DNA of 60,244 bases, the filler included, from Deltaproteobacteria bacterium (GTDB lineage: Bacteria; Myxococcota; JACRCW01), in the NCBI GenBank assembly GCA_016218805.1. It is 3 parts of 3 records of this genome, joined end to end, with 100 filler letters (N's around TTAATTAATTAA, not from the genome) between each part and the next. Parts side by side here need not be neighbours in the genome. Positions count along the whole stretch, not along the records: positions 41,693 to 60,244 come from JACRCW010000138.1; 2 more parts are not named here. One strand, given 5' to 3'. Positions 1 through 60,244 of this stretch are shown here, piece by piece (positions within the stretch are counted from its first letter, which is position 1; the number at the start of each line of letters is the position of its first letter). The notes under the pieces are model-generated. The model saw only the letters and a list, made by a program, of their open reading frames with translations. It had not been told where the DNA came from and did not search any database. A program made the translations under genes and the position numbers.

Positions 1-114
1 AACATTGTCAAGACCGATCCCAGCCGCACCCTGGGCGTCCCCAACACCCGCAAGCGTGCGGGCGGTGACCGCAAGTACTTGATTCACCTCATGACTGGAG
101 CCCTCATCATGTAA
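1..114 (+). CDS. 3' end of an unidentified gene (partial)
   Basis: Open frame from position 1 (NIVKTDPSRTLGVPNTRK...GALIM) to TAA at 112-114 with GC-rich third positions; too short to identify. Confidence 0.5.
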   Translation, partial: NIVKTDPSRTLGVPNTRKRAGGDRKYLIHLMTGALIM

Positions 115-207
115 GGCCTGTCAGAATGCGACCGCCCTGGGCGATCACACCCCGCCGTCTGTTTCCACGCGCAAACGTCCCGGCTGCGTGCTACCTCTGG
201 AGTCCTG

Positions 208-909
208 ATGCCCCGCCCCTCCCGCTCCCGCGCAGCCTTGTCCCGCGGAACCGCCCGCTCGTTGTACCCGGACGTGGAGACCCACCGCGGGTCCATGGAT
301 GACCTCATCCCGGCACTGCTCTCCATTGTGGTGCCGCACGTGGAGGCGCTGCAGGCGGAGGGGACCACGCTGGCCCAGGCCTTTGGCGAACGGTTGCGCC
401 GCGCGCTGGTGCGCATGGAGCCGCTGCTGGACGAGGCGCTCAACGAACTCAAGGACTACAAGAACGCGCAGTCCGCCATGGACAAGCATGACGCGGACCT
501 GCGGGCGTCCCTGTTGCGCGCGCAGCAGATCCTCCAGGAGGCGGGCCTGATGAAGTCCCCGCCACGCCTGCCGGAGATCCTCATCAGCCGCACGTGGCTG
601 CGCCGCATGGAGCGCTGGGAGGAGGCGCTGCGCTGGAAGAGCCCGCAGCCCACCGGGAGCGCGGCGGCGGACCGCATGCTGGGCGCGCTGGAGCAGTTCC
701 TGGACGCGCTGCGGGACCGTGAACGCGCCGAGCGCGTGCTCCAGGACGTCCACGCGCTGCTGCGGGTGGCGCTCACGCACCTGGCCGAGGTGGGGCGCAC
801 CTGCGAGCGGGTGTTTCCGGAGGTGGCCACCCGCGTGGAGCCGCGCGCCATTGAGGTCACGGACGACGACGAGGAAGCCCCGGAAGCCGAACGGTTTGAC
901 ATCCAGTGA
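208..909 (+). CDS. hypothetical helical protein
   Basis: ORF with strong GC3 bias and an acidic C-terminus; alternative start ATG at 295. Confidence 0.7.
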   Translation: MPRPSRSRAALSRGTARSLYPDVETHRGSMDDLIPALLSIVVPHVEALQAEGTTLAQAFGERLRRALVRMEPLLDEALNELKDYKNAQSAMDKHDADLRASLLRAQQILQEAGLMKSPPRLPEILISRTWLRRMERWEEALRWKSPQPTGSAAADRMLGALEQFLDALRDRERAERVLQDVHALLRVALTHLAEVGRTCERVFPEVATRVEPRAIEVTDDDEEAPEAERFDIQ

Positions 910-1241
910 GCCCCAGCGTGACCGAGAACCGGGACCAGGCCCCCACGGAGGACCCCGCTGAGGAACCGCTGGCACCCAAGGCCCCGGGCGCGGGCGACTA
1001 CGCGCCGGAGCCGCGCCCCGACGTGGACCCCGGGCCCCGGCACACCTGCCGCATGGTCGCGCTGGGGTTTGACCCCTCCGGGCTGCCCAACCTGGCCATT
1101 GAGTGCCCCCGCCATGCGGCGCCCGTGGCCGTGGAGGTGTGCCTGGACTGCCCGGCGTTCGCCGCCATTGAGGGCGCTGGCGGGCACGCGGCCCACCTGG
1201 TGTGCACCCCCAAGCTTGCGCGGCACCGCGGGCCCCGCTGA
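906..1241 (+). CDS. small Cys/His-rich hypothetical protein (putative metal-binding)
   Basis: GTGA overlap with the upstream stop; CPRH...CLDC...HLVC motifs. Confidence 0.6.
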   Translation: MSPSVTENRDQAPTEDPAEEPLAPKAPGAGDYAPEPRPDVDPGPRHTCRMVALGFDPSGLPNLAIECPRHAAPVAVEVCLDCPAFAAIEGAGGHAAHLVCTPKLARHRGPR

Positions 1242-1322
1242 CGGGTTGCCTGCTGTCCCCCTTGCGAATAGGTTCCGGCGCCCCTCGCCGTCGTCATGGC
1301 GGGGCCACGCACGGGTGAGCGC

Positions 1323-1985
1323 ATGAGCGGCGGACACGGACATGACCACGGGCACGGACACGGAGCGGCAGCGGCGGCGTACATCCCGCCGGTGGCGGTG
1401 AAGGGCGCGCGGGACATCAAGCTCATTGACTCCAGCCCCATGACGTTCTCCGAACGCGCGTACGTCAAGGAAGTGGGGCGCGGGCTGGGCGTGACCTTCC
1501 AGCACTTCATGCAGACCTTCACCCGCCTGGTGAAGGGCGAGCAGATTGAGACGGTGGAGTACCCGGAGAAGAGGGTGCCCTACGCGCCGCGTTTCCGCGG
1601 CCACCACCGCCTGGTCCCGCGGGATGACGGCACGGCCCGCTGCGTGGCGTGCTTCATGTGCGCCACCGCCTGCCCGGCGCTGTGCATCCACATTGAAGCG
1701 GAGCCGCGCCTGGACTCCACCACGGAGAAGCAGCCGCGCATCTTTGAGATTGACGAACTGCGCTGCGTGGACTGCGGGCTGTGCGTGGAGGCCTGCCCGT
1801 GCGACGCCATCCGCATGGACAGCAACATCCACCCGCCGCCCTCCTCCCGGCGCGACGCGCAGCTCAAGGGCCGCTGGGACCTGCTGGGCGTGATGGGCAT
1901 CCACGAAGACGGCGAGACCCCCCGCAGCGCGCGCACCATGAACGGCCACGTGCCCGGCAAGGACCCCGGTCCGCGCCACCACTGA
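1323..1985 (+). CDS. nuoI: NADH-quinone oxidoreductase subunit I (2x[4Fe-4S])
   Basis: TVEYPEK, PRFRGHH, CVACFMCATACP and CVDCGLCVEACPCDAI motifs; start at 1323 or 1296. Confidence 0.9.
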   Translation: MSGGHGHDHGHGHGAAAAAYIPPVAVKGARDIKLIDSSPMTFSERAYVKEVGRGLGVTFQHFMQTFTRLVKGEQIETVEYPEKRVPYAPRFRGHHRLVPRDDGTARCVACFMCATACPALCIHIEAEPRLDSTTEKQPRIFEIDELRCVDCGLCVEACPCDAIRMDSNIHPPPSSRRDAQLKGRWDLLGVMGIHEDGETPRSARTMNGHVPGKDPGPRHH

Positions 1986-1992
1986 TTGCGGG

Positions 1993-3012
1993 CTATTCGG
2001 GCGCCGTCACCGGCTCCGCGCTCACCAGCTGCAGCTGGCGCGGGCTCATGGAAAAGTGCAGGTGGTCACGCCAGCCACGCGCGTCGCCGCCAATCTGGTA
2101 GGGCAGCGGCGCGTCGCCTTCCACGCGCACCTCCTCCACGTTGAAGTCCAGGATATCCGGGTCCCGGTGCTCACCGCGCCAGATGGCGGGCAGGTTCTTG
2201 AGGATGGTCCACGGGCCCATGGCCACCACGCGCAGCTGCATCATCCCCGGCACATCCTGGGCAAACGGGAACATGCGGAAATTGAACCCGTAGAAAGGCA
2301 CGGTGGCCGCGCTGACCATCGCCGCGGGGCCCTGGTACAGCACGCTGCCGGGGGCAATCTCCTTCATCGCGTCACCGTCGGCCGGGTCGCGGTAGAACGC
2401 ACGTCCCACCGTGGTCACACGCACGTTGGGCGGCGCCTTCTCCGTCATCTTGCGCGGCAGCGTGCGGGAGAACAATGCCGCGAAATACCCGAACACGCTG
2501 TGCGCCATCTCCTCCAGCAACGGGCCCTTCACGTTCTCCTTGAACCACAGGTAGTCGTTGAGAATCTCGCCGTCATAGCCAATGCCCGCAAACGGGAAGT
2601 CCAGCCCGTCCTCCATGGACTGGATGAGCTGCAGCGGCACGGTGGGGAGCGACGGCTCCGTCATCAGCCGCACCAGGTCATCCTCCGGGCGGCCGCCACC
2701 AATCACGCTGGCCACCGCGTTGCCCGTCCCCAGCCGCAGCACGCCCAGCTGCGGGTACGGCGCCCCCTGACTCTCCAGCCGCCCGCAGATGCTGTTCACC
2801 ACCTGCACCAGCGTCCCGTCACCGCCGCCGGACAGCACCCGGTCATAGCCCTTGTCCACCACCTGCTGCGCCACCTGCTCCGCCTCCTCCAGCGAGCGCG
2901 AGATGTACACGTGGTCCGCATTGGCCAGCTTGCGTAGCCGCTCCGCGCGCCGGGGCGTCACGTGACGGGCGTTGGCGTTCAGGATGAGGGCGGTGCGGGC
3001 TGCTTCGGCCAT
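1993..3012 (-). CDS. diacylglycerol kinase family lipid kinase
   Basis: GGGDGT, LRLGTGN, AGIGYDG and QIGGD motifs; start chosen at MAEAARTALILN. Confidence 0.88.
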   Translation of the reverse strand: MAEAARTALILNANARHVTPRRAERLRKLANADHVYISRSLEEAEQVAQQVVDKGYDRVLSGGGDGTLVQVVNSICGRLESQGAPYPQLGVLRLGTGNAVASVIGGGRPEDDLVRLMTEPSLPTVPLQLIQSMEDGLDFPFAGIGYDGEILNDYLWFKENVKGPLLEEMAHSVFGYFAALFSRTLPRKMTEKAPPNVRVTTVGRAFYRDPADGDAMKEIAPGSVLYQGPAAMVSAATVPFYGFNFRMFPFAQDVPGMMQLRVVAMGPWTILKNLPAIWRGEHRDPDILDFNVEEVRVEGDAPLPYQIGGDARGWRDHLHFSMSPRQLQLVSAEPVTAPE

Positions 3013-3180
3013 GAGGACGGACCTCCGCCCCGCCGGTGAGCAAGGTCCGGGCCGTGTGGAATACGGCGAAAAATCATTTGAAAATGAATAACGCCGCCCC
3101 GCAGGGTGCCACCCCGGGGTGGCAGTCCGGGATGCGGGGTGCAAAGGCGCATACGCACCCGGGTGGCCGCGGGCGCTCCG

Positions 3181-5277
3181 TCACCCGCCGGTGCGCGGCT
3201 CCAGGTGGGCGGGGATGATGGACTCGCCCTTCACGGTGAAGACCTGCAGGGGGGCCACGGCGTTGCCCTGGGCATCCACGGAGGTGGGGCCGCAAATGCC
3301 GGGGAAATCCTTGATGGCCTGGAGTTTGTCTCTGAATTCGGTGCGGGTCTTGGGGTTCTGCACAAACACCGCGCCCAGCATGCGCCCCGCGTCAAACGCC
3401 TGCGCATCGCGCAGTTCGCCCTTGAGCCCGCCGGTGGCGGCGGCAAACTTCTTGAGGAAGTCCAGCGTCTCCGGCCGCCCGTCATTGGGGTTGAACCCGT
3501 CCACAAACAGCGCCCCCTGCACGTATTTGCCGCCGCGCTGCGGGAAGGTCTTGTCGTTGAAGCCGTTGGTTCCCAGCAGCGTGACCTTCTGGACCTTCAC
3601 CGCGCCGGTGGTTTCCTTGAACTGCCGGAGCGAACGCTCGTCATTGCCCACAAACACGTCCTCAAACGCCAGCGCCGGCGCAATGAGCCCCGCGGGCTTG
3701 TGATAGTCCGCAATGAACAGGGCCTCAAAGTCCACAATGGGCCGCACCCCGTCCTTGCAGGCCTCCAGCGCCTTCTGTTTCTTGTAGGCCGCCTCCAGCT
3801 TCCTGGCTTCGGCCTGGCAGGCCAGGAAGTCCCCGCGCGCCTCCAGGAAATGCCGGCCCACCAGCTTGCGCACCGGCACGGCAAACGTCGTCTCGTCATG
3901 GTCATACGCTTCCACGCCGGCCACGCTCCCGCCGCGGGATTCAAACTCATCCCAGAACGCGTTCATCAGCGCGGCACCCTTGGGCAGGCGCGGGTACAGG
4001 AACGCCACGCGCTTGAATCCCAGCGTTTCGGACGCAATGCGCGCCATTTCCCGGGCCTGGCGCTCATCCGAAAGGGCCACCTGGAAGGTGAAAGGCCCCA
4101 TTTCCGCGATCCCGTCACGCCGGGACAACGTCAACAGCGGGACCTTGGCGGCCTCCGCGCGCATGGCGGCGGGGCGGGCGCCCTGCAGCGTCACCGCACC
4201 CACCACGGCCATCACGCGCTTTTCGGTGATCAGCAGATCCAGCGCGGCGGCGGCGTCCTCCGGGCCGCTGGTGTCATCCAGGACCTCCACCTCCACGGGC
4301 GCGGGTGGCGGGTTGGTCTGCCCGCGGGCAATGGCGTCAGACACGGCGGCTTCCAGGCCCAGCTTGAGGGCGGCCAGCAACCGCTCCCCGGTCTGCGCGT
4401 ACTTCCCGGACGTGGGGAGGACCACGCCCAGGCGGTTGGCCACGACGGTGGTGCGGATGTCCAGGATCTGCAGCGCGGCCTGCGCGGAGGTGAGGAAGGC
4501 GCCCTGCGGCTCCGCGGCCACGTAGGCCTTCAGCTCCTCCATGGCGCGCACGTCATCACCCAGGTGCAGGTAGATGCGGCCCAGCTTGAGGGTGAGCAGG
4601 TGGTGGGTCCAACTGGTGGCGGGGAGCTGCTCCCGCAGCGCCAGCACCTCCGCAAAGCGCAGCCGCCCGTCAATGATCTCCTGCAGCATGGCGCGCAACG
4701 GGTCACGCACGGCCGCGTCGGTGGTGCCCGCCTCGGCGGTGGACAGCGGCACCACCGCCCCGGCGAATTGCCCCGATTCATAGAGCGCGCGTCCCATCTT
4801 CTGCGAATAGGCGAGTTTCTCCGGGCCCTGCATCTGCTCCAGCGCACTGCGCAGGCCGCTGACGCCCTCCGCGGTGCGTCCGTCCTCCAGGTCCATGCTG
4901 GCCAGCAGGAGTTTGGCGTCCTTGGCGGCGGGGTCCCCCGGGTGGTTGAGCGCCAGGGTCTCCAGCGCGCGGCGCGCGGTGTCACGCTGCTCCAGCTGGT
5001 GGGCAATCTGCCCGGCGGCCAGCAGGGCGCCGGGGGCCTGCGGAGCGCGGGGATGGTCCCGGGCAAACGCTTCAAACAGGGCCAGCGCGTCCTGCAGGCG
5101 GCCCTCCGCGCGCGCGCGCTCCGCCCCGGCCAGCGTGGCGTTCCCGGCCCCCGGCTGCACCACGGGCTCCCCCGCGGACGGGCGGGGCTGCGCCGTCCGT
5201 GACGGGCACGCGGCGGTCCCCAGCAGGGCCAGCAGGAGGACGGGGCGGAGAAAACGGGCGGTGGAGGGGCGGGACAT
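3181..5277 (-). CDS. TPR + periplasmic-binding-protein lipoprotein (LpoA/LppC-like PBP activator)
   Basis: Lipobox LGTAAC, TPR-like helices, LGVVLPTSG, VVGAV, DFEALFIAD, AQAFDA and FPGICG motifs. Confidence 0.8.
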   Translation of the reverse strand: MSRPSTARFLRPVLLLALLGTAACPSRTAQPRPSAGEPVVQPGAGNATLAGAERARAEGRLQDALALFEAFARDHPRAPQAPGALLAAGQIAHQLEQRDTARRALETLALNHPGDPAAKDAKLLLASMDLEDGRTAEGVSGLRSALEQMQGPEKLAYSQKMGRALYESGQFAGAVVPLSTAEAGTTDAAVRDPLRAMLQEIIDGRLRFAEVLALREQLPATSWTHHLLTLKLGRIYLHLGDDVRAMEELKAYVAAEPQGAFLTSAQAALQILDIRTTVVANRLGVVLPTSGKYAQTGERLLAALKLGLEAAVSDAIARGQTNPPPAPVEVEVLDDTSGPEDAAAALDLLITEKRVMAVVGAVTLQGARPAAMRAEAAKVPLLTLSRRDGIAEMGPFTFQVALSDERQAREMARIASETLGFKRVAFLYPRLPKGAALMNAFWDEFESRGGSVAGVEAYDHDETTFAVPVRKLVGRHFLEARGDFLACQAEARKLEAAYKKQKALEACKDGVRPIVDFEALFIADYHKPAGLIAPALAFEDVFVGNDERSLRQFKETTGAVKVQKVTLLGTNGFNDKTFPQRGGKYVQGALFVDGFNPNDGRPETLDFLKKFAAATGGLKGELRDAQAFDAGRMLGAVFVQNPKTRTEFRDKLQAIKDFPGICGPTSVDAQGNAVAPLQVFTVKGESIIPAHLEPRTGG

Positions 5278-5393
5278 GGGTCCTTCCGGCGTGTTGGCGA
5301 CGGGCTTCCTAGCAGGCTGCGGGCCACCCGCGCATGTTGGAGATACGATCCCGGGGGGATGCGTTCTGGGCGGGGACCTCGTACCGTTGACGT

Positions 5394-6826
<1,433 letters not shown>

Positions 6827-6830
<4 letters not shown>

Positions 6831-7546
6831 CCGCGCGCCGCGTTCCCGTTCCACCCGGGTCGCTTGTGGGGCCGGGGGAGCTTTCGCTGCCGCGGGAGGC
6901 GGCCCATTACGTCCAATCCGTGCTGCGGTTGCGGCAGGGGGCGGCGGTGCAGCTGTTTGACGGCGAGGGCCGCCGCGCGGCGGGCGTGCTGCGCGAGGGC
7001 GGCGTGGTCCTGGTGGAGCACGTGGCGGCGGCGCCGCCGGTCCCGGCGCCACGCGTGACCCTGCTGTGTGCGCTCTCCAAGGGCGACAAGGTGGACCTGG
7101 TGGTGGAGAAGGTCTCTGAGCTGGGAGCGGTGGCGCTGCGGCCGGTGCTGTGCGTTCGCAGCGTGGTGAAGCTGGATGACGAGCGGGCGGCCTCCCGCCT
7201 GGACCGCTGGCAGCGGGTGGCGGAGGCCGCGGCGCGGCAGTGCGGGCGGGACCACGCGCTGGTGGTGCTGCCGGCGTTGGCCTTTGACGCGGCGCTGGCC
7301 GCGGACACCAGCGACCACCGCCGCATCCTGGAGCCCGGGGCGCCGCCCCTGAGCGCGGGCCTGCCGCCGGACGCGACGACGGTGGCGCTGTTCACCGGGC
7401 CGGAGGGCGGGTTTGACCCGGGCGAGTTGGAGCGGGCGGAGCGGGCGGGCTTCCAGCGCGCGGGGCTGGGTCCGCTCACGCTGAGGGCGGAGACCGCACC
7501 GCTGGTGGCCCTGGCCGCGGTGCTGGCGCGCGCGGGCAGACTCTGA
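6827..7546 (+). CDS. rsmE: 16S rRNA m3U1498 methyltransferase
   Basis: HYVQSVLRL, KVSELG, EAAARQCGR, GPEGG and LRAETA motifs; start at GTG 6866 or CTG 6827. Confidence 0.92.
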
Positions 7547-7561
7547 GAAATAGGGCGGGAC

Positions 7562-8344
7562 ATGGCCATTCTCCTCGACGGCGGCGTGGGTACGGCCCTC
7601 ATCGCGCGGGGGCTGAAGGAGACGGACGTTCCTGAACGGTGGCTGCTGGACCGCCTGGACGAGGTGGTGGCGGTGCACCGCAGCCACGTCCGCGCCGGAG
7701 CCGAAGTGGTCCTGACCTGCACGCTCAACGCGCACCCTCCCCTGCTGCGGCCGCATGGGCTGCATTCCTTCTCCGGCGAGATCCGCCGCATGGCGGTGCA
7801 CGCCGCGCGGTCCGCCGGGGCGCCGCGCGTGTACGGCGTGGTGGGTCCGCTGCCGCCCCGCATGGATCCGCGGCAGGTGGAGGCGTTTGCTGAAGCGGCC
7901 GCGGCGGACCTGGCGCAGGCCGGCGCGGACGGGCTGTGCCTGGAGACGATCACGACGCTGGAGGAGGGCGTGGCGCGGGTGCGCGGCGCGGCGCTGACCG
8001 GACTGCCGCTGGTGGCGTCCATGGTCCCCGGCACGCCCGCGGCGGACGACCCGATGAAGGCCTGCCGCGAGCTGATGGGAGCCGGCGCCACGCTGATTGG
8101 GGCCAACTGCGCGCCGCCGGCGGAGTGCATGGCGCTGCTGGGATCCATGGCGGGACTGGATCCCAGCGCGCGGTGGGCCAAACCGTCCGCGGGCACGCCG
8201 CGCCACCCGGTGTCACCCCAGGCGTGGGCGGACGGGGCGCTGCGCATTGCCCGCATGGGCGTGGGCTGGATTGGCGGGTGCTGCGGGGTGGACGCAGCCA
8301 TGCTGGCGGCGCTCAAGCGCGGCATGGGCGCGTTGATGACCTGA
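7562..8344 (+). CDS. stand-alone homocysteine S-methyltransferase family protein
   Basis: ILLDGGVGT, GANC, KPSAG and IGGCCG Zn-binding motifs. Confidence 0.85.
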   Translation: MAILLDGGVGTALIARGLKETDVPERWLLDRLDEVVAVHRSHVRAGAEVVLTCTLNAHPPLLRPHGLHSFSGEIRRMAVHAARSAGAPRVYGVVGPLPPRMDPRQVEAFAEAAAADLAQAGADGLCLETITTLEEGVARVRGAALTGLPLVASMVPGTPAADDPMKACRELMGAGATLIGANCAPPAECMALLGSMAGLDPSARWAKPSAGTPRHPVSPQAWADGALRIARMGVGWIGGCCGVDAAMLAALKRGMGALMT

Positions 8345-8356
8345 GGGGTGGGGCGT

Positions 8357-9406
8357 TCACGGTTCCCCGTCGGTGGGCTTGCCCCCCAGCTTCACGCGCC
8401 GCTTCATCCCGTCCGTCATTTCCACGGCATTGTCCCGCGTGACCCACAGGGCCTGCGCACCCGCCACGCGCGCCAGCACCGGCGCGGCATCCTTGGGGCC
8501 CAGGATGAAGCACGCCTTCCCCAGCCAGTCCGCGTCCAGCGCGCGCGGCGCCAGCACCGTGACCGCGCGGCTTGCACGCGCCGGGAAACCCGTCCGCGGG
8601 TCAATGACGGGGTGGTACCTCCGCCCGCCCACCAACACGAACCGCTCGTAGTCCCCCAGGGTGGCGCACGCGCCGTCCCGCAGCTCCACGGAGGCAAACA
8701 CGCGGTCCGGCGCGCGCGGGTCTGGCACGCCCACCGGCCAGCCGCCGGGCCCCTGCGGTCCGTGGCACAGGCGCAGGCCGCCCAGCGTGGCGCGGAAGGT
8801 GGACGCCCCGCCGCCCAGCAACAGGCGCGCGGCGCGGTCCAGCGCGTAGCCCCGGGCAATCCCGCCCAGGCCCAGCCGCATCTGCGCGGACGGGAGCATC
8901 ACGGCGGTGCGTGCCTCGTCTAGGACCACCAGGCGGTAGTCCACCAGCTTGCGCAGCCGCGCCACCTCTTCCGGGTCCGGCAGGGCCGCGGCCCCAGGCG
9001 CCGAATCAAACGTCCACAGCCGGCTCATGGACGCGTAGGTGACGTCGAACACGCCCCCGGAAAGCTCGCTGAGTTCAAGGCACCGCCGGACCAGCGCAAA
9101 GGTCTCCGCGCTCACTTCCACGCTGGCTGACCCGGCGGCCGCGTTGATCCGGGACACGTCGCTTCCCGGCGTGGTGCCGGACAGCAGCACGTGGATGCGC
9201 TCCACCTCCTGGTGCGCGGCCTCCAGGGCCTGTTCCACTTCGGCGGCCTGGGCGCCCTGGGCCGGGCTCTCCAACTCCAGGCGTGTGCCAAACGCGGAGC
9301 CTTCGCGGCGCAGCCAGGGCGGGTCCGCCCGGGCCGGCCGGGGGCGCGCCCGGGCCACCATGGGCGCCGCCAGCAGTCCCAAGAGCGTGCGCCGGTCCAG
9401 CCGCAT
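8357..9406 (-). CDS. apbE: FAD:protein FMN transferase (Tat-exported)
   Basis: RRTLL Tat-like signal; SDVSRIN, GVFDVT, LGGIARGYALD, GDYERF, HPVIDPRTG motifs. Confidence 0.9.
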   Translation of the reverse strand: MRLDRRTLLGLLAAPMVARARPRPARADPPWLRREGSAFGTRLELESPAQGAQAAEVEQALEAAHQEVERIHVLLSGTTPGSDVSRINAAAGSASVEVSAETFALVRRCLELSELSGGVFDVTYASMSRLWTFDSAPGAAALPDPEEVARLRKLVDYRLVVLDEARTAVMLPSAQMRLGLGGIARGYALDRAARLLLGGGASTFRATLGGLRLCHGPQGPGGWPVGVPDPRAPDRVFASVELRDGACATLGDYERFVLVGGRRYHPVIDPRTGFPARASRAVTVLAPRALDADWLGKACFILGPKDAAPVLARVAGAQALWVTRDNAVEMTDGMKRRVKLGGKPTDGEP

Positions 9407-9475
9407 GTCACTCCTCCCGGGCGTCCGTGGCCGGAATGTGGCTATCACGACGGCCGGCAAGCTAAGAACCTCGGT

Positions 9476-10855
9476 ATGGCCGACCGCCTGTTCCTGGACA
9501 TCTCCCCGCAGGGCACCCTGGTGGCGCCCACGGCTCAGGCGCGCGCTGCCGTCGCCCGTCGCTCCGGCCGGTGGGTGCTGATGCCATCGGCCTCCAACAT
9601 GCTGCTGTTGTCCCAGTGGGAGGGGCCGGAGGTCGCCCAGAAGGATGAGGTGGAGCGCTCGCTGCTGATGGGCGAGATGGGCGGCATTGGCCTGCTGGAC
9701 CTGCTGGGGCTGCTCAGCCAGACGCGGCGGTCGGTGCGGATCGTGGTCAGCCGCGGCCGCACGGAGCGCGCCATCCTGCTGCGTGACGGCGAGATCGCCT
9801 CGGTGGCGTCTTCCGATGCCAAGGACCGCCTGGGCGAGTTCCTGGTCCGCATTGGCAAGCTCTCCGCCCAGCAGCTGCAGGAAGCGCTGGCCGGCGCCCA
9901 GCAGCAGGGGCGGAAGTTGGGCCAGCACCTGGTCCAGTCCGCCCTGCTGTCCAGCCATGACCTGTGGAGCGCCATCCAGATGCAGATCATGGAGATCATC
10001 TGCGACGTGGTGTCCTGGACGGAAGGCACCTACGCCATCTTCAGCCTGCCCGAGCCCTTTGTCTGGCCGCAGACCCCGCCCCTGCCCACGCAGGCCATCA
10101 TCCTGGAAGCGGTGCGCCGCTCCGACGAGATGGCGCTGTTCAAGCACAAGATCCCCACCTACGACGCCGTCCTCAGCCCCACCGGCAAGCTCCCGCATGA
10201 CTGCGAACCCCCGGAGCTGGCCGCCCTGCAGAACCTCCAGCCGGGCATGACCGTGCGGGAGCTGGGCATCCGCCTGCAGAAGGGCGAGTTCGACACGACG
10301 CGCGTGGTGTATTCGCTGCTGAAGGGGGGCGCGCTCTCCGTCACGGCCGCCCCCGCTCCGGCAGCCCCCGCGCGCGCGCCGGCACCCGCCGCGGGCGCAC
10401 CCGCCGCATTCCCCTCCCCCGTCACCTACGGCGGCCCGGCCGGCGCCGGGCCCATCCCCGCGCCCGCGGCGCTGGGCGTCCCCATCCTCCCGGGCGCCCA
10501 GGAACTGCTGGGCGTGTTCTCCCAGGCGCTGCGGGAGATTGACACGGAGTGCGCCCGCCACCGCGTGAGCGAGCCCTACCGCCGCGGACTGATGGCCTTC
10601 CTGGTGGACCGGCAGAACGCGTACTCCGCGCTGTTCCAGGGCGTGTCCCTGCGGCAGGACGGAGACGTGGACGGATCCCGGCTGATGGCCAACGTGGCCG
10701 CGGCCAACATGAAGGACCCGGCCCGCGGCGTGCTGGACGCCATGAACGAAATGACGTTCTTTGCACTGTTCCAGGCGGCGGAGTTGCTGGAGGCGCATGT
10801 TGACGAGGAGTTGGCCCGCCGCGTGCGCCAGGTGCTGTCCGTGCTGCCCCGCTGA
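9476..10855 (+). CDS. DUF4388 (PATAN-like) domain protein
   Basis: LLDLLGLLSQTRRS...RDGEI...DRLGEFLVRIGKLS...LGQHLV...WTEGTY pattern typical of the family. Confidence 0.8.
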   Translation: MADRLFLDISPQGTLVAPTAQARAAVARRSGRWVLMPSASNMLLLSQWEGPEVAQKDEVERSLLMGEMGGIGLLDLLGLLSQTRRSVRIVVSRGRTERAILLRDGEIASVASSDAKDRLGEFLVRIGKLSAQQLQEALAGAQQQGRKLGQHLVQSALLSSHDLWSAIQMQIMEIICDVVSWTEGTYAIFSLPEPFVWPQTPPLPTQAIILEAVRRSDEMALFKHKIPTYDAVLSPTGKLPHDCEPPELAALQNLQPGMTVRELGIRLQKGEFDTTRVVYSLLKGGALSVTAAPAPAAPARAPAPAAGAPAAFPSPVTYGGPAGAGPIPAPAALGVPILPGAQELLGVFSQALREIDTECARHRVSEPYRRGLMAFLVDRQNAYSALFQGVSLRQDGDVDGSRLMANVAAANMKDPARGVLDAMNEMTFFALFQAAELLEAHVDEELARRVRQVLSVLPR

Positions 10856-10883
10856 CAGGCCGTGACGCCAGCAGGATGCGCCC

Positions 10884-13544
10884 TCAGGCCTTGCGCACTT
10901 CCGCGCGCAGTTCCTTTTCCACCGAACTCATCACTTCCTGGTGCAGGCCGTTGACCACGTCGTCCGTCAGCGTCTTGTCCGGACTGCGGAAAGTCAGGCT
11001 GATCCCCACGCTCTTCTTGCCCTTGGGCAGCTTGTCATCCCGGTACAGGTCAAACAGCTCCACCCGCTCCAGCAGTCCCTCAGACGAAGCGCGCGTGCCG
11101 CGCACGGCGCCAAACAGCTGCTCCACGCTCAACGACTCCTCCACCAGGGCGGACAGGTCACGCCGCACGGCGGGGAAGCGCGGGATGGCGCGGTAGGTGG
11201 CGGCGCCCGGCATCCGGGAGGCCAGCGCGCCCAGGTCCAGTTCGCCCACCAGCACGTCACCGGGCAGGTCCAGGCCCTGCCCCACCGCCGGGTGCAGCAC
11301 GCCAAACGTCCCCACGCTCACCCCCTGGTGCATCACCGTGGCGGACTTGCCCGGGTGCAGGTGCGGCGCCACGCCGTCACCCGCCGGCACCACGCGCACG
11401 TCCCCGTCCCACAGGTCCGCCCGCAGGCCCAGCGCGCCCAGCAACTCCTCCACCACGCCCTTGGCGTCGTAGAAATCCAGCGGCGAACTCACGCGCGCCT
11501 GGTGCCCCGCCGGGCCGCGCGTCCCCGTCATCACAAACCCCGCGTGACAACGCTCCAGCGCGTACGCATCGCCGCCGGGGGGACCATCCGCCGTGTGCGG
11601 CCGCGGATCGGCGCCCTCCGGCCGCGCGCCGTGGAACACGGTGCCCAGTTCAAACAGCCGCACCTCGTGCTCGCCGTGCCGGTGGTTGTGCGCCAGGTTG
11701 CGCAACAGCGCCGGCAACAGCGTGCTGCGCATGACGCTGACCTCCTCGGAGAGCGCGTTGCGCAGCGTGAGCCGCGGGATGCGCGTCCCCTCCCCGTCAA
11801 AGGGCGCCAGTTCGCGCGGGGACAGAAACCCCATGTTCACCGCCTCATCAAAACCGGCGGCCACCAGCGCCTCCCGCACGGTGTCCACCGCGGACATCCG
11901 CGGGCTCTCCGCCATCTGCATGAGCCGCCCGCTGCCGCGCGGCAGCATCTCCGGGATCCGGTCCAGCCCCAGCAGGCGGCCCACCTCCTCCACCAGGTCC
12001 ACCTCATGCACCAGGTCCGGGCGGAAGGTGGGCACGCGGAAGCGGATGGCACCCGCCTCACGGCCGGCCACCTCCAGGCCCAGCGCGGTCAGCGCGCGGG
12101 CCACCAGCGCCTCATCAATGAGCTTGCCGGGCATGCCCAACAGCTGCGCCGCCCGCGCCGGACGCAGCGTGACCTCCAGGGGCTCCACCGCGCGCGGGTA
12201 GGCCTGCGCAATCCCGCGCCGCACCTGCCCGCCGCCCAGGTCCACAAACAGCTGCGCCGCGCGGTTGAGCGCTTCATCCAGGGTGCGGTTGGGGTCACAG
12301 CCGCGCTCAAAGCGGTGTGACGCCTCCGTGTGCAGCCCGTGACGGCGTGCGGTGCGCCGCACGCCGGAGGGGTCAAAATACGCCGCCTCCAGCAGCACGC
12401 GCGTGGTGCCCGCGTGCACCTCCGTGTCCCGGCCGCCCATCACGCCAGCCAGCGCAATGGGCTTGTCCGGGTCACAGATGCACAGATCATCCGCGTTGAG
12501 GACGCGCTCCACGCCGTCCAACGTGGTGAGCTTTTCACCCGGCTTGGCGCAGCGCACCACCACGGTGGGCCGGCCGCGCTCCAGGGCCAGTTTGTCCATG
12601 TCAAAGGCGTGCAGCGGGTGACCGCGCTCCATCAGCAGCAGGTTGGTCACGTCCACAATGTTGTTGATGGACCGCATGCCGCACGCTTCCAGGCGGCGCA
12701 CCAGCCACGCAGGGGACGGCCCCACGGTGACGCCCTCAATGACGCGGGCGCAGTACCGCGCGCAGCGCAGCGGGTCCTCAATGCGGACCTGCGCACCATC
12801 ATCAATGGGACCGCCGCGTTCCGCACAGGTGGAGGAGGGCGGTTTGACGCGGAAGGCGGGCGTGGAGGCGGCGGCCCCGGCCGGGCGCCGCGCGCGGTCC
12901 TTCTCCGCCTCCTCCACCGTCACGGTGAGCCCGTGCGGCGTGGGGTTGGGTCCGGAGTTGGGCGGCGGCGTGGTGGACGGCATGGACAGGGCCGCAGCCA
13001 GATCCCGCGCGACACCGACGTGGGACAGCGCGTCCGGGCGGTTGGGTGTCACGCCAATGTGCAGCACGTGGTCCTCCGCCTGCACCACGCGCGCAAACGG
13101 CGTCCCGTTGGTCAGCCCCGGCTCCAGCAGCATCAGCCCGTCATGGTTGCCGCTGGGGAGCGCCAGCTCCTTGGAGGAGCACATCATCCCCTGGCTCATC
13201 ACCCCCGCCACGGCGCGCTCCGCAATGGCCAGCCCGCCCGGGAGCAGCGCGCCCACGCGCGCCACCGGCACCAGGCTCCCCGGCTCGCAGTTGGGCGCGC
13301 CACAGACAATGGACAGCGGGGCTGGTTCGCCCACGTCCACGGTGCACAATGACAGCTTCTCCGAGTTGGGGTGCTTGTCCCGCGTGAGGATGGTCCCCAC
13401 CACAATGTTCCGGTACGCGGCGGCCAGGTCCTCCACGCTCTCCACTTCCAGCCCGGCCAGCGTGAGCCGGTCCGCCACGTCCCGCGCGGACAACTCCGCG
13501 GGAATGTCCAGCAACTCCTTGAGCCACTTGAACGAGATGCGCAT
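10884..13544 (-). CDS. pheT: phenylalanine--tRNA ligase beta subunit
   Basis: MRISFKWL, TPNRPD, INNIVDVTN, RFERG and FPAVRRDLS motifs; follows pheS. Confidence 0.97.
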   Translation of the reverse strand: MRISFKWLKELLDIPAELSARDVADRLTLAGLEVESVEDLAAAYRNIVVGTILTRDKHPNSEKLSLCTVDVGEPAPLSIVCGAPNCEPGSLVPVARVGALLPGGLAIAERAVAGVMSQGMMCSSKELALPSGNHDGLMLLEPGLTNGTPFARVVQAEDHVLHIGVTPNRPDALSHVGVARDLAAALSMPSTTPPPNSGPNPTPHGLTVTVEEAEKDRARRPAGAAASTPAFRVKPPSSTCAERGGPIDDGAQVRIEDPLRCARYCARVIEGVTVGPSPAWLVRRLEACGMRSINNIVDVTNLLLMERGHPLHAFDMDKLALERGRPTVVVRCAKPGEKLTTLDGVERVLNADDLCICDPDKPIALAGVMGGRDTEVHAGTTRVLLEAAYFDPSGVRRTARRHGLHTEASHRFERGCDPNRTLDEALNRAAQLFVDLGGGQVRRGIAQAYPRAVEPLEVTLRPARAAQLLGMPGKLIDEALVARALTALGLEVAGREAGAIRFRVPTFRPDLVHEVDLVEEVGRLLGLDRIPEMLPRGSGRLMQMAESPRMSAVDTVREALVAAGFDEAVNMGFLSPRELAPFDGEGTRIPRLTLRNALSEEVSVMRSTLLPALLRNLAHNHRHGEHEVRLFELGTVFHGARPEGADPRPHTADGPPGGDAYALERCHAGFVMTGTRGPAGHQARVSSPLDFYDAKGVVEELLGALGLRADLWDGDVRVVPAGDGVAPHLHPGKSATVMHQGVSVGTFGVLHPAVGQGLDLPGDVLVGELDLGALASRMPGAATYRAIPRFPAVRRDLSALVEESLSVEQLFGAVRGTRASSEGLLERVELFDLYRDDKLPKGKKSVGISLTFRSPDKTLTDDVVNGLHQEVMSSVEKELRAEVRKA

Positions 13545-13577
13545 GGTGGACCCGCCGCAATGGGGTTGGAACGGAAC

Positions 13578-14618
13578 TCAGAACTGCCGCAGGAAGCGGA
13601 CGTCGTTCTCAAAGAACAGGCGCAGGTCCGGGATGCGGTAGCGCAGCATGGCCAGCCGCTCCACGCCAAACCCGAACGCGAACCCGGTCACCTTCTCCGT
13701 GTCATACCCCACCGCCTTGAACACGTTGGGGTGCACCAGGCCCGCGCCGGCCACCTCCAGCCAGGTGGTGCCCTTGCACACGCGGCACGGCCCGCCTTCC
13801 ACGTCGGACCGGCCGGTGGCGCCGCAGGTGACGCAGGAGATGTCCACCTCGCAGGAGGGCTCCGTGAACGGGAAGAAGGACGGGCGCAGCCGGATGCGCA
13901 CCTCCGGACCAAACAGCTTGCGCGCAAAGGCCAGCAGCGTGCCCTTGAGGTCCGCCATGGAGACCTCCTCGTCCACAAACAGGCCCTCCACCTGGTGGAA
14001 CATGGGGCTGTGCGTGGCGTCCGAGTCGCTGCGGTACACGGCGCCGGGGCACACCACCTTCACCGGGGGCTTCTTCACCTCCAGCATGGTGCGGATCTGC
14101 AGCGGGCTGGTGTGCGTGCGCAGGACCACGTCATCCGTCAGGTAGAAGGTGTCCTGCATGTCCCGCGCGGGATGGTCCCGCGGGATGTTGAGCGCCTCAA
14201 AGTTGTAGAACTCGTGCTCAATCTCCGGGCCGGTGACGGCGCGGTACCCCAGCTGCCCAAAGATGCGCAGGATGGTGTCCGTGGTCTCCCGGATGGGGTG
14301 GACGTGGCCGCGCACGTGCCGGCGCCCCGGCGCGGTGACATCCAGGCGCTCCTGCAGCGCGGCCTGGTCCCGGCGCAGCTTGGCGGCGGCCTGCGCGCGC
14401 GCCAGCAGGTCCTCCAGTTCGCCCTTGGCCTCGTTCACCAGTTTGCCCGCCGCGGGCTTCTCCGCCGCCGGCAGCTGCGCCACGCCCTTGAGGAGCTGGG
14501 ACAGCTTGCCCTTCTTGCCCAGGAACGCCACCCGCACCTGGTCCACGGCGTCTTCATTGGCCGCCCCCTGGAGGGCGGTGCGGGCTTCTTCAACCAGGGC
14601 GGAGAGCTCAGGCTTCAT
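13578..14618 (-). CDS. pheS: phenylalanine--tRNA ligase alpha subunit
   Basis: HPARDMQDTF, LRTHTSP, FHQVEG, FPFTEPS and GFGVER motifs. Confidence 0.98.
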   Translation of the reverse strand: MKPELSALVEEARTALQGAANEDAVDQVRVAFLGKKGKLSQLLKGVAQLPAAEKPAAGKLVNEAKGELEDLLARAQAAAKLRRDQAALQERLDVTAPGRRHVRGHVHPIRETTDTILRIFGQLGYRAVTGPEIEHEFYNFEALNIPRDHPARDMQDTFYLTDDVVLRTHTSPLQIRTMLEVKKPPVKVVCPGAVYRSDSDATHSPMFHQVEGLFVDEEVSMADLKGTLLAFARKLFGPEVRIRLRPSFFPFTEPSCEVDISCVTCGATGRSDVEGGPCRVCKGTTWLEVAGAGLVHPNVFKAVGYDTEKVTGFAFGFGVERLAMLRYRIPDLRLFFENDVRFLRQF

Positions 14619-14652
14619 GCAGGGGAACGTCCATAGCCCAACCGGGCGGATC

Positions 14653-14684
14653 GAAACACCCGCGGGAGAGCCCTCCCACGGGTG
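14653..14684 (-). terminator. putative intrinsic terminator/attenuator between rplT and pheS
   Basis: Minus strand CACCCGUGGGAG-GGCU-CUCCCGCGGGUG forms a 12-bp stem (one G-U pair) followed by a short UUU. Confidence 0.55.
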
Positions 14685-14732
14685 CTGCAGCGTGTTGACG
14701 CGGCGTCACCGTTCCGCTTGGCGGAGCGGTGC

Positions 14733-15083
14733 TCAGGCCTTCTTGGCCAGCTCCACAACCGCCTTGAACGCGGCCGGGTCATTGAGGGCCAGGTCCGCCA
14801 GGATCTTGCGGTCCAGGCTGATCTTGGCTTTCTTCAACCCGCCAATGAGGCGGCTGTAGGAGATGCCTTCAATGCGCGCACCGGCGTTGATGCGCGTGAT
14901 CCACAGGTGGCGGAAGTCGCGCTTCTTGACCTTGCGGTCGCGGAACGCAAACGCCAGCGCGCGGTCCACCGTCTCGGTGGCAGTGCGGAACAACCGGTGG
15001 CGTGTGCCGTAGTAACCTTCGGCCATCTTCAGGATGCGGTGACGACGACGGCGGGCCTTGAACCCTCTCTTGGCGCGGGGCAT
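14733..15083 (-). CDS. rplT: 50S ribosomal protein L20
   Basis: [27 protein letters not shown] and [10 protein letters not shown] motifs. Confidence 0.98.
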
Positions 15084-15151
15084 TGCAGTACCTCTTCAAG
15101 CGTGGCCGGGCCAACGTGGACCCGGCGCGTGGCGTGGAAACTTCACAAGAA

Positions 15152-15364
15152 TCACAAGTAGGGGAGCATCCGGCGGAGGTGACCCTGCTCGGTGATGCGA
15201 GCCACCTGGTCAGCCCGGCCCTGCCGCTTCAGCTTGCGCGAATGCCGCGTAAGCAGATGGCGGCGGCCGGTGGTGCCGAACACGAACTTCCCCGTGCCCG
15301 TCTTCTTGAAACGCTTGGCCGCTGCCCGCTTGGTCTTCTGCTTCACTTTCACCTTGGCAACCAT
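15152..15364 (-). CDS. rpmI: 50S ribosomal protein L35
   Basis: KTKRAAAKRFKKTGTGK, HLLT, LPY; located between infC and rplT. Confidence 0.95.
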   Translation of the reverse strand: MVAKVKVKQKTKRAAAKRFKKTGTGKFVFGTTGRRHLLTRHSRKLKRQGRADQVARITEQGHLRRMLPYL

Positions 15365-15500
15365 TTCATTCCTCGTTTCGCGTCGCTGCGGCGGCGGGGT
15401 CGGTCTGACCACGCACTTCAGGAGCCGGCGTCGCTTCCAAGGGCCCTGCCCATGAAGCCGTCATCCGACGACGGGGCAGCACCCGAACCTCAATCGACCC

Positions 15501-16238
15501 TCACGGTCCCCGGGACGGGGAACCCTGCGGGGGGGCGCTTGGTACTCCACCTTCCGGCGGCCGTCCAGCCGGCGGCGGCGGCCGGGGAGCCTGCGGTGCC
15601 GCCGCCGCGGGCGCACCCGCAGACGGGCCCGCGGGCGTGACCGGCCGGACCCCGCCCTTACCCGGCGCAATGATCATGTACATGTTCCGCCCTTCCATCC
15701 GGGGGAACTGCTCCATCATGGCAATGTCCTTCACGCTCTCAATGACGCGGTCCAGGACCTGCTTGCCAATTTCCGGGTGCGTGATCTCGCGGCCGCGGAA
15801 CATGATGGTGACCTTGGCCTTGTTGCCTTCGCCCAGGAAGCGGCGGATGTGGTCCACCTTGAAGTTGAAGTCATGGTCGTCCGTCTTGGGACGCAGCTTC
15901 ACTTCCTTGAGCTCAATGATCTTCTGGTTCTTCTTGGCCACCGCGGCCTTCTTCTTCTGGTCATACTTGTACTTCCCGTAGTCCATCAGCTTGCAGACGG
16001 GCGGGCGGGACATGGGGTTGACCTCAACCAGGTCCAGTCCCAGCTCCATGGCGCGCTTGAGCGCGTCATCCGTCTGCACCACGCCAAGCTTCTGCCCGTC
16101 CGCGTCAATGACAAACACTTCCTTCACGCGGATACGGCGGTTGACGCGCAGCTCATTGCTGCGCTGCTGACCTCCGGGTCCGGGCTTCTGACCGGGCCCT
16201 GACTGCTGGGAATCTGGCGGACGCATGGGCGGTGGAAT
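15501..16238 (-). CDS. infC: translation initiation factor IF-3 with Pro-rich N- and C-terminal extensions; probable ATT start
   Basis: RVNRRI, LDLVEV, MDYGKYKY, KEVKLRP and FRGRE motifs; GGAGG lies 9 nt upstream of an in-frame ATT (16238-16236). Confidence 0.95.
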   Translation of the reverse strand: MPPPMRPPDSQQSGPGQKPGPGGQQRSNELRVNRRIRVKEVFVIDADGQKLGVVQTDDALKRAMELGLDLVEVNPMSRPPVCKLMDYGKYKYDQKKKAAVAKKNQKIIELKEVKLRPKTDDHDFNFKVDHIRRFLGEGNKAKVTIMFRGREITHPEIGKQVLDRVIESVKDIAMMEQFPRMEGRNMYMIIAPGKGGVRPVTPAGPSAGAPAAAAPQAPRPPPPAGRPPEGGVPSAPPQGSPSRGP

Positions 16239-16366
16239 GGCGGTGACCCTCCAAGTAATGCCGCCGGGCCGCATCGCAACGCGGACGGCAAAGGGCGGCC
16301 CGTATGGCACAGGGGAATGAGGATGACAAGGCGCGTGAATCCAACGCGGAACGCTGATCGTCGGCG

Positions 16367-16402
16367 CGCCCTACCGTCCCGCGGAGGGACGGGTAGCGGG
16401 CG
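16367..16402 (-). terminator. GC-rich hairpin after the small Zn-finger gene
   Basis: ctaccgtccc-gcgga-gggacgggtag imperfect inverted repeat directly after the stop at 16403; no U-tract. Confidence 0.35.
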
Positions 16403-16594
16403 TCAGCCGGCGGCGCCTTCCTTGGGCGGCCACGGCGTATCAATGAACACCCGCGCCTCCTTGTCATGCATGCCGCAGGCGTAGATGTTGCGGCCGCGGT
16501 TTTCGCGGTTGACGTACCAGTACACGGCACGCCGCTGGCACTTGGGCACGCCGCAGCGCTTGTTGAGATGGTCACAATCATTCTTCTGGATCAC
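16403..16594 (-). CDS. 63-aa putative zinc-finger microprotein
   Basis: GGGAG SD 5 nt before GTG; CGVPKC...CGMH (C-x4-C...C-x2-H) pattern; high GC3. Confidence 0.7.
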   Translation of the reverse strand: MIQKNDCDHLNKRCGVPKCQRRAVYWYVNRENRGRNIYACGMHDKEARVFIDTPWPPKEGAAG

Positions 16595-16629
16595 GGGGAC
16601 TCCCTGTTGTTGGCTTGCTGAGTGTGGAA

Positions 16630-17457
16630 TCAGATCACGCGCGTGGCGCCCACCAGCGCCGCCGGCGCCACCGGGCCCGCCGTGAACGCGCCGGCCACGG
16701 TGTCCTGCACGGCCCGCGTCAGCGTGTCCCGGTCATCCAGGGTCATCCCGCGCGTGTCCACCGGCGGGTGCACCACCACCAGGATGTCCCCGCGCCGGAT
16801 CATCACGTGCCCGGGCGCGTAGACCGCGTCTGCGCCCAGGATGCTGACCGGCTGGATGGGACAGTGCTGCTCCAGCGCAATGAGGAACGCGCCCTTCTTG
16901 AACGGCTCCAGCGCGGGGCCGCGGGACCGGCGGCCTTCGGCAAAGACCAGGATGGAGCGTCCGGTGCTCAGGCGCTGCGCCACCAGCTTGAGCCGCCGCT
17001 GCGCACCGGCCTTGTCACTGCGGTCCAGGCCAATGCTGCGGCTCATCCACAGCGCCTGGCCCAGCAGCGGCACGTACTCCAGTGACCGCTTGTGCAGCGT
17101 GGCCAGGTTGTACGGCAGCGTCACACCAATGCACGGCACGTCCAGGTGACTGCGGTGATTGGACACAATGACGCAGTTGCTGGCCGGGTCAATGTTGTGC
17201 GCGCCCTTGACCCACACCCGCACGCCGAACACCCGCAGGATCCAGCGCGCCCACAGGCGGAACATGCCGTTGCCCACCACCTTGCCCGCGCGGTCCGGAG
17301 ACAACAGGAACGGGATGGGCGTGACCAGCACGCCCGCGGCCAGCAGCCCCACCAGCGGAAACAACCCCAGGAAATTGCGCCACCAGTGGGTCAGACCCCA
17401 GGCCAGGCCGCGGGGGGCCGGGCGTGCGTTGACGGTTTCAATGGAGGACTGGGCCAT
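16630..17457 (-). CDS. plsC: 1-acyl-sn-glycerol-3-phosphate acyltransferase
   Basis: NHRSHLD, FAEGRRS and FKKGAF motifs; N-terminal hydrophobic segment. Confidence 0.88.
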   Translation of the reverse strand: MAQSSIETVNARPAPRGLAWGLTHWWRNFLGLFPLVGLLAAGVLVTPIPFLLSPDRAGKVVGNGMFRLWARWILRVFGVRVWVKGAHNIDPASNCVIVSNHRSHLDVPCIGVTLPYNLATLHKRSLEYVPLLGQALWMSRSIGLDRSDKAGAQRRLKLVAQRLSTGRSILVFAEGRRSRGPALEPFKKGAFLIALEQHCPIQPVSILGADAVYAPGHVMIRRGDILVVVHPPVDTRGMTLDDRDTLTRAVQDTVAGAFTAGPVAPAALVGATRVI

Positions 17458-17588
17458 GGAGCGCCTTTGGTGAGGGCGCCAACGACATGGAGGCCACCCG
17501 GGCCAGCCAAGTGCCGGGGTTCTACAGGGAACACCGACACGCCGGGCTGCAGGGTAGGACGCGCTGCGACCGAACACAACCCGTGCGG

Positions 17589-18584
17589 TTACAGCTTCAC
17601 TGCGTCCCGGACCATTTCCATGGTTTCGTGCGCCACGGTGCGCGCGCGGCGGTTGCCCTCCACGAGAATGTCATCCAGCGCGGTGTTGTTCACCAGCTCC
17701 GCGCGCTTCTCCCGCACGGGATCCAGGATGGCATCCATGGCCACCAACAGCTTCTTCTTGCAGTCCACACAGCCAATCCCCGCGGACCGGCACCCCGCCG
17801 CCACCTCCTCCACCACGGGCAGCGCGGACAGCGCCTTGTGCCACGCGTAGATGTTGCAGACCTCCGGGTTGCCCGGGTCCGTGCGCTTGATGCGCTGCGG
17901 ATCCGTGGGGGCGGCCAGCACCTTCTTCTTCACGTCCTCCTTGCTGTCACCCAGCATGAGCGCGTTGTTGTAGCTCTTACTCATCTTGCGGCCGTCCAGG
18001 CCGCTGAGCTTGGGGACGGGGGAGAGGATGGCCTCTGGCTCCGGGAACACCTGGCAGCTGTAGAGGTGGTGGAAGCGGCGGACCAGTTCCCGCGTGAGTT
18101 CCAGGTGCGGCAGCTGGTCCTGCCCAACGGGAACCGCGTGCGCCCGGTACAGGATGATGTCCGCGCTCTGCAGCAGCGGATAGCCCAGGAACCCGTACGT
18201 GGACAGGTCCTTGTGTGACAGGTTCTCCTGCTGCTCCTTGTACGTGGGCACGCGCTCCAGCCAGGACAGCGGCGTGATCATGGAGAGGATCACGTGCAGC
18301 TCGCTGTGCTCCGCCACGCGGCTCTGCTCAAACACCACCGCGCGCGCGGGGTCCACGCCGCAGGCAATCCATTCAGCCAGGTTCACGCGCCGCGCGGCGC
18401 GCACGCCGCCAGTGTCGTCGTACGACGTGGACAGCGCGTGCAGGTCCGCGCTCATGAAGAAGCAGTCATGCGTGTCCTGCATGGTGACCCAGTTCTTCAG
18501 CGCGCCCAGGTAGTGCCCCAGGTGCAGGGGCCCCGTGGGACGCATTCCGCTCAACACGCGCTGGCGCGTGGGTGCTGCTGTCAT
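17589..18584 (-). CDS. trpS: tryptophan--tRNA ligase
   Basis: SGMRPTG, HLGH, YPLLQSADI, VGQDQ and KMSKS motifs. Confidence 0.97.
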   Translation of the reverse strand: MTAAPTRQRVLSGMRPTGPLHLGHYLGALKNWVTMQDTHDCFFMSADLHALSTSYDDTGGVRAARRVNLAEWIACGVDPARAVVFEQSRVAEHSELHVILSMITPLSWLERVPTYKEQQENLSHKDLSTYGFLGYPLLQSADIILYRAHAVPVGQDQLPHLELTRELVRRFHHLYSCQVFPEPEAILSPVPKLSGLDGRKMSKSYNNALMLGDSKEDVKKKVLAAPTDPQRIKRTDPGNPEVCNIYAWHKALSALPVVEEVAAGCRSAGIGCVDCKKKLLVAMDAILDPVREKRAELVNNTALDDILVEGNRRARTVAHETMEMVRDAVKL

Positions 18585-18662
18585 GGGGTACTCCTCGACG
18601 GAAACCGGCGGCGGGCTATAGCCTTCAACGCGCCGTGTCCGCCACTGCAACGCGTGCTTGGG

Positions 18663-19091
18663 TCAGAACGGTGTCCGCCACCGCAGGCCGGGAAACCGCG
18701 CAAAGTCCCGGTCGGTGGTGACCCACTCACACCCGGACTCCACGGCAAGCGCAGCCAGCCAGGCGTCCTGGACAAGATTGCCTGTGGCCGAAGCTCGGCG
18801 GCAGAGATCCTCAAAGATCATCCAGTGATTGGGGCCTGGCTGGACCAGGGTGCAGTGGGCGGGCGACATCACCGCGCGCGCGAATGCCAGCGCTTGTTCG
18901 CGGCTGCTGGGCTTCACGAAGATCCGCGGGTGCGTGCTGATGCGCACGACAGCGCTGAGGACCTGGGGCGACATGCCATACGCCGCGGCGCCGTTGACCT
19001 GAGCGTCCAGCCAGGCAAAGTGGGCGGCGTGGTCCTTTCCGTCAGGCCGGAACGCGTAGAGCAGGACATTGACGTCTGGAAGGAACATCAC
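18663..19091 (-). CDS. vapC: VapC PIN-domain toxin
   Basis: DVNVLLYA, GNLVQDAWLAALA and TTDRDFARF motifs; start overlaps the antitoxin stop. Confidence 0.93.
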   Translation of the reverse strand: MMFLPDVNVLLYAFRPDGKDHAAHFAWLDAQVNGAAAYGMSPQVLSAVVRISTHPRIFVKPSSREQALAFARAVMSPAHCTLVQPGPNHWMIFEDLCRRASATGNLVQDAWLAALAVESGCEWVTTDRDFARFPGLRWRTPF

Positions 19092-19330
19092 CGACCCTCG
19101 ATGAGGTCGATCAGAGCCGCGCCGTTGTCCAAGTCGACACCCGGAAGCGTACCGCCCGTCGCGGTCGAGACCGGCAGGACCACGCGCTTGGTTTGCGCGG
19201 CCGCGCGCGGGCGCGCCAGTACCAGACGCACACCTTCCTCGATCAGGGCGGTCAAGGTCTCGCCACGCCTCGCGGCCTCACGCCGCGCTTGGGCCAGCAG
19301 GCGGTCATCGAGTCGGATGGTGGTTCGCAT
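19088..19330 (-). CDS. vapB: VapB ribbon-helix-helix antitoxin
   Basis: MRTTIRLDDRLL...TLTALIEEG pattern; directly upstream of vapC. Confidence 0.9.
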   Translation of the reverse strand: MRTTIRLDDRLLAQARREAARRGETLTALIEEGVRLVLARPRAAAQTKRVVLPVSTATGGTLPGVDLDNGAALIDLIEGR

Positions 19331-19365
19331 ATGTCTAGACATACTCCTACGGCGTCCATATGTCT
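19328..19365. promoter_or_regulatory. putative VapBC autoregulatory operator
   Basis: Perfect 14-bp palindrome TATGTCTAGACATA (19330-19343) at the vapB start; CATATGTCT occurs twice (19328, 19357). Confidence 0.65.
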
Positions 19366-21321
19366 TCACCGGACAATCTGCGCCACCCCGGTGTCCACCA
19401 GCGACCGCAGGAACTCCTGCGCCGTCCCCGTGGCGGCGCTGTTCTCATACACCGCAAAGTGCCCGTTGTTGGGCCACTGCACCAGGCCCGCGGTGGCCGC
19501 GACAACGTCCACGGACATGTCCCCCGTCACCGGCGAGCTCACGGCTGCCAGCCCGCGCAGCACCTCCGGCGGCACCGCCTGGTACACCGGCTCCACCACG
19601 GGAATCCCCGCGGCCGCGGCCAGCGGGCCGTGCGTGCGCGGCGGTGTGTATTCGTCCAACAGGCCGCTGTAGATGAGCACGTTGGGCGGCTTGCGTCCGG
19701 GCGCGTAGTACCGCGGCGCCGCATTGAGTGGTTCCAGCACTTCGCCCAGGGACTGCAGCAGGGTGAGCAGCGGGTGGAACTCGTCCAGCGTTTCTTCGTC
19801 AGGGAGGCCCAGCAGCACCCTGATGGCGGCGGCCAGCACCACCGGCTCCGTCTTCTCCAGGATGCTCTCCGCAAAACCGCCGCCCGCGCCGGAGAGAATG
19901 GCCAGGTCCAGGTCCGTCTCCACGCCCGTCATGATCGCGCCGGTGATGCCACCCTGGCTGTGTCCAAAGAACAGCTTGAGATCGTCGCGGAAGTGCAGCT
20001 CCGTCCCGTCCGCGGCGATGCCCGCGGGGACAACCAGCGTGGAGATGGAGTGCAGTTGCGCAATGCTCTCCAGCGCACTCTGCCGCCAGTTCCCCGTGCC
20101 CGCCTGCGGGTTGAGGAAGTTGAAGGTGGCCAACTCTTCCGAGCCGGCACGGTACCCGTCACGCGTGCGGTGCAGCGGCTGGCTGATGGAGACGGCGGCA
20201 CAACCCGCGGTGCCCATCCAGGTGGATTCATCCCCCGTGCGTGAACCGATGAATGAGCGGAAATCCCCGCCGGTCCCGTGCGCCACCACGACGACGCAGC
20301 GGCCCGCGGCCGGAGGGGGGGACCTGGGCACCGTCAGCGCAAAGCGCACCGTCTCGGTCCGTTGCACCACCGGGGTGCCCGTCTCATCCAGCACAAACCC
20401 GCCGTTGTGCCCGTCATACGTGTCATACGGCGGTATGCCCTGCTGGAAGTGTGGAAGGCCAATGGTGCCTTCATAGACGTGGAACGCCGCGTACGCGTCA
20501 AAGTCCTGCGGCCGGCTCCAGTTGCCCACCACGTACGGCGCGCCGGCCACCACGCGCTCACGCGCCTTCTGCAGGGACGCATAGGGGTCCTGCGTGGTGA
20601 TCACCGTGGCGTGGACCACGCGGGCCAGGTCCAGTTGCACCGCCACGGCGCTGCTGCGCAGCGGCGCCCATGCGGCCCATGCGCGCTCCAACCGCGGCTC
20701 AGTGACGGACGACGACGACAGCAGCGCGTGCAAATCCGCGGTGGCCTCCACGCGGCCCCCGGCGCTGCCGCGCACCGAGTCCAACACCACCAGCGCGTAC
20801 GACGTGGAGGGACGCAGCGGGAAACCCAGCACGGGGAGCGCCACCAGCGTGTGCGCCGGGAGGAACAGGTCCTCGCCCGTGCGGAAGGCCAGGCGCAGCG
20901 GGATGCGCCGCCCGAGTTCCGGTGACGCGGGGTCCACGTCCACCAGTTGCACGGCGGCCGTGGCGTCCAGCGTGGCCGCTTCGTCCGCGGGCAGGGACGC
21001 GGGGGCCAGGTCCACGGTGAATCCCAGGAAGAAGCCACCGTTGAGACCCCACCCGCTGAGCTTCTCCATCTCCAGCCGGTAGTCCTCAATCACGCTGGAC
21101 TGCGTGGGGTTGGGGAACGTGTCCAGCCGCAGCGTGCCGTCGGGCGCGCGGTCCACATCGCTGGGCCACGGGATGTCCAGCCAGGGGCGCAGCCTGGTGC
21201 TGGCCGGGTCATGGACCGTGAACCGGGCCGTCCCCTCCGGCGGGGCGTTCACAGGTGGGGCACAGGAGACTGCCAGCAGGAGGGCCGGCAACAACAACGA
21301 CGACGACGGGACGGTGTGCAT
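19366..21321 (-). CDS. secreted lipoprotein alpha/beta hydrolase (lipase-like, N-terminal Ig-like region)
   Basis: LAVSC lipobox, PWPSD, AHGTGG, GHSQGG nucleophile elbow, D in GLLDEY and H in GHF. Confidence 0.8.
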   Translation of the reverse strand: MHTVPSSSLLLPALLLAVSCAPPVNAPPEGTARFTVHDPASTRLRPWLDIPWPSDVDRAPDGTLRLDTFPNPTQSSVIEDYRLEMEKLSGWGLNGGFFLGFTVDLAPASLPADEAATLDATAAVQLVDVDPASPELGRRIPLRLAFRTGEDLFLPAHTLVALPVLGFPLRPSTSYALVVLDSVRGSAGGRVEATADLHALLSSSSVTEPRLERAWAAWAPLRSSAVAVQLDLARVVHATVITTQDPYASLQKARERVVAGAPYVVGNWSRPQDFDAYAAFHVYEGTIGLPHFQQGIPPYDTYDGHNGGFVLDETGTPVVQRTETVRFALTVPRSPPPAAGRCVVVVAHGTGGDFRSFIGSRTGDESTWMGTAGCAAVSISQPLHRTRDGYRAGSEELATFNFLNPQAGTGNWRQSALESIAQLHSISTLVVPAGIAADGTELHFRDDLKLFFGHSQGGITGAIMTGVETDLDLAILSGAGGGFAESILEKTEPVVLAAAIRVLLGLPDEETLDEFHPLLTLLQSLGEVLEPLNAAPRYYAPGRKPPNVLIYSGLLDEYTPPRTHGPLAAAAGIPVVEPVYQAVPPEVLRGLAAVSSPVTGDMSVDVVAATAGLVQWPNNGHFAVYENSAATGTAQEFLRSLVDTGVAQIVR

Positions 21322-21374
21322 GGGCGCGGTGCACGGTTAGCCCGCGCCACCGCAAGGAGCAACCGCGTTGCGTT

Positions 21375-21740
21375 TCACTCGCCGGTGGGGTCCGCGTGAC
21401 GTCGTGACTTCCCGCGCGGCGCCCTGCCCTCGCCTGCCGGGCGCGTCTTCTCTTCCAGCGCCACCACAATCCGGGTCAGGTCCGCCACCGCCTCTTCCAG
21501 CTCGGTGAGCTTCTGCTGCATCAGCGCCACGTCCTCCACCGTGGGCACGTTGAACGTGCTCAGCAGCTGGATCAGTCCCTTGTCCATGGTGCCCTTTGCC
21601 TTGAGCGCGCCGGAGATGGCACCCTGGAGAGACTTCACAAACGAATCATTGGCGAGCAGTTGGGTAAGCAACTGCGTGAGCTTTTCCTCGCCGAGCTTGA
21701 GCAGGGGCGACAGGCCCGGGGACAGGCGGCTCTCCGACAT
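21375..21740 (-). CDS. small helical/coiled-coil protein, phasin/granule-associated-like
   Basis: AGGAG SD; LSTFNVPTVEDVALMQQKLTELE resembles the C-termini of PHA-granule-associated proteins. The function call is inference. Confidence 0.55.
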   Translation of the reverse strand: MSESRLSPGLSPLLKLGEEKLTQLLTQLLANDSFVKSLQGAISGALKAKGTMDKGLIQLLSTFNVPTVEDVALMQQKLTELEEAVADLTRIVVALEEKTRPAGEGRAPRGKSRRHADPTGE

Positions 21741-21788
21741 GGGGGTTTCTCCTCGGCGCGTGAAGGAACGCTGGCGTTGGTTACAGTT

Positions 21789-21809
21789 GCTTGACAACAT
21801 GCGTCAAGC
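21789..21809. promoter_or_regulatory. 7-7-7 inverted repeat in a divergent promoter region
   Basis: GCTTGAC-aacatgc-GTCAAGC; each arm supplies a TTGAC -35-like box on one strand. Confidence 0.6.
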
Positions 21810-21841
21810 GAACACTGCTTTTTCCGGAGGTCATTCGGCGG

Positions 21842-22681
21842 ATGGAAGGTTTGTCGACGGTGGCGGCTTGGTTGGCGGCGGGGCTGCTGGGGGCGGTCGT
21901 CGTGGGGGCCGCGGGGTACGCCACGGTGATGTATCTGGCGTGGATCATGGTGCGGCGGCGGCGGTTGGGGGCCCTGCACCGGGCCCACCCGGTGCGCGCG
22001 TACCTGGTGGAGTGGGCCAGCGCGGCGCTGATGGTGCTGCTGGCGGTGCCCACACTGTTCCGCCGCCGCGTGAAGCTGGCAGAGGGCAACGGTGGCGTCC
22101 CGGTGCTGTGCGTGCACGGGTACACGCAGCACTGGGGCAACTTTGTGTTCATGGCGCCCCGCCTGGCCGCGGCGGGGTGCGGCAGCGTGTACGGCGTCAA
22201 CGTGGTGCCGCGCTTCCGCTCCATGGAGCGCTGCGCCGCGCAGGTCACGGAGGCGCTGCTGTGGATCCGCGCCCAGACCGGCGCCGAAAAGATCGACGTC
22301 ATCTGTCACTCCATGGGCGGCCTGCTGCTGCGCGCCGCGCTGGCGCGCCACGGCGCTGACGGGCTGGTGCGCCGCGCGGTGACGCTGGGAACGCCGCACG
22401 CGGGGACCATCATTGCGCGGTTTGGCCCGGGCCAGAACGCGGCGGAGATGCGGCCGGGCAGCGCGTTCCTGGCCGCGCTGCCGGCGCCCCCGCCCACGCT
22501 CACCAGCGTCTGGTCCACCTCTGACGCGGTGGTCCTCCCGCCGGAGAACGCGGCTTGCGGCGCGGGCGACGTCGTGTTCGACGACCTGGGGCACCTGTCA
22601 CTGCTGCTGTCTCCGCGCGTGTGGCGCACCGTGGGGGAGCGCTTGACGGCGCCCGATCCCGCGCACCATGTGGACGGCTGA
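21842..22681 (+). CDS. membrane-anchored alpha/beta hydrolase (lipase/esterase)
   Basis: Two N-terminal TM segments; VHGY, CHSMGG, LGTPHAG, SDAVV and GHLSLL motifs. Confidence 0.85.
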   Translation: MEGLSTVAAWLAAGLLGAVVVGAAGYATVMYLAWIMVRRRRLGALHRAHPVRAYLVEWASAALMVLLAVPTLFRRRVKLAEGNGGVPVLCVHGYTQHWGNFVFMAPRLAAAGCGSVYGVNVVPRFRSMERCAAQVTEALLWIRAQTGAEKIDVICHSMGGLLLRAALARHGADGLVRRAVTLGTPHAGTIIARFGPGQNAAEMRPGSAFLAALPAPPPTLTSVWSTSDAVVLPPENAACGAGDVVFDDLGHLSLLLSPRVWRTVGERLTAPDPAHHVDG

Positions 22682-22718
22682 CGCGCCCCTCGCCGCCCGG
22701 TAGGACACCGTACCCGTC

Positions 22719-23696
22719 GTGCACGACTCCGCCAGCGCCATGTATCCCGCCCCGGGCCCCGGGCTGCCCCGCTTCCTGATGGAGCGGCAGGTCCACGTCG
22801 TCATGGGCAAGGGGGGCGTGGGCAAGAGCATGGTGTCACTGGCCCTGGCGCTGGGGCTGGCGGCGCGCGGGCGGCGCGTGTTGCTGTGCCAGGTGAACAC
22901 CGCGGATGCGCACGGGCCGTTGCTGGGCGTGCCGGTGGGCAAGGACCTGGTGGAGGTGCAACCGCGCCTGAGCTGCGTGGACATGGAACCGCTCACCGCG
23001 CGCCGTGAGTACGTGATGATGATCCTGAAGTTCCGCGCTGTATATGACGCGCTGTTTGAGAACCGCTTTGCGCAGTACTTCATGCGGTTTGTCCCGTCCC
23101 TGGCGGAGCTCAACATGACGGGCAAGGTGTGGTTCCACGCCGAGGAGAAGGACGGCAAGGAACGCCGCTGGGACCACGTCATTGTGGATGCGCCAGCCAC
23201 CGGGCACGGCATCACGCTGGTGAAGGTGCCGCGGGTGATCTCCTCCACCGCGCCGTCCGGGCCGCTCAAGCAGCAGACCGCGCAGATGGCGGCGTTGTTT
23301 GAGGACGCGCAGCGCACGGCGCTGCACGTGGTCACCACGCCGGATGAGCTCAGCGTGCTGGAAACAGAGGAACTGGTGGCCCGGCTGCGCAACGAGAAGG
23401 TGGGTCCGTTGGGCGTGGCCGTGCTCAACCGCGTGCCGCCGCGCCTGTTTGACGGCGTGGACCATGCACCGCTGACGCGCGTGACCACCGTGCCCGGCGT
23501 GGGGCCGTATGCCGCCGCGGCGCTGGAGCGCGCGCGCCTGGAGTTGGCCACGCTGGCCGCGCGGGACCGCCTCACCGCGTTGGGATTGCCCGTGCTGGCG
23601 CTGCCGGAGACCCCCGGCCAGGAGTTCCTCCTGGACGACGCCAAGGCCATGGCGGCCACGCTGTTCCCGCCGCCGCGCGTGGTGGAGGCGCTGTGA
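22719..23696 (+). CDS. ArsA/Get3-family ATPase subunit 1
   Basis: GKGGVGKS and DAPATGH motifs; switch I region degenerate (QVNTAD); start may be 22740. Confidence 0.88.
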   Translation: MHDSASAMYPAPGPGLPRFLMERQVHVVMGKGGVGKSMVSLALALGLAARGRRVLLCQVNTADAHGPLLGVPVGKDLVEVQPRLSCVDMEPLTARREYVMMILKFRAVYDALFENRFAQYFMRFVPSLAELNMTGKVWFHAEEKDGKERRWDHVIVDAPATGHGITLVKVPRVISSTAPSGPLKQQTAQMAALFEDAQRTALHVVTTPDELSVLETEELVARLRNEKVGPLGVAVLNRVPPRLFDGVDHAPLTRVTTVPGVGPYAAAALERARLELATLAARDRLTALGLPVLALPETPGQEFLLDDAKAMAATLFPPPRVVEAL

Positions 23697-24844
23697 AGGA
23701 GCCCGTCAAGGACCTCCTGCTGGAAAAGCGCGTGCTGTGCACGGTGGGCAGTGGCGGCGTGGGGAAGACCACGTGCGCGGCCGCGCTGGGCATGATGGCC
23801 TCCGTGCTGGGACGCCGCGTGCTGGTGCTCACCATTGACCCGGCCAAGCGGCTGGCGTCCGCCATGGGACTGGGTGACCTGGGCCTCCGTGAAGAGGTCA
23901 TCTCCGTGGAGCGGATGCGCGCGCTGGGCATCCCGGCGCAAGAACCGCTGGCGGTGAAGATGCTGGACCTCAAGGCCAGTTGGGATGACATGGTGCGCCG
24001 CCTCTCCAGCACGCCGGAGGCCGCGCACGACATCCTGGGCAACCGGTTCTACCAGTACCTGTCCACGGAGCTGGCCGGGGCGCAGGAGTACATTGCGTGC
24101 GAACACCTGTTCACCATGTCCTACGAACGCGCGTACGACCTGGTGGTGCTGGACACGCCGCCCACGGCCAACGCGTTGGACTTCCTGGACGCGCCGGACC
24201 GCATCCTGGGCATCCTCAATCACGACGCGGTGCGCATTGCCGCGCGGCCGGCGCTGGTGGCGGGCAAGCTGTCCCTGAAGCTGTTTGACATGGCGGGCGG
24301 CGCCGCCATGAAGGCCATGGAGAAGCTCACCGGCGTGGAGACGCTCAAGGAACTCTCCGAGTTCCTGCTGCTGTTTGAGCAGCTGTTTGACCCGATCAAG
24401 ACTCGCACGGAGGCGGTGCAGCGGTTGTTGACGTCAGACGGAACCAGTTTTGTGCTGGTGGCAAGCCCGGAGATGGGACCGCTGGCGCAGGCCCGCTACT
24501 TCCTGGAGCACCTGGAGAGGATGTCCCTGCCGGTGGGCTGCGTGGTGGTGAACCGCGTCCGCCGCGCGCCGCCCGCGGAGCTGGACGCGCCGGCGCTGGA
24601 ACGCGCGCTGCGGGAGACGGGCGCCACCGGGGACCTGCGCCCGCTGCTGGACGCCACGCGCGCGGCGGTGGCGGATGCGCAACGCCTGGTGGCCCGCGAA
24701 GCCTCCACCATGGCCCCGCTGCTGCAGGCCGCCGGCACCGCGCCGCTGCTGCGCCTGCCGCGCCTTGGTGACGACGTGCATGACCTGGCCGGGCTGTGGG
24801 CGCTGGGCCAGCGGTTGATGGTGGGGGCCCCCGCAGGGGGCTGA
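23693..24844 (+). CDS. ArsA/Get3-family ATPase subunit 2
   Basis: GSGGVGKTT, TIDPAKRLA and DTPPT motifs; GTGA-coupled to subunit 1. Confidence 0.9.
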   Translation: MKEPVKDLLLEKRVLCTVGSGGVGKTTCAAALGMMASVLGRRVLVLTIDPAKRLASAMGLGDLGLREEVISVERMRALGIPAQEPLAVKMLDLKASWDDMVRRLSSTPEAAHDILGNRFYQYLSTELAGAQEYIACEHLFTMSYERAYDLVVLDTPPTANALDFLDAPDRILGILNHDAVRIAARPALVAGKLSLKLFDMAGGAAMKAMEKLTGVETLKELSEFLLLFEQLFDPIKTRTEAVQRLLTSDGTSFVLVASPEMGPLAQARYFLEHLERMSLPVGCVVVNRVRRAPPAELDAPALERALRETGATGDLRPLLDATRAAVADAQRLVAREASTMAPLLQAAGTAPLLRLPRLGDDVHDLAGLWALGQRLMVGAPAGG

Positions 24845-24848
24845 GCAC

Positions 24849-26522
24849 ATGGTCCGCTGGCTGTGGGTTGCGATGATCAACCTGCGCCGCGCGTGGGCCA
24901 ACGCGCTGCGCCGGGTGTTTGTGCGGCGCGTGCCGTGGGTGCAGCTGCGCCTGCGCGGGCCGCTGCCGGCGTTCACGCCTGCGGTACCGTGGTGGCAGCG
25001 GCGCTTCCGCGGCGTGACACCGCCAGCGGGACTGGACGCGCTCCACGCAGCGGTGACGCGCATTGTGGAGGACCCGCGCTGTCCGGGCGTGGTGCTCAAG
25101 GTGGGACCGGTGGGTGGCGGGTGGGCCGCGGTCCGGGAGGTGCACGCGGAGGTCGCGCGGGTGCGGGCGTGCGGCAAGCGCGTGGTGGCGCTGCTGGCGG
25201 CCGGTGACACGCAGTCCTGGTTGTGTGCCATTGCCGCTGACGACGTGGTGGCGCCCCCCGCGGTGTCGCTCATGCTGCCCGGCCTGCGGCGCGAGGCGTA
25301 CTTCCTGCGTGACGCGCTCAGGCGCGTGGGCGTGGACGTGGAGGTGTTCCAGGTCTCCCCCTACAAGTCAGCCGCGGAGACGCTGGTGCGGGATGATTTC
25401 TCGCCGGAGAACCGCGCGCAGTTGGAACGGATCCTGGGCGCGCGCATGGACGCCATGGTGGCGCTGGCCGCGGCCGCACGGAAGCGCCCGCCGGAGACGG
25501 TCCGCGAATGGTTTGAGCGCGGGATCCTGGACGCAACCTCGGCGGTGGCGGCGGGCGCCCTGGACGCCACGTGCTTTGAAGACGAGCTGTCCGCGCGGCT
25601 GGGCGGTGCCAAGCCCGCCACCATCACCACCTGGGCGCGCGCGGTGCGCATGCTGAAGACTCCGTACGCGCGCGTTCGGGGGAAGCGTGTGGCGGTGGTG
25701 CGCGTGCACGGCACCATCACGTCCGGCAAGAGCCGGGAACTCCCGCTCCCGGTGCCCTTGCTGGGCGCTGAACAGGCTGGCCTGGAGAGCATCACCCAGG
25801 CGCTGCGTTCCGCGGAGCAGGATGACCACGTCGTCGCCGTGGTGCTGCACGTGGATTCGCCGGGCGGGGACGCGGTGGCCTCAGACCTGCTGTGGCGCGA
25901 AGTGGCACGCGTGAACCAGGCCAAGCCGGTGGTCGCGTACATGCACAACGTCGCGGCCAGCGGCGGGTATTACGTGGCGCTGCCCGCGCGACGGATTGTG
26001 GCCACGCCGGACGTCGTCACCGGGAGCATTGGCGTGCTGGCGGTGCGGCCCGTGATCGCGGGGCTGCTGCGGCGCGCGGATGTGCACGCGCGCTGGCTGC
26101 AGCGCGGCGACCGCGCGGGCCTGCTGTCAGCGTCCCAGGCGCTGTCCACGGCGGAGAAGGAAACGCTGGAGCGCTCACTGCTGCATGCGTACGACCTGTT
26201 CCTCATGCGAACCACCGACGGGCGCAAGAAGGACCGCGACGCGCTGGAGCCGCTGGCAGGCGGGCGCGTGTGGCTGGGCCATGAAGCGCTGGCCTCCGGC
26301 CTGGTGGATGAGACGGGGCGCTTTTGTGACGCCATCCGCACCGCGCAGGAAGCCGCGCACGTGCGGCGGGATCCGGACGCGCACTTCGTGGTGGAGGTGG
26401 CGCCGTCATCCGCGCTGTTGCCGCGTCCCTGGCCGGCGTCCGCCATTGAGATCGCCCGCGAACTGGCCGACGAGGTGCGCGGCACCGTGGCCTGGGCGGT
26501 GCTGCCATTTGGGGATCTGTAG
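24849..26522 (+). CDS. sppA: signal peptide peptidase (S49, two-domain form)
   Basis: YKSAAE, VDSPGG, AASGGY, TGSIGV and GRVWLG motifs. Confidence 0.9.
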   Translation: MVRWLWVAMINLRRAWANALRRVFVRRVPWVQLRLRGPLPAFTPAVPWWQRRFRGVTPPAGLDALHAAVTRIVEDPRCPGVVLKVGPVGGGWAAVREVHAEVARVRACGKRVVALLAAGDTQSWLCAIAADDVVAPPAVSLMLPGLRREAYFLRDALRRVGVDVEVFQVSPYKSAAETLVRDDFSPENRAQLERILGARMDAMVALAAAARKRPPETVREWFERGILDATSAVAAGALDATCFEDELSARLGGAKPATITTWARAVRMLKTPYARVRGKRVAVVRVHGTITSGKSRELPLPVPLLGAEQAGLESITQALRSAEQDDHVVAVVLHVDSPGGDAVASDLLWREVARVNQAKPVVAYMHNVAASGGYYVALPARRIVATPDVVTGSIGVLAVRPVIAGLLRRADVHARWLQRGDRAGLLSASQALSTAEKETLERSLLHAYDLFLMRTTDGRKKDRDALEPLAGGRVWLGHEALASGLVDETGRFCDAIRTAQEAAHVRRDPDAHFVVEVAPSSALLPRPWPASAIEIARELADEVRGTVAWAVLPFGDL

Positions 26523-26543
26523 GTGGGGACCGGAGATCGCTTG

Positions 26544-28295
26544 ATGCCTGTTCCGTCTGACACACTGCTGGAAACCCTGCGCAACGCCATCATTGGCGAC
26601 GACACTGCGCTGGAGGGTCCCTATGGCCGCCGCCGCCTCACGTATGCGGACTACACCGCGTCCGGGCGGTCCCTCACGTTCATTGAGGACTTCATCCGCG
26701 CGCACGTGATGCCGCTGTATGCCAACACGCATACGGAGACTTCCGGCACCGGTGCGCAGACCACCGCCTTCCGCGAAGACGCGCGCCGCATCATCCGTGA
26801 CGCCGTGGGCGGTACCAGCGACGAGGTGGTCATCTTCTGCGGTTCGGGTGCCACCGGCGCCATCCACCACCTCATTGACGTGCTCAACCTGCGCCTGCCC
26901 GCGGACCTGGATGCGTGGTGGCACCTGCGGCAGCACATCCCCGCGGACCAGCGGCCCGTGGTGTTCATTGGCCCGTATGAACACCACTCCAATGAGATCC
27001 CGTGGCGCGAGTCCATTGCGGACGTGGTCACCATTGACGAGGACGCGGACGGTCTCATTGACCTGGCGCACCTGGAGCGTGCGCTGGCGGCGTACGCGGA
27101 GCGGCCGTTGAAGATCGGGTCATTCTCCGCGGCCTCCAACGTGACGGGCATCGTGTCGGACACGGCGGCCATCGCGTCGCTGCTGCACCGGCACGGCGCG
27201 CTTGCGTTTTTTGACTACGCGGCCGCCGGTCCGTACCTGCCCATTGCCATGAACCCGCCGCCGGGCGGGGATCCGTTTGCGTACAAGGACGCGGTGTTCC
27301 TCTCACCGCACAAGTTCATTGGCGGTCCGGGCACGCCGGGCGTGTTGTGCGCGCGGCGCAAGCTGTTCACCAACCGGGTCCCCGCGGTGCCGGGCGGCGG
27401 GACGGTGGCGTACGTCAACACGGAGGAGCACCGTTACCTGGATGACGTGGTCCACCGCGAAGAGGGCGGCACGCCGGCCATCATTGAGTCCATCCGTGCG
27501 GGCCTGGTCTTCCAGCTCAAGCAGGCGGTGGGCACGGACGTGATCCGGGAGCGCGAGGAGCGCTTCCTGCGGCGCGTGATCGCCGCGTGGCGCGACGAGC
27601 CCAACATCCGCATCCTGGGGAACCTGGAAGCGGACCGGCTGGGCATCCTGAGCTTTGTGATCCGGTGCGGTGGCCGTTACCTGCACCACAACTTCATCGT
27701 GACGCTGCTCAATGATCTGTTCGGCATCCAGGCGCGCGGCGGGTGTTCCTGCGCGGGGCCGTACGGGCACCGGTTGCTGGGGATTGACCTGGACACCAGC
27801 CGCAAGTTTGAAGCGGAGATTTTGCACGGGTGTGAGGGCATCAAGCCCGGGTGGGCGCGTGTGAATTTCAACTATTTCATTGCGGAGCCGGTGTTTGAAT
27901 ACATTGTGGAGGCGGTGCGATTTGTGGCGCGCGACGGGTGGAAGTTCCTGCCGGACTACGAGTTTGAACCGCTCAGCGGGCGGTGGCGGCACGGCGCGGG
28001 CCGGCCGCGCCCGGTGCTGCGCCTGCACGACGTGAGCTACGCCTCTGGCCGCATGGAGTTCCCGCGGCGGACGTTCACGGAGCCGCTCAGCGCGTTGCCG
28101 GGTTACCTGGAGGAAGCGCGGCGGTTGGCGCAGGACGCGGAGCAGCGTCACGGCGCGGGTCACCCGGACGCGCCGTCCCCGACGCCCGGATACGAATCCC
28201 TACGCTGGTTCCTCTTGCCGGGCGAAGCGTTGGCGATGCTGCGTTCGCGGCCTGCGCCCCCGCCGAATGGACCGGTCCTGTTCCCGCACACGTGA
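26544..28295 (+). CDS. class V PLP-dependent aminotransferase/cysteine desulfurase-like protein
   Basis: YADYTASG, EHHSN, SNVTG, SPHKF, EEGGTP and RGGCSCAG motifs. Confidence 0.9.
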   Translation: MPVPSDTLLETLRNAIIGDDTALEGPYGRRRLTYADYTASGRSLTFIEDFIRAHVMPLYANTHTETSGTGAQTTAFREDARRIIRDAVGGTSDEVVIFCGSGATGAIHHLIDVLNLRLPADLDAWWHLRQHIPADQRPVVFIGPYEHHSNEIPWRESIADVVTIDEDADGLIDLAHLERALAAYAERPLKIGSFSAASNVTGIVSDTAAIASLLHRHGALAFFDYAAAGPYLPIAMNPPPGGDPFAYKDAVFLSPHKFIGGPGTPGVLCARRKLFTNRVPAVPGGGTVAYVNTEEHRYLDDVVHREEGGTPAIIESIRAGLVFQLKQAVGTDVIREREERFLRRVIAAWRDEPNIRILGNLEADRLGILSFVIRCGGRYLHHNFIVTLLNDLFGIQARGGCSCAGPYGHRLLGIDLDTSRKFEAEILHGCEGIKPGWARVNFNYFIAEPVFEYIVEAVRFVARDGWKFLPDYEFEPLSGRWRHGAGRPRPVLRLHDVSYASGRMEFPRRTFTEPLSALPGYLEEARRLAQDAEQRHGAGHPDAPSPTPGYESLRWFLLPGEALAMLRSRPAPPPNGPVLFPHT

Positions 28296-28314
28296 TGCAG
28301 GTGGCGAGAGTGGG

Positions 28315-28413
28315 GTCGGGGGGAGGGTTGGGGTGGGGGGCATTTCCCCCTCTCCCCGACGTGAGGCAGGTAGGTACACCAGCCCCGCCCCGCCAAGAGG
28401 CGGGGGGAGGGGG
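28315..28413. repeat. REP-like palindromic intergenic element
   Basis: gtcggggggaggg...ccctctccccgac inverted repeat, followed by ccccgccccgcc-aaga-ggcggggggagggg. Confidence 0.45.
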
Positions 28414-28594
28414 CTTACGCACTGCATCCTCCCGTTGTCGTATGCCCACCCGGCGCCGCCCCTGTGCAGGCACACCCCATGGTGATATGAGCGCCTGCCT
28501 TTTCCGGCGGCCCATCCCGGACCTCGGGGTGACGTCGACGGGGGCGGTCCATCACAGGTCAGGGAGTCGCAGGATGTCCAAGCTTCACCGAGCG

Positions 28595-28694
28595 NNNNNN
28601 NNNNNNNNNNNNNNNNNNNNNNNNNNNNNNNNNNNNNNTTAATTAATTAANNNNNNNNNNNNNNNNNNNNNNNNNNNNNNNNNNNNNNNNNNNN
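28595..28694. other. artificial contig linker
   Basis: 44 N + TTAATTAATTAA (stops in all six frames) + 44 N. Confidence 0.98.
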
Positions 28695-29263
28695 GACCCA
28701 GTTGGTCCGCAGCGTGTTCTGACCGTGGACTGCCGCTGCGCTCGCCGGGGCCGGCTTTGCCTGCGTCATGCGCCGGTCAACGTGGTGGGCCTCTGCATCA
28801 ACTCCAACCGGTCACACTTCCGACCGGCTGCGCACCACGCTCGCGTGGACTCCGTTGCACGGCTCACCCACGCGTCTCCCGTCGAGTTTCGATCTAGACG
28901 AACACAGGTCTCCTCATCGGCTGGCCGGGGCAGCTCTGGCTCCCACCCCACGGGCGTACTTGAGACGCGGCCGCGCCCCCGCCCGGGTACTGACGTGGCC
29001 CGGCACGGTGGGGCGCCTGGGCAACTTTCGCGCCAGCCACGGCCTCTTGCTGGCGTGCCACGCGGGGCTCCGGGTGCACGGTTTCCGGACAGCAGTGACC
29101 GGAACTCCTTCACCAACGCCGCGCCCCGGCGGGTCTGCGCGCACCCGCCTGGCACCCACCACGCCACGCCGGAGCATTGACCCGGGTGACGGCGCGTGGG
29201 TAGTCAGCCGCCCTCATCACAGCGCGCGGTGGACCGTGCAGGGCGCCGCGCAGAGGAGCAGCC

Positions 29264-30256
29264 GTGAAGAAGGTCATGCTGGGTGTCGTGGTGGTCGCGC
29301 TGGGCGCGCTGCTGGGGTGCGGCGGTGACAAGGCGGAGCAGCGGCCCCGCCGCGTGGGCATGAGCACGGAGGAAGCGCGGCAGCTGGTGGCCAGTTTGGA
29401 GCAGCAGCAGGCCAAGGCCAGCGACAAGGATGCGCTGCGCAACCCGCAGTCCATGGATGACCTGCTGCAGATCCTCAAGCGTGACCAGATTGACCTGTTC
29501 CCCGCCGGCGTGGCGTTTGCTGCCAAATCAGCGGACCCCAAGGCCAAGGCGCTGCAGGCGCAGATTGAACTGGCGTGGGGTGATGCGCACCTGATGCTGG
29601 CGGAGCTGTTCACCGACGCAGCCACCCGGCTGCGCGCCTCCGTCCGTCAGCTCAACCGCGGCGCGTTCCACGGCGAAGCGCAGCACGAGCGCGTGGCGGA
29701 GATGCAGAAGACCATCCAGCAGTGCGACACGGTGAGCCAGGCGCTGGAGATTCTGGCGGCCGAGCACACCGGCGCGGGCGCCAAGCTGGCGCAGGAAGTG
29801 ATCAACGCCAACCCGTCAGACTACGTGGGGTGGCGCTTGGCGGCGGACTTCTACCGGATGCGCGGCGAATGGCCGAAGTTTGACGACATGGTGAAGAAGA
29901 TTGAGGCGACCAACCCGGACAGCAATGGGCTGGTGTTCCTGCGCGGCACCGCGGCGTTGGAGCGTGACGGCAACGTGGCGGAGTCCAGCGCCCTGCTGCG
30001 CCAGGCGCTCACCAAGGACCCGCAGTTCACCCGCGCGCAGGCGCAGCTGGTGCTGTCGCGCCCGTCCATTGAGGAGACGTACGAGGAGCTCAACAAGCTC
30101 AAGGCGCTGGCGCCCAACCACCAGATCGTCGTGTGGGCCGGCCCGGCCATCAGCGCGGCGTACAACGCGCGCATGGAGACGCTGAAGAGCCGGCAGGGCA
30201 ATACGCGCACCACCAACCCGGGTGACGCTTCGCCCCCGGGCCGCCAGCCCAACTGA
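29264..30256 (+). CDS. TPR-like lipoprotein
   Basis: GAGGAG SD, LLGC lipobox, helical TPR-like repeats (ALTKDPQF, ALAPNH). Confidence 0.8.
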   Translation: MKKVMLGVVVVALGALLGCGGDKAEQRPRRVGMSTEEARQLVASLEQQQAKASDKDALRNPQSMDDLLQILKRDQIDLFPAGVAFAAKSADPKAKALQAQIELAWGDAHLMLAELFTDAATRLRASVRQLNRGAFHGEAQHERVAEMQKTIQQCDTVSQALEILAAEHTGAGAKLAQEVINANPSDYVGWRLAADFYRMRGEWPKFDDMVKKIEATNPDSNGLVFLRGTAALERDGNVAESSALLRQALTKDPQFTRAQAQLVLSRPSIEETYEELNKLKALAPNHQIVVWAGPAISAAYNARMETLKSRQGNTRTTNPGDASPPGRQPN

Positions 30257-30323
30257 GGTTGACTGCGCGCGCGCCCCGGCCATCCTCCCGGGCGGGTGCG
30301 CGCCCCGGCAGGACGCGCCCAGG

Positions 30324-31391
30324 ATGGGAGCGTGCGTGAGCCTGCCCCGCCCGTGCTTCTCCGTCCTCCCGGCCCTCCTTGCCGGGCTGGCGGCCTGCAT
30401 GCCCGGGGACCTGGACGTGGTGTTCACGGATGATTTCCCGCGGGACGGCCTGGACGAGCCGTACCTGGCGGGCAGCGCCGCACACATCGTCGCCCGCGTG
30501 GCCGGCAGGCGCGTGGAGTGGGAATCCCCGGGCGTGCCGTGGCAACTGCGGTCCCTGGATGAGACGGTGCTGGTCCTGTCCCAACAGCGCGCGCAGGAGG
30601 CTCCCCTGGACGGGCTGGGTCCGGGCGTGGACGCCCGGGCGGAACTGCGGTCCGCGGGGACGGCGGTCGTCATCGCCCTGGACCGGCGCGGGGAGCAGGT
30701 GGCCAGCGTCCCGGTGCGGGTGCGCCTCCCCACGCGCGTGGCGCTGGTGGACCCGTTGCAGGACTGGCTGCGGGGCGTCCCCGGCGGCGGTGAACGCGAG
30801 CGGCTGCGCGTCCTGGCAGGCGAACTGGTGACCGTCCAGTTGCGCTTCTTTGACGGCCCCCGCCAGTTCCCGGGGCGGCCGCTGAATGAGGTGTCCGCGC
30901 CGGGGTGCAACGTCCGCGCATGGCAGCCGCCCGCGGGGTTCGGGCGGGCACTGTCCGTCGGCGAACCGGCCACCGTCGACCTCAACTGCACGGCGGATAC
31001 GGAGCTGTCCATCCTGGTGGGGGCGACCCGCTATTCCTGGCCGATTGAGGTTGTCCATGAACTGGGTGGCCTCCAGCTGGAGACGCAGGATGCCGGTTCC
31101 TCGCTGCGGGCCGTGGCGCGGGGGATGGACGTGGACGGCGGGCTGCTGGACGGCGTGGCCTACCAGTGGTGCCGGCCGGGTGTTGATGACGGTTCCGGGC
31201 GGATGGACTGGCAGCCCGGCCGGATGCCCCTGGAACTGGTGGCGTGCCGGGGTGATGCGGGCGCCCGCACCACGGAGCACTGGACCCCGCCGGCGTCCAC
31301 CGCCACGTGCCTGTCGCTGGCGCCCACGGATGCTTGCCTGGTGTTGGTGGTGCTCCTGGCGCTGGCGCGGCGGCGCCGGCGTTTCTGCTAG
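30324..31391 (+). CDS. secreted protein with N-terminal lipobox and C-terminal Cys-TM-poly-Arg tail
   Basis: LAGLAAC lipobox; ends TCLSLAPTDACLVLVVLLALARRRRRFC; start uncertain (30324 or 30336). Confidence 0.65.
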   Translation: MGACVSLPRPCFSVLPALLAGLAACMPGDLDVVFTDDFPRDGLDEPYLAGSAAHIVARVAGRRVEWESPGVPWQLRSLDETVLVLSQQRAQEAPLDGLGPGVDARAELRSAGTAVVIALDRRGEQVASVPVRVRLPTRVALVDPLQDWLRGVPGGGERERLRVLAGELVTVQLRFFDGPRQFPGRPLNEVSAPGCNVRAWQPPAGFGRALSVGEPATVDLNCTADTELSILVGATRYSWPIEVVHELGGLQLETQDAGSSLRAVARGMDVDGGLLDGVAYQWCRPGVDDGSGRMDWQPGRMPLELVACRGDAGARTTEHWTPPASTATCLSLAPTDACLVLVVLLALARRRRRFC

Positions 31392-31403
31392 GGTGGCGGG
31401 ACC

Positions 31404-32624
31404 GTGGTCGACCTCTTCCTGCTTGCCGTGCGCAACGTCGTCCGGAACACCCGGCGCAGCGCCATCACGTTCATCGCCGTGCTGCTGGCGGTGGCCATCA
31501 TGCTGGCCATCCGCGGCTTTCTGACCGGCCTGCAGGACTCCATGCGGGACATGGTGGTGGAGGGGCAGCTCGGCGCCATCCAGGTGTACCGCGAAGGCTA
31601 CCGCAAGCAGGTCTTTGGCTCGCCGCTGAACCTGGCCATGCCCGCCGACGAGACTGTCCTGCAGCGCCTGCGCGACATTCCGCACGTGCGTGGCGCGGGC
31701 TACCGGCTGCGGTTTGGCGGCATGGTGTCCAATGGGGATACCACGGTGTTTGCCATGCTCACCGCGGTGGATCCGGCCCGGGACCTGGAGGTGTGCCCGC
31801 GGCGCCCGGAGGACCTGGCCAGCGGCGCGCTGCCTGCGCCGGGGGATCCGGGCGGCGCGGTGCTGGACGTGGAGCTGGCCCGCAAGCTGGGTGTTGGCGC
31901 GGGGAAGAACGCGGTGATCCTCGCCGCGGACCGCGAAGGCGTGCTCAACGGCGCGGAGATCCACCTCACGGGCACTATGTCCGCGGGCAAGTTGCCGGGG
32001 ATGGAGGCCAAGGTGGGTCTGGTCACGTTGGCCGCGGCGCAGGAGCTGCTGCGCATGCCGGGGCTGGCCACGGAGCTGGTGCTTGGCGTGGATGACCTGG
32101 AACGCGTGGACGAGGTGCGCGCGCGCGTGGTGGCCGTGATGGGCCAGGGTTACGAGACCGCGGCCTGGTACGAGTCCGCGTCGTTCGTGAAGGACATGAT
32201 TGCCATCCAGAACGCCATCTCCATGGTGGTGTCGGGGATCTTCCTGGTGGTGGCGTTGCTGGGCGTGGCCAACACCATGCTGATGAGCGTGCTGGAGCGC
32301 ACGCGTGAGGTGGGCACCATGCTGTCGGTGGGCATGCGGCGCCGCCGCGTGCGCCTGCTGTTCCTGGTGGAGGCGGGGTTGCTGGCGCTGGTGGGCGCGG
32401 TGTCCGGCGCCGGCGTGGCCGTGGGGCTGGTGTTGCACTGGCGGCGCGCGGGGCTGGACTTTCATGTCCCGCTCGGGTTTGACGTGCACCTCTTCCCGCG
32501 CCTGACCACCGTCGCTATCGTCGCCACCGTCATGGTCACCTGCCTGGGCGCTTTGCTGAGCGCGCTGTGGCCCGCGTGGAAGGCGTCCCGCCTCCGCCCG
32601 GTGGAGGCGCTGGCCCACGTATGA
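31404..32624 (+). CDS. ABC transporter permease, FtsX/MacB/LolE family
   Basis: AVRNVVRNTRRS, NTMLMSVLERTREVG and ASRLRPVEAL motifs. Confidence 0.92.
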   Translation: MVDLFLLAVRNVVRNTRRSAITFIAVLLAVAIMLAIRGFLTGLQDSMRDMVVEGQLGAIQVYREGYRKQVFGSPLNLAMPADETVLQRLRDIPHVRGAGYRLRFGGMVSNGDTTVFAMLTAVDPARDLEVCPRRPEDLASGALPAPGDPGGAVLDVELARKLGVGAGKNAVILAADREGVLNGAEIHLTGTMSAGKLPGMEAKVGLVTLAAAQELLRMPGLATELVLGVDDLERVDEVRARVVAVMGQGYETAAWYESASFVKDMIAIQNAISMVVSGIFLVVALLGVANTMLMSVLERTREVGTMLSVGMRRRRVRLLFLVEAGLLALVGAVSGAGVAVGLVLHWRRAGLDFHVPLGFDVHLFPRLTTVAIVATVMVTCLGALLSALWPAWKASRLRPVEALAHV

Positions 32625-33841
32625 ACGCGCCGCTGCTTGCCCTGGCCGCCCGCAACGTGCTGCGCAACCGTCGGCGCAGCATGCTCACCGCGGGCGCGGT
32701 GCTGGTGGGTGTCATGGCAGCGGTCACGCTGCGCGGCGTGGCCAACGGCTACCTGCGTGGCATGCGCGAAATGATGGTGCGCTCCAACGTGGGCGTGGTG
32801 CAGGTGCACGCGCGCGGGTTCGCGGGGGCGGACAAGCCACCCGTTGAACTGGACCTGCCGGCCACGCCGGAGTTCCTGGCAAAGATGGCCGCCGTGCCCG
32901 GCGTGGACGCCGTGGCGCCGCGCCTGGTGTTTGAGGGGATGCTGAACAACGGGACGGCCAGCACCATGGTGCAGGTGACGGCGGTGTCCCCCGCCGCGGA
33001 GTTCCGCGTCACGCCGGAGCGCTTCTCCGGCGGCCGCGCGTCCAGCCCGCTGGTGGAGGGTGACGCGGGCAAGGCGCTGCTGGGCTCCACGCTGGCGGAT
33101 GCGCTGGGTGCCAAGGACGGCGCGTCGCTCACGTTGCTCACCAGCACGCGCGCGGGCGCGTCCAACGCGCTGGACCTCACCATGAAGGGGCGCTTCACCA
33201 CGCCCAACCCGCTGGAGACCAAGCGCACCCTCACCCTCACGTTGGACCACGCGCAGGAGCTCACCGGGTTGCCGGACCGCGCCAATGAGATCGCCATTGG
33301 CGTGCGCGAAATTGACGACGCGGACGACGTGAAAGCGCGCCTGCAGGCAGCGCTGGGGGGGGACTACGAGGTGGTCACCTGGCGCGAGCGCCTGCCCATC
33401 TTCGGCGAGGTGTTTGAGCTCATCGGGTCCATCTTTGCCATCGTGTATGTCGTCCTGTTTGTGCTGGTGCTGTCCGGCATCCTCAACACCATGCTGATGA
33501 GCGTGTATGAACGCGTGCGCGAGATTGGCACCATGATGGCGGTGGGCACGCGGCGGCGGCGCGTGCTGCAGATGTTCCTGGTGGAGTCCGCGCTGCTGGG
33601 CGGGGGCGGCGGCCTGGCAGGCGCCACGGTGGGCCTGGTGCTGGTGACGGTGATGAACGTGCGCGGGATTGACTTCACGCCGCCCGGCGGCACCGCCACC
33701 ATCCACTTCCGGCCGTTCATTGCGCCGGGGTACGTGGCGCTCTCCCTGGGAATCGCCGTGGTGGGCGCGGTGCTGGCGGCGCTGCTCCCCGCGCTGCGCG
33801 CGTCACGGTTGTCACCCGTGGAAGCGCTGCGCTCCGTGTAA
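32621..33841 (+). CDS. ABC transporter permease, FtsX/MacB/LolE family
   Basis: ARNVLRNRRRS, NTMLMSVYERVREIG and ASRLSPVEAL motifs; ATGA overlap with the upstream permease. Confidence 0.92.
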   Translation: MNAPLLALAARNVLRNRRRSMLTAGAVLVGVMAAVTLRGVANGYLRGMREMMVRSNVGVVQVHARGFAGADKPPVELDLPATPEFLAKMAAVPGVDAVAPRLVFEGMLNNGTASTMVQVTAVSPAAEFRVTPERFSGGRASSPLVEGDAGKALLGSTLADALGAKDGASLTLLTSTRAGASNALDLTMKGRFTTPNPLETKRTLTLTLDHAQELTGLPDRANEIAIGVREIDDADDVKARLQAALGGDYEVVTWRERLPIFGEVFELIGSIFAIVYVVLFVLVLSGILNTMLMSVYERVREIGTMMAVGTRRRRVLQMFLVESALLGGGGGLAGATVGLVLVTVMNVRGIDFTPPGGTATIHFRPFIAPGYVALSLGIAVVGAVLAALLPALRASRLSPVEALRSV

Positions 33842-33846
33842 GAACG

Positions 33847-34731
33847 TCAAACAGCCGCCAGCGCGTCCGCCCAGCGTGCCGCTTCCGGCTCCCGTTCCGG
33901 CGCGGCAAACACGCCCAGCGCGCGTTTGAACAGCGCCAGCCGCTCCTCCCACCCCGGCACCTCCCCCATCCACGTGGTCACGCCGTCCGCCGGCGCGCGT
34001 ACAAACTCCAAAGACACCGCCACCCGCGCCGCCGCGCCCAACCCCGTGGCCACGCCGCCCCAGTGCAGCAGCGCGGGGTCCCAAGCCATCACGGTCCCGG
34101 CGGCGGCCGGCAGCGCGCGCGCGTGGTGCAGCAGGCGCCCGGTCTCTTCCGCGGTCCACCGCTCCGTCGCCGCAAAGCGCGACGACAGCTCCGGGCACGC
34201 GCGGGCGGGCAGCACATGAATGCACCCGTTGTCGAGCGTCGCGTCCGTCACGGCGACCCATACGGTCAACCGGTGCGGCAGCCCGTCGTCGTCAATGGGA
34301 ACGCGGGCTTCGTCCTGGTGCGGCGGCCACCCGCGCGCACCCTGGTGCGCCGCCACCGCGTGCACCCACGCCAGCGCGGCCTGATGCACGTCCGGGCCCA
34401 GCAGTGCGCGCACCACCCCGCGCACGGACGGTCCCGCCAGGATGCGCCAGGCGGGTTCCAGCAACAGCAGACACGCGGACGGCCACCCGTCCGCGCGGAC
34501 CGCGTGGTGTGCCCGGCGCAGGATCTCCACTTCCGCGGGCGCCAGCGCACCGGGCGCCACCGCATAACCGTCGTCGCGCAGGCGCTCCTGCAGTCCATCC
34601 CAGGCGGGCGTCTCACCGGGCGCAGGCACCGCGGAGGAGAACAGCGCCTGCCACGTGGCGGGATCCGCCAGCCGCCTCAACCGGTCCGCGTCCGGCCGCG
34701 CCTCCACCCGGCGCCCAAACCCCGCCGTCAC
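33847..34731 (-). CDS. phytanoyl-CoA dioxygenase (2OG-Fe(II)) family protein
   Basis: DDGYAV, PHQD (HxD), TVWVAVTDATLDNGC and LLHWG motifs; GTG start overlaps the upstream TGA. Confidence 0.85.
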   Translation of the reverse strand: MTAGFGRRVEARPDADRLRRLADPATWQALFSSAVPAPGETPAWDGLQERLRDDGYAVAPGALAPAEVEILRRAHHAVRADGWPSACLLLLEPAWRILAGPSVRGVVRALLGPDVHQAALAWVHAVAAHQGARGWPPHQDEARVPIDDDGLPHRLTVWVAVTDATLDNGCIHVLPARACPELSSRFAATERWTAEETGRLLHHARALPAAAGTVMAWDPALLHWGGVATGLGAAARVAVSLEFVRAPADGVTTWMGEVPGWEERLALFKRALGVFAAPEREPEAARWADALAAV

Positions 34732-35471
34732 TTCCCCGCCGCCAGCGCCCCGCGGAACACGTGCGCCGGCGCCGCAGGGTCCGTGAGCTGCGTGACGGCG
34801 GAGAACGTGCCGTCCGTGTTCAGGTCCACCGGTCCGGGGAACACCAGGTGCTGCGGGTCCCACGCCACCTGCCCCTCCTCCAGGCAGGACGGCGTCAGCA
34901 GCACCGGCGCTCCGCCCGTCGGAGGGACGCGCAGCACGTCCCCGCGGCGGCTTCGGCACAGCAGGCTTCCATCCGCCGCAACCGACGGGCCGGTGCAGTC
35001 CGCCACCTTGGTCACCTGCGCGGTCACCACGTCGGTTTGCACAACGTACGCGGTGAAATGCGCGGTTGCACCCGCGCCCTCCAGCGCCACGTGGTCCGCA
35101 AACACGGTCGCACCGTCGCCGCGCACCGCGATGTTGCCGCCCGTGTAGCCAGCCACCTTGCGCGGCACCGCATCCCGCAACAGGAACGCGGACACCTCGC
35201 AGCCGGCGTCGTTGCAGCGCTCGGCCACGCGAATGACGGCAACGGGACCCGCCGCCGTCACGTCGCACTGGTCCAGCGGCCGCTCCCACGTCAGCACACG
35301 GGCGCACAACGCCACTGTCTCCTCGGGCGAGCCCGCGCGCGCGGCCTCGTCCAGGAACGCCCGCACCGCCGCCGGATCAGCGGGCGGTGGCGCGGCCGGC
35401 TCGCGGGAGACGCGTGCGGGCGCGGTGGACGCGCATCCCGCGAGCAACAGCAGTGCGACCGCCCGCCTCAT
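34728..35471 (-). CDS. hypothetical lipoprotein
   Basis: LLLAGC lipobox; coupled to genes on both sides. Confidence 0.7.
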   Translation of the reverse strand: MRRAVALLLLAGCASTAPARVSREPAAPPPADPAAVRAFLDEAARAGSPEETVALCARVLTWERPLDQCDVTAAGPVAVIRVAERCNDAGCEVSAFLLRDAVPRKVAGYTGGNIAVRGDGATVFADHVALEGAGATAHFTAYVVQTDVVTAQVTKVADCTGPSVAADGSLLCRSRRGDVLRVPPTGGAPVLLTPSCLEEGQVAWDPQHLVFPGPVDLNTDGTFSAVTQLTDPAAPAHVFRGALAAGK

Positions 35472-38400
35472 TGCACCGTCACGCTGGGGATGCGCGTGGA
35501 GAACACCTCTGTGACGTCCTCCACGTGGCGCACCGCCACCACGCCGCCAGAGCTGCCCTTGAACGCGCCCTCCAGCAGCAGCCGCAAGGTGCGTGACCCG
35601 CGGAACGGAACAGCAATGAGCTGCATCTGCTGGCTGCCCATGCCCTGTTGCCCGTAGATGAGCTGACCGCGGTAGTCACTGAGGATGTCTTCTGTCTGCT
35701 TGATTGACGTCGTGGAGGGCACCGCAATGATCGCGTAGTACTCCAGCGGATCGCGCTGGGCGTCCAGCTCAATGGTCAGCCCAAGCTCGCCGCCCATGGC
35801 CGCACGCGCGGTGGACAGCGCGGCCCTGGCCACCGTCTCGCCGCGGCCCGGGTTGAACAGGTCCACGCTGCCCTGCTTGTCCAGGCGCACCACGCACCCC
35901 GCGGGCACCTTCAGCGTCACCGCGCCGCGGATGGATTCCTCAAACGCCATCGGCTTCCCGTCGGCGGTGACCGTGCCCTTGGGCTCGCCGCCCTTGAGTC
36001 CCATCATCAGCAGCAGTTCCATGAAGCGGACCATGGCCATGGGCGTGGAGTAGACGCCGCCCAACAGCGCCGGGCCCTGCACCATCCCGGGTTCCTGCGC
36101 CAGGATCATCCCGCGCGTGATGCGTTCATACAGCTCGCCAAACCGCTTGAGGTCGCCCTGCGCGTACAGCCCCTTGGCAATCTCCGTCAGGTACTGCAGC
36201 GCGCCCACGCGTTCAAACGCGCGTAGGAAACGGAACACGTCATACGCCTTGGAGAACGCCAGCTCCGTGTCCTTCTGGTTCCAGTCCACGCGCGGCAGCA
36301 GCTTGTCCACCGCCCACTTGGTGACCGCGTCGTCGGTGGGCACGCGGTAGACCACCTTGCCGTCAATCTCCACGGGGATGACGCTGTCGCCCTGCGCGTT
36401 GTACCCGCCCGCCTCCTCCAGCGAAATCCCGCGCCGCGTCAGCCCCGCATCCAGCTTGGCCGCGAGGTCGCGCGCCTGCGTCAGCGCGGCGGTCACCAGC
36501 GTGTCGGAAACATTCGCCTGCATCAGCGTGGCAATCATGCTGTGCAGGTTGCGGCTGACCCACGCGGTCCACAGGGTGCTGCCGGGGATGCCGGGGTACG
36601 GGCGGATGAGCGCCTCCTGCGGGTCGTAGAACGCGGTGGACAGATCACGCACCGCCTTCTCCAGGCCCACCTTCAGCGTCTGCTCCAGGCCCTCGTCGTC
36701 CAGGATGTGCCGGTGGACGGCGGCAATCAGCACCGCGCGCACAGCCACCTGCGCGCTCAGCGCCTCCGCGTGGCCAAACCAGCTCTCCATGGTGGTCACC
36801 ATGTTCATCACGATGCCGCGCAGCAGCCCGCCCGGCGTCGCGTACACCCTCGCCGTCTCATCGCTGCCAACCACAATTGACTGGCCCTCGCGCACCACCA
36901 CCAGGCGCGAGTACGTCACCGGTTCCGACGACACCATGCGCACCGGGAGATCGCGCTGGTCCATCAGCCTGCCCTTGGGGTTGCGCAGCGCCAGCGACAA
37001 CGTGCCGGGGGACCCGGCCTGCCAGCCCAGCTCCACGCTGTTGCGGCCCGGCTTGACGGGGAACACCTGCGGCTTGGGCAGGCCCGGCCCCGTCACGGTC
37101 AGCGTCAGTGTCTCCTGCGTGCTGTTGTCCACGTCCATGGGGATGGTCAGCTGTGCACCGGGAACCAGCACGCGCGGGATGCGCGCCTCCACCGCCGCCT
37201 GGCGCGTCACATCCATCTCCTTCTGCGCCTGCGCGTGGTCCAGCCCGTTGACGGCGACAAACCGGAACACCACGCGTCCCATCTGCGGCGGCAGGGTCAC
37301 CTCCACGGTGGCCTTGCCGTTGGCATCCGTCTCCACGCGCCCCACAAACACCACCTTCTTGTCGCCCTCGCGCACCACCTCGCCCTGCGGCTCGTCTTCC
37401 GACGTGGGCGGACGGCGCGCCCCGCCCGGAGGAGGGGGAGGCGCGCCGGGGGCCATGGCACCGCTGGCCATGGGAGAGGGCGCGGCCAGGATGGGCATGG
37501 AACGCGCCCCGGCCATGGCTTCCTTCATCTTCTTGGCCGGACCGGCGCCGCCACCCTTGCCATTCCTGGCGCGCGGCATGGGCGCGTAGTCCGCCTCCGC
37601 CTTCTCCTCCTCGGGCGCGCGCAGGTCCATCCCCGTCCGGTCCGACCACGAACTCACGGCATTGGACACGTTGCGCACGCTGTCCCCAATGGAGCTGGCC
37701 AGCGGGGAGAACGGGCTCTTGGACGCCACGCGGTTGTCAAACGCCTCCAGGATCCCGGACACCTTCACCGGCTTCCCGTCCTTGGTCGCCACGGCAATGT
37801 TCACCGGCACCGCGTTGCGCGGCGCACCGGACGGCGGGATGTCCACCTTCACGTCCATCTCCGCGGGCGCAAACAGCACCGCCCACGCCTCGGTGAACTT
37901 CCCGTCCACAAAACCGCCCACCGTCAGGAACGTGTACGGCTGTCCCACCGGGATCTCCAGCGTCTGTCCCGTCGTGAGATCTCCCTTCAATCCCACATCT
38001 GCCGCGTCAAACGTGCCGTCCGTCTTCACGCGGTAGGTGCGCACCACGGGGTCCTTCCACACGCGCCGCACGGTGGCGCGCGCACGCCCGCCTTCGGCAA
38101 TCACGGACACCAGCTCCATGGGATCATCGCGTCCGCGCGCGCTCTCCACAAAGATCTGCCGCCCGGGCACCTGCACGGTCTTCTCGTACGGCGCCAGGCC
38201 GGCCTTGTGATTGAACGTCATGCCGCCGCTGACGGCGACCATGTCGCGCTCCACGTGGGAGGAACCTTCGAACTGGTGCCGCAGGCTCCCCTTGTCCGTG
38301 ACCACTTCAATCTGGAAGGGGCCGGAGTGCCCACCCACGTTCAGCGTCCCGGCAAACTTCCCGCCACGGACGTCCACCTTCTGTGACGGGCCCGCGTACG

Positions 38401-39088
38401 TGCCGTTGCATCCCGGCAGCATGCAGCGGCTGTGGACCAGCACGTCGCCGTCCCAGCCCTTGTTGTTCACGCGCAGCTCGTTCTTGAAGTTGAGCCCGTT
38501 GCCCCAGCGCTTGCCGGGGCCCGCCGCGTTGCCCAGGAACCACGCGCCGTCCTTGCGGTCCAGGTCATCCGCGCTGGTCACCTGCAGAAACTCGTACGCA
38601 AAGCTCATCGCCCCCAGCGTCCCGTCCACCACGGCAAACGTCGCGGTGCCGGTGACCTTGCCGTCGTCGGTCTTCACGTCCACGCGGTATTCGCCCAGCT
38701 GCAGGCGCGTGGTGGTGCCGTCCATGAGTTCCAGGACCGCCACGCCCTGGCCGTCCAGCTTGCCCTTGAAGTCCTTGGAAGCCGCGTCGCGCTTCTGCAG
38801 CGCCGCGGTGAACGCCCCGCCACCGCGGCCGGGCATGATGATCTTGAGGAACGCCTTCTCATTGGGCCAGTACTGCGGCTGGTCCACGGTGACGCTGACC
38901 AGGTCCAGCTTGAGTGCGGCGCCCACGTGCGCACCGGGCTCCAGGATCTTCTTGCGGGTCAGGTTGACCTTGAAGAACTTGGAGTCACGGATGTCATCCT
39001 TGGCGTCCCCGGCGGAGCCAAACCCCGCCAGCCCCAGCACCACCGCCCCCATGCCCGCCACCAGCCCCAACCTGCGCATGTGTCGCAT
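35468..39088 (-). CDS. alpha-2-macroglobulin-like secreted protein without thioester motif
   Basis: Signal peptide; VDQPQYWPNE (MG2-like), TDANGKATVEVTLP, IPRVLVPG and STLWTAWV motifs; GHAEA where GCxEQ is expected. Confidence 0.75.
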   Translation of the reverse strand: MRHMRRLGLVAGMGAVVLGLAGFGSAGDAKDDIRDSKFFKVNLTRKKILEPGAHVGAALKLDLVSVTVDQPQYWPNEKAFLKIIMPGRGGGAFTAALQKRDAASKDFKGKLDGQGVAVLELMDGTTTRLQLGEYRVDVKTDDGKVTGTATFAVVDGTLGAMSFAYEFLQVTSADDLDRKDGAWFLGNAAGPGKRWGNGLNFKNELRVNNKGWDGDVLVHSRCMLPGCNGTYAGPSQKVDVRGGKFAGTLNVGGHSGPFQIEVVTDKGSLRHQFEGSSHVERDMVAVSGGMTFNHKAGLAPYEKTVQVPGRQIFVESARGRDDPMELVSVIAEGGRARATVRRVWKDPVVRTYRVKTDGTFDAADVGLKGDLTTGQTLEIPVGQPYTFLTVGGFVDGKFTEAWAVLFAPAEMDVKVDIPPSGAPRNAVPVNIAVATKDGKPVKVSGILEAFDNRVASKSPFSPLASSIGDSVRNVSNAVSSWSDRTGMDLRAPEEEKAEADYAPMPRARNGKGGGAGPAKKMKEAMAGARSMPILAAPSPMASGAMAPGAPPPPPGGARRPPTSEDEPQGEVVREGDKKVVFVGRVETDANGKATVEVTLPPQMGRVVFRFVAVNGLDHAQAQKEMDVTRQAAVEARIPRVLVPGAQLTIPMDVDNSTQETLTLTVTGPGLPKPQVFPVKPGRNSVELGWQAGSPGTLSLALRNPKGRLMDQRDLPVRMVSSEPVTYSRLVVVREGQSIVVGSDETARVYATPGGLLRGIVMNMVTTMESWFGHAEALSAQVAVRAVLIAAVHRHILDDEGLEQTLKVGLEKAVRDLSTAFYDPQEALIRPYPGIPGSTLWTAWVSRNLHSMIATLMQANVSDTLVTAALTQARDLAAKLDAGLTRRGISLEEAGGYNAQGDSVIPVEIDGKVVYRVPTDDAVTKWAVDKLLPRVDWNQKDTELAFSKAYDVFRFLRAFERVGALQYLTEIAKGLYAQGDLKRFGELYERITRGMILAQEPGMVQGPALLGGVYSTPMAMVRFMELLLMMGLKGGEPKGTVTADGKPMAFEESIRGAVTLKVPAGCVVRLDKQGSVDLFNPGRGETVARAALSTARAAMGGELGLTIELDAQRDPLEYYAIIAVPSTTSIKQTEDILSDYRGQLIYGQQGMGSQQMQLIAVPFRGSRTLRLLLEGAFKGSSGGVVAVRHVEDVTEVFSTRIPSVTVQ

Positions 39089-39202
39089 GACTGATCCTCA
39101 TCGCCGCGAAGGTGCGCGGCGTTCCCCGGGGTGAAACGGTCCACCCGGCGCGGCGTTCTCCCGCTGATTCCCTTGGAGTGGCAAGCGCTTGCGGCGCGTG
39201 TC

Positions 39203-40162
39203 TCAGGCGGGCTCTTCGGCCCAAAGAGCGGCGCCCAGCAGCACCAGACCTATCCACACAGCATCCGCCACCAGCAGGTGGATCAGCTGCATCCACACGG
39301 GGGCCAGCAGCAGCACGTTGAGAATCCCGCCCGCCACCTGCAGGCAGGTGACGCCCGTGACGACGACCCCCACGCGCCGCGCCAGCGGACGGCGGGGCAG
39401 CATCCACGCTGCGGCCACGGTGGCGATGGCGATCACCGCAGCGAGCCCGGGATGGAGGATGCGCAGGCGCACCAGCAGGCTGGCGGTGGGGGACAGGTCC
39501 ATGGCGATCCCCTCCTGCAGGCTGCGCGCGGGGTACAGCGTGTCACCCAGGGCAGCCACGGCGCCGCTGACGCCCAGCAGCATGACGCCGCCCAGCACGG
39601 CCAGGATGAGGGCGTTGGCGGGGCGGCTGCGGCGTGACGGCGGCGGTGCCCCGGCAAGCCACCACGCGGTGAGCGCCAGGCAGGCAAGCAGCAGGAAGGT
39701 ATTGACCAGATGGACGGCCATGAACATGGCGCGGGCCATGGACTCGTTGTCGGCCACCAGGCGGAACAGGACGAGCAGCGCGCCGACGGCGGCCTCGGTG
39801 ATCATGAAGAACAGCGTGCCAGCGGCGGCGGCGCGCGCGGGGTGGCCGCGGGGCACGCGGCGCCGCACCCAGGCAAACAGCGCCACCACGGCGAGAAACG
39901 CGACGCCGCTGGTGATGCGGTGGGTGAACTCAATGAGGGTCTTGACGGAGGGATCCCGCGGGATCACCTGGCCATTGCAGGTGGGCCAATGTTCACCGCA
40001 GCCGGCGCCGGATCCGGTGGCGCGCACATACGCGCCCCACAGGATCACGGCGATGTTCAGCGCCAGCACGCCCCACGCCAGGCCTGCCTCCCCCCGGCGG
40101 GGGGAGGTCGGCCGATGCGGAGCATCGGCCGGGTGGGGGGTGTGAGTCAGAGCGTCCGCCAC
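39203..40162 (-). CDS. ctaA: COX15/CtaA family heme A synthase-like membrane protein
   Basis: GAYVRATGSGAGCGEHWPTCNG and IEFTHR motifs, conserved His residues, about 8 TM segments; start uncertain. Confidence 0.82.
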   Translation of the reverse strand: MADALTHTPHPADAPHRPTSPRRGEAGLAWGVLALNIAVILWGAYVRATGSGAGCGEHWPTCNGQVIPRDPSVKTLIEFTHRITSGVAFLAVVALFAWVRRRVPRGHPARAAAAGTLFFMITEAAVGALLVLFRLVADNESMARAMFMAVHLVNTFLLLACLALTAWWLAGAPPPSRRSRPANALILAVLGGVMLLGVSGAVAALGDTLYPARSLQEGIAMDLSPTASLLVRLRILHPGLAAVIAIATVAAAWMLPRRPLARRVGVVVTGVTCLQVAGGILNVLLLAPVWMQLIHLLVADAVWIGLVLLGAALWAEEPA

Positions 40163-40208
40163 GCGGGGCGCTTGTAGTGAAGGCGGGGCGGCCCCACAAA
40201 CGGCGGGA

Positions 40209-40574
40209 TCAGGCCGTGCGCACGGGAATCTGGCGCGGCTTGAGGCTCTCCTGCTTGGGCAGGTGGACGGTGAGCACCCCGTCCTTGAGTTCCGCGGCGA
40301 TCTTGGCTGCGTCCACGCCACCGGGCATCACAAACGTGCGGGTCCACTCGTGGTCCAGCGCGTCGTCGCCGCGGGCGCTGAAGCGGCCCACCAGCGCCAG
40401 CGTGTTCTTCTCAAACTGCACGTCCACGTCCTCCTGCCGGACGCCGGGGAAGTCCGCGCGGATGAGAAACTCCTCGCGGTTCTCCAGCACGTCCACGGGC
40501 GGCACCAGCGCGGTGCGGCGCGCCATGCGTTCCGGCCGGGTCTCGGTGGTTTCCTGCTTCTGCATCGTCGTCAT
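40209..40574 (-). CDS. Hsp20/alpha-crystallin small heat-shock protein
   Basis: PPVDVLE, ADFPGV and AELKDGVLTVHLPK motifs; AAGGAG SD. Confidence 0.93.
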   Translation of the reverse strand: MTTMQKQETTETRPERMARRTALVPPVDVLENREEFLIRADFPGVRQEDVDVQFEKNTLALVGRFSARGDDALDHEWTRTFVMPGGVDAAKIAAELKDGVLTVHLPKQESLKPRQIPVRTA

Positions 40575-40612
40575 GGTTGCGTCTCCTTGAGCAGTGGGGT
40601 CGGGAAGTGGGG

Positions 40613-41056
40613 TCACTCGGCGCGCACGCGGATCTGGCGCGGCTGGGCTTCAGCGGCCTTGGGCAGCGTGAGCGTGAGCACGCCCTGCTTCACCATGGCG
40701 GTGGCCTTCTCCGCGTCCACGCGCGTGTTGAGCGCGTAACTGCGGGAGAAGCGCGCGGTGCCGCGCTCCTGGCGGTGCACCTGGTAGCCCGGCGGCACGG
40801 CGGTCTTGCGCTCGCCGCTGAGCGTCACCACGTCCTGGTTGAGCGTGACGGTGACGTCCTTCTCGCCCAGCCCGGGGATCTCCGCCCGGATCACCAGTGC
40901 GCCGCCCTTGTCCTCCACGGTGGTGCGCGGCCAGCCGGCGTACGTCCCGTCCACCGTGGCGTCGTCCTCGTACTGGTCCCACAGCTCGTCCATGCGGCGG
41001 CGGAATTCGTTGAGCATGGGGGTCATCCGGTCCAATTCAGCAAAGCTCCTCAGCAT
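40613..41056 (-). CDS. Hsp20/alpha-crystallin small heat-shock protein
   Basis: AEIPG, RQERGTARFSRS and GVLTLTLPK motifs; GGAGGGAG SD. Confidence 0.93.
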   Translation of the reverse strand: MLRSFAELDRMTPMLNEFRRRMDELWDQYEDDATVDGTYAGWPRTTVEDKGGALVIRAEIPGLGEKDVTVTLNQDVVTLSGERKTAVPPGYQVHRQERGTARFSRSYALNTRVDAEKATAMVKQGVLTLTLPKAAEAQPRQIRVRAE

Positions 41057-41140
41057 GATGGTCTCCCTCCGCAGGCCTGATCCGGGCCCGCGCGCGTTTC
41101 CGGCCACCCCCGGGGGGGGCGGCGGCGTCTGTGGAAAATC

Positions 41141-41181
41141 CTGACGGCGCCTCAAGTAAGCACCCGCCTACAGGTGTCAAG
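41141..41181 (-). promoter_or_regulatory. putative promoter/operator of the hsp20 pair
   Basis: Minus strand TTGACA (41180-41175)-16 nt-TACTTG, overlapping the imperfect palindrome CTTGA-ggcgccg-TCAGG. Confidence 0.4.
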
Positions 41182-41515
41182 AACCGCCCCGCGCAGGGTC
41201 TCCCGGCGTGCTCCCGGGTCCGGTTCCGCGGGTCCATTCGTCGACGACACCAACCCCCGGGGGCGCCGCGGGCTTGACAGGGGTGGAAAGGGGCTTGCCC
41301 GGCCCGGGTACCCTCTTGTAGGGTGCCGCGCCCTGTGGGTCAGGGCCGCCGGTTGGCGGTGAAACTCCCACGGAGGTGGGTGGTATTTAACTGCGGAGTG
41401 ATTTTCTGCTTGGCAGTCCCCGTCCACATGCATTAGGTTCCGCGCCCGGTTTCTGGTGTTGGAGCTAGGAACAACCAAAGATGGGGCCAGAGGCCCCGCA
41501 AACAGGAGGAAGTTG

Positions 41516-41592
41516 ATGTTCAGCGCGATGGCGAAGACTGTTGTTGCTGGTGCGGCCCTCTCCCTGGCGCTCAGCGCCTTGGCCCCGGCGGC
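41516..41592 (+). CDS. 5' end of a secreted protein gene, truncated by the contig end
   Basis: AGGAGG SD, then signal-peptide-like MFSAMAKTVVAGAALSLALSALAPA. Confidence 0.65.
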
Positions 41593-41692
41593 NNNNNNNN
41601 NNNNNNNNNNNNNNNNNNNNNNNNNNNNNNNNNNNNTTAATTAATTAANNNNNNNNNNNNNNNNNNNNNNNNNNNNNNNNNNNNNNNNNNNN
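41593..41692. other. artificial contig linker
   Basis: 44 N + TTAATTAATTAA + 44 N. Confidence 0.98.
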
Positions 41693-41694
41693 CG

Positions 41695-42465
41695 GGGACC
41701 GCGCTGGCGCTGGCGCGCTGGCAGGGCAGCGCGGGGGCACCGGTGGTGGCCGGGGCCGCGCTGGCGGCGGCCGGCGGCGCGCTGGCGGGCGCCCTGCTGG
41801 GAGGGACCGCCTGGCTGCTGGCGCGCGAACTGGGGGCCCGCGCGCTGGTGGCGTGGACCTGGGAACACGTGCACCCCACCCCCGCCGCGGGCGCCCCGCC
41901 GCCGCCCGCGCGGCCGCTGGACCCGGACCGCCGCGGACGGTTTCTGGCGGTGGTGGCCGCCGGCCGGCTGGCGGACGCGGCGTGGTGGGACGCGGTGCCG
42001 GTGGTGGGGCCGTGGTTGGGCGCCGCGGCCACGCGCCGGGCGCTGAAGGAGGACCTCTACGCCGCGCGCGAACTCGCCGGCATGCCGCGCATTGTGGACA
42101 CGCTGCAGCGGGAGGTGGACGCCGTGGCGTGGGCGCGGGCGGCGGCGGCCTCCAGCGCATGGGTGCTGCTGCCCGCCGCGGCGGGCCTGGCGGCGGCCGG
42201 CGGGCTGTTGCTGGGTGCGGGGCCCGGTGCGTTGCCCGCATGGGCCTGGGCCGCGGGGTGGGGCGGGCTGGCGGCGGGTGCGGGGGTGGCCCTGGCCGCG
42301 GCGGCGGCGGCGTGGGGGACCGCGTTGCTGCTGGAGGCGCTGGCGCCGTGGTGGCTGGCGCGCGCGGCCGCGGCGGGTGGGGTCACGCCCAGCCTGGACC
42401 GGCGGCTCACGGCTGGGCGGCAGGCGCCTCGTCCGCGGGCGGGGTGGGGCGGCCGCGGAGTTTGA
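41695..42465 (+). CDS. Ala/Gly/Leu-rich membrane protein (5'-partial)
   Basis: Open frame from the contig start with several hydrophobic segments and GC3 bias. Confidence 0.6.
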   Translation, partial: GTALALARWQGSAGAPVVAGAALAAAGGALAGALLGGTAWLLARELGARALVAWTWEHVHPTPAAGAPPPPARPLDPDRRGRFLAVVAAGRLADAAWWDAVPVVGPWLGAAATRRALKEDLYAARELAGMPRIVDTLQREVDAVAWARAAAASSAWVLLPAAAGLAAAGGLLLGAGPGALPAWAWAAGWGGLAAGAGVALAAAAAAWGTALLLEALAPWWLARAAAAGGVTPSLDRRLTAGRQAPRPRAGWGGRGV

Positions 42466-43099
42466 TCTCAAACAGCTCCTGCTGCGTCACCAGCACGCCC
42501 TCCACCTCCATGCGGTACTGGTACTTGCCGTCCACCGGGAAGTTGAGCTCCGGGTAGTCCACCACGTGGTCCAGCGCCTTCTTCCCGGCAAAGTCCACCA
42601 TCTCGTCAGACTGGGCCACCAGGCGCCCCTTGGGCGTCACAATCTTGAAGGTCACCGCCACCGTGCGCCCGCGGTTGCTCTCCAGGTGCGCGCACACGCT
42701 GAACGGCTGCAGGATGAACGGCAGGTCCGGCGCGGTGAGGGACTTCACCTCCTGTCCCGCCTTGGGCTTCACGCACCCCTGCCCCGCAATCATGATCTTG
42801 GGCGCCACAAACAACCCCTTCATGGTCACCGCACCATCCAACTCCTGCACCTCGGTGCGCGGCGCCAAGTCCTCCTGCTGCACGTTCTGCTTCTTCATGC
42901 CCTTGAACGCGTCGTCCAGGTCATTCTTCTTGCCCTTGTGGGCGTCCTTCCCAAAGTCACCCAGGAAGTCCGCCGCGGTGGGCGCCGCCGGCTCCTTCTT
43001 CTTCTCCTTGGCGGCGGGTGCCGCCCCCGCCGCCGTGACCGCCAGGACCACCACCGCGCCCGCCACCAGCCCCGCGCGCCACGACGGAATCCTCCGCAT
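42407..43099 (-). CDS. secreted hypothetical protein with C-terminal beta-sandwich-like region
   Basis: Signal peptide MRRIPSW...AAGA; Lys-rich linker; FPVDGKYQYRMEVEG. Confidence 0.75.
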   Translation of the reverse strand: MRRIPSWRAGLVAGAVVVLAVTAAGAAPAAKEKKKEPAAPTAADFLGDFGKDAHKGKKNDLDDAFKGMKKQNVQQEDLAPRTEVQELDGAVTMKGLFVAPKIMIAGQGCVKPKAGQEVKSLTAPDLPFILQPFSVCAHLESNRGRTVAVTFKIVTPKGRLVAQSDEMVDFAGKKALDHVVDYPELNFPVDGKYQYRMEVEGVLVTQQELFEIKLRGRPTPPADEAPAAQP

Positions 43100-43155
43100 G
43101 TCCCGACCCGCCTTCCCCGCGGCCCCACGCCGCGTTGGCAAGCATACTCCCGGCC

Positions 43156-44094
43156 TCACCGCTGCGCCTTGCGGGCCGCCTCCACCAGCGTGGCCAGCGC
43201 ATCCAGCGCGGTGACGGGCGCTTCCCGGACTTCGCCCTGCTCGCTGTAGGTGGGGACCGGCAGGTCCGCGGGCGCCTCCAACCGCGGCGGCGGCGGCGCG
43301 GCCGCCACCTGCTTGGCCCCTGCCAATGACGACGCCTGCGCCAGGTACGGCCCCATGTTGGCACTGCCCTGGCCCAGCATCTCCATGGGCACCGGCAGCA
43401 CCACCGTGGTGTTCTGGTTGACGCTGACCTCCACCAGCGTCTGGTACAGCCGCAGCTGCATGGCGCCGGGGTGCACCGCCATCACCTCCGCCGCGGCGGC
43501 CAGCGTGCGCGCTGCCTGCTCTTCGCCCTGCGCGGCAATCACCTTGGCGCGGCGCTCGCGCTCCGCCTCCGCCTGCCGGGCCATGGCGCGCTTCATCTCC
43601 TGCGGCAGCACAATGTCCCGCAGCTCCACCGCGCTGATCTCCACGCCCCACTGCTCGGTGCGCTGGTCCAGGATGCTGCGAATCTCCTCATTGATCTTGT
43701 CCCGCTTGGAGAGGATCTCATCCAGGTCCATCCGCCCCAGCACGCCGCGCAGCGTGGTGGACGCCAGCTGCATGGTGGCGTCCAGGTACTCCTCCACCGC
43801 CAGCACCGCTTCCTTGGGCGCCTTCACGTCGGCGTAGACCACCGCATCCACCTTGATGCTGATGTTGTCCGCCGTGATGATCTCCTGCGGCTGGATGGGA
43901 ATGGCCTTGATGCGGATGTCCACCACCTTCATGCGGTCCATGCCCAGCGGCAGCAGGAACGCTACCCCCGGCCCCGCCATCTCCTTGCGCGCCCGCCCCA
44001 GGCGGAACACCACGCCGCGTTCGTACTCACGCAGAATGCGGAACCCGGTAAGGACCGTGACGCCAACACCAATGAGCAGAGCTTCCAGGATCAT
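43156..44094 (-). CDS. SPFH/stomatin (slipin) family protein
   Basis: EYERGVVFRLG, TTLRGVLG, AMARQAEAERERRAKVIAA and AMQLR motifs; GGAGGT SD. Confidence 0.93.
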   Translation of the reverse strand: MILEALLIGVGVTVLTGFRILREYERGVVFRLGRARKEMAGPGVAFLLPLGMDRMKVVDIRIKAIPIQPQEIITADNISIKVDAVVYADVKAPKEAVLAVEEYLDATMQLASTTLRGVLGRMDLDEILSKRDKINEEIRSILDQRTEQWGVEISAVELRDIVLPQEMKRAMARQAEAERERRAKVIAAQGEEQAARTLAAAAEVMAVHPGAMQLRLYQTLVEVSVNQNTTVVLPVPMEMLGQGSANMGPYLAQASSLAGAKQVAAAPPPPRLEAPADLPVPTYSEQGEVREAPVTALDALATLVEAARKAQR

Positions 44095-44309
44095 GCCGCC
44101 ACCTCCCGTGAGGACCGGCAGCCTAGTACCGCTCCCCGGGGAAAGGTGCTTGTGGGCGGGCTTCTGCGCCGCGGGCGCCACGGCGCCGTGGAATGGAGCC
44201 GCAGAGGGGCCCACGGGTTTTCCGCGCGCTCCTTGTAGGGCGGGGCTGGGAAGGACGCCCGCCTTCCCCGGAACACCCCAGCCCCGCCGGGCAGCGTCCG
44301 CACCGGCGG

Positions 44310-44431
44310 ATGAGCAGGCGCAGAACTTGGGCCGGGCTGGGCTTGGGAAGGTGGTGGAATCGGTCGCGTGTGTGTCGGGCGGCCGCACCGGTTGGGATAG
44401 GACGCCCTCCCTCCGCGGAAGGTGTCACACC
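44310..44431 (+). repeat. ~120-bp non-coding direct repeat, copy 1
   Basis: First 61 nt match copy 2 (47509 onward) at 58/61; similarity continues with small indels to ...gaaggtgtcaca. Confidence 0.9.
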
Positions 44432-44437
44432 AGCCCA

Positions 44438-44953
44438 TCAGCCGTTGGCGGGGGGGATGCCCGGGGGCGCCTTGGTGCCGCGGCTCGCGCGCGTCTTGAT
44501 GAACTCCGCCAGGAACGCAAACCGCTCCGCAAGCTCCGGGTGGTCGTCCGCCATCGCCCTGGCCAGTTCGTGGACCTTCAGGCACGTGCGCCAGACCTTG
44601 TCGTCGTAGGCCACCCGGGCGCCGCCCGCTTTGGCCAGGTCACGCGCCAGGCGTTCCTCGTCCTTCTGCAGCGCACTCGAATGCCCCAGCATCTCCTTCA
44701 TCTGGGCAGGCGTCAGCCCCAGCCGCGGCAGCACGTCAGCCATCTCAATGACGCCGTCCACCACCAGCGCTGCGCACTCCTCGTAATCGCGCGGCGGGTA
44801 GACCGGGTTGGCGGGCATCGGGACGATGGGCGCGCTGAACCCCGAGTTCGTGCGCGCCACCGCCGCCCCCTTTGCCGGGCGCTTCGTCCGCGCCATGGGT
44901 CCCCGCCGGGACACCTTCTTCTTGGCCACTTTCTTCTTCTTCTTCACCGCCAT
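44438..44953 (-). CDS. hypothetical 171-aa protein with Lys/Arg-rich N-terminus and helical core
   Basis: Strong GGAGGAG SD, MAVKKKKKVAKKKVSRR start, high GC3. Confidence 0.85.
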   Translation of the reverse strand: MAVKKKKKVAKKKVSRRGPMARTKRPAKGAAVARTNSGFSAPIVPMPANPVYPPRDYEECAALVVDGVIEMADVLPRLGLTPAQMKEMLGHSSALQKDEERLARDLAKAGGARVAYDDKVWRTCLKVHELARAMADDHPELAERFAFLAEFIKTRASRGTKAPPGIPPANG

Positions 44954-45031
44954 GGTCTCCTCCATTGGGCTGCATCCGTGCAGCAGGACCCTCATACACC
45001 ATCTCCCCCGTGGTGGGACCCCCCCGATCGG

Positions 45032-45237
45032 GGGGTCTCACCCCCTCAGGCATGGGGTCTCACCCCATCGGGTAGGGGATCACACCCCCTCGGGCAGGGG
45101 GTCACACCCCATCGGGCAGGGGGTCACACCCCATCGGGCAGGGGGTCACACCCCCTCGGGCATGGGGTCACACCCCCTCGGGCAGGGGGTCACACCCCCT
45201 CGGGCAGGGGGTCACACCCCCTCGGGCATGGGGTCTA
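45032..45237. repeat. tandem array of nine 22-bp palindromic units
   Basis: Units start at 45032, 45054, 45076, 45098, 45120, 45142, 45164, 45186 and 45208; consensus GGGGTCACACCCC(C/A)TCGGGCA(G/T). Confidence 0.97.
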
Positions 45238-47181
45238 CCGGCCGCGCCGCCGCCACCGGACCACCAGGCCCAGGAACAGCATGTACCCCAGCACGTTCGT
45301 GTCGGCGCAGTAGGAGTAGGTCTGGGTGGCCGCGCACGCCGCCTCCAGGCACACGCCGTCGGAACACGTGGCGCCGGCCGCGCACTGCTCGGACACTTCG
45401 CAGGACGCGCCGAGCGCCAGGCGCACCTGGCACACCGCACCGCCGTCTCCCCAACCGCAGTACGCCTCCGGCACGCAGCCTCCCTGGGACCCGCACGCCT
45501 GGCCCAGTGACCGCAGCGGGAGGCAGTGCAACTCGCTGCTGGCGTCGGGGTAGCCGCACCGGCTGTCGCGGCACTCGTAGTAGTAGCGGCAGGGTTCCCC
45601 CAGCGCGGGACCGGTCACGCACGTCCCCTCGCCCCCATCCCACGCGCACTGGAACCCCGGCGAGCACGCACCCATGCACGCATCCCCCGCCACGCCGCGC
45701 TCCGGGAGGTAGCAGCGGCCCACGCCGCCGTCGGTGGTCGCCGTGCACTGCGGGATGTCACCCACGTCCAGGTCGTAGCGGCACTGCGGCGGCACGTCCT
45801 GGCGCGCGCCGCACGCCTGCCCCAGGCGGGCGGGTGGCAGGCACGTTCCTTCGGTGGCGGACGCCGCCGGGCGCGCGCACGTGAAGCCCCACCGGCAGGT
45901 CCCCCGCGTCCCAAACGACGACGCCGGCGCCCGGCAGCCCGCTCCCACTTCGCCCGGGGCCTGGCACACCGGGGGATTGCCCGCGCACACCAGGCCGCCC
46001 CGGCAGTCATGCACGGGGTCCGCGCCGGACAGGTCATCCGTGCACGCCTCTCCCAGCGCCTTGCCCTGCACGCACGTCCCGTTGAAGCACACGCCCGGCG
46101 GGGCGCACCGGGCCGCGGTGCAGGGCTGGCCCACCAGGGCCGGCGCCGTGCAGGCGCCAGCGCCCCACGGCTCGGGCACGCGCGCACACAACAGGCACGC
46201 CTCGCATTCAGAATCACTGGTGCAGGTCTCACCCGCACCGGCCGGCGGGTGGCAGCGCCCGCCGCGACATACCAGCTCCTGCGCGCAATCCGTGGGCGCC
46301 TGGCAGCCCGCGTCCGCGCCCAGCCGGTCCCCGCATACGCCGCTGGAGCTGCACACCAGGCCCGTTTCACAGCTCTGCGCCGGCGGGTTGACCGCCTGGC
46401 AAGGTTGCCCGCGCGCGCCGGGCCGAATGCAGGTTCCCTCCGCCCCACTCCACGGCGCCGAGCAGGCCAGGCCCCGCGCGCACAGCCGGGCGCGCGGCAG
46501 GCCGCAGGGTTCGCCCTCCGTGGCGCTGGGGACGCAGTGCCCCTGGCAGCCCGCGCCGATGTCCACGCAGCTGGCGCCGCCGTCCCCGGGCGCGCATTCC
46601 ACGTGGTGCCCGCACGGCTCACCCAGCGGTTGCAGGCCGCGCACAAAGTCCAGGCACGCCGGCGGCAGGGTCAGCGCCAGCGCCCCCGCGGCCGCCGCCC
46701 GCTCCAGGAACGCCGCGTGGGAGCCGTCAGGCGCCAGTTCCGCCACGCCCAGGCGGTCGCACTCGGCCGCCAGCGGTGCGTCGTACGTCACGCGCCCGCG
46801 GTCCATCCCGTCCCGAATGACCTTCATGCTGGTCTGCCAATACCGGCGGTACGCTTCCACCTGGGTGTCGTCGGTTGGGGCGCCGTCGCACACCGCCTCC
46901 ACGAACCGCTCGTAGTCCACCAGCAGGGCTTCCGCGCGGGCCTCGTCGGACAGGGGCTGGAACCAGGGACAGGTCCCGGAGCGGCGGCTCTCCTCAAAGC
47001 CCAGGTAGGCAGCCTGGAACGCGGCCATCCCCACCGCGGTCTGCCGGCACAGCCCGTCCAGCGGGCTGCTGCCGCCCCCCGACGATGATGATGACGACGA
47101 GGTGCGCTCATCACCCGGGGCGCACGCTGCCCCGGACACCGCCGCCAACACGCACCACCCCACCCGCGCTGCCAGTCCCAT
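45235..47181 (-). CDS. Cys-rich repeat surface lipoprotein with C-terminal Cys-TM-Arg tail
   Basis: SGAAC lipobox, poly-Ser, many GxxC...C repeats; ends YCADTNVLGYMLFLGLVVRWRRRGR. Confidence 0.82.
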   Translation of the reverse strand: MGLAARVGWCVLAAVSGAACAPGDERTSSSSSSSGGGSSPLDGLCRQTAVGMAAFQAAYLGFEESRRSGTCPWFQPLSDEARAEALLVDYERFVEAVCDGAPTDDTQVEAYRRYWQTSMKVIRDGMDRGRVTYDAPLAAECDRLGVAELAPDGSHAAFLERAAAAGALALTLPPACLDFVRGLQPLGEPCGHHVECAPGDGGASCVDIGAGCQGHCVPSATEGEPCGLPRARLCARGLACSAPWSGAEGTCIRPGARGQPCQAVNPPAQSCETGLVCSSSGVCGDRLGADAGCQAPTDCAQELVCRGGRCHPPAGAGETCTSDSECEACLLCARVPEPWGAGACTAPALVGQPCTAARCAPPGVCFNGTCVQGKALGEACTDDLSGADPVHDCRGGLVCAGNPPVCQAPGEVGAGCRAPASSFGTRGTCRWGFTCARPAASATEGTCLPPARLGQACGARQDVPPQCRYDLDVGDIPQCTATTDGGVGRCYLPERGVAGDACMGACSPGFQCAWDGGEGTCVTGPALGEPCRYYYECRDSRCGYPDASSELHCLPLRSLGQACGSQGGCVPEAYCGWGDGGAVCQVRLALGASCEVSEQCAAGATCSDGVCLEAACAATQTYSYCADTNVLGYMLFLGLVVRWRRRGR

Positions 47182-47508
47182 GGGTCCCCCCGTCGCAAGA
47201 ATGGCGGCGGAGGCTAGGAGGCGCCCGGCTCGCCGTGCAAACGGGGCGGGGTGGTGGGTGCACACCAGAGCCGCAGGGCTCGGCTCCTGCTGCTCCTGCC
47301 GAGCCGCTTTGGTTGCGCGCGGCGCCAAACCGACCCACGGCACGGGGCTCGCCAGGAGGCGAGCCCTCCCGAACCGCAGGTCCACCGGTCTGGCTGGCTG
47401 GGTACGCACCCGGGGTGGGGCGGGAGGTGGACCGTCAGGTGGACATGACGGTGGCGGGGATGGCCCCAACCGCCCCCCGCTGCCCACGGGTCGCAGCGGC
47501 GCGGCATC

Positions 47509-47631
47509 ATGAGCAGGCGCAGGACTCGGGCCGGGCTGGGCTTGGGAGGGTGGTGGAATCGGTCGCGTGGTGTTGGGCGGCGGCCGCGCCGGTTGGGAAG
47601 GACGCCCCTCTCTCCGCGAAAAGTGTCTCAT
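47509..47631 (+). repeat. ~120-bp non-coding direct repeat, copy 2
   Basis: atgagcaggcgcag...ggtggtggaatcggtcgcgtg...aggacgccc...ctccgcg..aagtgtc aligns with 44310-44429. Confidence 0.9.
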
Positions 47632-47646
47632 TAAATGAGACACTTT
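47620..47646. promoter_or_regulatory. perfect AT-rich inverted repeat
   Basis: AAAGTGTCTCAT-TAA-ATGAGACACTTT (12-3-12); function unknown. Confidence 0.55.
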
Positions 47647-47691
47647 CCAGGGGGAACACGGGGTGGGCCGGCACACCGGCCGCCCGGTCAC

Positions 47692-49971
47692 TCACTCAAA
47701 GAACTTGAACTGACCCGTCTGGGCGCCGCGGCTGATCTGCCCGTCACAGAACACCCCGGCGGCGCAGGTGCCGGTGGGGGAGGCGCACGGCGGGTGCTGC
47801 ACCAGGTCAAACTGGAACAGCAGCCCCCCGCCCGCGGCAGCCAGCACGGCGATGGCGCGGTCACGCGTTTCCGTGGTGCCCAGGCCGGTGCTGACCACGG
47901 AGGGGATGACGGCGGTGGCCAGGCCGGTGGGCACGGCGCCGGCCGGGATGAAGCGGCCCTGCGTGGGGTTGATGTCATACGTGCGGATGACAAACGGGTC
48001 GAAGTTGCTCCGCATGGGGAGAACCAGCACCGCGTCCCGCGGGGGCAGGCTGCCGGAGGCGGCGCCGGTGGGGCTGCCGGCGGTGCCGCCGTCCACGGGG
48101 CGGGTATCCACAGGCGGGGGCGTTCCGCCGGTGTAGCCGGCGGGGAAGAGCTGGAAGCGCAGGCCGGGGACTTCCACCTCTTCCAGGAACGCCACGCGGC
48201 CAAAGCTGCGGCCGGACATCCCGCCGGTGAGCGTGAAGTGGTTGCGGGCGCGCACGCGGTACTGGATGCCGCCTTGGGCCACCAGGCACTGGCGGATGGA
48301 GAAGGTGCCTTCCAGGCGCAGCTGGCTGCCGGCCACTTCGGCAATGCGCAGGGAGGCGGCCACGGTGCAGGCCGGCTGCGAACTGGGGCACGGGCACGCC
48401 GCCTGGACGGGGACTTCAAACACGTCCCCTGCCTGCACCCCCAGCGCGCGCAGGTCCACGCCGCTGCGGCTGTCCGCCACCAGGTTGTCCAGCAGCTGCG
48501 CATCCGTGCTGCTGCCGGTGCGCTGCCCCAGTCCGGGCAGCACGCCTTCCCAGACCAGCACGTAGTCGTCGTCCAGGGCCTGCTTGACCACCGGCGGGGT
48601 GCCGGTGGCGTCCGTGGTGACGGACCACTCCACGCGCGGGCGGGTGGCCTGGTCCTGGTCCGTGAGCCCGGCGTCCGCCACCCCGCCGTCCGCCAGCGGC
48701 GCGTGCGGCACGCGGTAGTTGTCCAGCGAGCTGTTGAAGTCCAGCACCTGGCAGTCGCTGGTCAGCAGGGGCCCGGGCGGCATGCTGTTCTTGTCAATGA
48801 GGCGCGGCATGCGGCGGCGCTGGGCGTCTTCGGAATCCAGGTCCAGGTACGCCACGCTGCCGTCCACCAGGGCCACCAGCGCGTAGGCAAACCCGCCATT
48901 GGCCAGCGCTGAGGGGTCCACCTCAAACGGCACGCCCACGCAGCACTGCGGCGTGGGGTTGGGGGCCAGCGCCACCGCGGCGGCGTAGCCCGGCAGCATG
49001 ACCGTGGCCGCCAGGTGGTCAGCGTCAGACCGCATGCGGTGCACCCACGAATCCGCGGGCAGGTCCGTGGCGGGCTCATGGCGGAGGCGGACCACGGCCA
49101 CCGCGGGCAGGTCCCGGCGGAGGGCCACGGCGATGGGGTAGCGGGGTGCGTTTTCGCCAGGGCGGCCGGGGGCGGTGCCGAGCACGACCTCAGCGGTGGG
49201 GCCGCCCACGTCCACCTGGCAGGGGCGGGTGCCCGTGGCGTCACAGGCGGGGTAGGGGAGCGCCAGCGTGCCGGGGTCCGCGGCAGGGTCAAACAACGTG
49301 AGGGCATTGCCGTCCGCGTCCGACACCATGGCCACGGTGCCGTCCTCTGTCAGGGCAACACCGGAGGGCACGCCGGGGGCCTTGAACCGCGCGCGGGCGA
49401 CCACGTTGCCGTCGTTCCAGCGGATGACCTCCAGTTCGCCGCCGTCATCCGCGGCGTGGCTCACGGCCACCAGCAGGTCCGCCACGGTGCCGCGCACCGC
49501 CAGGCCAGTGGGCCGCGGGGCCAGGTCACCCACGTCATCCCCGTGGCGCTTCCAGGCGTTGCCCTCATGGGGGCCGCCCAGGTCAAAGAAGCGCAGGGTG
49601 CGGTCCGTGCGGTCCAGCGCCACCGCCAGCGTGCCGTCCGAGGCCACGGCAATGTCCTCCGTGTACGTGCCCAGCTTGACCGCCATGGGGAAGTACACGT
49701 TGGGGGCGGGCACCATCAGGCCATGCGTGAGGTCCACGGCGCGCGCCTGGCGCAGGTCCGGGTTCACGTTGACGGCGTACGCGGCGCCGCTGCGGTCCGG
49801 GCGCACGGCAATGGCCACGGAGGACGGCTTGTCCACGTTGCCGCTGCCCGGCGTGGTGTCCTGCGGGCAGAAGGTGGACAGCGGGCCCTGCGGCAGGCCG
49901 GTGGAGCAGGCCAGCAGGGTCATAAGCGGCGCGTGGGACACCACGCGGCGGAGCACGGGCGTGCGGCGCAT
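47692..49971 (-). CDS. large hypothetical lipoprotein with beta-propeller-like N-terminal region
   Basis: TLLAC lipobox; repeated P-x-G-[LV]-A-[LV] blade-like motifs. Confidence 0.7.
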   Translation of the reverse strand: MRRTPVLRRVVSHAPLMTLLACSTGLPQGPLSTFCPQDTTPGSGNVDKPSSVAIAVRPDRSGAAYAVNVNPDLRQARAVDLTHGLMVPAPNVYFPMAVKLGTYTEDIAVASDGTLAVALDRTDRTLRFFDLGGPHEGNAWKRHGDDVGDLAPRPTGLAVRGTVADLLVAVSHAADDGGELEVIRWNDGNVVARARFKAPGVPSGVALTEDGTVAMVSDADGNALTLFDPAADPGTLALPYPACDATGTRPCQVDVGGPTAEVVLGTAPGRPGENAPRYPIAVALRRDLPAVAVVRLRHEPATDLPADSWVHRMRSDADHLAATVMLPGYAAAVALAPNPTPQCCVGVPFEVDPSALANGGFAYALVALVDGSVAYLDLDSEDAQRRRMPRLIDKNSMPPGPLLTSDCQVLDFNSSLDNYRVPHAPLADGGVADAGLTDQDQATRPRVEWSVTTDATGTPPVVKQALDDDYVLVWEGVLPGLGQRTGSSTDAQLLDNLVADSRSGVDLRALGVQAGDVFEVPVQAACPCPSSQPACTVAASLRIAEVAGSQLRLEGTFSIRQCLVAQGGIQYRVRARNHFTLTGGMSGRSFGRVAFLEEVEVPGLRFQLFPAGYTGGTPPPVDTRPVDGGTAGSPTGAASGSLPPRDAVLVLPMRSNFDPFVIRTYDINPTQGRFIPAGAVPTGLATAVIPSVVSTGLGTTETRDRAIAVLAAAGGGLLFQFDLVQHPPCASPTGTCAAGVFCDGQISRGAQTGQFKFFE

Positions 49972-49974
49972 GGC

Positions 49975-51327
49975 TCAGCCTCCCCCCAGGATGGGCAGTT
50001 CCGGCAGGACGCCGGGAAGCTGCGGGTTGGTGGAGCCGGTGTCCCGCGGGGTGCCCAGGCGCGCCACCACGCGCAAGCGCGTGTCCCCCGCGTGGCGCGG
50101 CAGGCCAATGACCGCCACCGTGTCATCCTGGAAGCACGTCACGTAGGCCAGCGCCCGGGCCGAATCCACCGCGATGTTGAACGGCCCTGCGCCGACGTCC
50201 CGCAGGGCGCCCACGGGCACCAGGGTGTCCAGGTCCAGCGCGAACAGCACGTTGTCCCGGAACGACGCGACCAGCACCAGCGGGGAGGCCGGCGCGGGTG
50301 CGGCGGGGTCACGCGAGGCGGTGGGTTCAAACAGCGCCACCACGGAGGGCTCCTTCCCCAGCGGCGCCACGCGCGTGACGGTGTCACCGGGCAGCCCGTT
50401 GGGGCGGCGGCTGACGTCCAGCTCAATGATGGAGGCGGGGATCTTGCTGATCACGTACGCCCGCTGCCCGTCCGCGCGGAACGCCACGCCGCGGGTGTCC
50501 GCCGTGCCGGCCTGCTCCAGCAGGTTGATGGCCAGCACCTGCGCGTTCTCCTCATCCGCAATGCGGAAGTAGCGCAGCGTCCCCAGCTGGCTGCCGTCAC
50601 CCGGCAGGTCCCGCCCGGTGGCAAACAGGTACTCCGGCTGCCCGTCCACGGAGGGCAGCAGCGCCAGGCTGCCGCCGCGCAGCGTGTCTGACAGGTTGCG
50701 GCTCCACCCAATGGAGAGGCGCGCGGCGCCTGAGCGCAGCGGGAAGAAGTCCACCGCCATCACCTGCCCGCCGCGCAGCATGCCCAAAAAGACGCGCGTG
50801 TGGTCGCCTTCGCGGTGCAGCGCCATGCCGTAGGGGTCCGTCAGCCCGGTGGCCAGCACGTGGTCATTGTCCGAACAGTCCTCCAGGCCATCCGTCATGC
50901 GCCCCCCGCATGACAGCGACGGGCCGTCCAGGCCGGTGGCCACGTCCAGCTGGATGAGCCGGTTGTCTTCGCTGGTCAGGTGCAGCAGCGCGGCGCCGTC
51001 CTCCGTGGCCAGCAACGACCCACCGAACGACGGCACCCGCACGGCGGCCTGCCACGGGTCCGCCACGGGGTCACCCAGCGTGTCATTCAGCGCCAGGTAC
51101 GCATGCAGCCAGGACAGGTCCGCGGCCACCACCGCGCCGCTGCTGTAGGTGCTGTCAAAGTTGCTGCTGGCCACAAACAGCAGGGGCGCATTCGGGTGCA
51201 GCGCAATGCCGGTGGGGAAGTGCAGCGCGGTGACCGGGCTGCCCGGCGGGGCAAACGGGTCCGGGCACTGCGCACAACCCGAGGCGGCGCACAGCAGCGC
51301 CCAGAGACCGAGACGACGAGGAGCCAT
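49975..51327 (-). CDS. YncE/YVTN-like beta-propeller lipoprotein
   Basis: ASGC lipobox; LHFPTGIAL, VASSNFD, DPYGMAL, GPFNIAVD and AYVTCF blade motifs. Confidence 0.78.
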   Translation of the reverse strand: MAPRRLGLWALLCAASGCAQCPDPFAPPGSPVTALHFPTGIALHPNAPLLFVASSNFDSTYSSGAVVAADLSWLHAYLALNDTLGDPVADPWQAAVRVPSFGGSLLATEDGAALLHLTSEDNRLIQLDVATGLDGPSLSCGGRMTDGLEDCSDNDHVLATGLTDPYGMALHREGDHTRVFLGMLRGGQVMAVDFFPLRSGAARLSIGWSRNLSDTLRGGSLALLPSVDGQPEYLFATGRDLPGDGSQLGTLRYFRIADEENAQVLAINLLEQAGTADTRGVAFRADGQRAYVISKIPASIIELDVSRRPNGLPGDTVTRVAPLGKEPSVVALFEPTASRDPAAPAPASPLVLVASFRDNVLFALDLDTLVPVGALRDVGAGPFNIAVDSARALAYVTCFQDDTVAVIGLPRHAGDTRLRVVARLGTPRDTGSTNPQLPGVLPELPILGGG

Positions 51328-51517
51328 GGGGCGCGGGACCGTAGGGGCAGCCCGCGCCCGAGGCAAGGGGCGGGACCCCGCGGCGGGGCGTGACTTCGGG
51401 GGGGACCGGCTCCACATTGGCCGTCGACGTGCCAGGTCTCCCGCGGGAGTTGCCATGGAGGCGGTTGGGCGTTGTGTGACGGCGGCAGCGGCGCGGTCCC
51501 GCGTGACGACGGGCGGG

Positions 51518-52756
51518 ATGCAAGCGGCCGGGCGGTGGTGGCTCGCGGCGACGCTCCTGCTGGCCCCGGCGCCGGCCCGCGCGGTGGACCTGTGGACGTC
51601 GTCGCACGGCGGTGCGGAGGCCGGCGGCGACGTCAAGACGTTCCTGGTGGGCGTCCGCCCCAGGCCGCACCCGCTGCTGCCTTCGGAACCCTCTGGCCGG
51701 GCGGCCCTGGACCTCCGGCTCAAGTTGTCCGCCCACGTGGGCGAATGGCTCCGCGTGAGCCTGCACCCCAACCTGGTGGCCACGGCGGGCGCGGGCGGCG
51801 GGCTGGGCGGCCTGGCGGCGTCTGCGCGCGTGGGTGACCCGCCGGAGGGAGTGAGCCTGTCACGCAACCTGCTGGAGTCCTCCGCGGTGCGGGTGCGCCT
51901 GCGGTTGGACCGCGCCGCCGTGACGCTGCACCTGCCGCACGTGGACCTGACGGCGGGGCGGCAGCCGGTGAGCTTTGGCGCCACGTTCTTCTTCACGCCC
52001 ATGGACATTGTGGCGCCGTTCACGCCGCTGGTGGTGGACCGCGAATACAAGCCCGGCGTGGATGCCCTGCGGGGTGACGTCTACATCGGTACCTCCACAA
52101 CGGTGACGGCGGTGGCCGCGTACGCGGGCGGCTGGGACCTGGAGGGTCTGGTGTTTGCCGCGCGCGCAGGGACAACGCTGGGAGTGTTTGACGTGGGGTT
52201 CTTTGCGGCGGAGGCGCGGGCCGAGCAGGTGCTGGGCGTGGACGTGGCGGGGGAACTGCTGGGAACCGCGGTGCGCGCGGAGGCAACCGTCACCGTGCCG
52301 GTGGACCGGGAGAAGTCCTTCCTGCGCGGGGCGCTGGGGTTGGACCGCCGGTTTGAGAGCGGGCTCACGCTGATGGGTGAGCTGTATGTGCAGACGTTCG
52401 GCGCAGCGTCAGCAGACCGCTACCTGGAGCAGGCGCGGGACCCCCGCTACGCGCGCGGTGAGGCCTGGGCGCTTGGGCGTTACTACGCGGCGGTCTCCGC
52501 CGGGTACGAACTGCTGCCCGTGCTCAACACCGCCGTGGCCGTCATTGCCAACCTGGGTGACCCCAGCCTGGCGGTGGGTCCCTCCCTGACCTGGTCCGTG
52601 TCCGACGAGGCGGTGGTGGTGGCGGGGTTGTACACGCCGGTGGGCGCGCCGCCGGACCGGGAGCCCACGGGGGATCCTGCGCGGCCGGTGCGCCTGCGCA
52701 GCGAGTTCGGGACGATGCCGCAAAGCGCGTTCCTGCAGATGAAGGCGTACTTCTGA
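51518..52756 (+). CDS. outer-membrane beta-barrel protein
   Basis: Signal peptide, AGRQPVSFG and DREYKPGVDALR motifs, alternating beta strands, C-terminal YF. Confidence 0.75.
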   Translation: MQAAGRWWLAATLLLAPAPARAVDLWTSSHGGAEAGGDVKTFLVGVRPRPHPLLPSEPSGRAALDLRLKLSAHVGEWLRVSLHPNLVATAGAGGGLGGLAASARVGDPPEGVSLSRNLLESSAVRVRLRLDRAAVTLHLPHVDLTAGRQPVSFGATFFFTPMDIVAPFTPLVVDREYKPGVDALRGDVYIGTSTTVTAVAAYAGGWDLEGLVFAARAGTTLGVFDVGFFAAEARAEQVLGVDVAGELLGTAVRAEATVTVPVDREKSFLRGALGLDRRFESGLTLMGELYVQTFGAASADRYLEQARDPRYARGEAWALGRYYAAVSAGYELLPVLNTAVAVIANLGDPSLAVGPSLTWSVSDEAVVVAGLYTPVGAPPDREPTGDPARPVRLRSEFGTMPQSAFLQMKAYF

Positions 52757-52767
52757 CGAGGTGAAGC

Positions 52768-53508
52768 ATGCGTACCGGGGTTGTTGCTGTCCTGTTGCTG
52801 TGCACCGCCGGCGCCCGCGCGCAGGACGTCACCGTGGAGGAGCTGATGCGCGCGCAGGATGACGCGCTGCGCGGGGCCTCCAGCACGGGGACCATGACCA
52901 TGCGGGTGAAGACGGCGCGGTGGGAGCGGTCCCTCACCATGCAGAGCTGGAGCGAGGGAACGGAGAAGACGCTGGTGCGCATCCTGGCGCCCGCCAAGGA
53001 GAAGGGCACCGCCACGCTGAAGGTGGAGGGCAACATCTGGAACTACCTGCCCAAGGTGGACCGCACCATCAAGGTGCCCGGTTCCATGATGGGCGGCTCC
53101 TGGATGGGCAGCCACTTCACCAACGACGACCTGGTGCGCGAAGCGCGGTACAGCGAGGACTTCACGTGCGCGTTTGTGGAGAAGCCCGACGGCAAGACGC
53201 GTGACCACTGGGTGATTGACTGCACGCCGCGGCCCAACGCACCGGTGGTGTGGGGGCGCGTGCGGCTGGCCATCCGCGCGGTGGACAAGCTGGCGGACCG
53301 CATTGACTACCTGGACGAGAAGGGCGCGCGCGTGCGCACGCTGGTGTTCTCCGAGTTCACCACGTTGGGCGGGCGGAAGCTGGCGCGCATGATGCGCATG
53401 GTCCCCGCGGACAAGCCCGACGAGTTCACGGAGGTGCACCAGGACGACCTGGCGTTTGACGTGAAGCTCCCGGCGGACACCTTCACCCTGCAGGCGCTCA
53501 AGAAGTAG
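52768..53508 (+). CDS. outer-membrane lipoprotein-sorting (LolA-like) protein
   Basis: Signal peptide; PAKEKGTATLK, WNYLPK, SWMGSHFTNDDL and FTLQAL motifs. Confidence 0.88.
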   Translation: MRTGVVAVLLLCTAGARAQDVTVEELMRAQDDALRGASSTGTMTMRVKTARWERSLTMQSWSEGTEKTLVRILAPAKEKGTATLKVEGNIWNYLPKVDRTIKVPGSMMGGSWMGSHFTNDDLVREARYSEDFTCAFVEKPDGKTRDHWVIDCTPRPNAPVVWGRVRLAIRAVDKLADRIDYLDEKGARVRTLVFSEFTTLGGRKLARMMRMVPADKPDEFTEVHQDDLAFDVKLPADTFTLQALKK

Positions 53509-53518
53509 CGGAGGAAGC

Positions 53519-54733
53519 GTGCGGACCTTCCAACTGGCGTGGCGCAACATCTGGCGCAACCGGCGCCGGACGCTGGTCACCGTGGGGGCCATGACCATTG
53601 CACTGGTGTGCACCACGCTCTACGGCGCCATGGTTCAGGGCTACCTGGCCACCCTGGAGCGTGACGCGCTGGATGCGGAGATGGGCGTGGCGCAGGTGTT
53701 TGCGCCTGGCTACCAGGAGCGGCCGTCCATCTACGCGGTCATCCCGGACGCGGACGCGCTGGTGGCGCGCCTGGACGCTGCGGGCATGACGGCGTGCGCG
53801 CGCCTGCTGGGGGGCGGCCTGGTGGCGGCAGGTGAATCCTCCGCCGGCGCGCAGTTCCGGGGCATTGATGTGCAGCGGGACGCCGCGGTGCTGGTGGTGT
53901 CCCGCGGCGTGGTGGATGGGGCGTGGCTGGACGAGGCGGACCCGGCGGGCGTGGTGCTGGGCCGGCGGCTGGCGCACACGCTGGGCGTGAAGCCGGGTGA
54001 TGAGCTGGTGCTGCTGTCCCAGGCCACGGACGGGAGCATTGCCAACCAACTGGCCACGGTGCGCGGCGTGCTGGCCAGCGTGGGCGAGGCCACCGACCGC
54101 GCCGGCGTATTCCTGACGGCGCGGGCGTTCCGGGAGTTCTTTGCGCTGGAGCAGGGGGCGCACCAGGTCATTGTGAAACGGCCGGACGTGGTGGACCTCC
54201 CGGCGCTGGAGGCGCGCATCACCGCGGCCGCGCCGGGGCAGCAGGTGCTCACCTGGCGGCGGCTGATGCCCACCGTGGCAACAATGATCGACTCCGTGCG
54301 GGGCCTGGTGGCGTTCATGTTCTTCATCGTCAACGTGGCCATCGCCATTGTCATCCTCAATGCCATGCTGATGGCGGTGTTTGAGCGCATCCGCGAGTTC
54401 GGCATCCTCAAGGCGCTGGGCGTGGGCCCCCTGGAGGTGCTGCGGCTGATCTACGCGGAGAGCCTGTTCCAGGTGGTCATTGCGCTGGGCGCGTCACTGG
54501 TGCTGGAGACGCCCCTGCTGGTGCTGCTGTCCGCGCGCGGTTTGGACATGAGTTCCCTGGCCGGCGTGTCTGCGGTGGGCATCACCATGGCCAGCCGCTG
54601 GTACGCGGTGGTGGGCGTGTCCACGTTCACGGGCCCGGCGGCCATGATGTTCTTTGTCGTCGCCGCGGCGGTGCTGTACCCGGCGGCCAAGGCGGCGGTC
54701 ATTGACCCGGTTGAGGCCATGCGTCACGCGTGA
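53519..54733 (+). CDS. ABC transporter permease, FtsX/LolE family
   Basis: AWRNIWRNRRRT, MAVFERIREFG and DPVEAMR motifs. Confidence 0.92.
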   Translation: MRTFQLAWRNIWRNRRRTLVTVGAMTIALVCTTLYGAMVQGYLATLERDALDAEMGVAQVFAPGYQERPSIYAVIPDADALVARLDAAGMTACARLLGGGLVAAGESSAGAQFRGIDVQRDAAVLVVSRGVVDGAWLDEADPAGVVLGRRLAHTLGVKPGDELVLLSQATDGSIANQLATVRGVLASVGEATDRAGVFLTARAFREFFALEQGAHQVIVKRPDVVDLPALEARITAAAPGQQVLTWRRLMPTVATMIDSVRGLVAFMFFIVNVAIAIVILNAMLMAVFERIREFGILKALGVGPLEVLRLIYAESLFQVVIALGASLVLETPLLVLLSARGLDMSSLAGVSAVGITMASRWYAVVGVSTFTGPAAMMFFVVAAAVLYPAAKAAVIDPVEAMRHA

Positions 54734-54743
54734 GGAGGCGGTC

Positions 54744-55991
54744 ATGGGAGTCCTCGGGCTGGGGCGGATGGCGTGGCGGAACCTGTGGCGCCAGGTGCGG
54801 CGCACGCTCATCACGGTGTTGTCCGTGGCGTTTGGCGTGTTCCTGGCGGTGCTGATGACCGGCCTGCAGGACCGCAACTGGGAGGACGTCATCAACACCG
54901 CGGCGCGCCTGGGCGGCGGTCACGTCACGCTGGAGCACCCGGACTTCCGGGACAAGCCGTCGCTCAGCCGCACGGTGCACGCGCCACCGGCGCTGCTTGC
55001 GGAGCTGGCGCAACAGGAACACGTGGTGCGCGTGGTGCAGCGCATCAGCGGGCAGGTGATGCTGTCCACCACCGCGGACAGCTTTGGGGCCGGGTTCATT
55101 GCGTATGATCCTGCGCGCGAGGACGAGAGCACGCTGTCGCTGCTGGAAGCGGTGAAGCAGGGCGCGCGGTTTGCCACGTCGGCGGACGGCGGCATGGTGC
55201 TGGGTGAGCGGTTGGCCAGGAACCTGGGCGCGGAGCTGGGTTCCAAGGTGGTGTACACGGTCACTGACGAGCGCGGCGAGATTGTCAGCGGGCTGGCGCG
55301 CGTCAGCGGCATCATGCGCACGGGCGCGCCGTCCGTGGACCTGGGGATGTGCCTGCTGCCGCTGGATGCCGTGCGCCGCGTGCTGGGCTACGCGCCGGAC
55401 GAAAGCACACAGGTGGCGGTGTTCCTGGATACGCAGCGGCGCGCGGAGGACGTGGTGCAGGCGCTGGCCGGTCTGGCGGGCCGGGACGTTGCGGTGCGCA
55501 CCTGGCGTGAGACGCAGCCGGACCTGGTCAGCATCATCAAGGTCAAGCGCGCGGGCATGCTGTTCTTTGAGTTTCTCATCCTGGTCCTGTGCGCCGCGGG
55601 CATCTTCAACACGTTGTTCGTCAGCGTGATGGAGCGCCTGCGCGAGTTCGGCATCCTGACGGCCATTGGGTTTGGGCCGGTGCGGCTGTTTGGGATGGTG
55701 ATGCTGGAGAGCCTGTGGGTGGGCCTGCTGGGGCTGGTGGCCGCGCTGGGGATCACGGCGTGGCCGTACCACTACCTGGCGACGACGGGATGGGACCTCT
55801 CCGCCGTGTACGGCACGCAAAACGCCGACATTGCCGGGGTGGGGATGAGCATGGTGATGCACGTGGGCATCTACCCGGACCACGCGGCGGTGATTGCGGT
55901 GAGCGCGGTGGTGGCCACGCTGCTGGCCGGGCTGTACCCCGCGTGGCGCGCTGGCCGCGTGGAACCCGTGGAAGCCATCAAGCTGGTGTGA
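54744..55991 (+). CDS. ABC transporter permease, FtsX/LolE family
   Basis: AWRNLWRQVRRT, SVMERLREFG and EPVEAI motifs; GAGGAGG SD. Confidence 0.92.
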   Translation: MGVLGLGRMAWRNLWRQVRRTLITVLSVAFGVFLAVLMTGLQDRNWEDVINTAARLGGGHVTLEHPDFRDKPSLSRTVHAPPALLAELAQQEHVVRVVQRISGQVMLSTTADSFGAGFIAYDPAREDESTLSLLEAVKQGARFATSADGGMVLGERLARNLGAELGSKVVYTVTDERGEIVSGLARVSGIMRTGAPSVDLGMCLLPLDAVRRVLGYAPDESTQVAVFLDTQRRAEDVVQALAGLAGRDVAVRTWRETQPDLVSIIKVKRAGMLFFEFLILVLCAAGIFNTLFVSVMERLREFGILTAIGFGPVRLFGMVMLESLWVGLLGLVAALGITAWPYHYLATTGWDLSAVYGTQNADIAGVGMSMVMHVGIYPDHAAVIAVSAVVATLLAGLYPAWRAGRVEPVEAIKLV

Positions 55992-55995
55992 GGAG

Positions 55996-56697
55996 ATGCG
56001 CATGGACCCGACGCAACCGATCGTGGAGCTTGTGGACGTGACGCGGGTCTACCGGCAGGGCTCCGTGGACGTGCACGCGCTGCGCGGCATCACGCTGCAG
56101 TTGCTGCCGGGCGAGTTCACCGCGCTGTGCGGGCCCTCCGGGTCCGGGAAGACCACCGCGCTCAACCTGGTGGGCGCGCTGGACCGCGCCACATCGGGCA
56201 CGGTGCGGCTGGAAGGCCGTGACCTGGGGACGCTGACGCGGCGTCAGCTGAGCATCCTCCGGCGCGACCGCATTGGCTTTGTGTTCCAGGCGTACAACCT
56301 GCTTCCCGTGCTCACCGCCTATGAGAACGCGGAGATTGTCATGGCGGTGCAGGGCGTGGAGCCAGCCAGGCGCCGCGCGCGCGTGATGGAGCTGTTGGAG
56401 CGCGTGGGCCTCAAAGGGCTGGAAGACCGCCGCCCCACGGAGCTGTCCGGTGGCCAGCAGCAGCGCGTGGCCATTGCCCGCGCCATTGCGGCGGGGCCGG
56501 CGGTGGTCCTGGCAGACGAGCCGACGGCCAACGTGGACAGCGAGACCGCGGAGAACCTGCTGGGCTTGATGGAGGAACTCAACGTGAAGCACGGCGTCAC
56601 GTTCCTCTTCAGCACGCATGACCCGCGCGTCATGGCGCGCGCAAAACGCCTGGTGAAGCTGGTGGACGGGCGCGTGGCCAGCGACGAGCGGCGCTGA
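55996..56697 (+). CDS. ABC transporter ATP-binding protein (LolD/MacB-like)
   Basis: GPSGSGKT, IGFVFQ, LSGGQQQRV, LADEPT and STHD motifs. Confidence 0.95.
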   Translation: MRMDPTQPIVELVDVTRVYRQGSVDVHALRGITLQLLPGEFTALCGPSGSGKTTALNLVGALDRATSGTVRLEGRDLGTLTRRQLSILRRDRIGFVFQAYNLLPVLTAYENAEIVMAVQGVEPARRRARVMELLERVGLKGLEDRRPTELSGGQQQRVAIARAIAAGPAVVLADEPTANVDSETAENLLGLMEELNVKHGVTFLFSTHDPRVMARAKRLVKLVDGRVASDERR

Positions 56698-58969
56698 ACG
56701 CCAGCAGCAGCGCACCCACCGCAGCCAGCAGCAGCCCCAGCCCGAACCGCGGGGGCGTGTATGTCATGCTTACCCGGTGGTCCCCGGGGGGAACCAGGAC
56801 CGCGCGCTGGAAGATGTTGGCGTGCAGCAGCGGGACGCGCGCGCCGTCCACGTCCGCGTGGAACCCGGCGGCGTAGGCCTCCCGGTCCACCAGCAGCGTG
56901 TGCTGCGTGGCGGTGACGCGCACCTCCAGCGTTCCTTCCGTCACCCGCGTCACCTCCAGCCGCGCCGCCGGGTCCAGCGGTGGCAGCGTGACGTCATGGA
57001 CCACGGCGGCAGGCCCCCGGGAATCCGCCAGGCGCAGCGCGGCGGCGCGCGCGTCCGGCACGGTCTCCACGCGGTGCTCCACCGTGACGCGGGGTACCGG
57101 ATCCTGCACGCGTAGGTCCCGCCAGCGGCCCGCCCGCCGCAGGTCCAGCACCATGCGTGGCGCGGCCACGTCACCGGAGACCGGGGTGCCGTCATCCCCC
57201 AGCACCAGCCGCTCCGCACCCAGGCGCCGCAGCACCGTGGCCGCGGCCCCGTTGTCCAGCAGCGGCATCACCTGGGACATGAACACCGTGACGGGCGCCG
57301 GTTCCAGGCGGCTGACGTCGTACGCGGCCACTTCGCGCGCGCCGCCGAGCACGCCGGCGTGCGGCACCGGCAGGGCCACCTGGAGGCGCGCGTTGCTGTC
57401 ATTCTCCGTGCGCGTGGGGTCCAGCACAAACGCCAGCAGGTTCACGTCACCGCCGCGGCCGGCAAACACGCGCTGACCGGGAACCATGGGCGCGTTGATC
57501 TCCTCCGCGGCCCGGGCCAGGCGCTCCACCGGCGTGGTGAGCACCACCGCCTTGAAGGACAGCGTCAGCTCCGCGGCCCCCACGCACACCAGCAACAGGC
57601 CGCGCAGGTCCGGGCGCAACGTGCGCGTGCGCGCGTGCAGCGCGCCCGCGGCCACCATCAGCGCGCCTTCCAGCGAGAACACCAGGATGAACAGGTCCCG
57701 CGCATCCGCGCGCAGGGAGCCCTGCATGCCGGCCACCGCCACGTCCGCCAGCCGCGTAGAAGCAGCAAACATGATGGCGCCCACCGCCGGCACCACCACG
57801 CCCGCGCGCAACGGCCGCCGCAGCGCCAGGGCGCGCGTGCCGGCGCGGGAGGCCGCCAGCAGCCAGAGCAGCGCGGCGGGTTCGGTGAGCTTGTCCGGGA
57901 AGCGCGCACCGGAGGCCTGCCACAGCCAGCCGGTTCCCGGCACCGCGGCCCCACGGGACAGCACCAGCAGCACCAGCGCAGCCACGACGGGCAGCAGGAA
58001 CCGCCGTGAACGGCGCAGGCGCCGGTCCGCTGTGAGCGCGAACATCACGGACAACCACCCGATGAACAGGTTGGCGGCCAGGTTCACCGTTTCGTCGTCC
58101 CGCACCGGAGCGAGTCCCGCGCCCAGCCCCGCGGCCCCGCCCAGCCCCGCGCTCCCGGGCGCCACGGAGTCCAGCAGCGCGGCCCAGGACAGCGCGGCCA
58201 CCGGGTGGCGGTCAACAAACGTGCGGCCGCTGTCGACAATCACGGACACCGCGGGCAGCAGCACCGGCGCGGCAAGCAGCGCGCCCAGGCACCACGCGAG
58301 TCCCGTGCGCTGCAGCGCCGGGACCACGTCTGCGCGGCGGGCCACGATGACGACGACGAGGGCGGACAGCAGCACGCGCGAGAGCAGCAGCGGCGGGTCA
58401 GGCAGCGTGAAGGCGAGCGCGCACGCAACGGCCAGCGCGATCTCCGCGCCGCGGCGGCGCCGGACCACCTGGAACGCGGCGACACCGACCCACGGCAACA
58501 CCGCGTGGCGGAACTGGCCAACGGTCCACGTGGAGGCCACCGGGCCGCACCCCACAAACCCCAGGCCCGCCCACGCGGCGAACGACGGGGACGCGCCAAG
58601 CCGGCGCGCCAGCGCGGAGGCTCCCAGCAGCGCCAGCCAGCAGGAAACGGTCAGCGTCACGCCAAACGCGTGCAGCGGGGGCAGCAGCGCGTACAGCGGA
58701 CCCAGCGGACTGGAGATCTCCGCGGAGGGGTGGTGCCACAGCGGAAGGCCGCCGCCGAGCGCACCGCTCCACCAGGGCCAGCGGCCTTCGCGCCAAGCGC
58801 GGCCCGCCTCTGCGCCAAGGGGGGCACAGAACGTGAGCACGTCCCGGGCGTAGGGGACTTCCTGGCCCAGGAGCACCGGCCACAGCCACACGGTGACCAG
58901 CATGACGGCGAGAATGTCCGGCCAGGGATGGCGGATGCGCGGGAAGACCACCGTCGGAGGATGCCGCAC
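56630..58969 (-). CDS. YfhO-like multi-pass membrane protein (putative GT-C glycosyltransferase)
   Basis: RDV, PWW..GGLP N-terminal motifs, many TM segments, C-terminal YAAGFHADVDG...AVLVPPGDHRV.MTY.P; start uncertain. Confidence 0.75.
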   Translation of the reverse strand: MRHPPTVVFPRIRHPWPDILAVMLVTVWLWPVLLGQEVPYARDVLTFCAPLGAEAGRAWREGRWPWWSGALGGGLPLWHHPSAEISSPLGPLYALLPPLHAFGVTLTVSCWLALLGASALARRLGASPSFAAWAGLGFVGCGPVASTWTVGQFRHAVLPWVGVAAFQVVRRRRGAEIALAVACALAFTLPDPPLLLSRVLLSALVVVIVARRADVVPALQRTGLAWCLGALLAAPVLLPAVSVIVDSGRTFVDRHPVAALSWAALLDSVAPGSAGLGGAAGLGAGLAPVRDDETVNLAANLFIGWLSVMFALTADRRLRRSRRFLLPVVAALVLLVLSRGAAVPGTGWLWQASGARFPDKLTEPAALLWLLAASRAGTRALALRRPLRAGVVVPAVGAIMFAASTRLADVAVAGMQGSLRADARDLFILVFSLEGALMVAAGALHARTRTLRPDLRGLLLVCVGAAELTLSFKAVVLTTPVERLARAAEEINAPMVPGQRVFAGRGGDVNLLAFVLDPTRTENDSNARLQVALPVPHAGVLGGAREVAAYDVSRLEPAPVTVFMSQVMPLLDNGAAATVLRRLGAERLVLGDDGTPVSGDVAAPRMVLDLRRAGRWRDLRVQDPVPRVTVEHRVETVPDARAAALRLADSRGPAAVVHDVTLPPLDPAARLEVTRVTEGTLEVRVTATQHTLLVDREAYAAGFHADVDGARVPLLHANIFQRAVLVPPGDHRVSMTYTPPRFGLGLLLAAVGALLLAFSAARRWPRARPPASPGVLRAP

Positions 58970-59055
58970 CGCCCGCCGGGTTGGCGAGCGATGGCGCCCG
59001 CCTCACCGCAGCGCGCAGCGGTGTGCAGGCACCGCGTTGACCGTGCGGCGCGCCC

Positions 59056-60244
59056 TCACTCCTTGTGGAACTTGCCGTTGTTCTTCGCCATGTCGACGAG
59101 GATCTGCGCCGGCGCGAACCGCAGGCCGTGCTTCTCTTCATACTTGCGCATGCGGCGGACAATTTCGCCGGCACCCACGGTGTCCATGTAGCGGAACGGA
59201 CCGCCGCGGAACGGCGGGAACCCCAGCCCAAAGATGGCGCCAATGTCACCGTCACGCGCGCTGCGCAGGATGCCTTCCTGCAGGCACAGCGCCGCCTCAT
59301 TGACGAACTGCAGGCTCAGCCGCTGCTGGATCTCCTCAACGGGGAGGGTCTTGCGCTTCCGGCCCTGCGGCGTGAGGTCGTAGACGGTGAGGTCCACCTC
59401 CTTGCCACCCTTCTTCTTCTTGGTGTCCACGTAGAGGTAGAAACCCTTCTTGTTCTTGCGGCCCAGGCGCCCGTCCTTGTTCATCGCCTCCATGCCATCC
59501 GGCTGCTTCATCCGCTCGCCAAAGGACGCCTTCATCGTCTTGGCCGCCTTCTCCGCCACGTCAATACCCACCTCGTCCAGCAACTGCAGCGGGCCCACCG
59601 GGTAGCCAAAGTCCACCATCGCCTCGTCAATCTGCCGGATGTCACCGCCCTCGGACAGCAGCCAGGCCGCCTCGTTCACGTACGGCGCCAGGATGCGCGA
59701 GGTGTAGAACCCCGGCCCATCATTGACGACGATGACCGTCTTGCCCTGCGCCTTGCCCAGCGCCACCGCGGTGGCCACCGCCAGGTCGGACGTCTGCTTG
59801 CCGCGGATGACCTCCAGCAGCGGCATCTTGTTGACCGGTGAGAAGTAGTGCATCCCGACGACGTTGCCCGGCCGCGCGCTCGCTTCGGCCAGGCGCGTGA
59901 TGGGCAGCGTGGAGGTGTTGGAGGCAAAGATGGCCGTTGGCTTGGCCACGGCCTCCACGTCCTTGATGATGCGGTGCTTGAGGTCCAGGTCCTCAAACAC
60001 CGCTTCAATGATCACGTCCGCGCGCTGGAAGCCCGCGTAGTCCACTCCGCCGGTGACGCGCGCCAGCAGTTCCTCGCGCTCCATGGGGCTGATGGAGCGG
60101 CGCTTCACGCGCTCATCCAGGATCCCGCGCACCTGCGCCAGGCCGCGGCCCAGGCCCTCCAGGTCCTTCGCCTTGAGGCGCTCCGGAATGCCGCCCAACG
60201 CAGCGCTCACATACGCCATGCCGCCGCCCAGCAGCCCCGCGCCC
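59056..60244 (-). CDS. fadJ: fatty-acid oxidation complex alpha subunit, 3-hydroxyacyl-CoA dehydrogenase part (5'-partial)
   Basis: GAGLLGGG, IEAVFEDL, ASNTS, GMHYFSP, GFYTSR and GLGFPPFRGGPF motifs. Confidence 0.9.
   Translation of the reverse strand, partial: GAGLLGGGMAYVSAALGGIPERLKAKDLEGLGRGLAQVRGILDERVKRRSISPMEREELLARVTGGVDYAGFQRADVIIEAVFEDLDLKHRIIKDVEAVAKPTAIFASNTSTLPITRLAEASARPGNVVGMHYFSPVNKMPLLEVIRGKQTSDLAVATAVALGKAQGKTVIVVNDGPGFYTSRILAPYVNEAAWLLSEGGDIRQIDEAMVDFGYPVGPLQLLDEVGIDVAEKAAKTMKASFGERMKQPDGMEAMNKDGRLGRKNKKGFYLYVDTKKKKGGKEVDLTVYDLTPQGRKRKTLPVEEIQQRLSLQFVNEAALCLQEGILRSARDGDIGAIFGLGFPPFRGGPFRYMDTVGAGEIVRRMRKYEEKHGLRFAPAQILVDMAKNNGKFHKE

Follow-up and report, generated by a model that had tools for sequence, protein, structure and literature searches.

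How does a small protein with a strongly basic N-terminus relate to the 22-bp tandem array that lies directly upstream of its gene, and do gene and array belong together? The locus that raises this question lies in a 60,244-nucleotide stretch of a Deltaproteobacteria bacterium genome (here called the window). The window consists of contigs C105, C106, and C108 joined end to end, with N-padded joins at 28595-28694 and 41593-41692; genes on the two sides of a join are therefore not neighbors. The protein, P0001, is encoded on the part that comes from C108, in a genome (G000) of 6.43 Mb and 70% GC. The features of the locus are listed below, each with its basis.

44438..44953, minus strand: gene of the array-associated long-helix family (P0001), 171 aa (ORF, homologues, profile, model)
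44867..44953, minus strand: Lys/Arg-rich unstructured N-terminal tail, residues 1-29, net charge +14, a subfamily feature (charge count, family alignment, model)
44555..44710, minus strand: 52-residue amphipathic helix, residues 82-133, about 78 Å long, with conserved R113, W121, and R122 (model, alignment)
44959..44963, minus strand: Shine-Dalgarno sequence GGAGG, 5 nt before the ATG (sequence)
45016..45235, no strand assigned: 22-bp tandem array made up of 9 regular units and one palindromic unit at its end (repeat scan, unit analysis)
45235..47181, minus strand: gene for a Cys-rich lipoprotein-like protein of 648 aa, upstream local neighbor, whose stop codon abuts the first array unit (gene model)
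43156..44094, minus strand: SPFH/Band 7 gene, downstream local neighbor (neighborhood comparison)
44310..44430, no strand assigned: "direct-repeat copy 1," which belongs to a separate family of dispersed repeats and lies outside the element (recurrence, related population)

The P0001 gene, its array, and its neighbors

The P0001 ORF is a real gene. Its reading frame runs on the minus strand from 44953 to 44438, and the 171-aa translation contains the N-terminus and core quoted in the preliminary description as exact matches. The strong Shine-Dalgarno sequence reported there is also in place, as GGAGG at 44963-44959. GC content at codon positions 1/2/3 is 0.68/0.49/0.90, and a hexamer gene model trained on the same genome preferred this frame over those that overlap it. 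In a variant contig of low depth, 3 nt are inserted at 44519-44521 and the frame is kept.

The regular part of the array (45031-45235) contains 9.3 copies with 91% matches. Each unit comprises a quasi-palindrome of ~17 bp and 5 variable bases, and the units repeat head-to-tail; counting the last, degenerate palindromic unit, the array ends 62 bp before the P0001 ATG. A scan for sigma-70 promoters found none, Rfam gave no match for the array, and searches with the array motif in GTDB genomes, viral contigs, and the three nearest relatives came back empty. The lipoprotein-like ORF at 45235-47181 shows weak EB/Dickkopf-like repeats.

On its other side, P0001 had been described as flanked by direct-repeat copy 1. 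Further copies of this repeat (44310-44430) occur at 47509-47630 and on no fewer than four other contigs (C66, C167, C97, and C78). It is also absent from a related population, represented by a single contig, about 90% identical and of depth 6, from run X1, which may be the run from which the DNA studied here derives. In that contig position 44106 is joined to 44436, and the P0001 gene lies about 36 bp from the SPFH start. Its dispersal and its absence from that population led us to leave it out of the element, and likewise to reject a composite element bounded by the 44310 and 47509 repeats. The repeats form a dispersed, REP/MITE-like family of ~150 bp. A long palindrome, conserved at its core, closes the fuller copies; the 44310 copy breaks off within this palindrome. 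A second family of dispersed intergenic repeats, also missing from the run X1 population, is present at 44121-44245 and on contigs C96, C132, C44, C91, and C141.

Several other features were seen in passing. Two tandem ORFs at 40209-41155 resemble small heat-shock (Hsp20-type) genes by eye. Elsewhere in the genome, CRISPR-like arrays with periods of 61-73 and 122 bp occur at C59:44293-45848, C97:34755-35027, and C113:35552-36069, and those on C59 adjoin ORFs that look Cas2-like and WYL-like by eye.

A protein family with a helical core

P0001 was initially called an orphan, a label that did not survive homology searches. A word-indexed search returned 3 close homologues (59-72% identity), and an exhaustive search of 50% representatives gave 17 matches, including 13 usable distant ones; the repeat proteins P0005 and P0014 were dropped, and the 13 distant and 4 close sequences were aligned. 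P0001 also has two distant paralogues in its own genome, detected by profile on C140 (E = 2e-24) and C129 (E = 6e-9), while same-genome paralogues were not significant in tblastn. With a 28-sequence profile, members were found in 15 of 301 genomes of the phylum, at up to 12 per genome, and one divergent member pointed to a protein annotated as "hypothetical protein" on a plasmid of Thiodictyon. Viral contigs contained no relatives when searched with the close-homologue alignment, nor did phage records when queried with the L009 member. No longer or fused forms were present among 8000 candidates, which is weak evidence. One member, L015 (G006:C10), shares a single open frame with a DJ-1/PfpI domain (PF01965) at the C-terminus and may be a fusion.

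The preliminary description had recognized no enzyme or helix-turn-helix (HTH) motif in the protein, and the wider searches agree: no HTH or other regulator fold was found with family libraries and fold searches, nor any nuclease fold for the family. Neither Pfam, PHROGs, and PADLOC (17 members each, with a Pfam limit of E ≤ 0.1 for P0001) nor NCBIfam (28 members) assigned P0001 to a characterized family, and a few single-member matches to unrelated families in the library scans were treated as noise. The best PDB match by sequence was a designed protein (E = 0.036), and fold searches in PDB, VIA-wide, and BFVD returned generic helical hairpins only (best Z of 5.9). Matches in the ESM Atlas were confined to unnamed clusters, from Myxococcota (155-187 aa; score 0.92-0.93) and, at 205 aa, from Bacteroidota (TM of 0.63 for the core). 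A literature search with subscription journals and supplements outside its scope gave no account of the protein family or of such arrays.

The helical core proposed earlier agrees with an AlphaFold2 model of P0001 built on the 17-sequence alignment (pLDDT about 90 over residues 51-150). The model is all-helical, with helices at residues 57-70, 82-133, 139-144, and 146-157, and both termini are unstructured. R113 and W121 are invariant across the 17 aligned sequences. The long helix has almost no charge moment, and its hydrophobic stripe is conserved. The conserved part of the family is this core and not the tail.

A net charge of at least +12 within the first 30 residues is found in only 6 of the 5039 predicted proteins of the genome. 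Lys-rich N-termini are also present on unrelated proteins there. Across the family, a strongly basic N-terminus (net charge of at least +8 before the core) occurs in 11 of 28 members and is missing from the other 17, and most array-bearing members with readable DNA lack it. The core itself is slightly acidic (net charge of −3 and pI of 5.6 for P0001 residues 41-160; median net charge of −1 for the family core). "Histone-like" is therefore not a defining feature of the protein, and a tail confined to one subfamily argues only weakly for nucleic-acid binding. A very short ORF at C35:7520-7625 encodes almost only Lys and Ala, like a free-standing histone-H1-like peptide, and its composition is like that of the P0001 tail.

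Arrays beside family genes and their gene-less copies

Family loci were compiled from 15 genomes, one metagenome contig, and one plasmid. The resulting 46 distinct loci include that of P0001; identical proteins were counted once, and two contig-edge fragments from the genome profile search were left out. Each locus was scored by its best 66-bp self-match at lags of 21, 22, 42, 43, and 44 in the 500 bp on each side of the gene. At a threshold of 0.6, 24 of 46 loci scored positive (19 upstream and 5 downstream of the gene). One of these, L006, is a low-complexity repeat and was discounted, giving 23 of 46 loci with a 21/22/42-44-bp array within 500 bp. In contrast, none of the 46 reached the threshold at 12 other lags, and none did so in far windows 0.9-1.4 kb away (for 8 loci just one side could be scored); the background was an array near 5.8% of 4402 genes of the same genome. 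Of the 17 sources, 9 genomes and 1 metagenome contig contribute the array-bearing loci, which are not independent because the genomes are related. All three family genes of the P0001 genome have such an array, and the nearest homologue with available DNA, L017 (59% identity), has a 44-bp array of 3.1 copies about 100 bp upstream, among different neighbors. At the threshold, 22 of the 46 loci are without an array, including L007, which has a basic tail. These data show that the protein family is tied to non-coding tandem arrays with a unit of 21-22 or 42-44 bp.

Could this association arise without any contact between protein and array? P0001 might be an ordinary structural coiled-coil protein, possibly a partner of the SPFH protein, with arrays arising by a host process at insertion-tolerant sites where accessory genes collect. 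Such a passenger role is consistent with the neutral-to-acidic core, with the Lys-rich N-termini of unrelated proteins in this genome, and with the closeness of P0001 to the SPFH gene in the run X1 population. It also fits a genome-wide count in which 20 of 75 arrays lie within 800 bp of an ORF on a hand-picked list of 32 small helical orphans and 55 have none. However, an association of about 50% against the 5.8% background, seen in 10 of 17 sources, argues against it. Moreover, no SPFH gene lies beside L017, whose neighbors are membrane proteins, an IS200-like ORF, and a convergent mreB, and arrays stay similar (16-17 of 20 bases) between close protein pairs from one genome or from congeneric genomes. 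We consider this explanation unlikely. The IS200-like ORF, a Y1 transposase (PF01797) at positions 3560-4130 of the L017 locus, is inserted right after the L017 stop, is enclosed by long inverted repeats, and is itself RAYT/REPIN-like.

We then compared period and sequence. Of 79 non-coding arrays of the genome, 57 have a period of 21, 22, 42, 43, or 44 and none a period of 10-11 or 31-33, and no one-turn (10/11-bp) sub-period was found within arrays. The array quantum is accordingly about 21.5 bp. In duplex DNA, 21-22 bp corresponds to two helical turns and 42-44 bp to four. The unit sequence behaves differently: the P0001 and L017 arrays agree at 13 of 20 bases, equal to the 95th percentile of shuffled units (13), and array similarity did not track protein similarity over the 23 loci (Mantel P = 0.91). 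Only the two closest protein pairs had similar consensus units (17 and 16 matching bases of 20), and co-variation of array and protein sequence beyond very close pairs was rejected. These comparisons show that array sequences are particular to each gene lineage and change faster than the protein does. The earlier proposal that the array is the cognate partner of P0001 thus holds insofar as gene and array are paired across the family (23 of 46 loci versus 0 of 46 in controls); strict sequence-specific cognacy is doubtful, with the L017 array at chance similarity.

The fixed period also bears on a possible role as RNA, in which the transcribed array would form a leader with a series of hairpins for the protein to bind, by analogy with type III toxin-antitoxin loci or attenuators. 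The P0001 array would suit such a role: it lies just upstream of the gene, its sense strand folds better than all 200 shuffled versions (z = −4.15), and it ends in a perfect hairpin, while a basic tail suits RNA as well as DNA. Nevertheless, repeats spaced at two or four turns suggest the geometry of duplex DNA, self-complementarity is low in many units of the family (7-14 of 16), and some arrays lie downstream of the gene. Together with the lack of a match in Rfam or, for 17 members, in PADLOC, and of a nuclease fold, this makes an RNA-level module the least probable of the explanations considered here.

A genome-wide scan identified 75 non-coding arrays with periods of 21, 22, or 42-44 bp, which fall into 20 multi-member families (2-5 members each) and 25 single-member families, unrelated in sequence. 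The P0001 array family has 5 members, only one of which is beside a family gene; the others, on C163, C162, C128, and (by single linkage only) C114, have no family gene beside them. All have the ~17-bp quasi-palindromic core in common but not the 5 bases that separate one core from the next, and the C163 spacer is the reverse complement of the P0001-array spacer. Likewise, in other genomes 3 of 4 tested gene-adjacent arrays have copies elsewhere, and 10 of 12 such loci lack a family ORF within about 1.5 kb, some of them being near contig ends. Copies of a gene's array are thus shown to occur gene-less elsewhere in the same genome. In 9 pairs of gene-adjacent and solo arrays, the homology covers the array, including its degenerate end units, with no separate match in the 500-bp flanks, which suggests that solo arrays arise by copying of the whole array.

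The placement of solo arrays speaks to a further alternative, in which P0001 is an autoregulated transcription factor, the array is a helically phased operator before its own gene, and the solo arrays mark its regulon. Family arrays are indeed mostly upstream (19 of 24), for the most part 60-400 bp from the start, and the P0001 array repeats a quasi-palindromic core on one face of the helix. Solo arrays, however, avoid divergent, promoter-rich gaps (4/40 versus 466/1172; Fisher P = 5e-5) and lean toward convergent ones (9/40 versus 141/1172; P = 0.08), and those on C163 and C162 sit between the convergent 3′ ends of unrelated genes. This placement is like that of inserted repeats and unlike that of operators. 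In addition, 5 of 24 family arrays are downstream, the protein has no HTH or other regulator fold, and an operator sequence would be expected to track its protein, which the array sequence does not. Autoregulation therefore seems to us a low-probability account, on a par with the passenger role.

Genes other than P0001 relatives may also accompany arrays. Of the 20 multi-member array families, 10 have exactly one member beside a hand-picked small helical orphan ORF and none has two, although this is not significant (permutation P = 0.13) and depends on a hand-picked list. About 20-30 other all-helical orphan ORFs of 210-290 aa lie beside arrays of the genome (L061-L080), one of them weakly DUF6261-like, and 19 of 26 hand-picked ORFs of this longer type have a 21/22/42-44-bp array. 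By eye they appear to hold two copies of a P0001-like unit, but homology to the P0001 family was not detected: HMM scores did not exceed those of reversed controls, profile-profile comparison was also negative, and a structural model (pLDDT of 49.7) was too poor for fold search. A 21-bp array with its halves in opposite orientation was noted at C1:10861-11162. It lies at the 3′ end of a gene that belongs to a family of 23 paralogues, which by appearance resemble Uma2 endonucleases. A crude scan for a reverse-transcriptase motif found nothing, which does not prove that none is present.

Proposed mechanism and comparison with known systems

Taken together, the evidence points to gene and array as two parts of one genetic element of an undescribed class, and P0001 probably, though not provably, binds its array. 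Our preferred reading, which we put forward tentatively and with somewhat less than even confidence, is that an oligomeric long-helix protein would bind its array at a step of ~22 bp within a spreading gene-plus-array element. The protein would oligomerize through its 52-residue amphipathic helix and bind the double-stranded array DNA cooperatively, one module per unit. The helix, at about 78 Å, is close to the 71-75 Å spanned by 21-22 bp, a single numerical coincidence. If one module occupied each unit, the period would be conserved and the sequence free to drift. The Lys-rich tail may serve as an optional, non-specific DNA anchor in one subfamily. Counting against binding are the neutral-to-acidic core, the near absence of a charge moment on the long helix, and the lack of a match to a known DNA-binding fold. 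Because the protein would be non-catalytic, spreading of the array would need host recombination or an unlinked enzyme, and we identified no target-site duplication or mobilizing enzyme for the element.

A more general version can be proposed, which we regard as speculative and rather doubtful. Enzyme-free gene-plus-array elements may be widespread, with a long helix acting as a molecular ruler that binds two- or four-turn tandem DNA of freely changing sequence and helps to maintain or copy it. Some 20-30 genes per genome would then each tend an array family of their own; these genes would belong to the P0001 family and perhaps also to longer helical families of related structure.

Among known systems, the nearest in layout is REPIN/RAYT, described as a low-copy gene beside its own group of short extragenic repeats, with gene-less copies scattered and several groups per genome (PMC3116915; bioRxiv 10.1101/2022.05.22.493013). 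By that description, the P0001 element shares the arrangement of one gene with several gene-less extragenic repeat copies. In contrast, RAYT is an HUH tyrosine transposase, whereas P0001 has an all-helical model and matches neither Y1_Tnp nor any other catalytic family; the same Pfam library finds Y1_Tnp in the true IS200-like ORF of L017 and none in P0001 (E ≤ 0.1). REPINs are inverted doublets in many copies, unlike the P0001-type arrays, which run head-to-tail at a fixed period of 21-22 or 42-44 bp with 2-5 copies per family. By this analysis, the P0001 element resembles RAYT/REPIN in layout and falls outside it in membership, with a putative binding protein in place of the transposase. The 7-bp TAACTGA repeats of Beggiatoaceae are a different case (PMC4679880).

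The proposed cooperative, one-face binding invites comparison with plasmid partition and replication systems. Plasmid centromeres (R1 parC/ParR and pSK41 parC) and iterons have a phased tandem array just upstream of the gene for a small protein, as is the case here. Unlike these systems, neither P0001 nor L017 has a ParM/ParA or Rep gene nearby. The P0001 model has no strand, and no ribbon-helix-helix or winged-helix fold was matched, although absence from a match list is not exclusion. The P0001 locus is also chromosomal, with several unrelated loci per genome and some arrays downstream, unlike plasmid centromeres.

Bacterial proteins of the histone H1-like, AlgP, and Hc1 types are Lys-Ala-rich and carry a disordered Lys-rich segment. 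P0001 has such a segment, but here it is limited to 29 residues and adjoins a folded helical core that is slightly acidic, and 17 of the 28 family members lack it altogether. DUF6261 (PF19775) and other helical hypothetical proteins of 210-290 aa are, like P0001, all-helical, uncharacterized, multi-copy, and array-adjacent. They are longer, however, and no sequence or profile similarity to the P0001 family was detected: the DUF6261 profile matched 0 of the 17 members of alignment A1, nor the L009 member, and among 20 of the longer helical ORFs it matched 1, below the cut-off.

Type III toxin-antitoxin loci (ToxIN, CptIN, and TenpIN) have tandem repeats and a hairpin upstream of a single gene of ~170 aa, an organization that the P0001 locus shares. 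The two differ in repeat period, in the all-helical model of P0001, and in the arrays that occur downstream or alone. Pfam, NCBIfam, PADLOC, and Rfam, which hold only described families, gave no match to a toxin family or antitoxin RNA.

The dozens of sequence-unrelated, non-coding 21-22/42-44-bp arrays in one genome need a cause, and we found none in the literature; the P0001 family is a concrete candidate reader of such arrays, with a measured association. The locus makes the question directly testable because it offers a clean array, solo copies, and a diverged pair of homologues (P0001 and L017). If the preferred reading is correct, a protein that reads the period of a repeat and not its sequence would be a new kind of DNA recognition, and gene and array together a new type of self-maintaining repeat element. 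Set against the systems above, the P0001 locus is one tractable member of a class that fits no described kind.

Follow-up and report, generated by a model that had tools for sequence, protein, structure and literature searches.

Non-coding tandem arrays with units of 20-23 nt, constant in size and variable in sequence, with several families per genome, are described in the accessible text of the surveys by Subirana and Messeguer (PMC8161180, PMC6749651), where an unknown protein polymerising on the arrays is proposed and no answer is given as to what preserves the length, yet not the sequence, of certain bacterial tandem repeats (PMC8161180). According to the consulted part of another source, the spacing in sopC is 43 bp, i.e., four helical turns, and the site is bound by SopB (PMC3177203). 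BrickBuilt, a minisatellite MITE of Porphyromonas gingivalis, is represented, in the available text, by intergenic 23-nt tandem units with dispersed copies, which form one sequence family with a leader, a tail and inverted ends (PMC4596501). The locus considered here is best read as a stand-alone module, namely, a gene of a small non-enzymatic all-helical protein and a private adjacent array of ~100-300 bp with units at whole helical turns, which would work like sopC-SopB but would not be a partition system.

The window, i.e., the whole analysed stretch of 60,244 nucleotides, comprises three contigs linked by N spacers (padding at 28595-28694 and 41593-41692, not biological). The contig bearing the array, C108, belongs to a 6.43-Mb genome of 170 contigs (G000). 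Analysis with TRF showed the presence of a non-coding tandem array at 45031..45235 (no strand assigned) with a period of 22 bp (two helical turns), 9.3 copies, 91% matches, a score of 333 and a two-fold symmetric G/C-run core in each unit; TRF scores did not exceed 76 in 500 simulated 2-kb sequences of matched dinucleotide composition, and the 22-bp array is real, well beyond chance. Phased 22-bp palindromic units had been reported in the initial annotation, and the period, the unit layout (7-bp arm, 3-nt centre, 7-bp arm, then 5-bp spacer) and the greatest degeneracy of units 1-3, closest to the small gene, were all recovered. The degenerate end nearest the small gene (45017..45035, no strand assigned, from the sequence and its register listing) holds the palindrome C6-GATC-G6, found at 45020-45035, where a cap had been placed. 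The reported edges agree as well: a partial tenth unit overlaps the TAG stop codon (45235-45237) of a Cys-rich gene, and the array stops 78 bp from the ATG of the small gene at 44953, for a gap given earlier as ~80 bp. Unique spacers of a CRISPR array are absent from these units, which stand head-to-tail with a constant 5-bp linker.

Both junctions of the array are carried by contigs of four DNA runs from one study, among which the source run may be included, while the whole array is spanned by none of the junction-bearing contigs listed from those runs. An assembly artefact is unlikely, given these junctions and the sister arrays elsewhere in the genome; the 9.3 copies are those of the assembly.

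Symmetry of the unit proved less telling than had been proposed. The left-arm change G>T is present in full units 2 and 7, and the right-arm change C>A in units 2, 4 and 5; accordingly, the nine full units contain one double and three single-sided mirror changes, with ~0.7 doubles expected by chance (hand count), and the selection on symmetry that had been read from unit 2 was not borne out, there being no co-variation. The palindrome of the unit gave p=0.03 in a letter shuffle, 0.19 in a run shuffle that kept homopolymer runs and 0.18 in a column permutation, and exceeds the G/C-run composition only marginally. Near-identical 22-bp units were found on contigs C163, C162 and C128, with C114 joined weakly; the C163 unit is nearly equal to the C108 unit, with the 3-nt centre inverted relative to the spacer. 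Neither these mirror variants nor the centre inversion need selection, because template switching between inverted arms, in the part of the source consulted, yields both (PMC8604942).

The small gene (44438..44953, minus strand) encodes P0001, a 171-aa all-helical orphan protein of an unnamed multi-phylum family with a length of ~155 aa, and is preceded by a purine run at 44957..44963 (minus strand in the sequence), which we take to be Shine-Dalgarno-like. P0001 has a disordered N-terminal tail rich in K/R and helices at residues 57-70, 82-133, 139-144 and 146-158; the AlphaFold2 model is all-helical (pLDDT 85, pTM 0.59), with a 52-residue central helix and the disordered basic tail. No match to P0001 was found in Pfam, NCBIfam, PADLOC or PHROGs, the last two matching 0/19 proteins, nor was any match obtained by Foldseek at E<=0.001 in PDB or BFVD; the best VIA Z was 5.9 (rmsd 4.1, 57 aligned). 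The absence of Pfam and NCBIfam matches extends to proteins of the ParB/HTH and RHH types; the fold comparisons, with no clear match, argue neither for nor against these types, and no invariant catalytic-type residue was detected in the aligned P0001 family.

Homologues of P0001 are represented by three close relatives and a wide distant family: a profile of 36 family sequences gave 72 matches, from Myxococcales, Ignavibacteria, Bacteroidota, Armatimonas, cyanobacteria and Verrucomicrobiota, and an Atlas search with P0001 returned unnamed Myxococcota clusters only; the source organism is presumably an uncultured myxobacterium. The myxobacterial-type and Bacteroidota-type groups are homologous, since their profiles align in hhalign with a probability of 97% and E 6e-11 over 123 columns. 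The description of the product as a basic protein holds for P0001 itself (net charge +13) but not for the family, the medians of which are -1 (n=29) and -2 (n=80, the best 80 of at least 531 loci); only 11% of the Bacteroidota-type group (n=80, the best 80 of at least 531) have a positive net charge, and the basic tail is lineage-specific.

The coupling of family genes with arrays was assessed by one rule, namely, a TRF score >=80, a length >=60, a period of 20-23, 41-45 or 63-66 and a distance within 450 bp of the gene. Arrays were found at 18/31 loci of the own phylum (three own genes included) vs 433 of the 5,094 genes of the own genome, with control periods at 1/31. Without the own genes, 15 of the 28 own-phylum relatives have an array, upstream in 14 cases, vs 32/878 control tiles, for which 399 kb were taken from the genomes of three of these relatives. 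In the Bacteroidota-type branch, represented by 80 loci of Bacteroidota, cyanobacterial, spirochaete and other relatives (the best 80 of at least 531 GTDB loci), an array adjoins 55/80 genes, vs 15/778 distal tiles of the same loci; 54 of these best 80 of at least 531 have a 21/42/63-bp array within 450 bp downstream, and control periods occur near 3/80 (again the best 80 of at least 531). At the threshold used, no array was found in 25/80 relatives (the best 80 of at least 531) and in 13/28. Both own paralogues of P0001 have adjoining arrays, and the closest homologue with a locus has an array of 44 bp x 3.1, with no 22-bp sequence repeat, in the same place, 9 bp after a different upstream gene and among other neighbours. 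The absence of adjacent periodic arrays from homologues had been named in the initial annotation as grounds for giving up its proposal of an undescribed array-plus-protein system; homologues do have such arrays, their genes adjoining periodic repeats, and the proposal is supported.

Array sequence turns over rapidly relative to the protein: mean 8-mer sharing is 0.09 for proteins >70% identical and 0.02 below 45% identity. The period is kept while the sequence turns over, and selection is therefore implied. No flanking protein family occurs in more than 5/80 loci (the best 80 of at least 531), and there is no conserved third gene in the module. Relatives' arrays are non-coding: for 67 period-21 arrays of 76, open frames numbered 36 on the gene's strand, with 33 expected from shuffles, and 37 vs 35 on the other strand, and coding of heptads by the 21-bp arrays was rejected, the open frames occurring at the shuffled rate. 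Two-fold symmetry is significant in 48/70 gene-linked arrays, 6/76 having been dropped by hand as weak or distant. The array mostly lies upstream of the gene in the own phylum and downstream in the Bacteroidota-type branch; this placement on either side, together with the inverted unit centre of C108 and C163, fits a double-stranded site.

Genome-wide, a TRF scan with codon-model gene calls (5,094 genes) revealed 126 non-coding arrays with a period near multiples of the helical turn, of which 68, in 41 sequence families, passed a strict filter (score at least 150, coding-like arrays removed). The best lags of the 68 are 21, 22, 42-44, 62-68 and 83-88, corresponding to 10.3-11.3 bp per turn. 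Two-fold symmetry is significant in only 16/48 of the own arrays, 20/68 having been left out for low regularity. The locus and its genome thus belong to the class of Subirana and Messeguer, both by the presence of at least four non-coding 20-23 nt units (here 9.3 x 22 bp, intergenic) and by same-size families of different sequence in one genome (68 arrays, 41 families). Beside 24/68 strict arrays, proteins of 140-310 aa rich in Ala, Glu, Leu, Lys and Arg are encoded, picked by eye, so that the count is descriptive; no Pfam match above the cut-off was obtained for the 20 of these proteins that were scanned. In a check less prone to such bias, phmmer added 11 homologues, 5 of which have an array vs a background of 8.5% (binomial p=0.0013); kin are not independent, and the p-values overstate.

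Approximately 12 orphan protein families are found beside arrays in this genome, some of them DUF6261-like; one such protein matches DUF6261 at E 2.5e-4 (below the cut-off) with an Atlas TM of 0.54. The structures nearest to its model are generic bundles, with Z reaching 8.7 (rmsd 12.1, 184 aligned), a value as uninformative as the Z of 5.9 for P0001. The DUF6261 (PF19775) profile does not match P0001, the two being not detectably homologous; it represents a parallel module, 7/10 DUF6261 genes from three genomes likewise having an upstream 41/42-bp array. A period score per array, i.e., the 21/22-bp signal relative to the 41-44-bp signal, is far more alike within families than chance would give (permutation p=2e-4 for 31 own gene-array pairs in 12 families; p=4.5e-4 after one duplicate was dropped and weak links were split), although array sequence is unrelated in 33/34 within-family pairs and shared in 1/34. 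Outside the genome, the 21/22-bp signal was detected in 55/64 arrays of the 155-aa family, with 9/64 lacking it, and in 0/7 DUF6261 arrays. Which period class an array belongs to, 21/22 or 41-44 bp, goes with the protein family; the 44-bp array of the closest homologue and the C78 array are exceptions. One superfamily for all partner proteins found no support in family comparisons. The 52-residue helix of P0001, at the usual rise, is ~78 A long, and 22 bp measure ~75 A; a ruler made of a single helix was nevertheless set aside, as the longest helix in the model of the 43-bp class has 27 residues and none is twice as long as that of 52.

These regularities are most simply accounted for by phased-oligomer binding, because of the whole-turn period, free sequence, frequent two-fold symmetry, indifference to the side of the gene and a period set by the family. 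The partner protein may assemble in phase, as an oligomer, along the duplex of the array, in the manner of SopB on sopC, a reading to which we give about even odds. The protein would oligomerise and bind the double-stranded array with one oligomer per unit on one helix face; spacing would be set by protein geometry, site and protein would drift together, and the resulting nucleoprotein patch might regulate or insulate its gene. Gene-less sister arrays on C163, C162 and C128 would then be relics or copies that could be served in trans. Against binding by the partner stand the neutral or acidic character of most members and the absence of a recognised DNA-binding domain, as well as the existence of members without arrays and of arrays without genes.

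The position of the arrays allows another interpretation, in which one transcript would cover gene and array, the latter forming consecutive hairpins to be bound or processed by the protein or a nuclease, comparable to a type III antitoxin array or a protein-sponge RNA. Of the array sides that face a stop codon, 26/71 lie within 30 bp of it, vs 5/52 of those that face a start, and arrays hugging stop codons fit an RNA-level role too. The array strand folds at -141.8 kcal/mol (z -6.8), although symmetric repeats of any kind fold well vs shuffles; a sigma-70-like promoter was not found between the Cys-rich and the small gene, and Bacillus satellites are reported as transcribed in the accessible part of one study (PMC8625621). 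However, a strict period in multiples of 10.5-11 bp is a feature of the DNA duplex, the arrays may stand on either side of the gene and show strand bias neither in purines (0.51) nor in G+T (0.52), and Rfam gave no match. Such an RNA module is unlikely, but it is the alternative to be considered first.

Phased-oligomer binding by the adjacent product also has to be weighed against binding by some other factor of the host, e.g., a nucleoid protein or a regulator, which all arrays would share, with the array as its platform and the adjacent genes only its usual targets. No partner-type gene lies beside 44/68 strict arrays, the neighbours being unrelated; next to the sister arrays, genes for a phosphoribosyltransferase, CheW, a spermidine synthase-domain protein and signal peptidase II were found. 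Short words, e.g., AAAAG and TCCGA, recur in otherwise unrelated arrays, and a shared factor would also suit partner proteins that are mostly not basic. It leaves unexplained, however, both the 41 sequence families and the period class that follows the protein family within one genome, and is rather doubtful.

Genes and arrays have been copied jointly to unrelated sites in the genome. The C78 and C42 copies share 89% identity, and at C42 a foreign gene separates the gene from its array; those on C159 and C19 are 94% identical, with the likeness stopping at the stop codon and the 5' end replaced by foreign DNA at C19. Gene remnants were found on C44 and C98 beside array sequence resembling the C54 and C143 arrays, and a remnant of the C35 gene on C76 beside a related array; some gene-less arrays are therefore relics. 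At C78:23163, C135, C75 and C110, the array alone seems to have been copied. A selfish or neutral by-product would suit the recent copies at unrelated sites, such remnants, foreign DNA between gene and array, and proteins that are 94% identical but have unshared flanks. In this reading, some unknown process would copy the module, and the array, with no part in binding, would be a trace left by that process or by slippage; mirror variants and an inverted centre are likewise template-switching products in the consulted part of the literature (PMC8604942). On the other hand, inspection of four duplicate pairs by eye revealed neither terminal repeats nor target duplications, the aligned family is without an invariant catalytic-type residue, and the period is kept amid sequence turnover, even where 8-mer sharing averages 0.09 (above 70% protein identity). 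A by-product without a binding role is, accordingly, improbable.

Anatomically, the module resembles the F-plasmid sopC-SopB pair, as far as the latter is covered by the available text, in its tandem units at whole helical turns, a palindrome in each and the position beside a protein gene (PMC3177203), features that would also suit a binding protein paired with its partition centromere or replication iteron. Helically phased palindromes are indeed present, although statistically weak for the 22-bp unit. In contrast to sopC-SopB, there is no ParA partner, the module is chromosomal, dozens of arrays occur per genome with unconserved sequence, and the protein is predicted to be all-helical, with no ParB/HTH family match. 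Pfam analysis of contig neighbours detected neither an adjacent NTPase (ParA, ParM, TubZ) nor, for an iteron, an adjacent Rep gene, and the plasmid search pointed to no plasmid replicon; the statement that no Rep, ParA/ParM, Cas or transposase gene lies near the array was confirmed, none of these families being found by Pfam among the scanned genes of C108. No neighbour is conserved at the 80 loci (the best 80 of at least 531). The Bacteroidota-type family member searched matched 1/72,556 plasmids and 0/50,697 phage records, no viral contig bearing the family was found, and IMG/VR gave none with the Bacteroidota-type query; in the collections searched with this query the family appears to be chromosomal, and the plasmid centromere or iteron of the initial annotation is most improbable.

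Comparison with the remaining known kinds leads to the same separation. No flank similarity was found among the C108, C163, C162 and C128 arrays, and a leader, tail or terminal inverted repeats of the MITE type were not encountered. REP/BIME elements with RAYT are palindromic repeats near stop codons, some located by a cognate gene and others dispersed; unlike them, the module has a partner without a Pfam match to HUH transposases, and its units stand head-to-tail at a fixed helical period. For a type III toxin-antitoxin system (ToxN/CptN/TenpN with a pseudoknot RNA array), no match was found in Pfam, NCBIfam, PADLOC or Rfam. BrickBuilt, as described in the accessible text, shares intergenic tandem units and dispersed copies but consists of a single sequence family that has a leader, a tail and inverted ends (PMC4596501), whereas here there are 41 families, the C108 array has no shared flanks, and a partner gene is present. 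The module thus stands apart from partition systems, iterons, MITEs, REP/RAYT, type III toxin-antitoxin systems and CRISPR, since membership fails for each. The available text of Subirana and Messeguer names no partner gene (PMC8161180, PMC6749651), and here arrays are accompanied by adjacent all-helical genes; a 41-44 bp class and a period following the protein family are further differences. Taken by themselves, the DNA arrays fall into a class that has been catalogued before; it is the gene-array module for which no description was found in the mainly non-subscription literature searched, and survey supplements could list neighbouring genes.

For the fixed-length question, candidate proteins can now be named, each paired with its own array in cultured organisms; Maribellus, Pedobacter and Amazonocrinis are cultured carriers among the records. 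If the proteins bind, they and their arrays would amount to a large library of orthogonal pairs, in which the family sets the spacing and the protein has no DNA-binding domain of a recognised kind; DUF6261 would gain a function. More generally, and tentatively, constant-length satellites might supply the DNA to a large and undescribed class of nucleoprotein modules with one gene each. Many unrelated all-helical families would polymerise as rulers, each on its own helically phased array and with two or four turns per unit depending on the family; the modules would spread as units without an enzyme of their own and leave orphan arrays organising or regulating other loci. This generalisation is somewhat less probable than binding itself.

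CRISPR-like arrays with periods of 71-73 and 61 bp were found in the genome at C59:44220-45848, C97:34754-35272 and C113:35309-36069, that of C113 directly upstream of one helical partner gene. A high-copy MITE-like element of ~220 bp occurs at C31:447-668 and ~15 other places, many of them contig ends, with 90-97% identity; at C10, C31 and C54 it directly follows a helical partner gene or the array of such a gene. On C10 and C59 and at C96:46345, C143:42217, C15:23204 and C72:9569, arrays border ATPase-like, Uma2 nuclease or RtcB-like genes, which suggests that modules are located in accessory or defence-type regions, the labels except Uma2 having been read by eye. In genome G006, hexamer arrays of the CCGCTC type (L005:2005-2123, L009) adjoin family genes; the short ORF after the L005 hexamer array may, we assume, be a candidate four-helix-bundle gene. 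Directly after the closest homologue, a short ORF (L183:3149-3559) lies between inverted repeats and is presumably IS200/REP-type transposase-like.

The flanking genes of the array lie outside the module. Downstream, an SPFH/Band 7 gene is encoded at 43156..44094 (minus strand); upstream, the Cys-rich gene at 45235..47028 (minus strand), the stop codon of which abuts the array, has its start set by the codon model, the ORF being open further. This gene, with weak EB/Dickkopf similarity, is the first of three large same-strand genes (45235-47028, 47692-49971 and 49975-51327) without significant Pfam matches, which probably encode secreted proteins. A dispersed repeat of ~120 bp, with five genome copies, is present after the small gene and before the Cys-rich gene (window 44310-44370 and 47509-47569, a 61-bp core with 95% identity). 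A low-depth contig of run X1 matches window 44436-44593, the 3' end of the small gene, with 10 differences; the match ends at the stop codon, and the contig is possibly a close copy of the 171-aa gene in another context.
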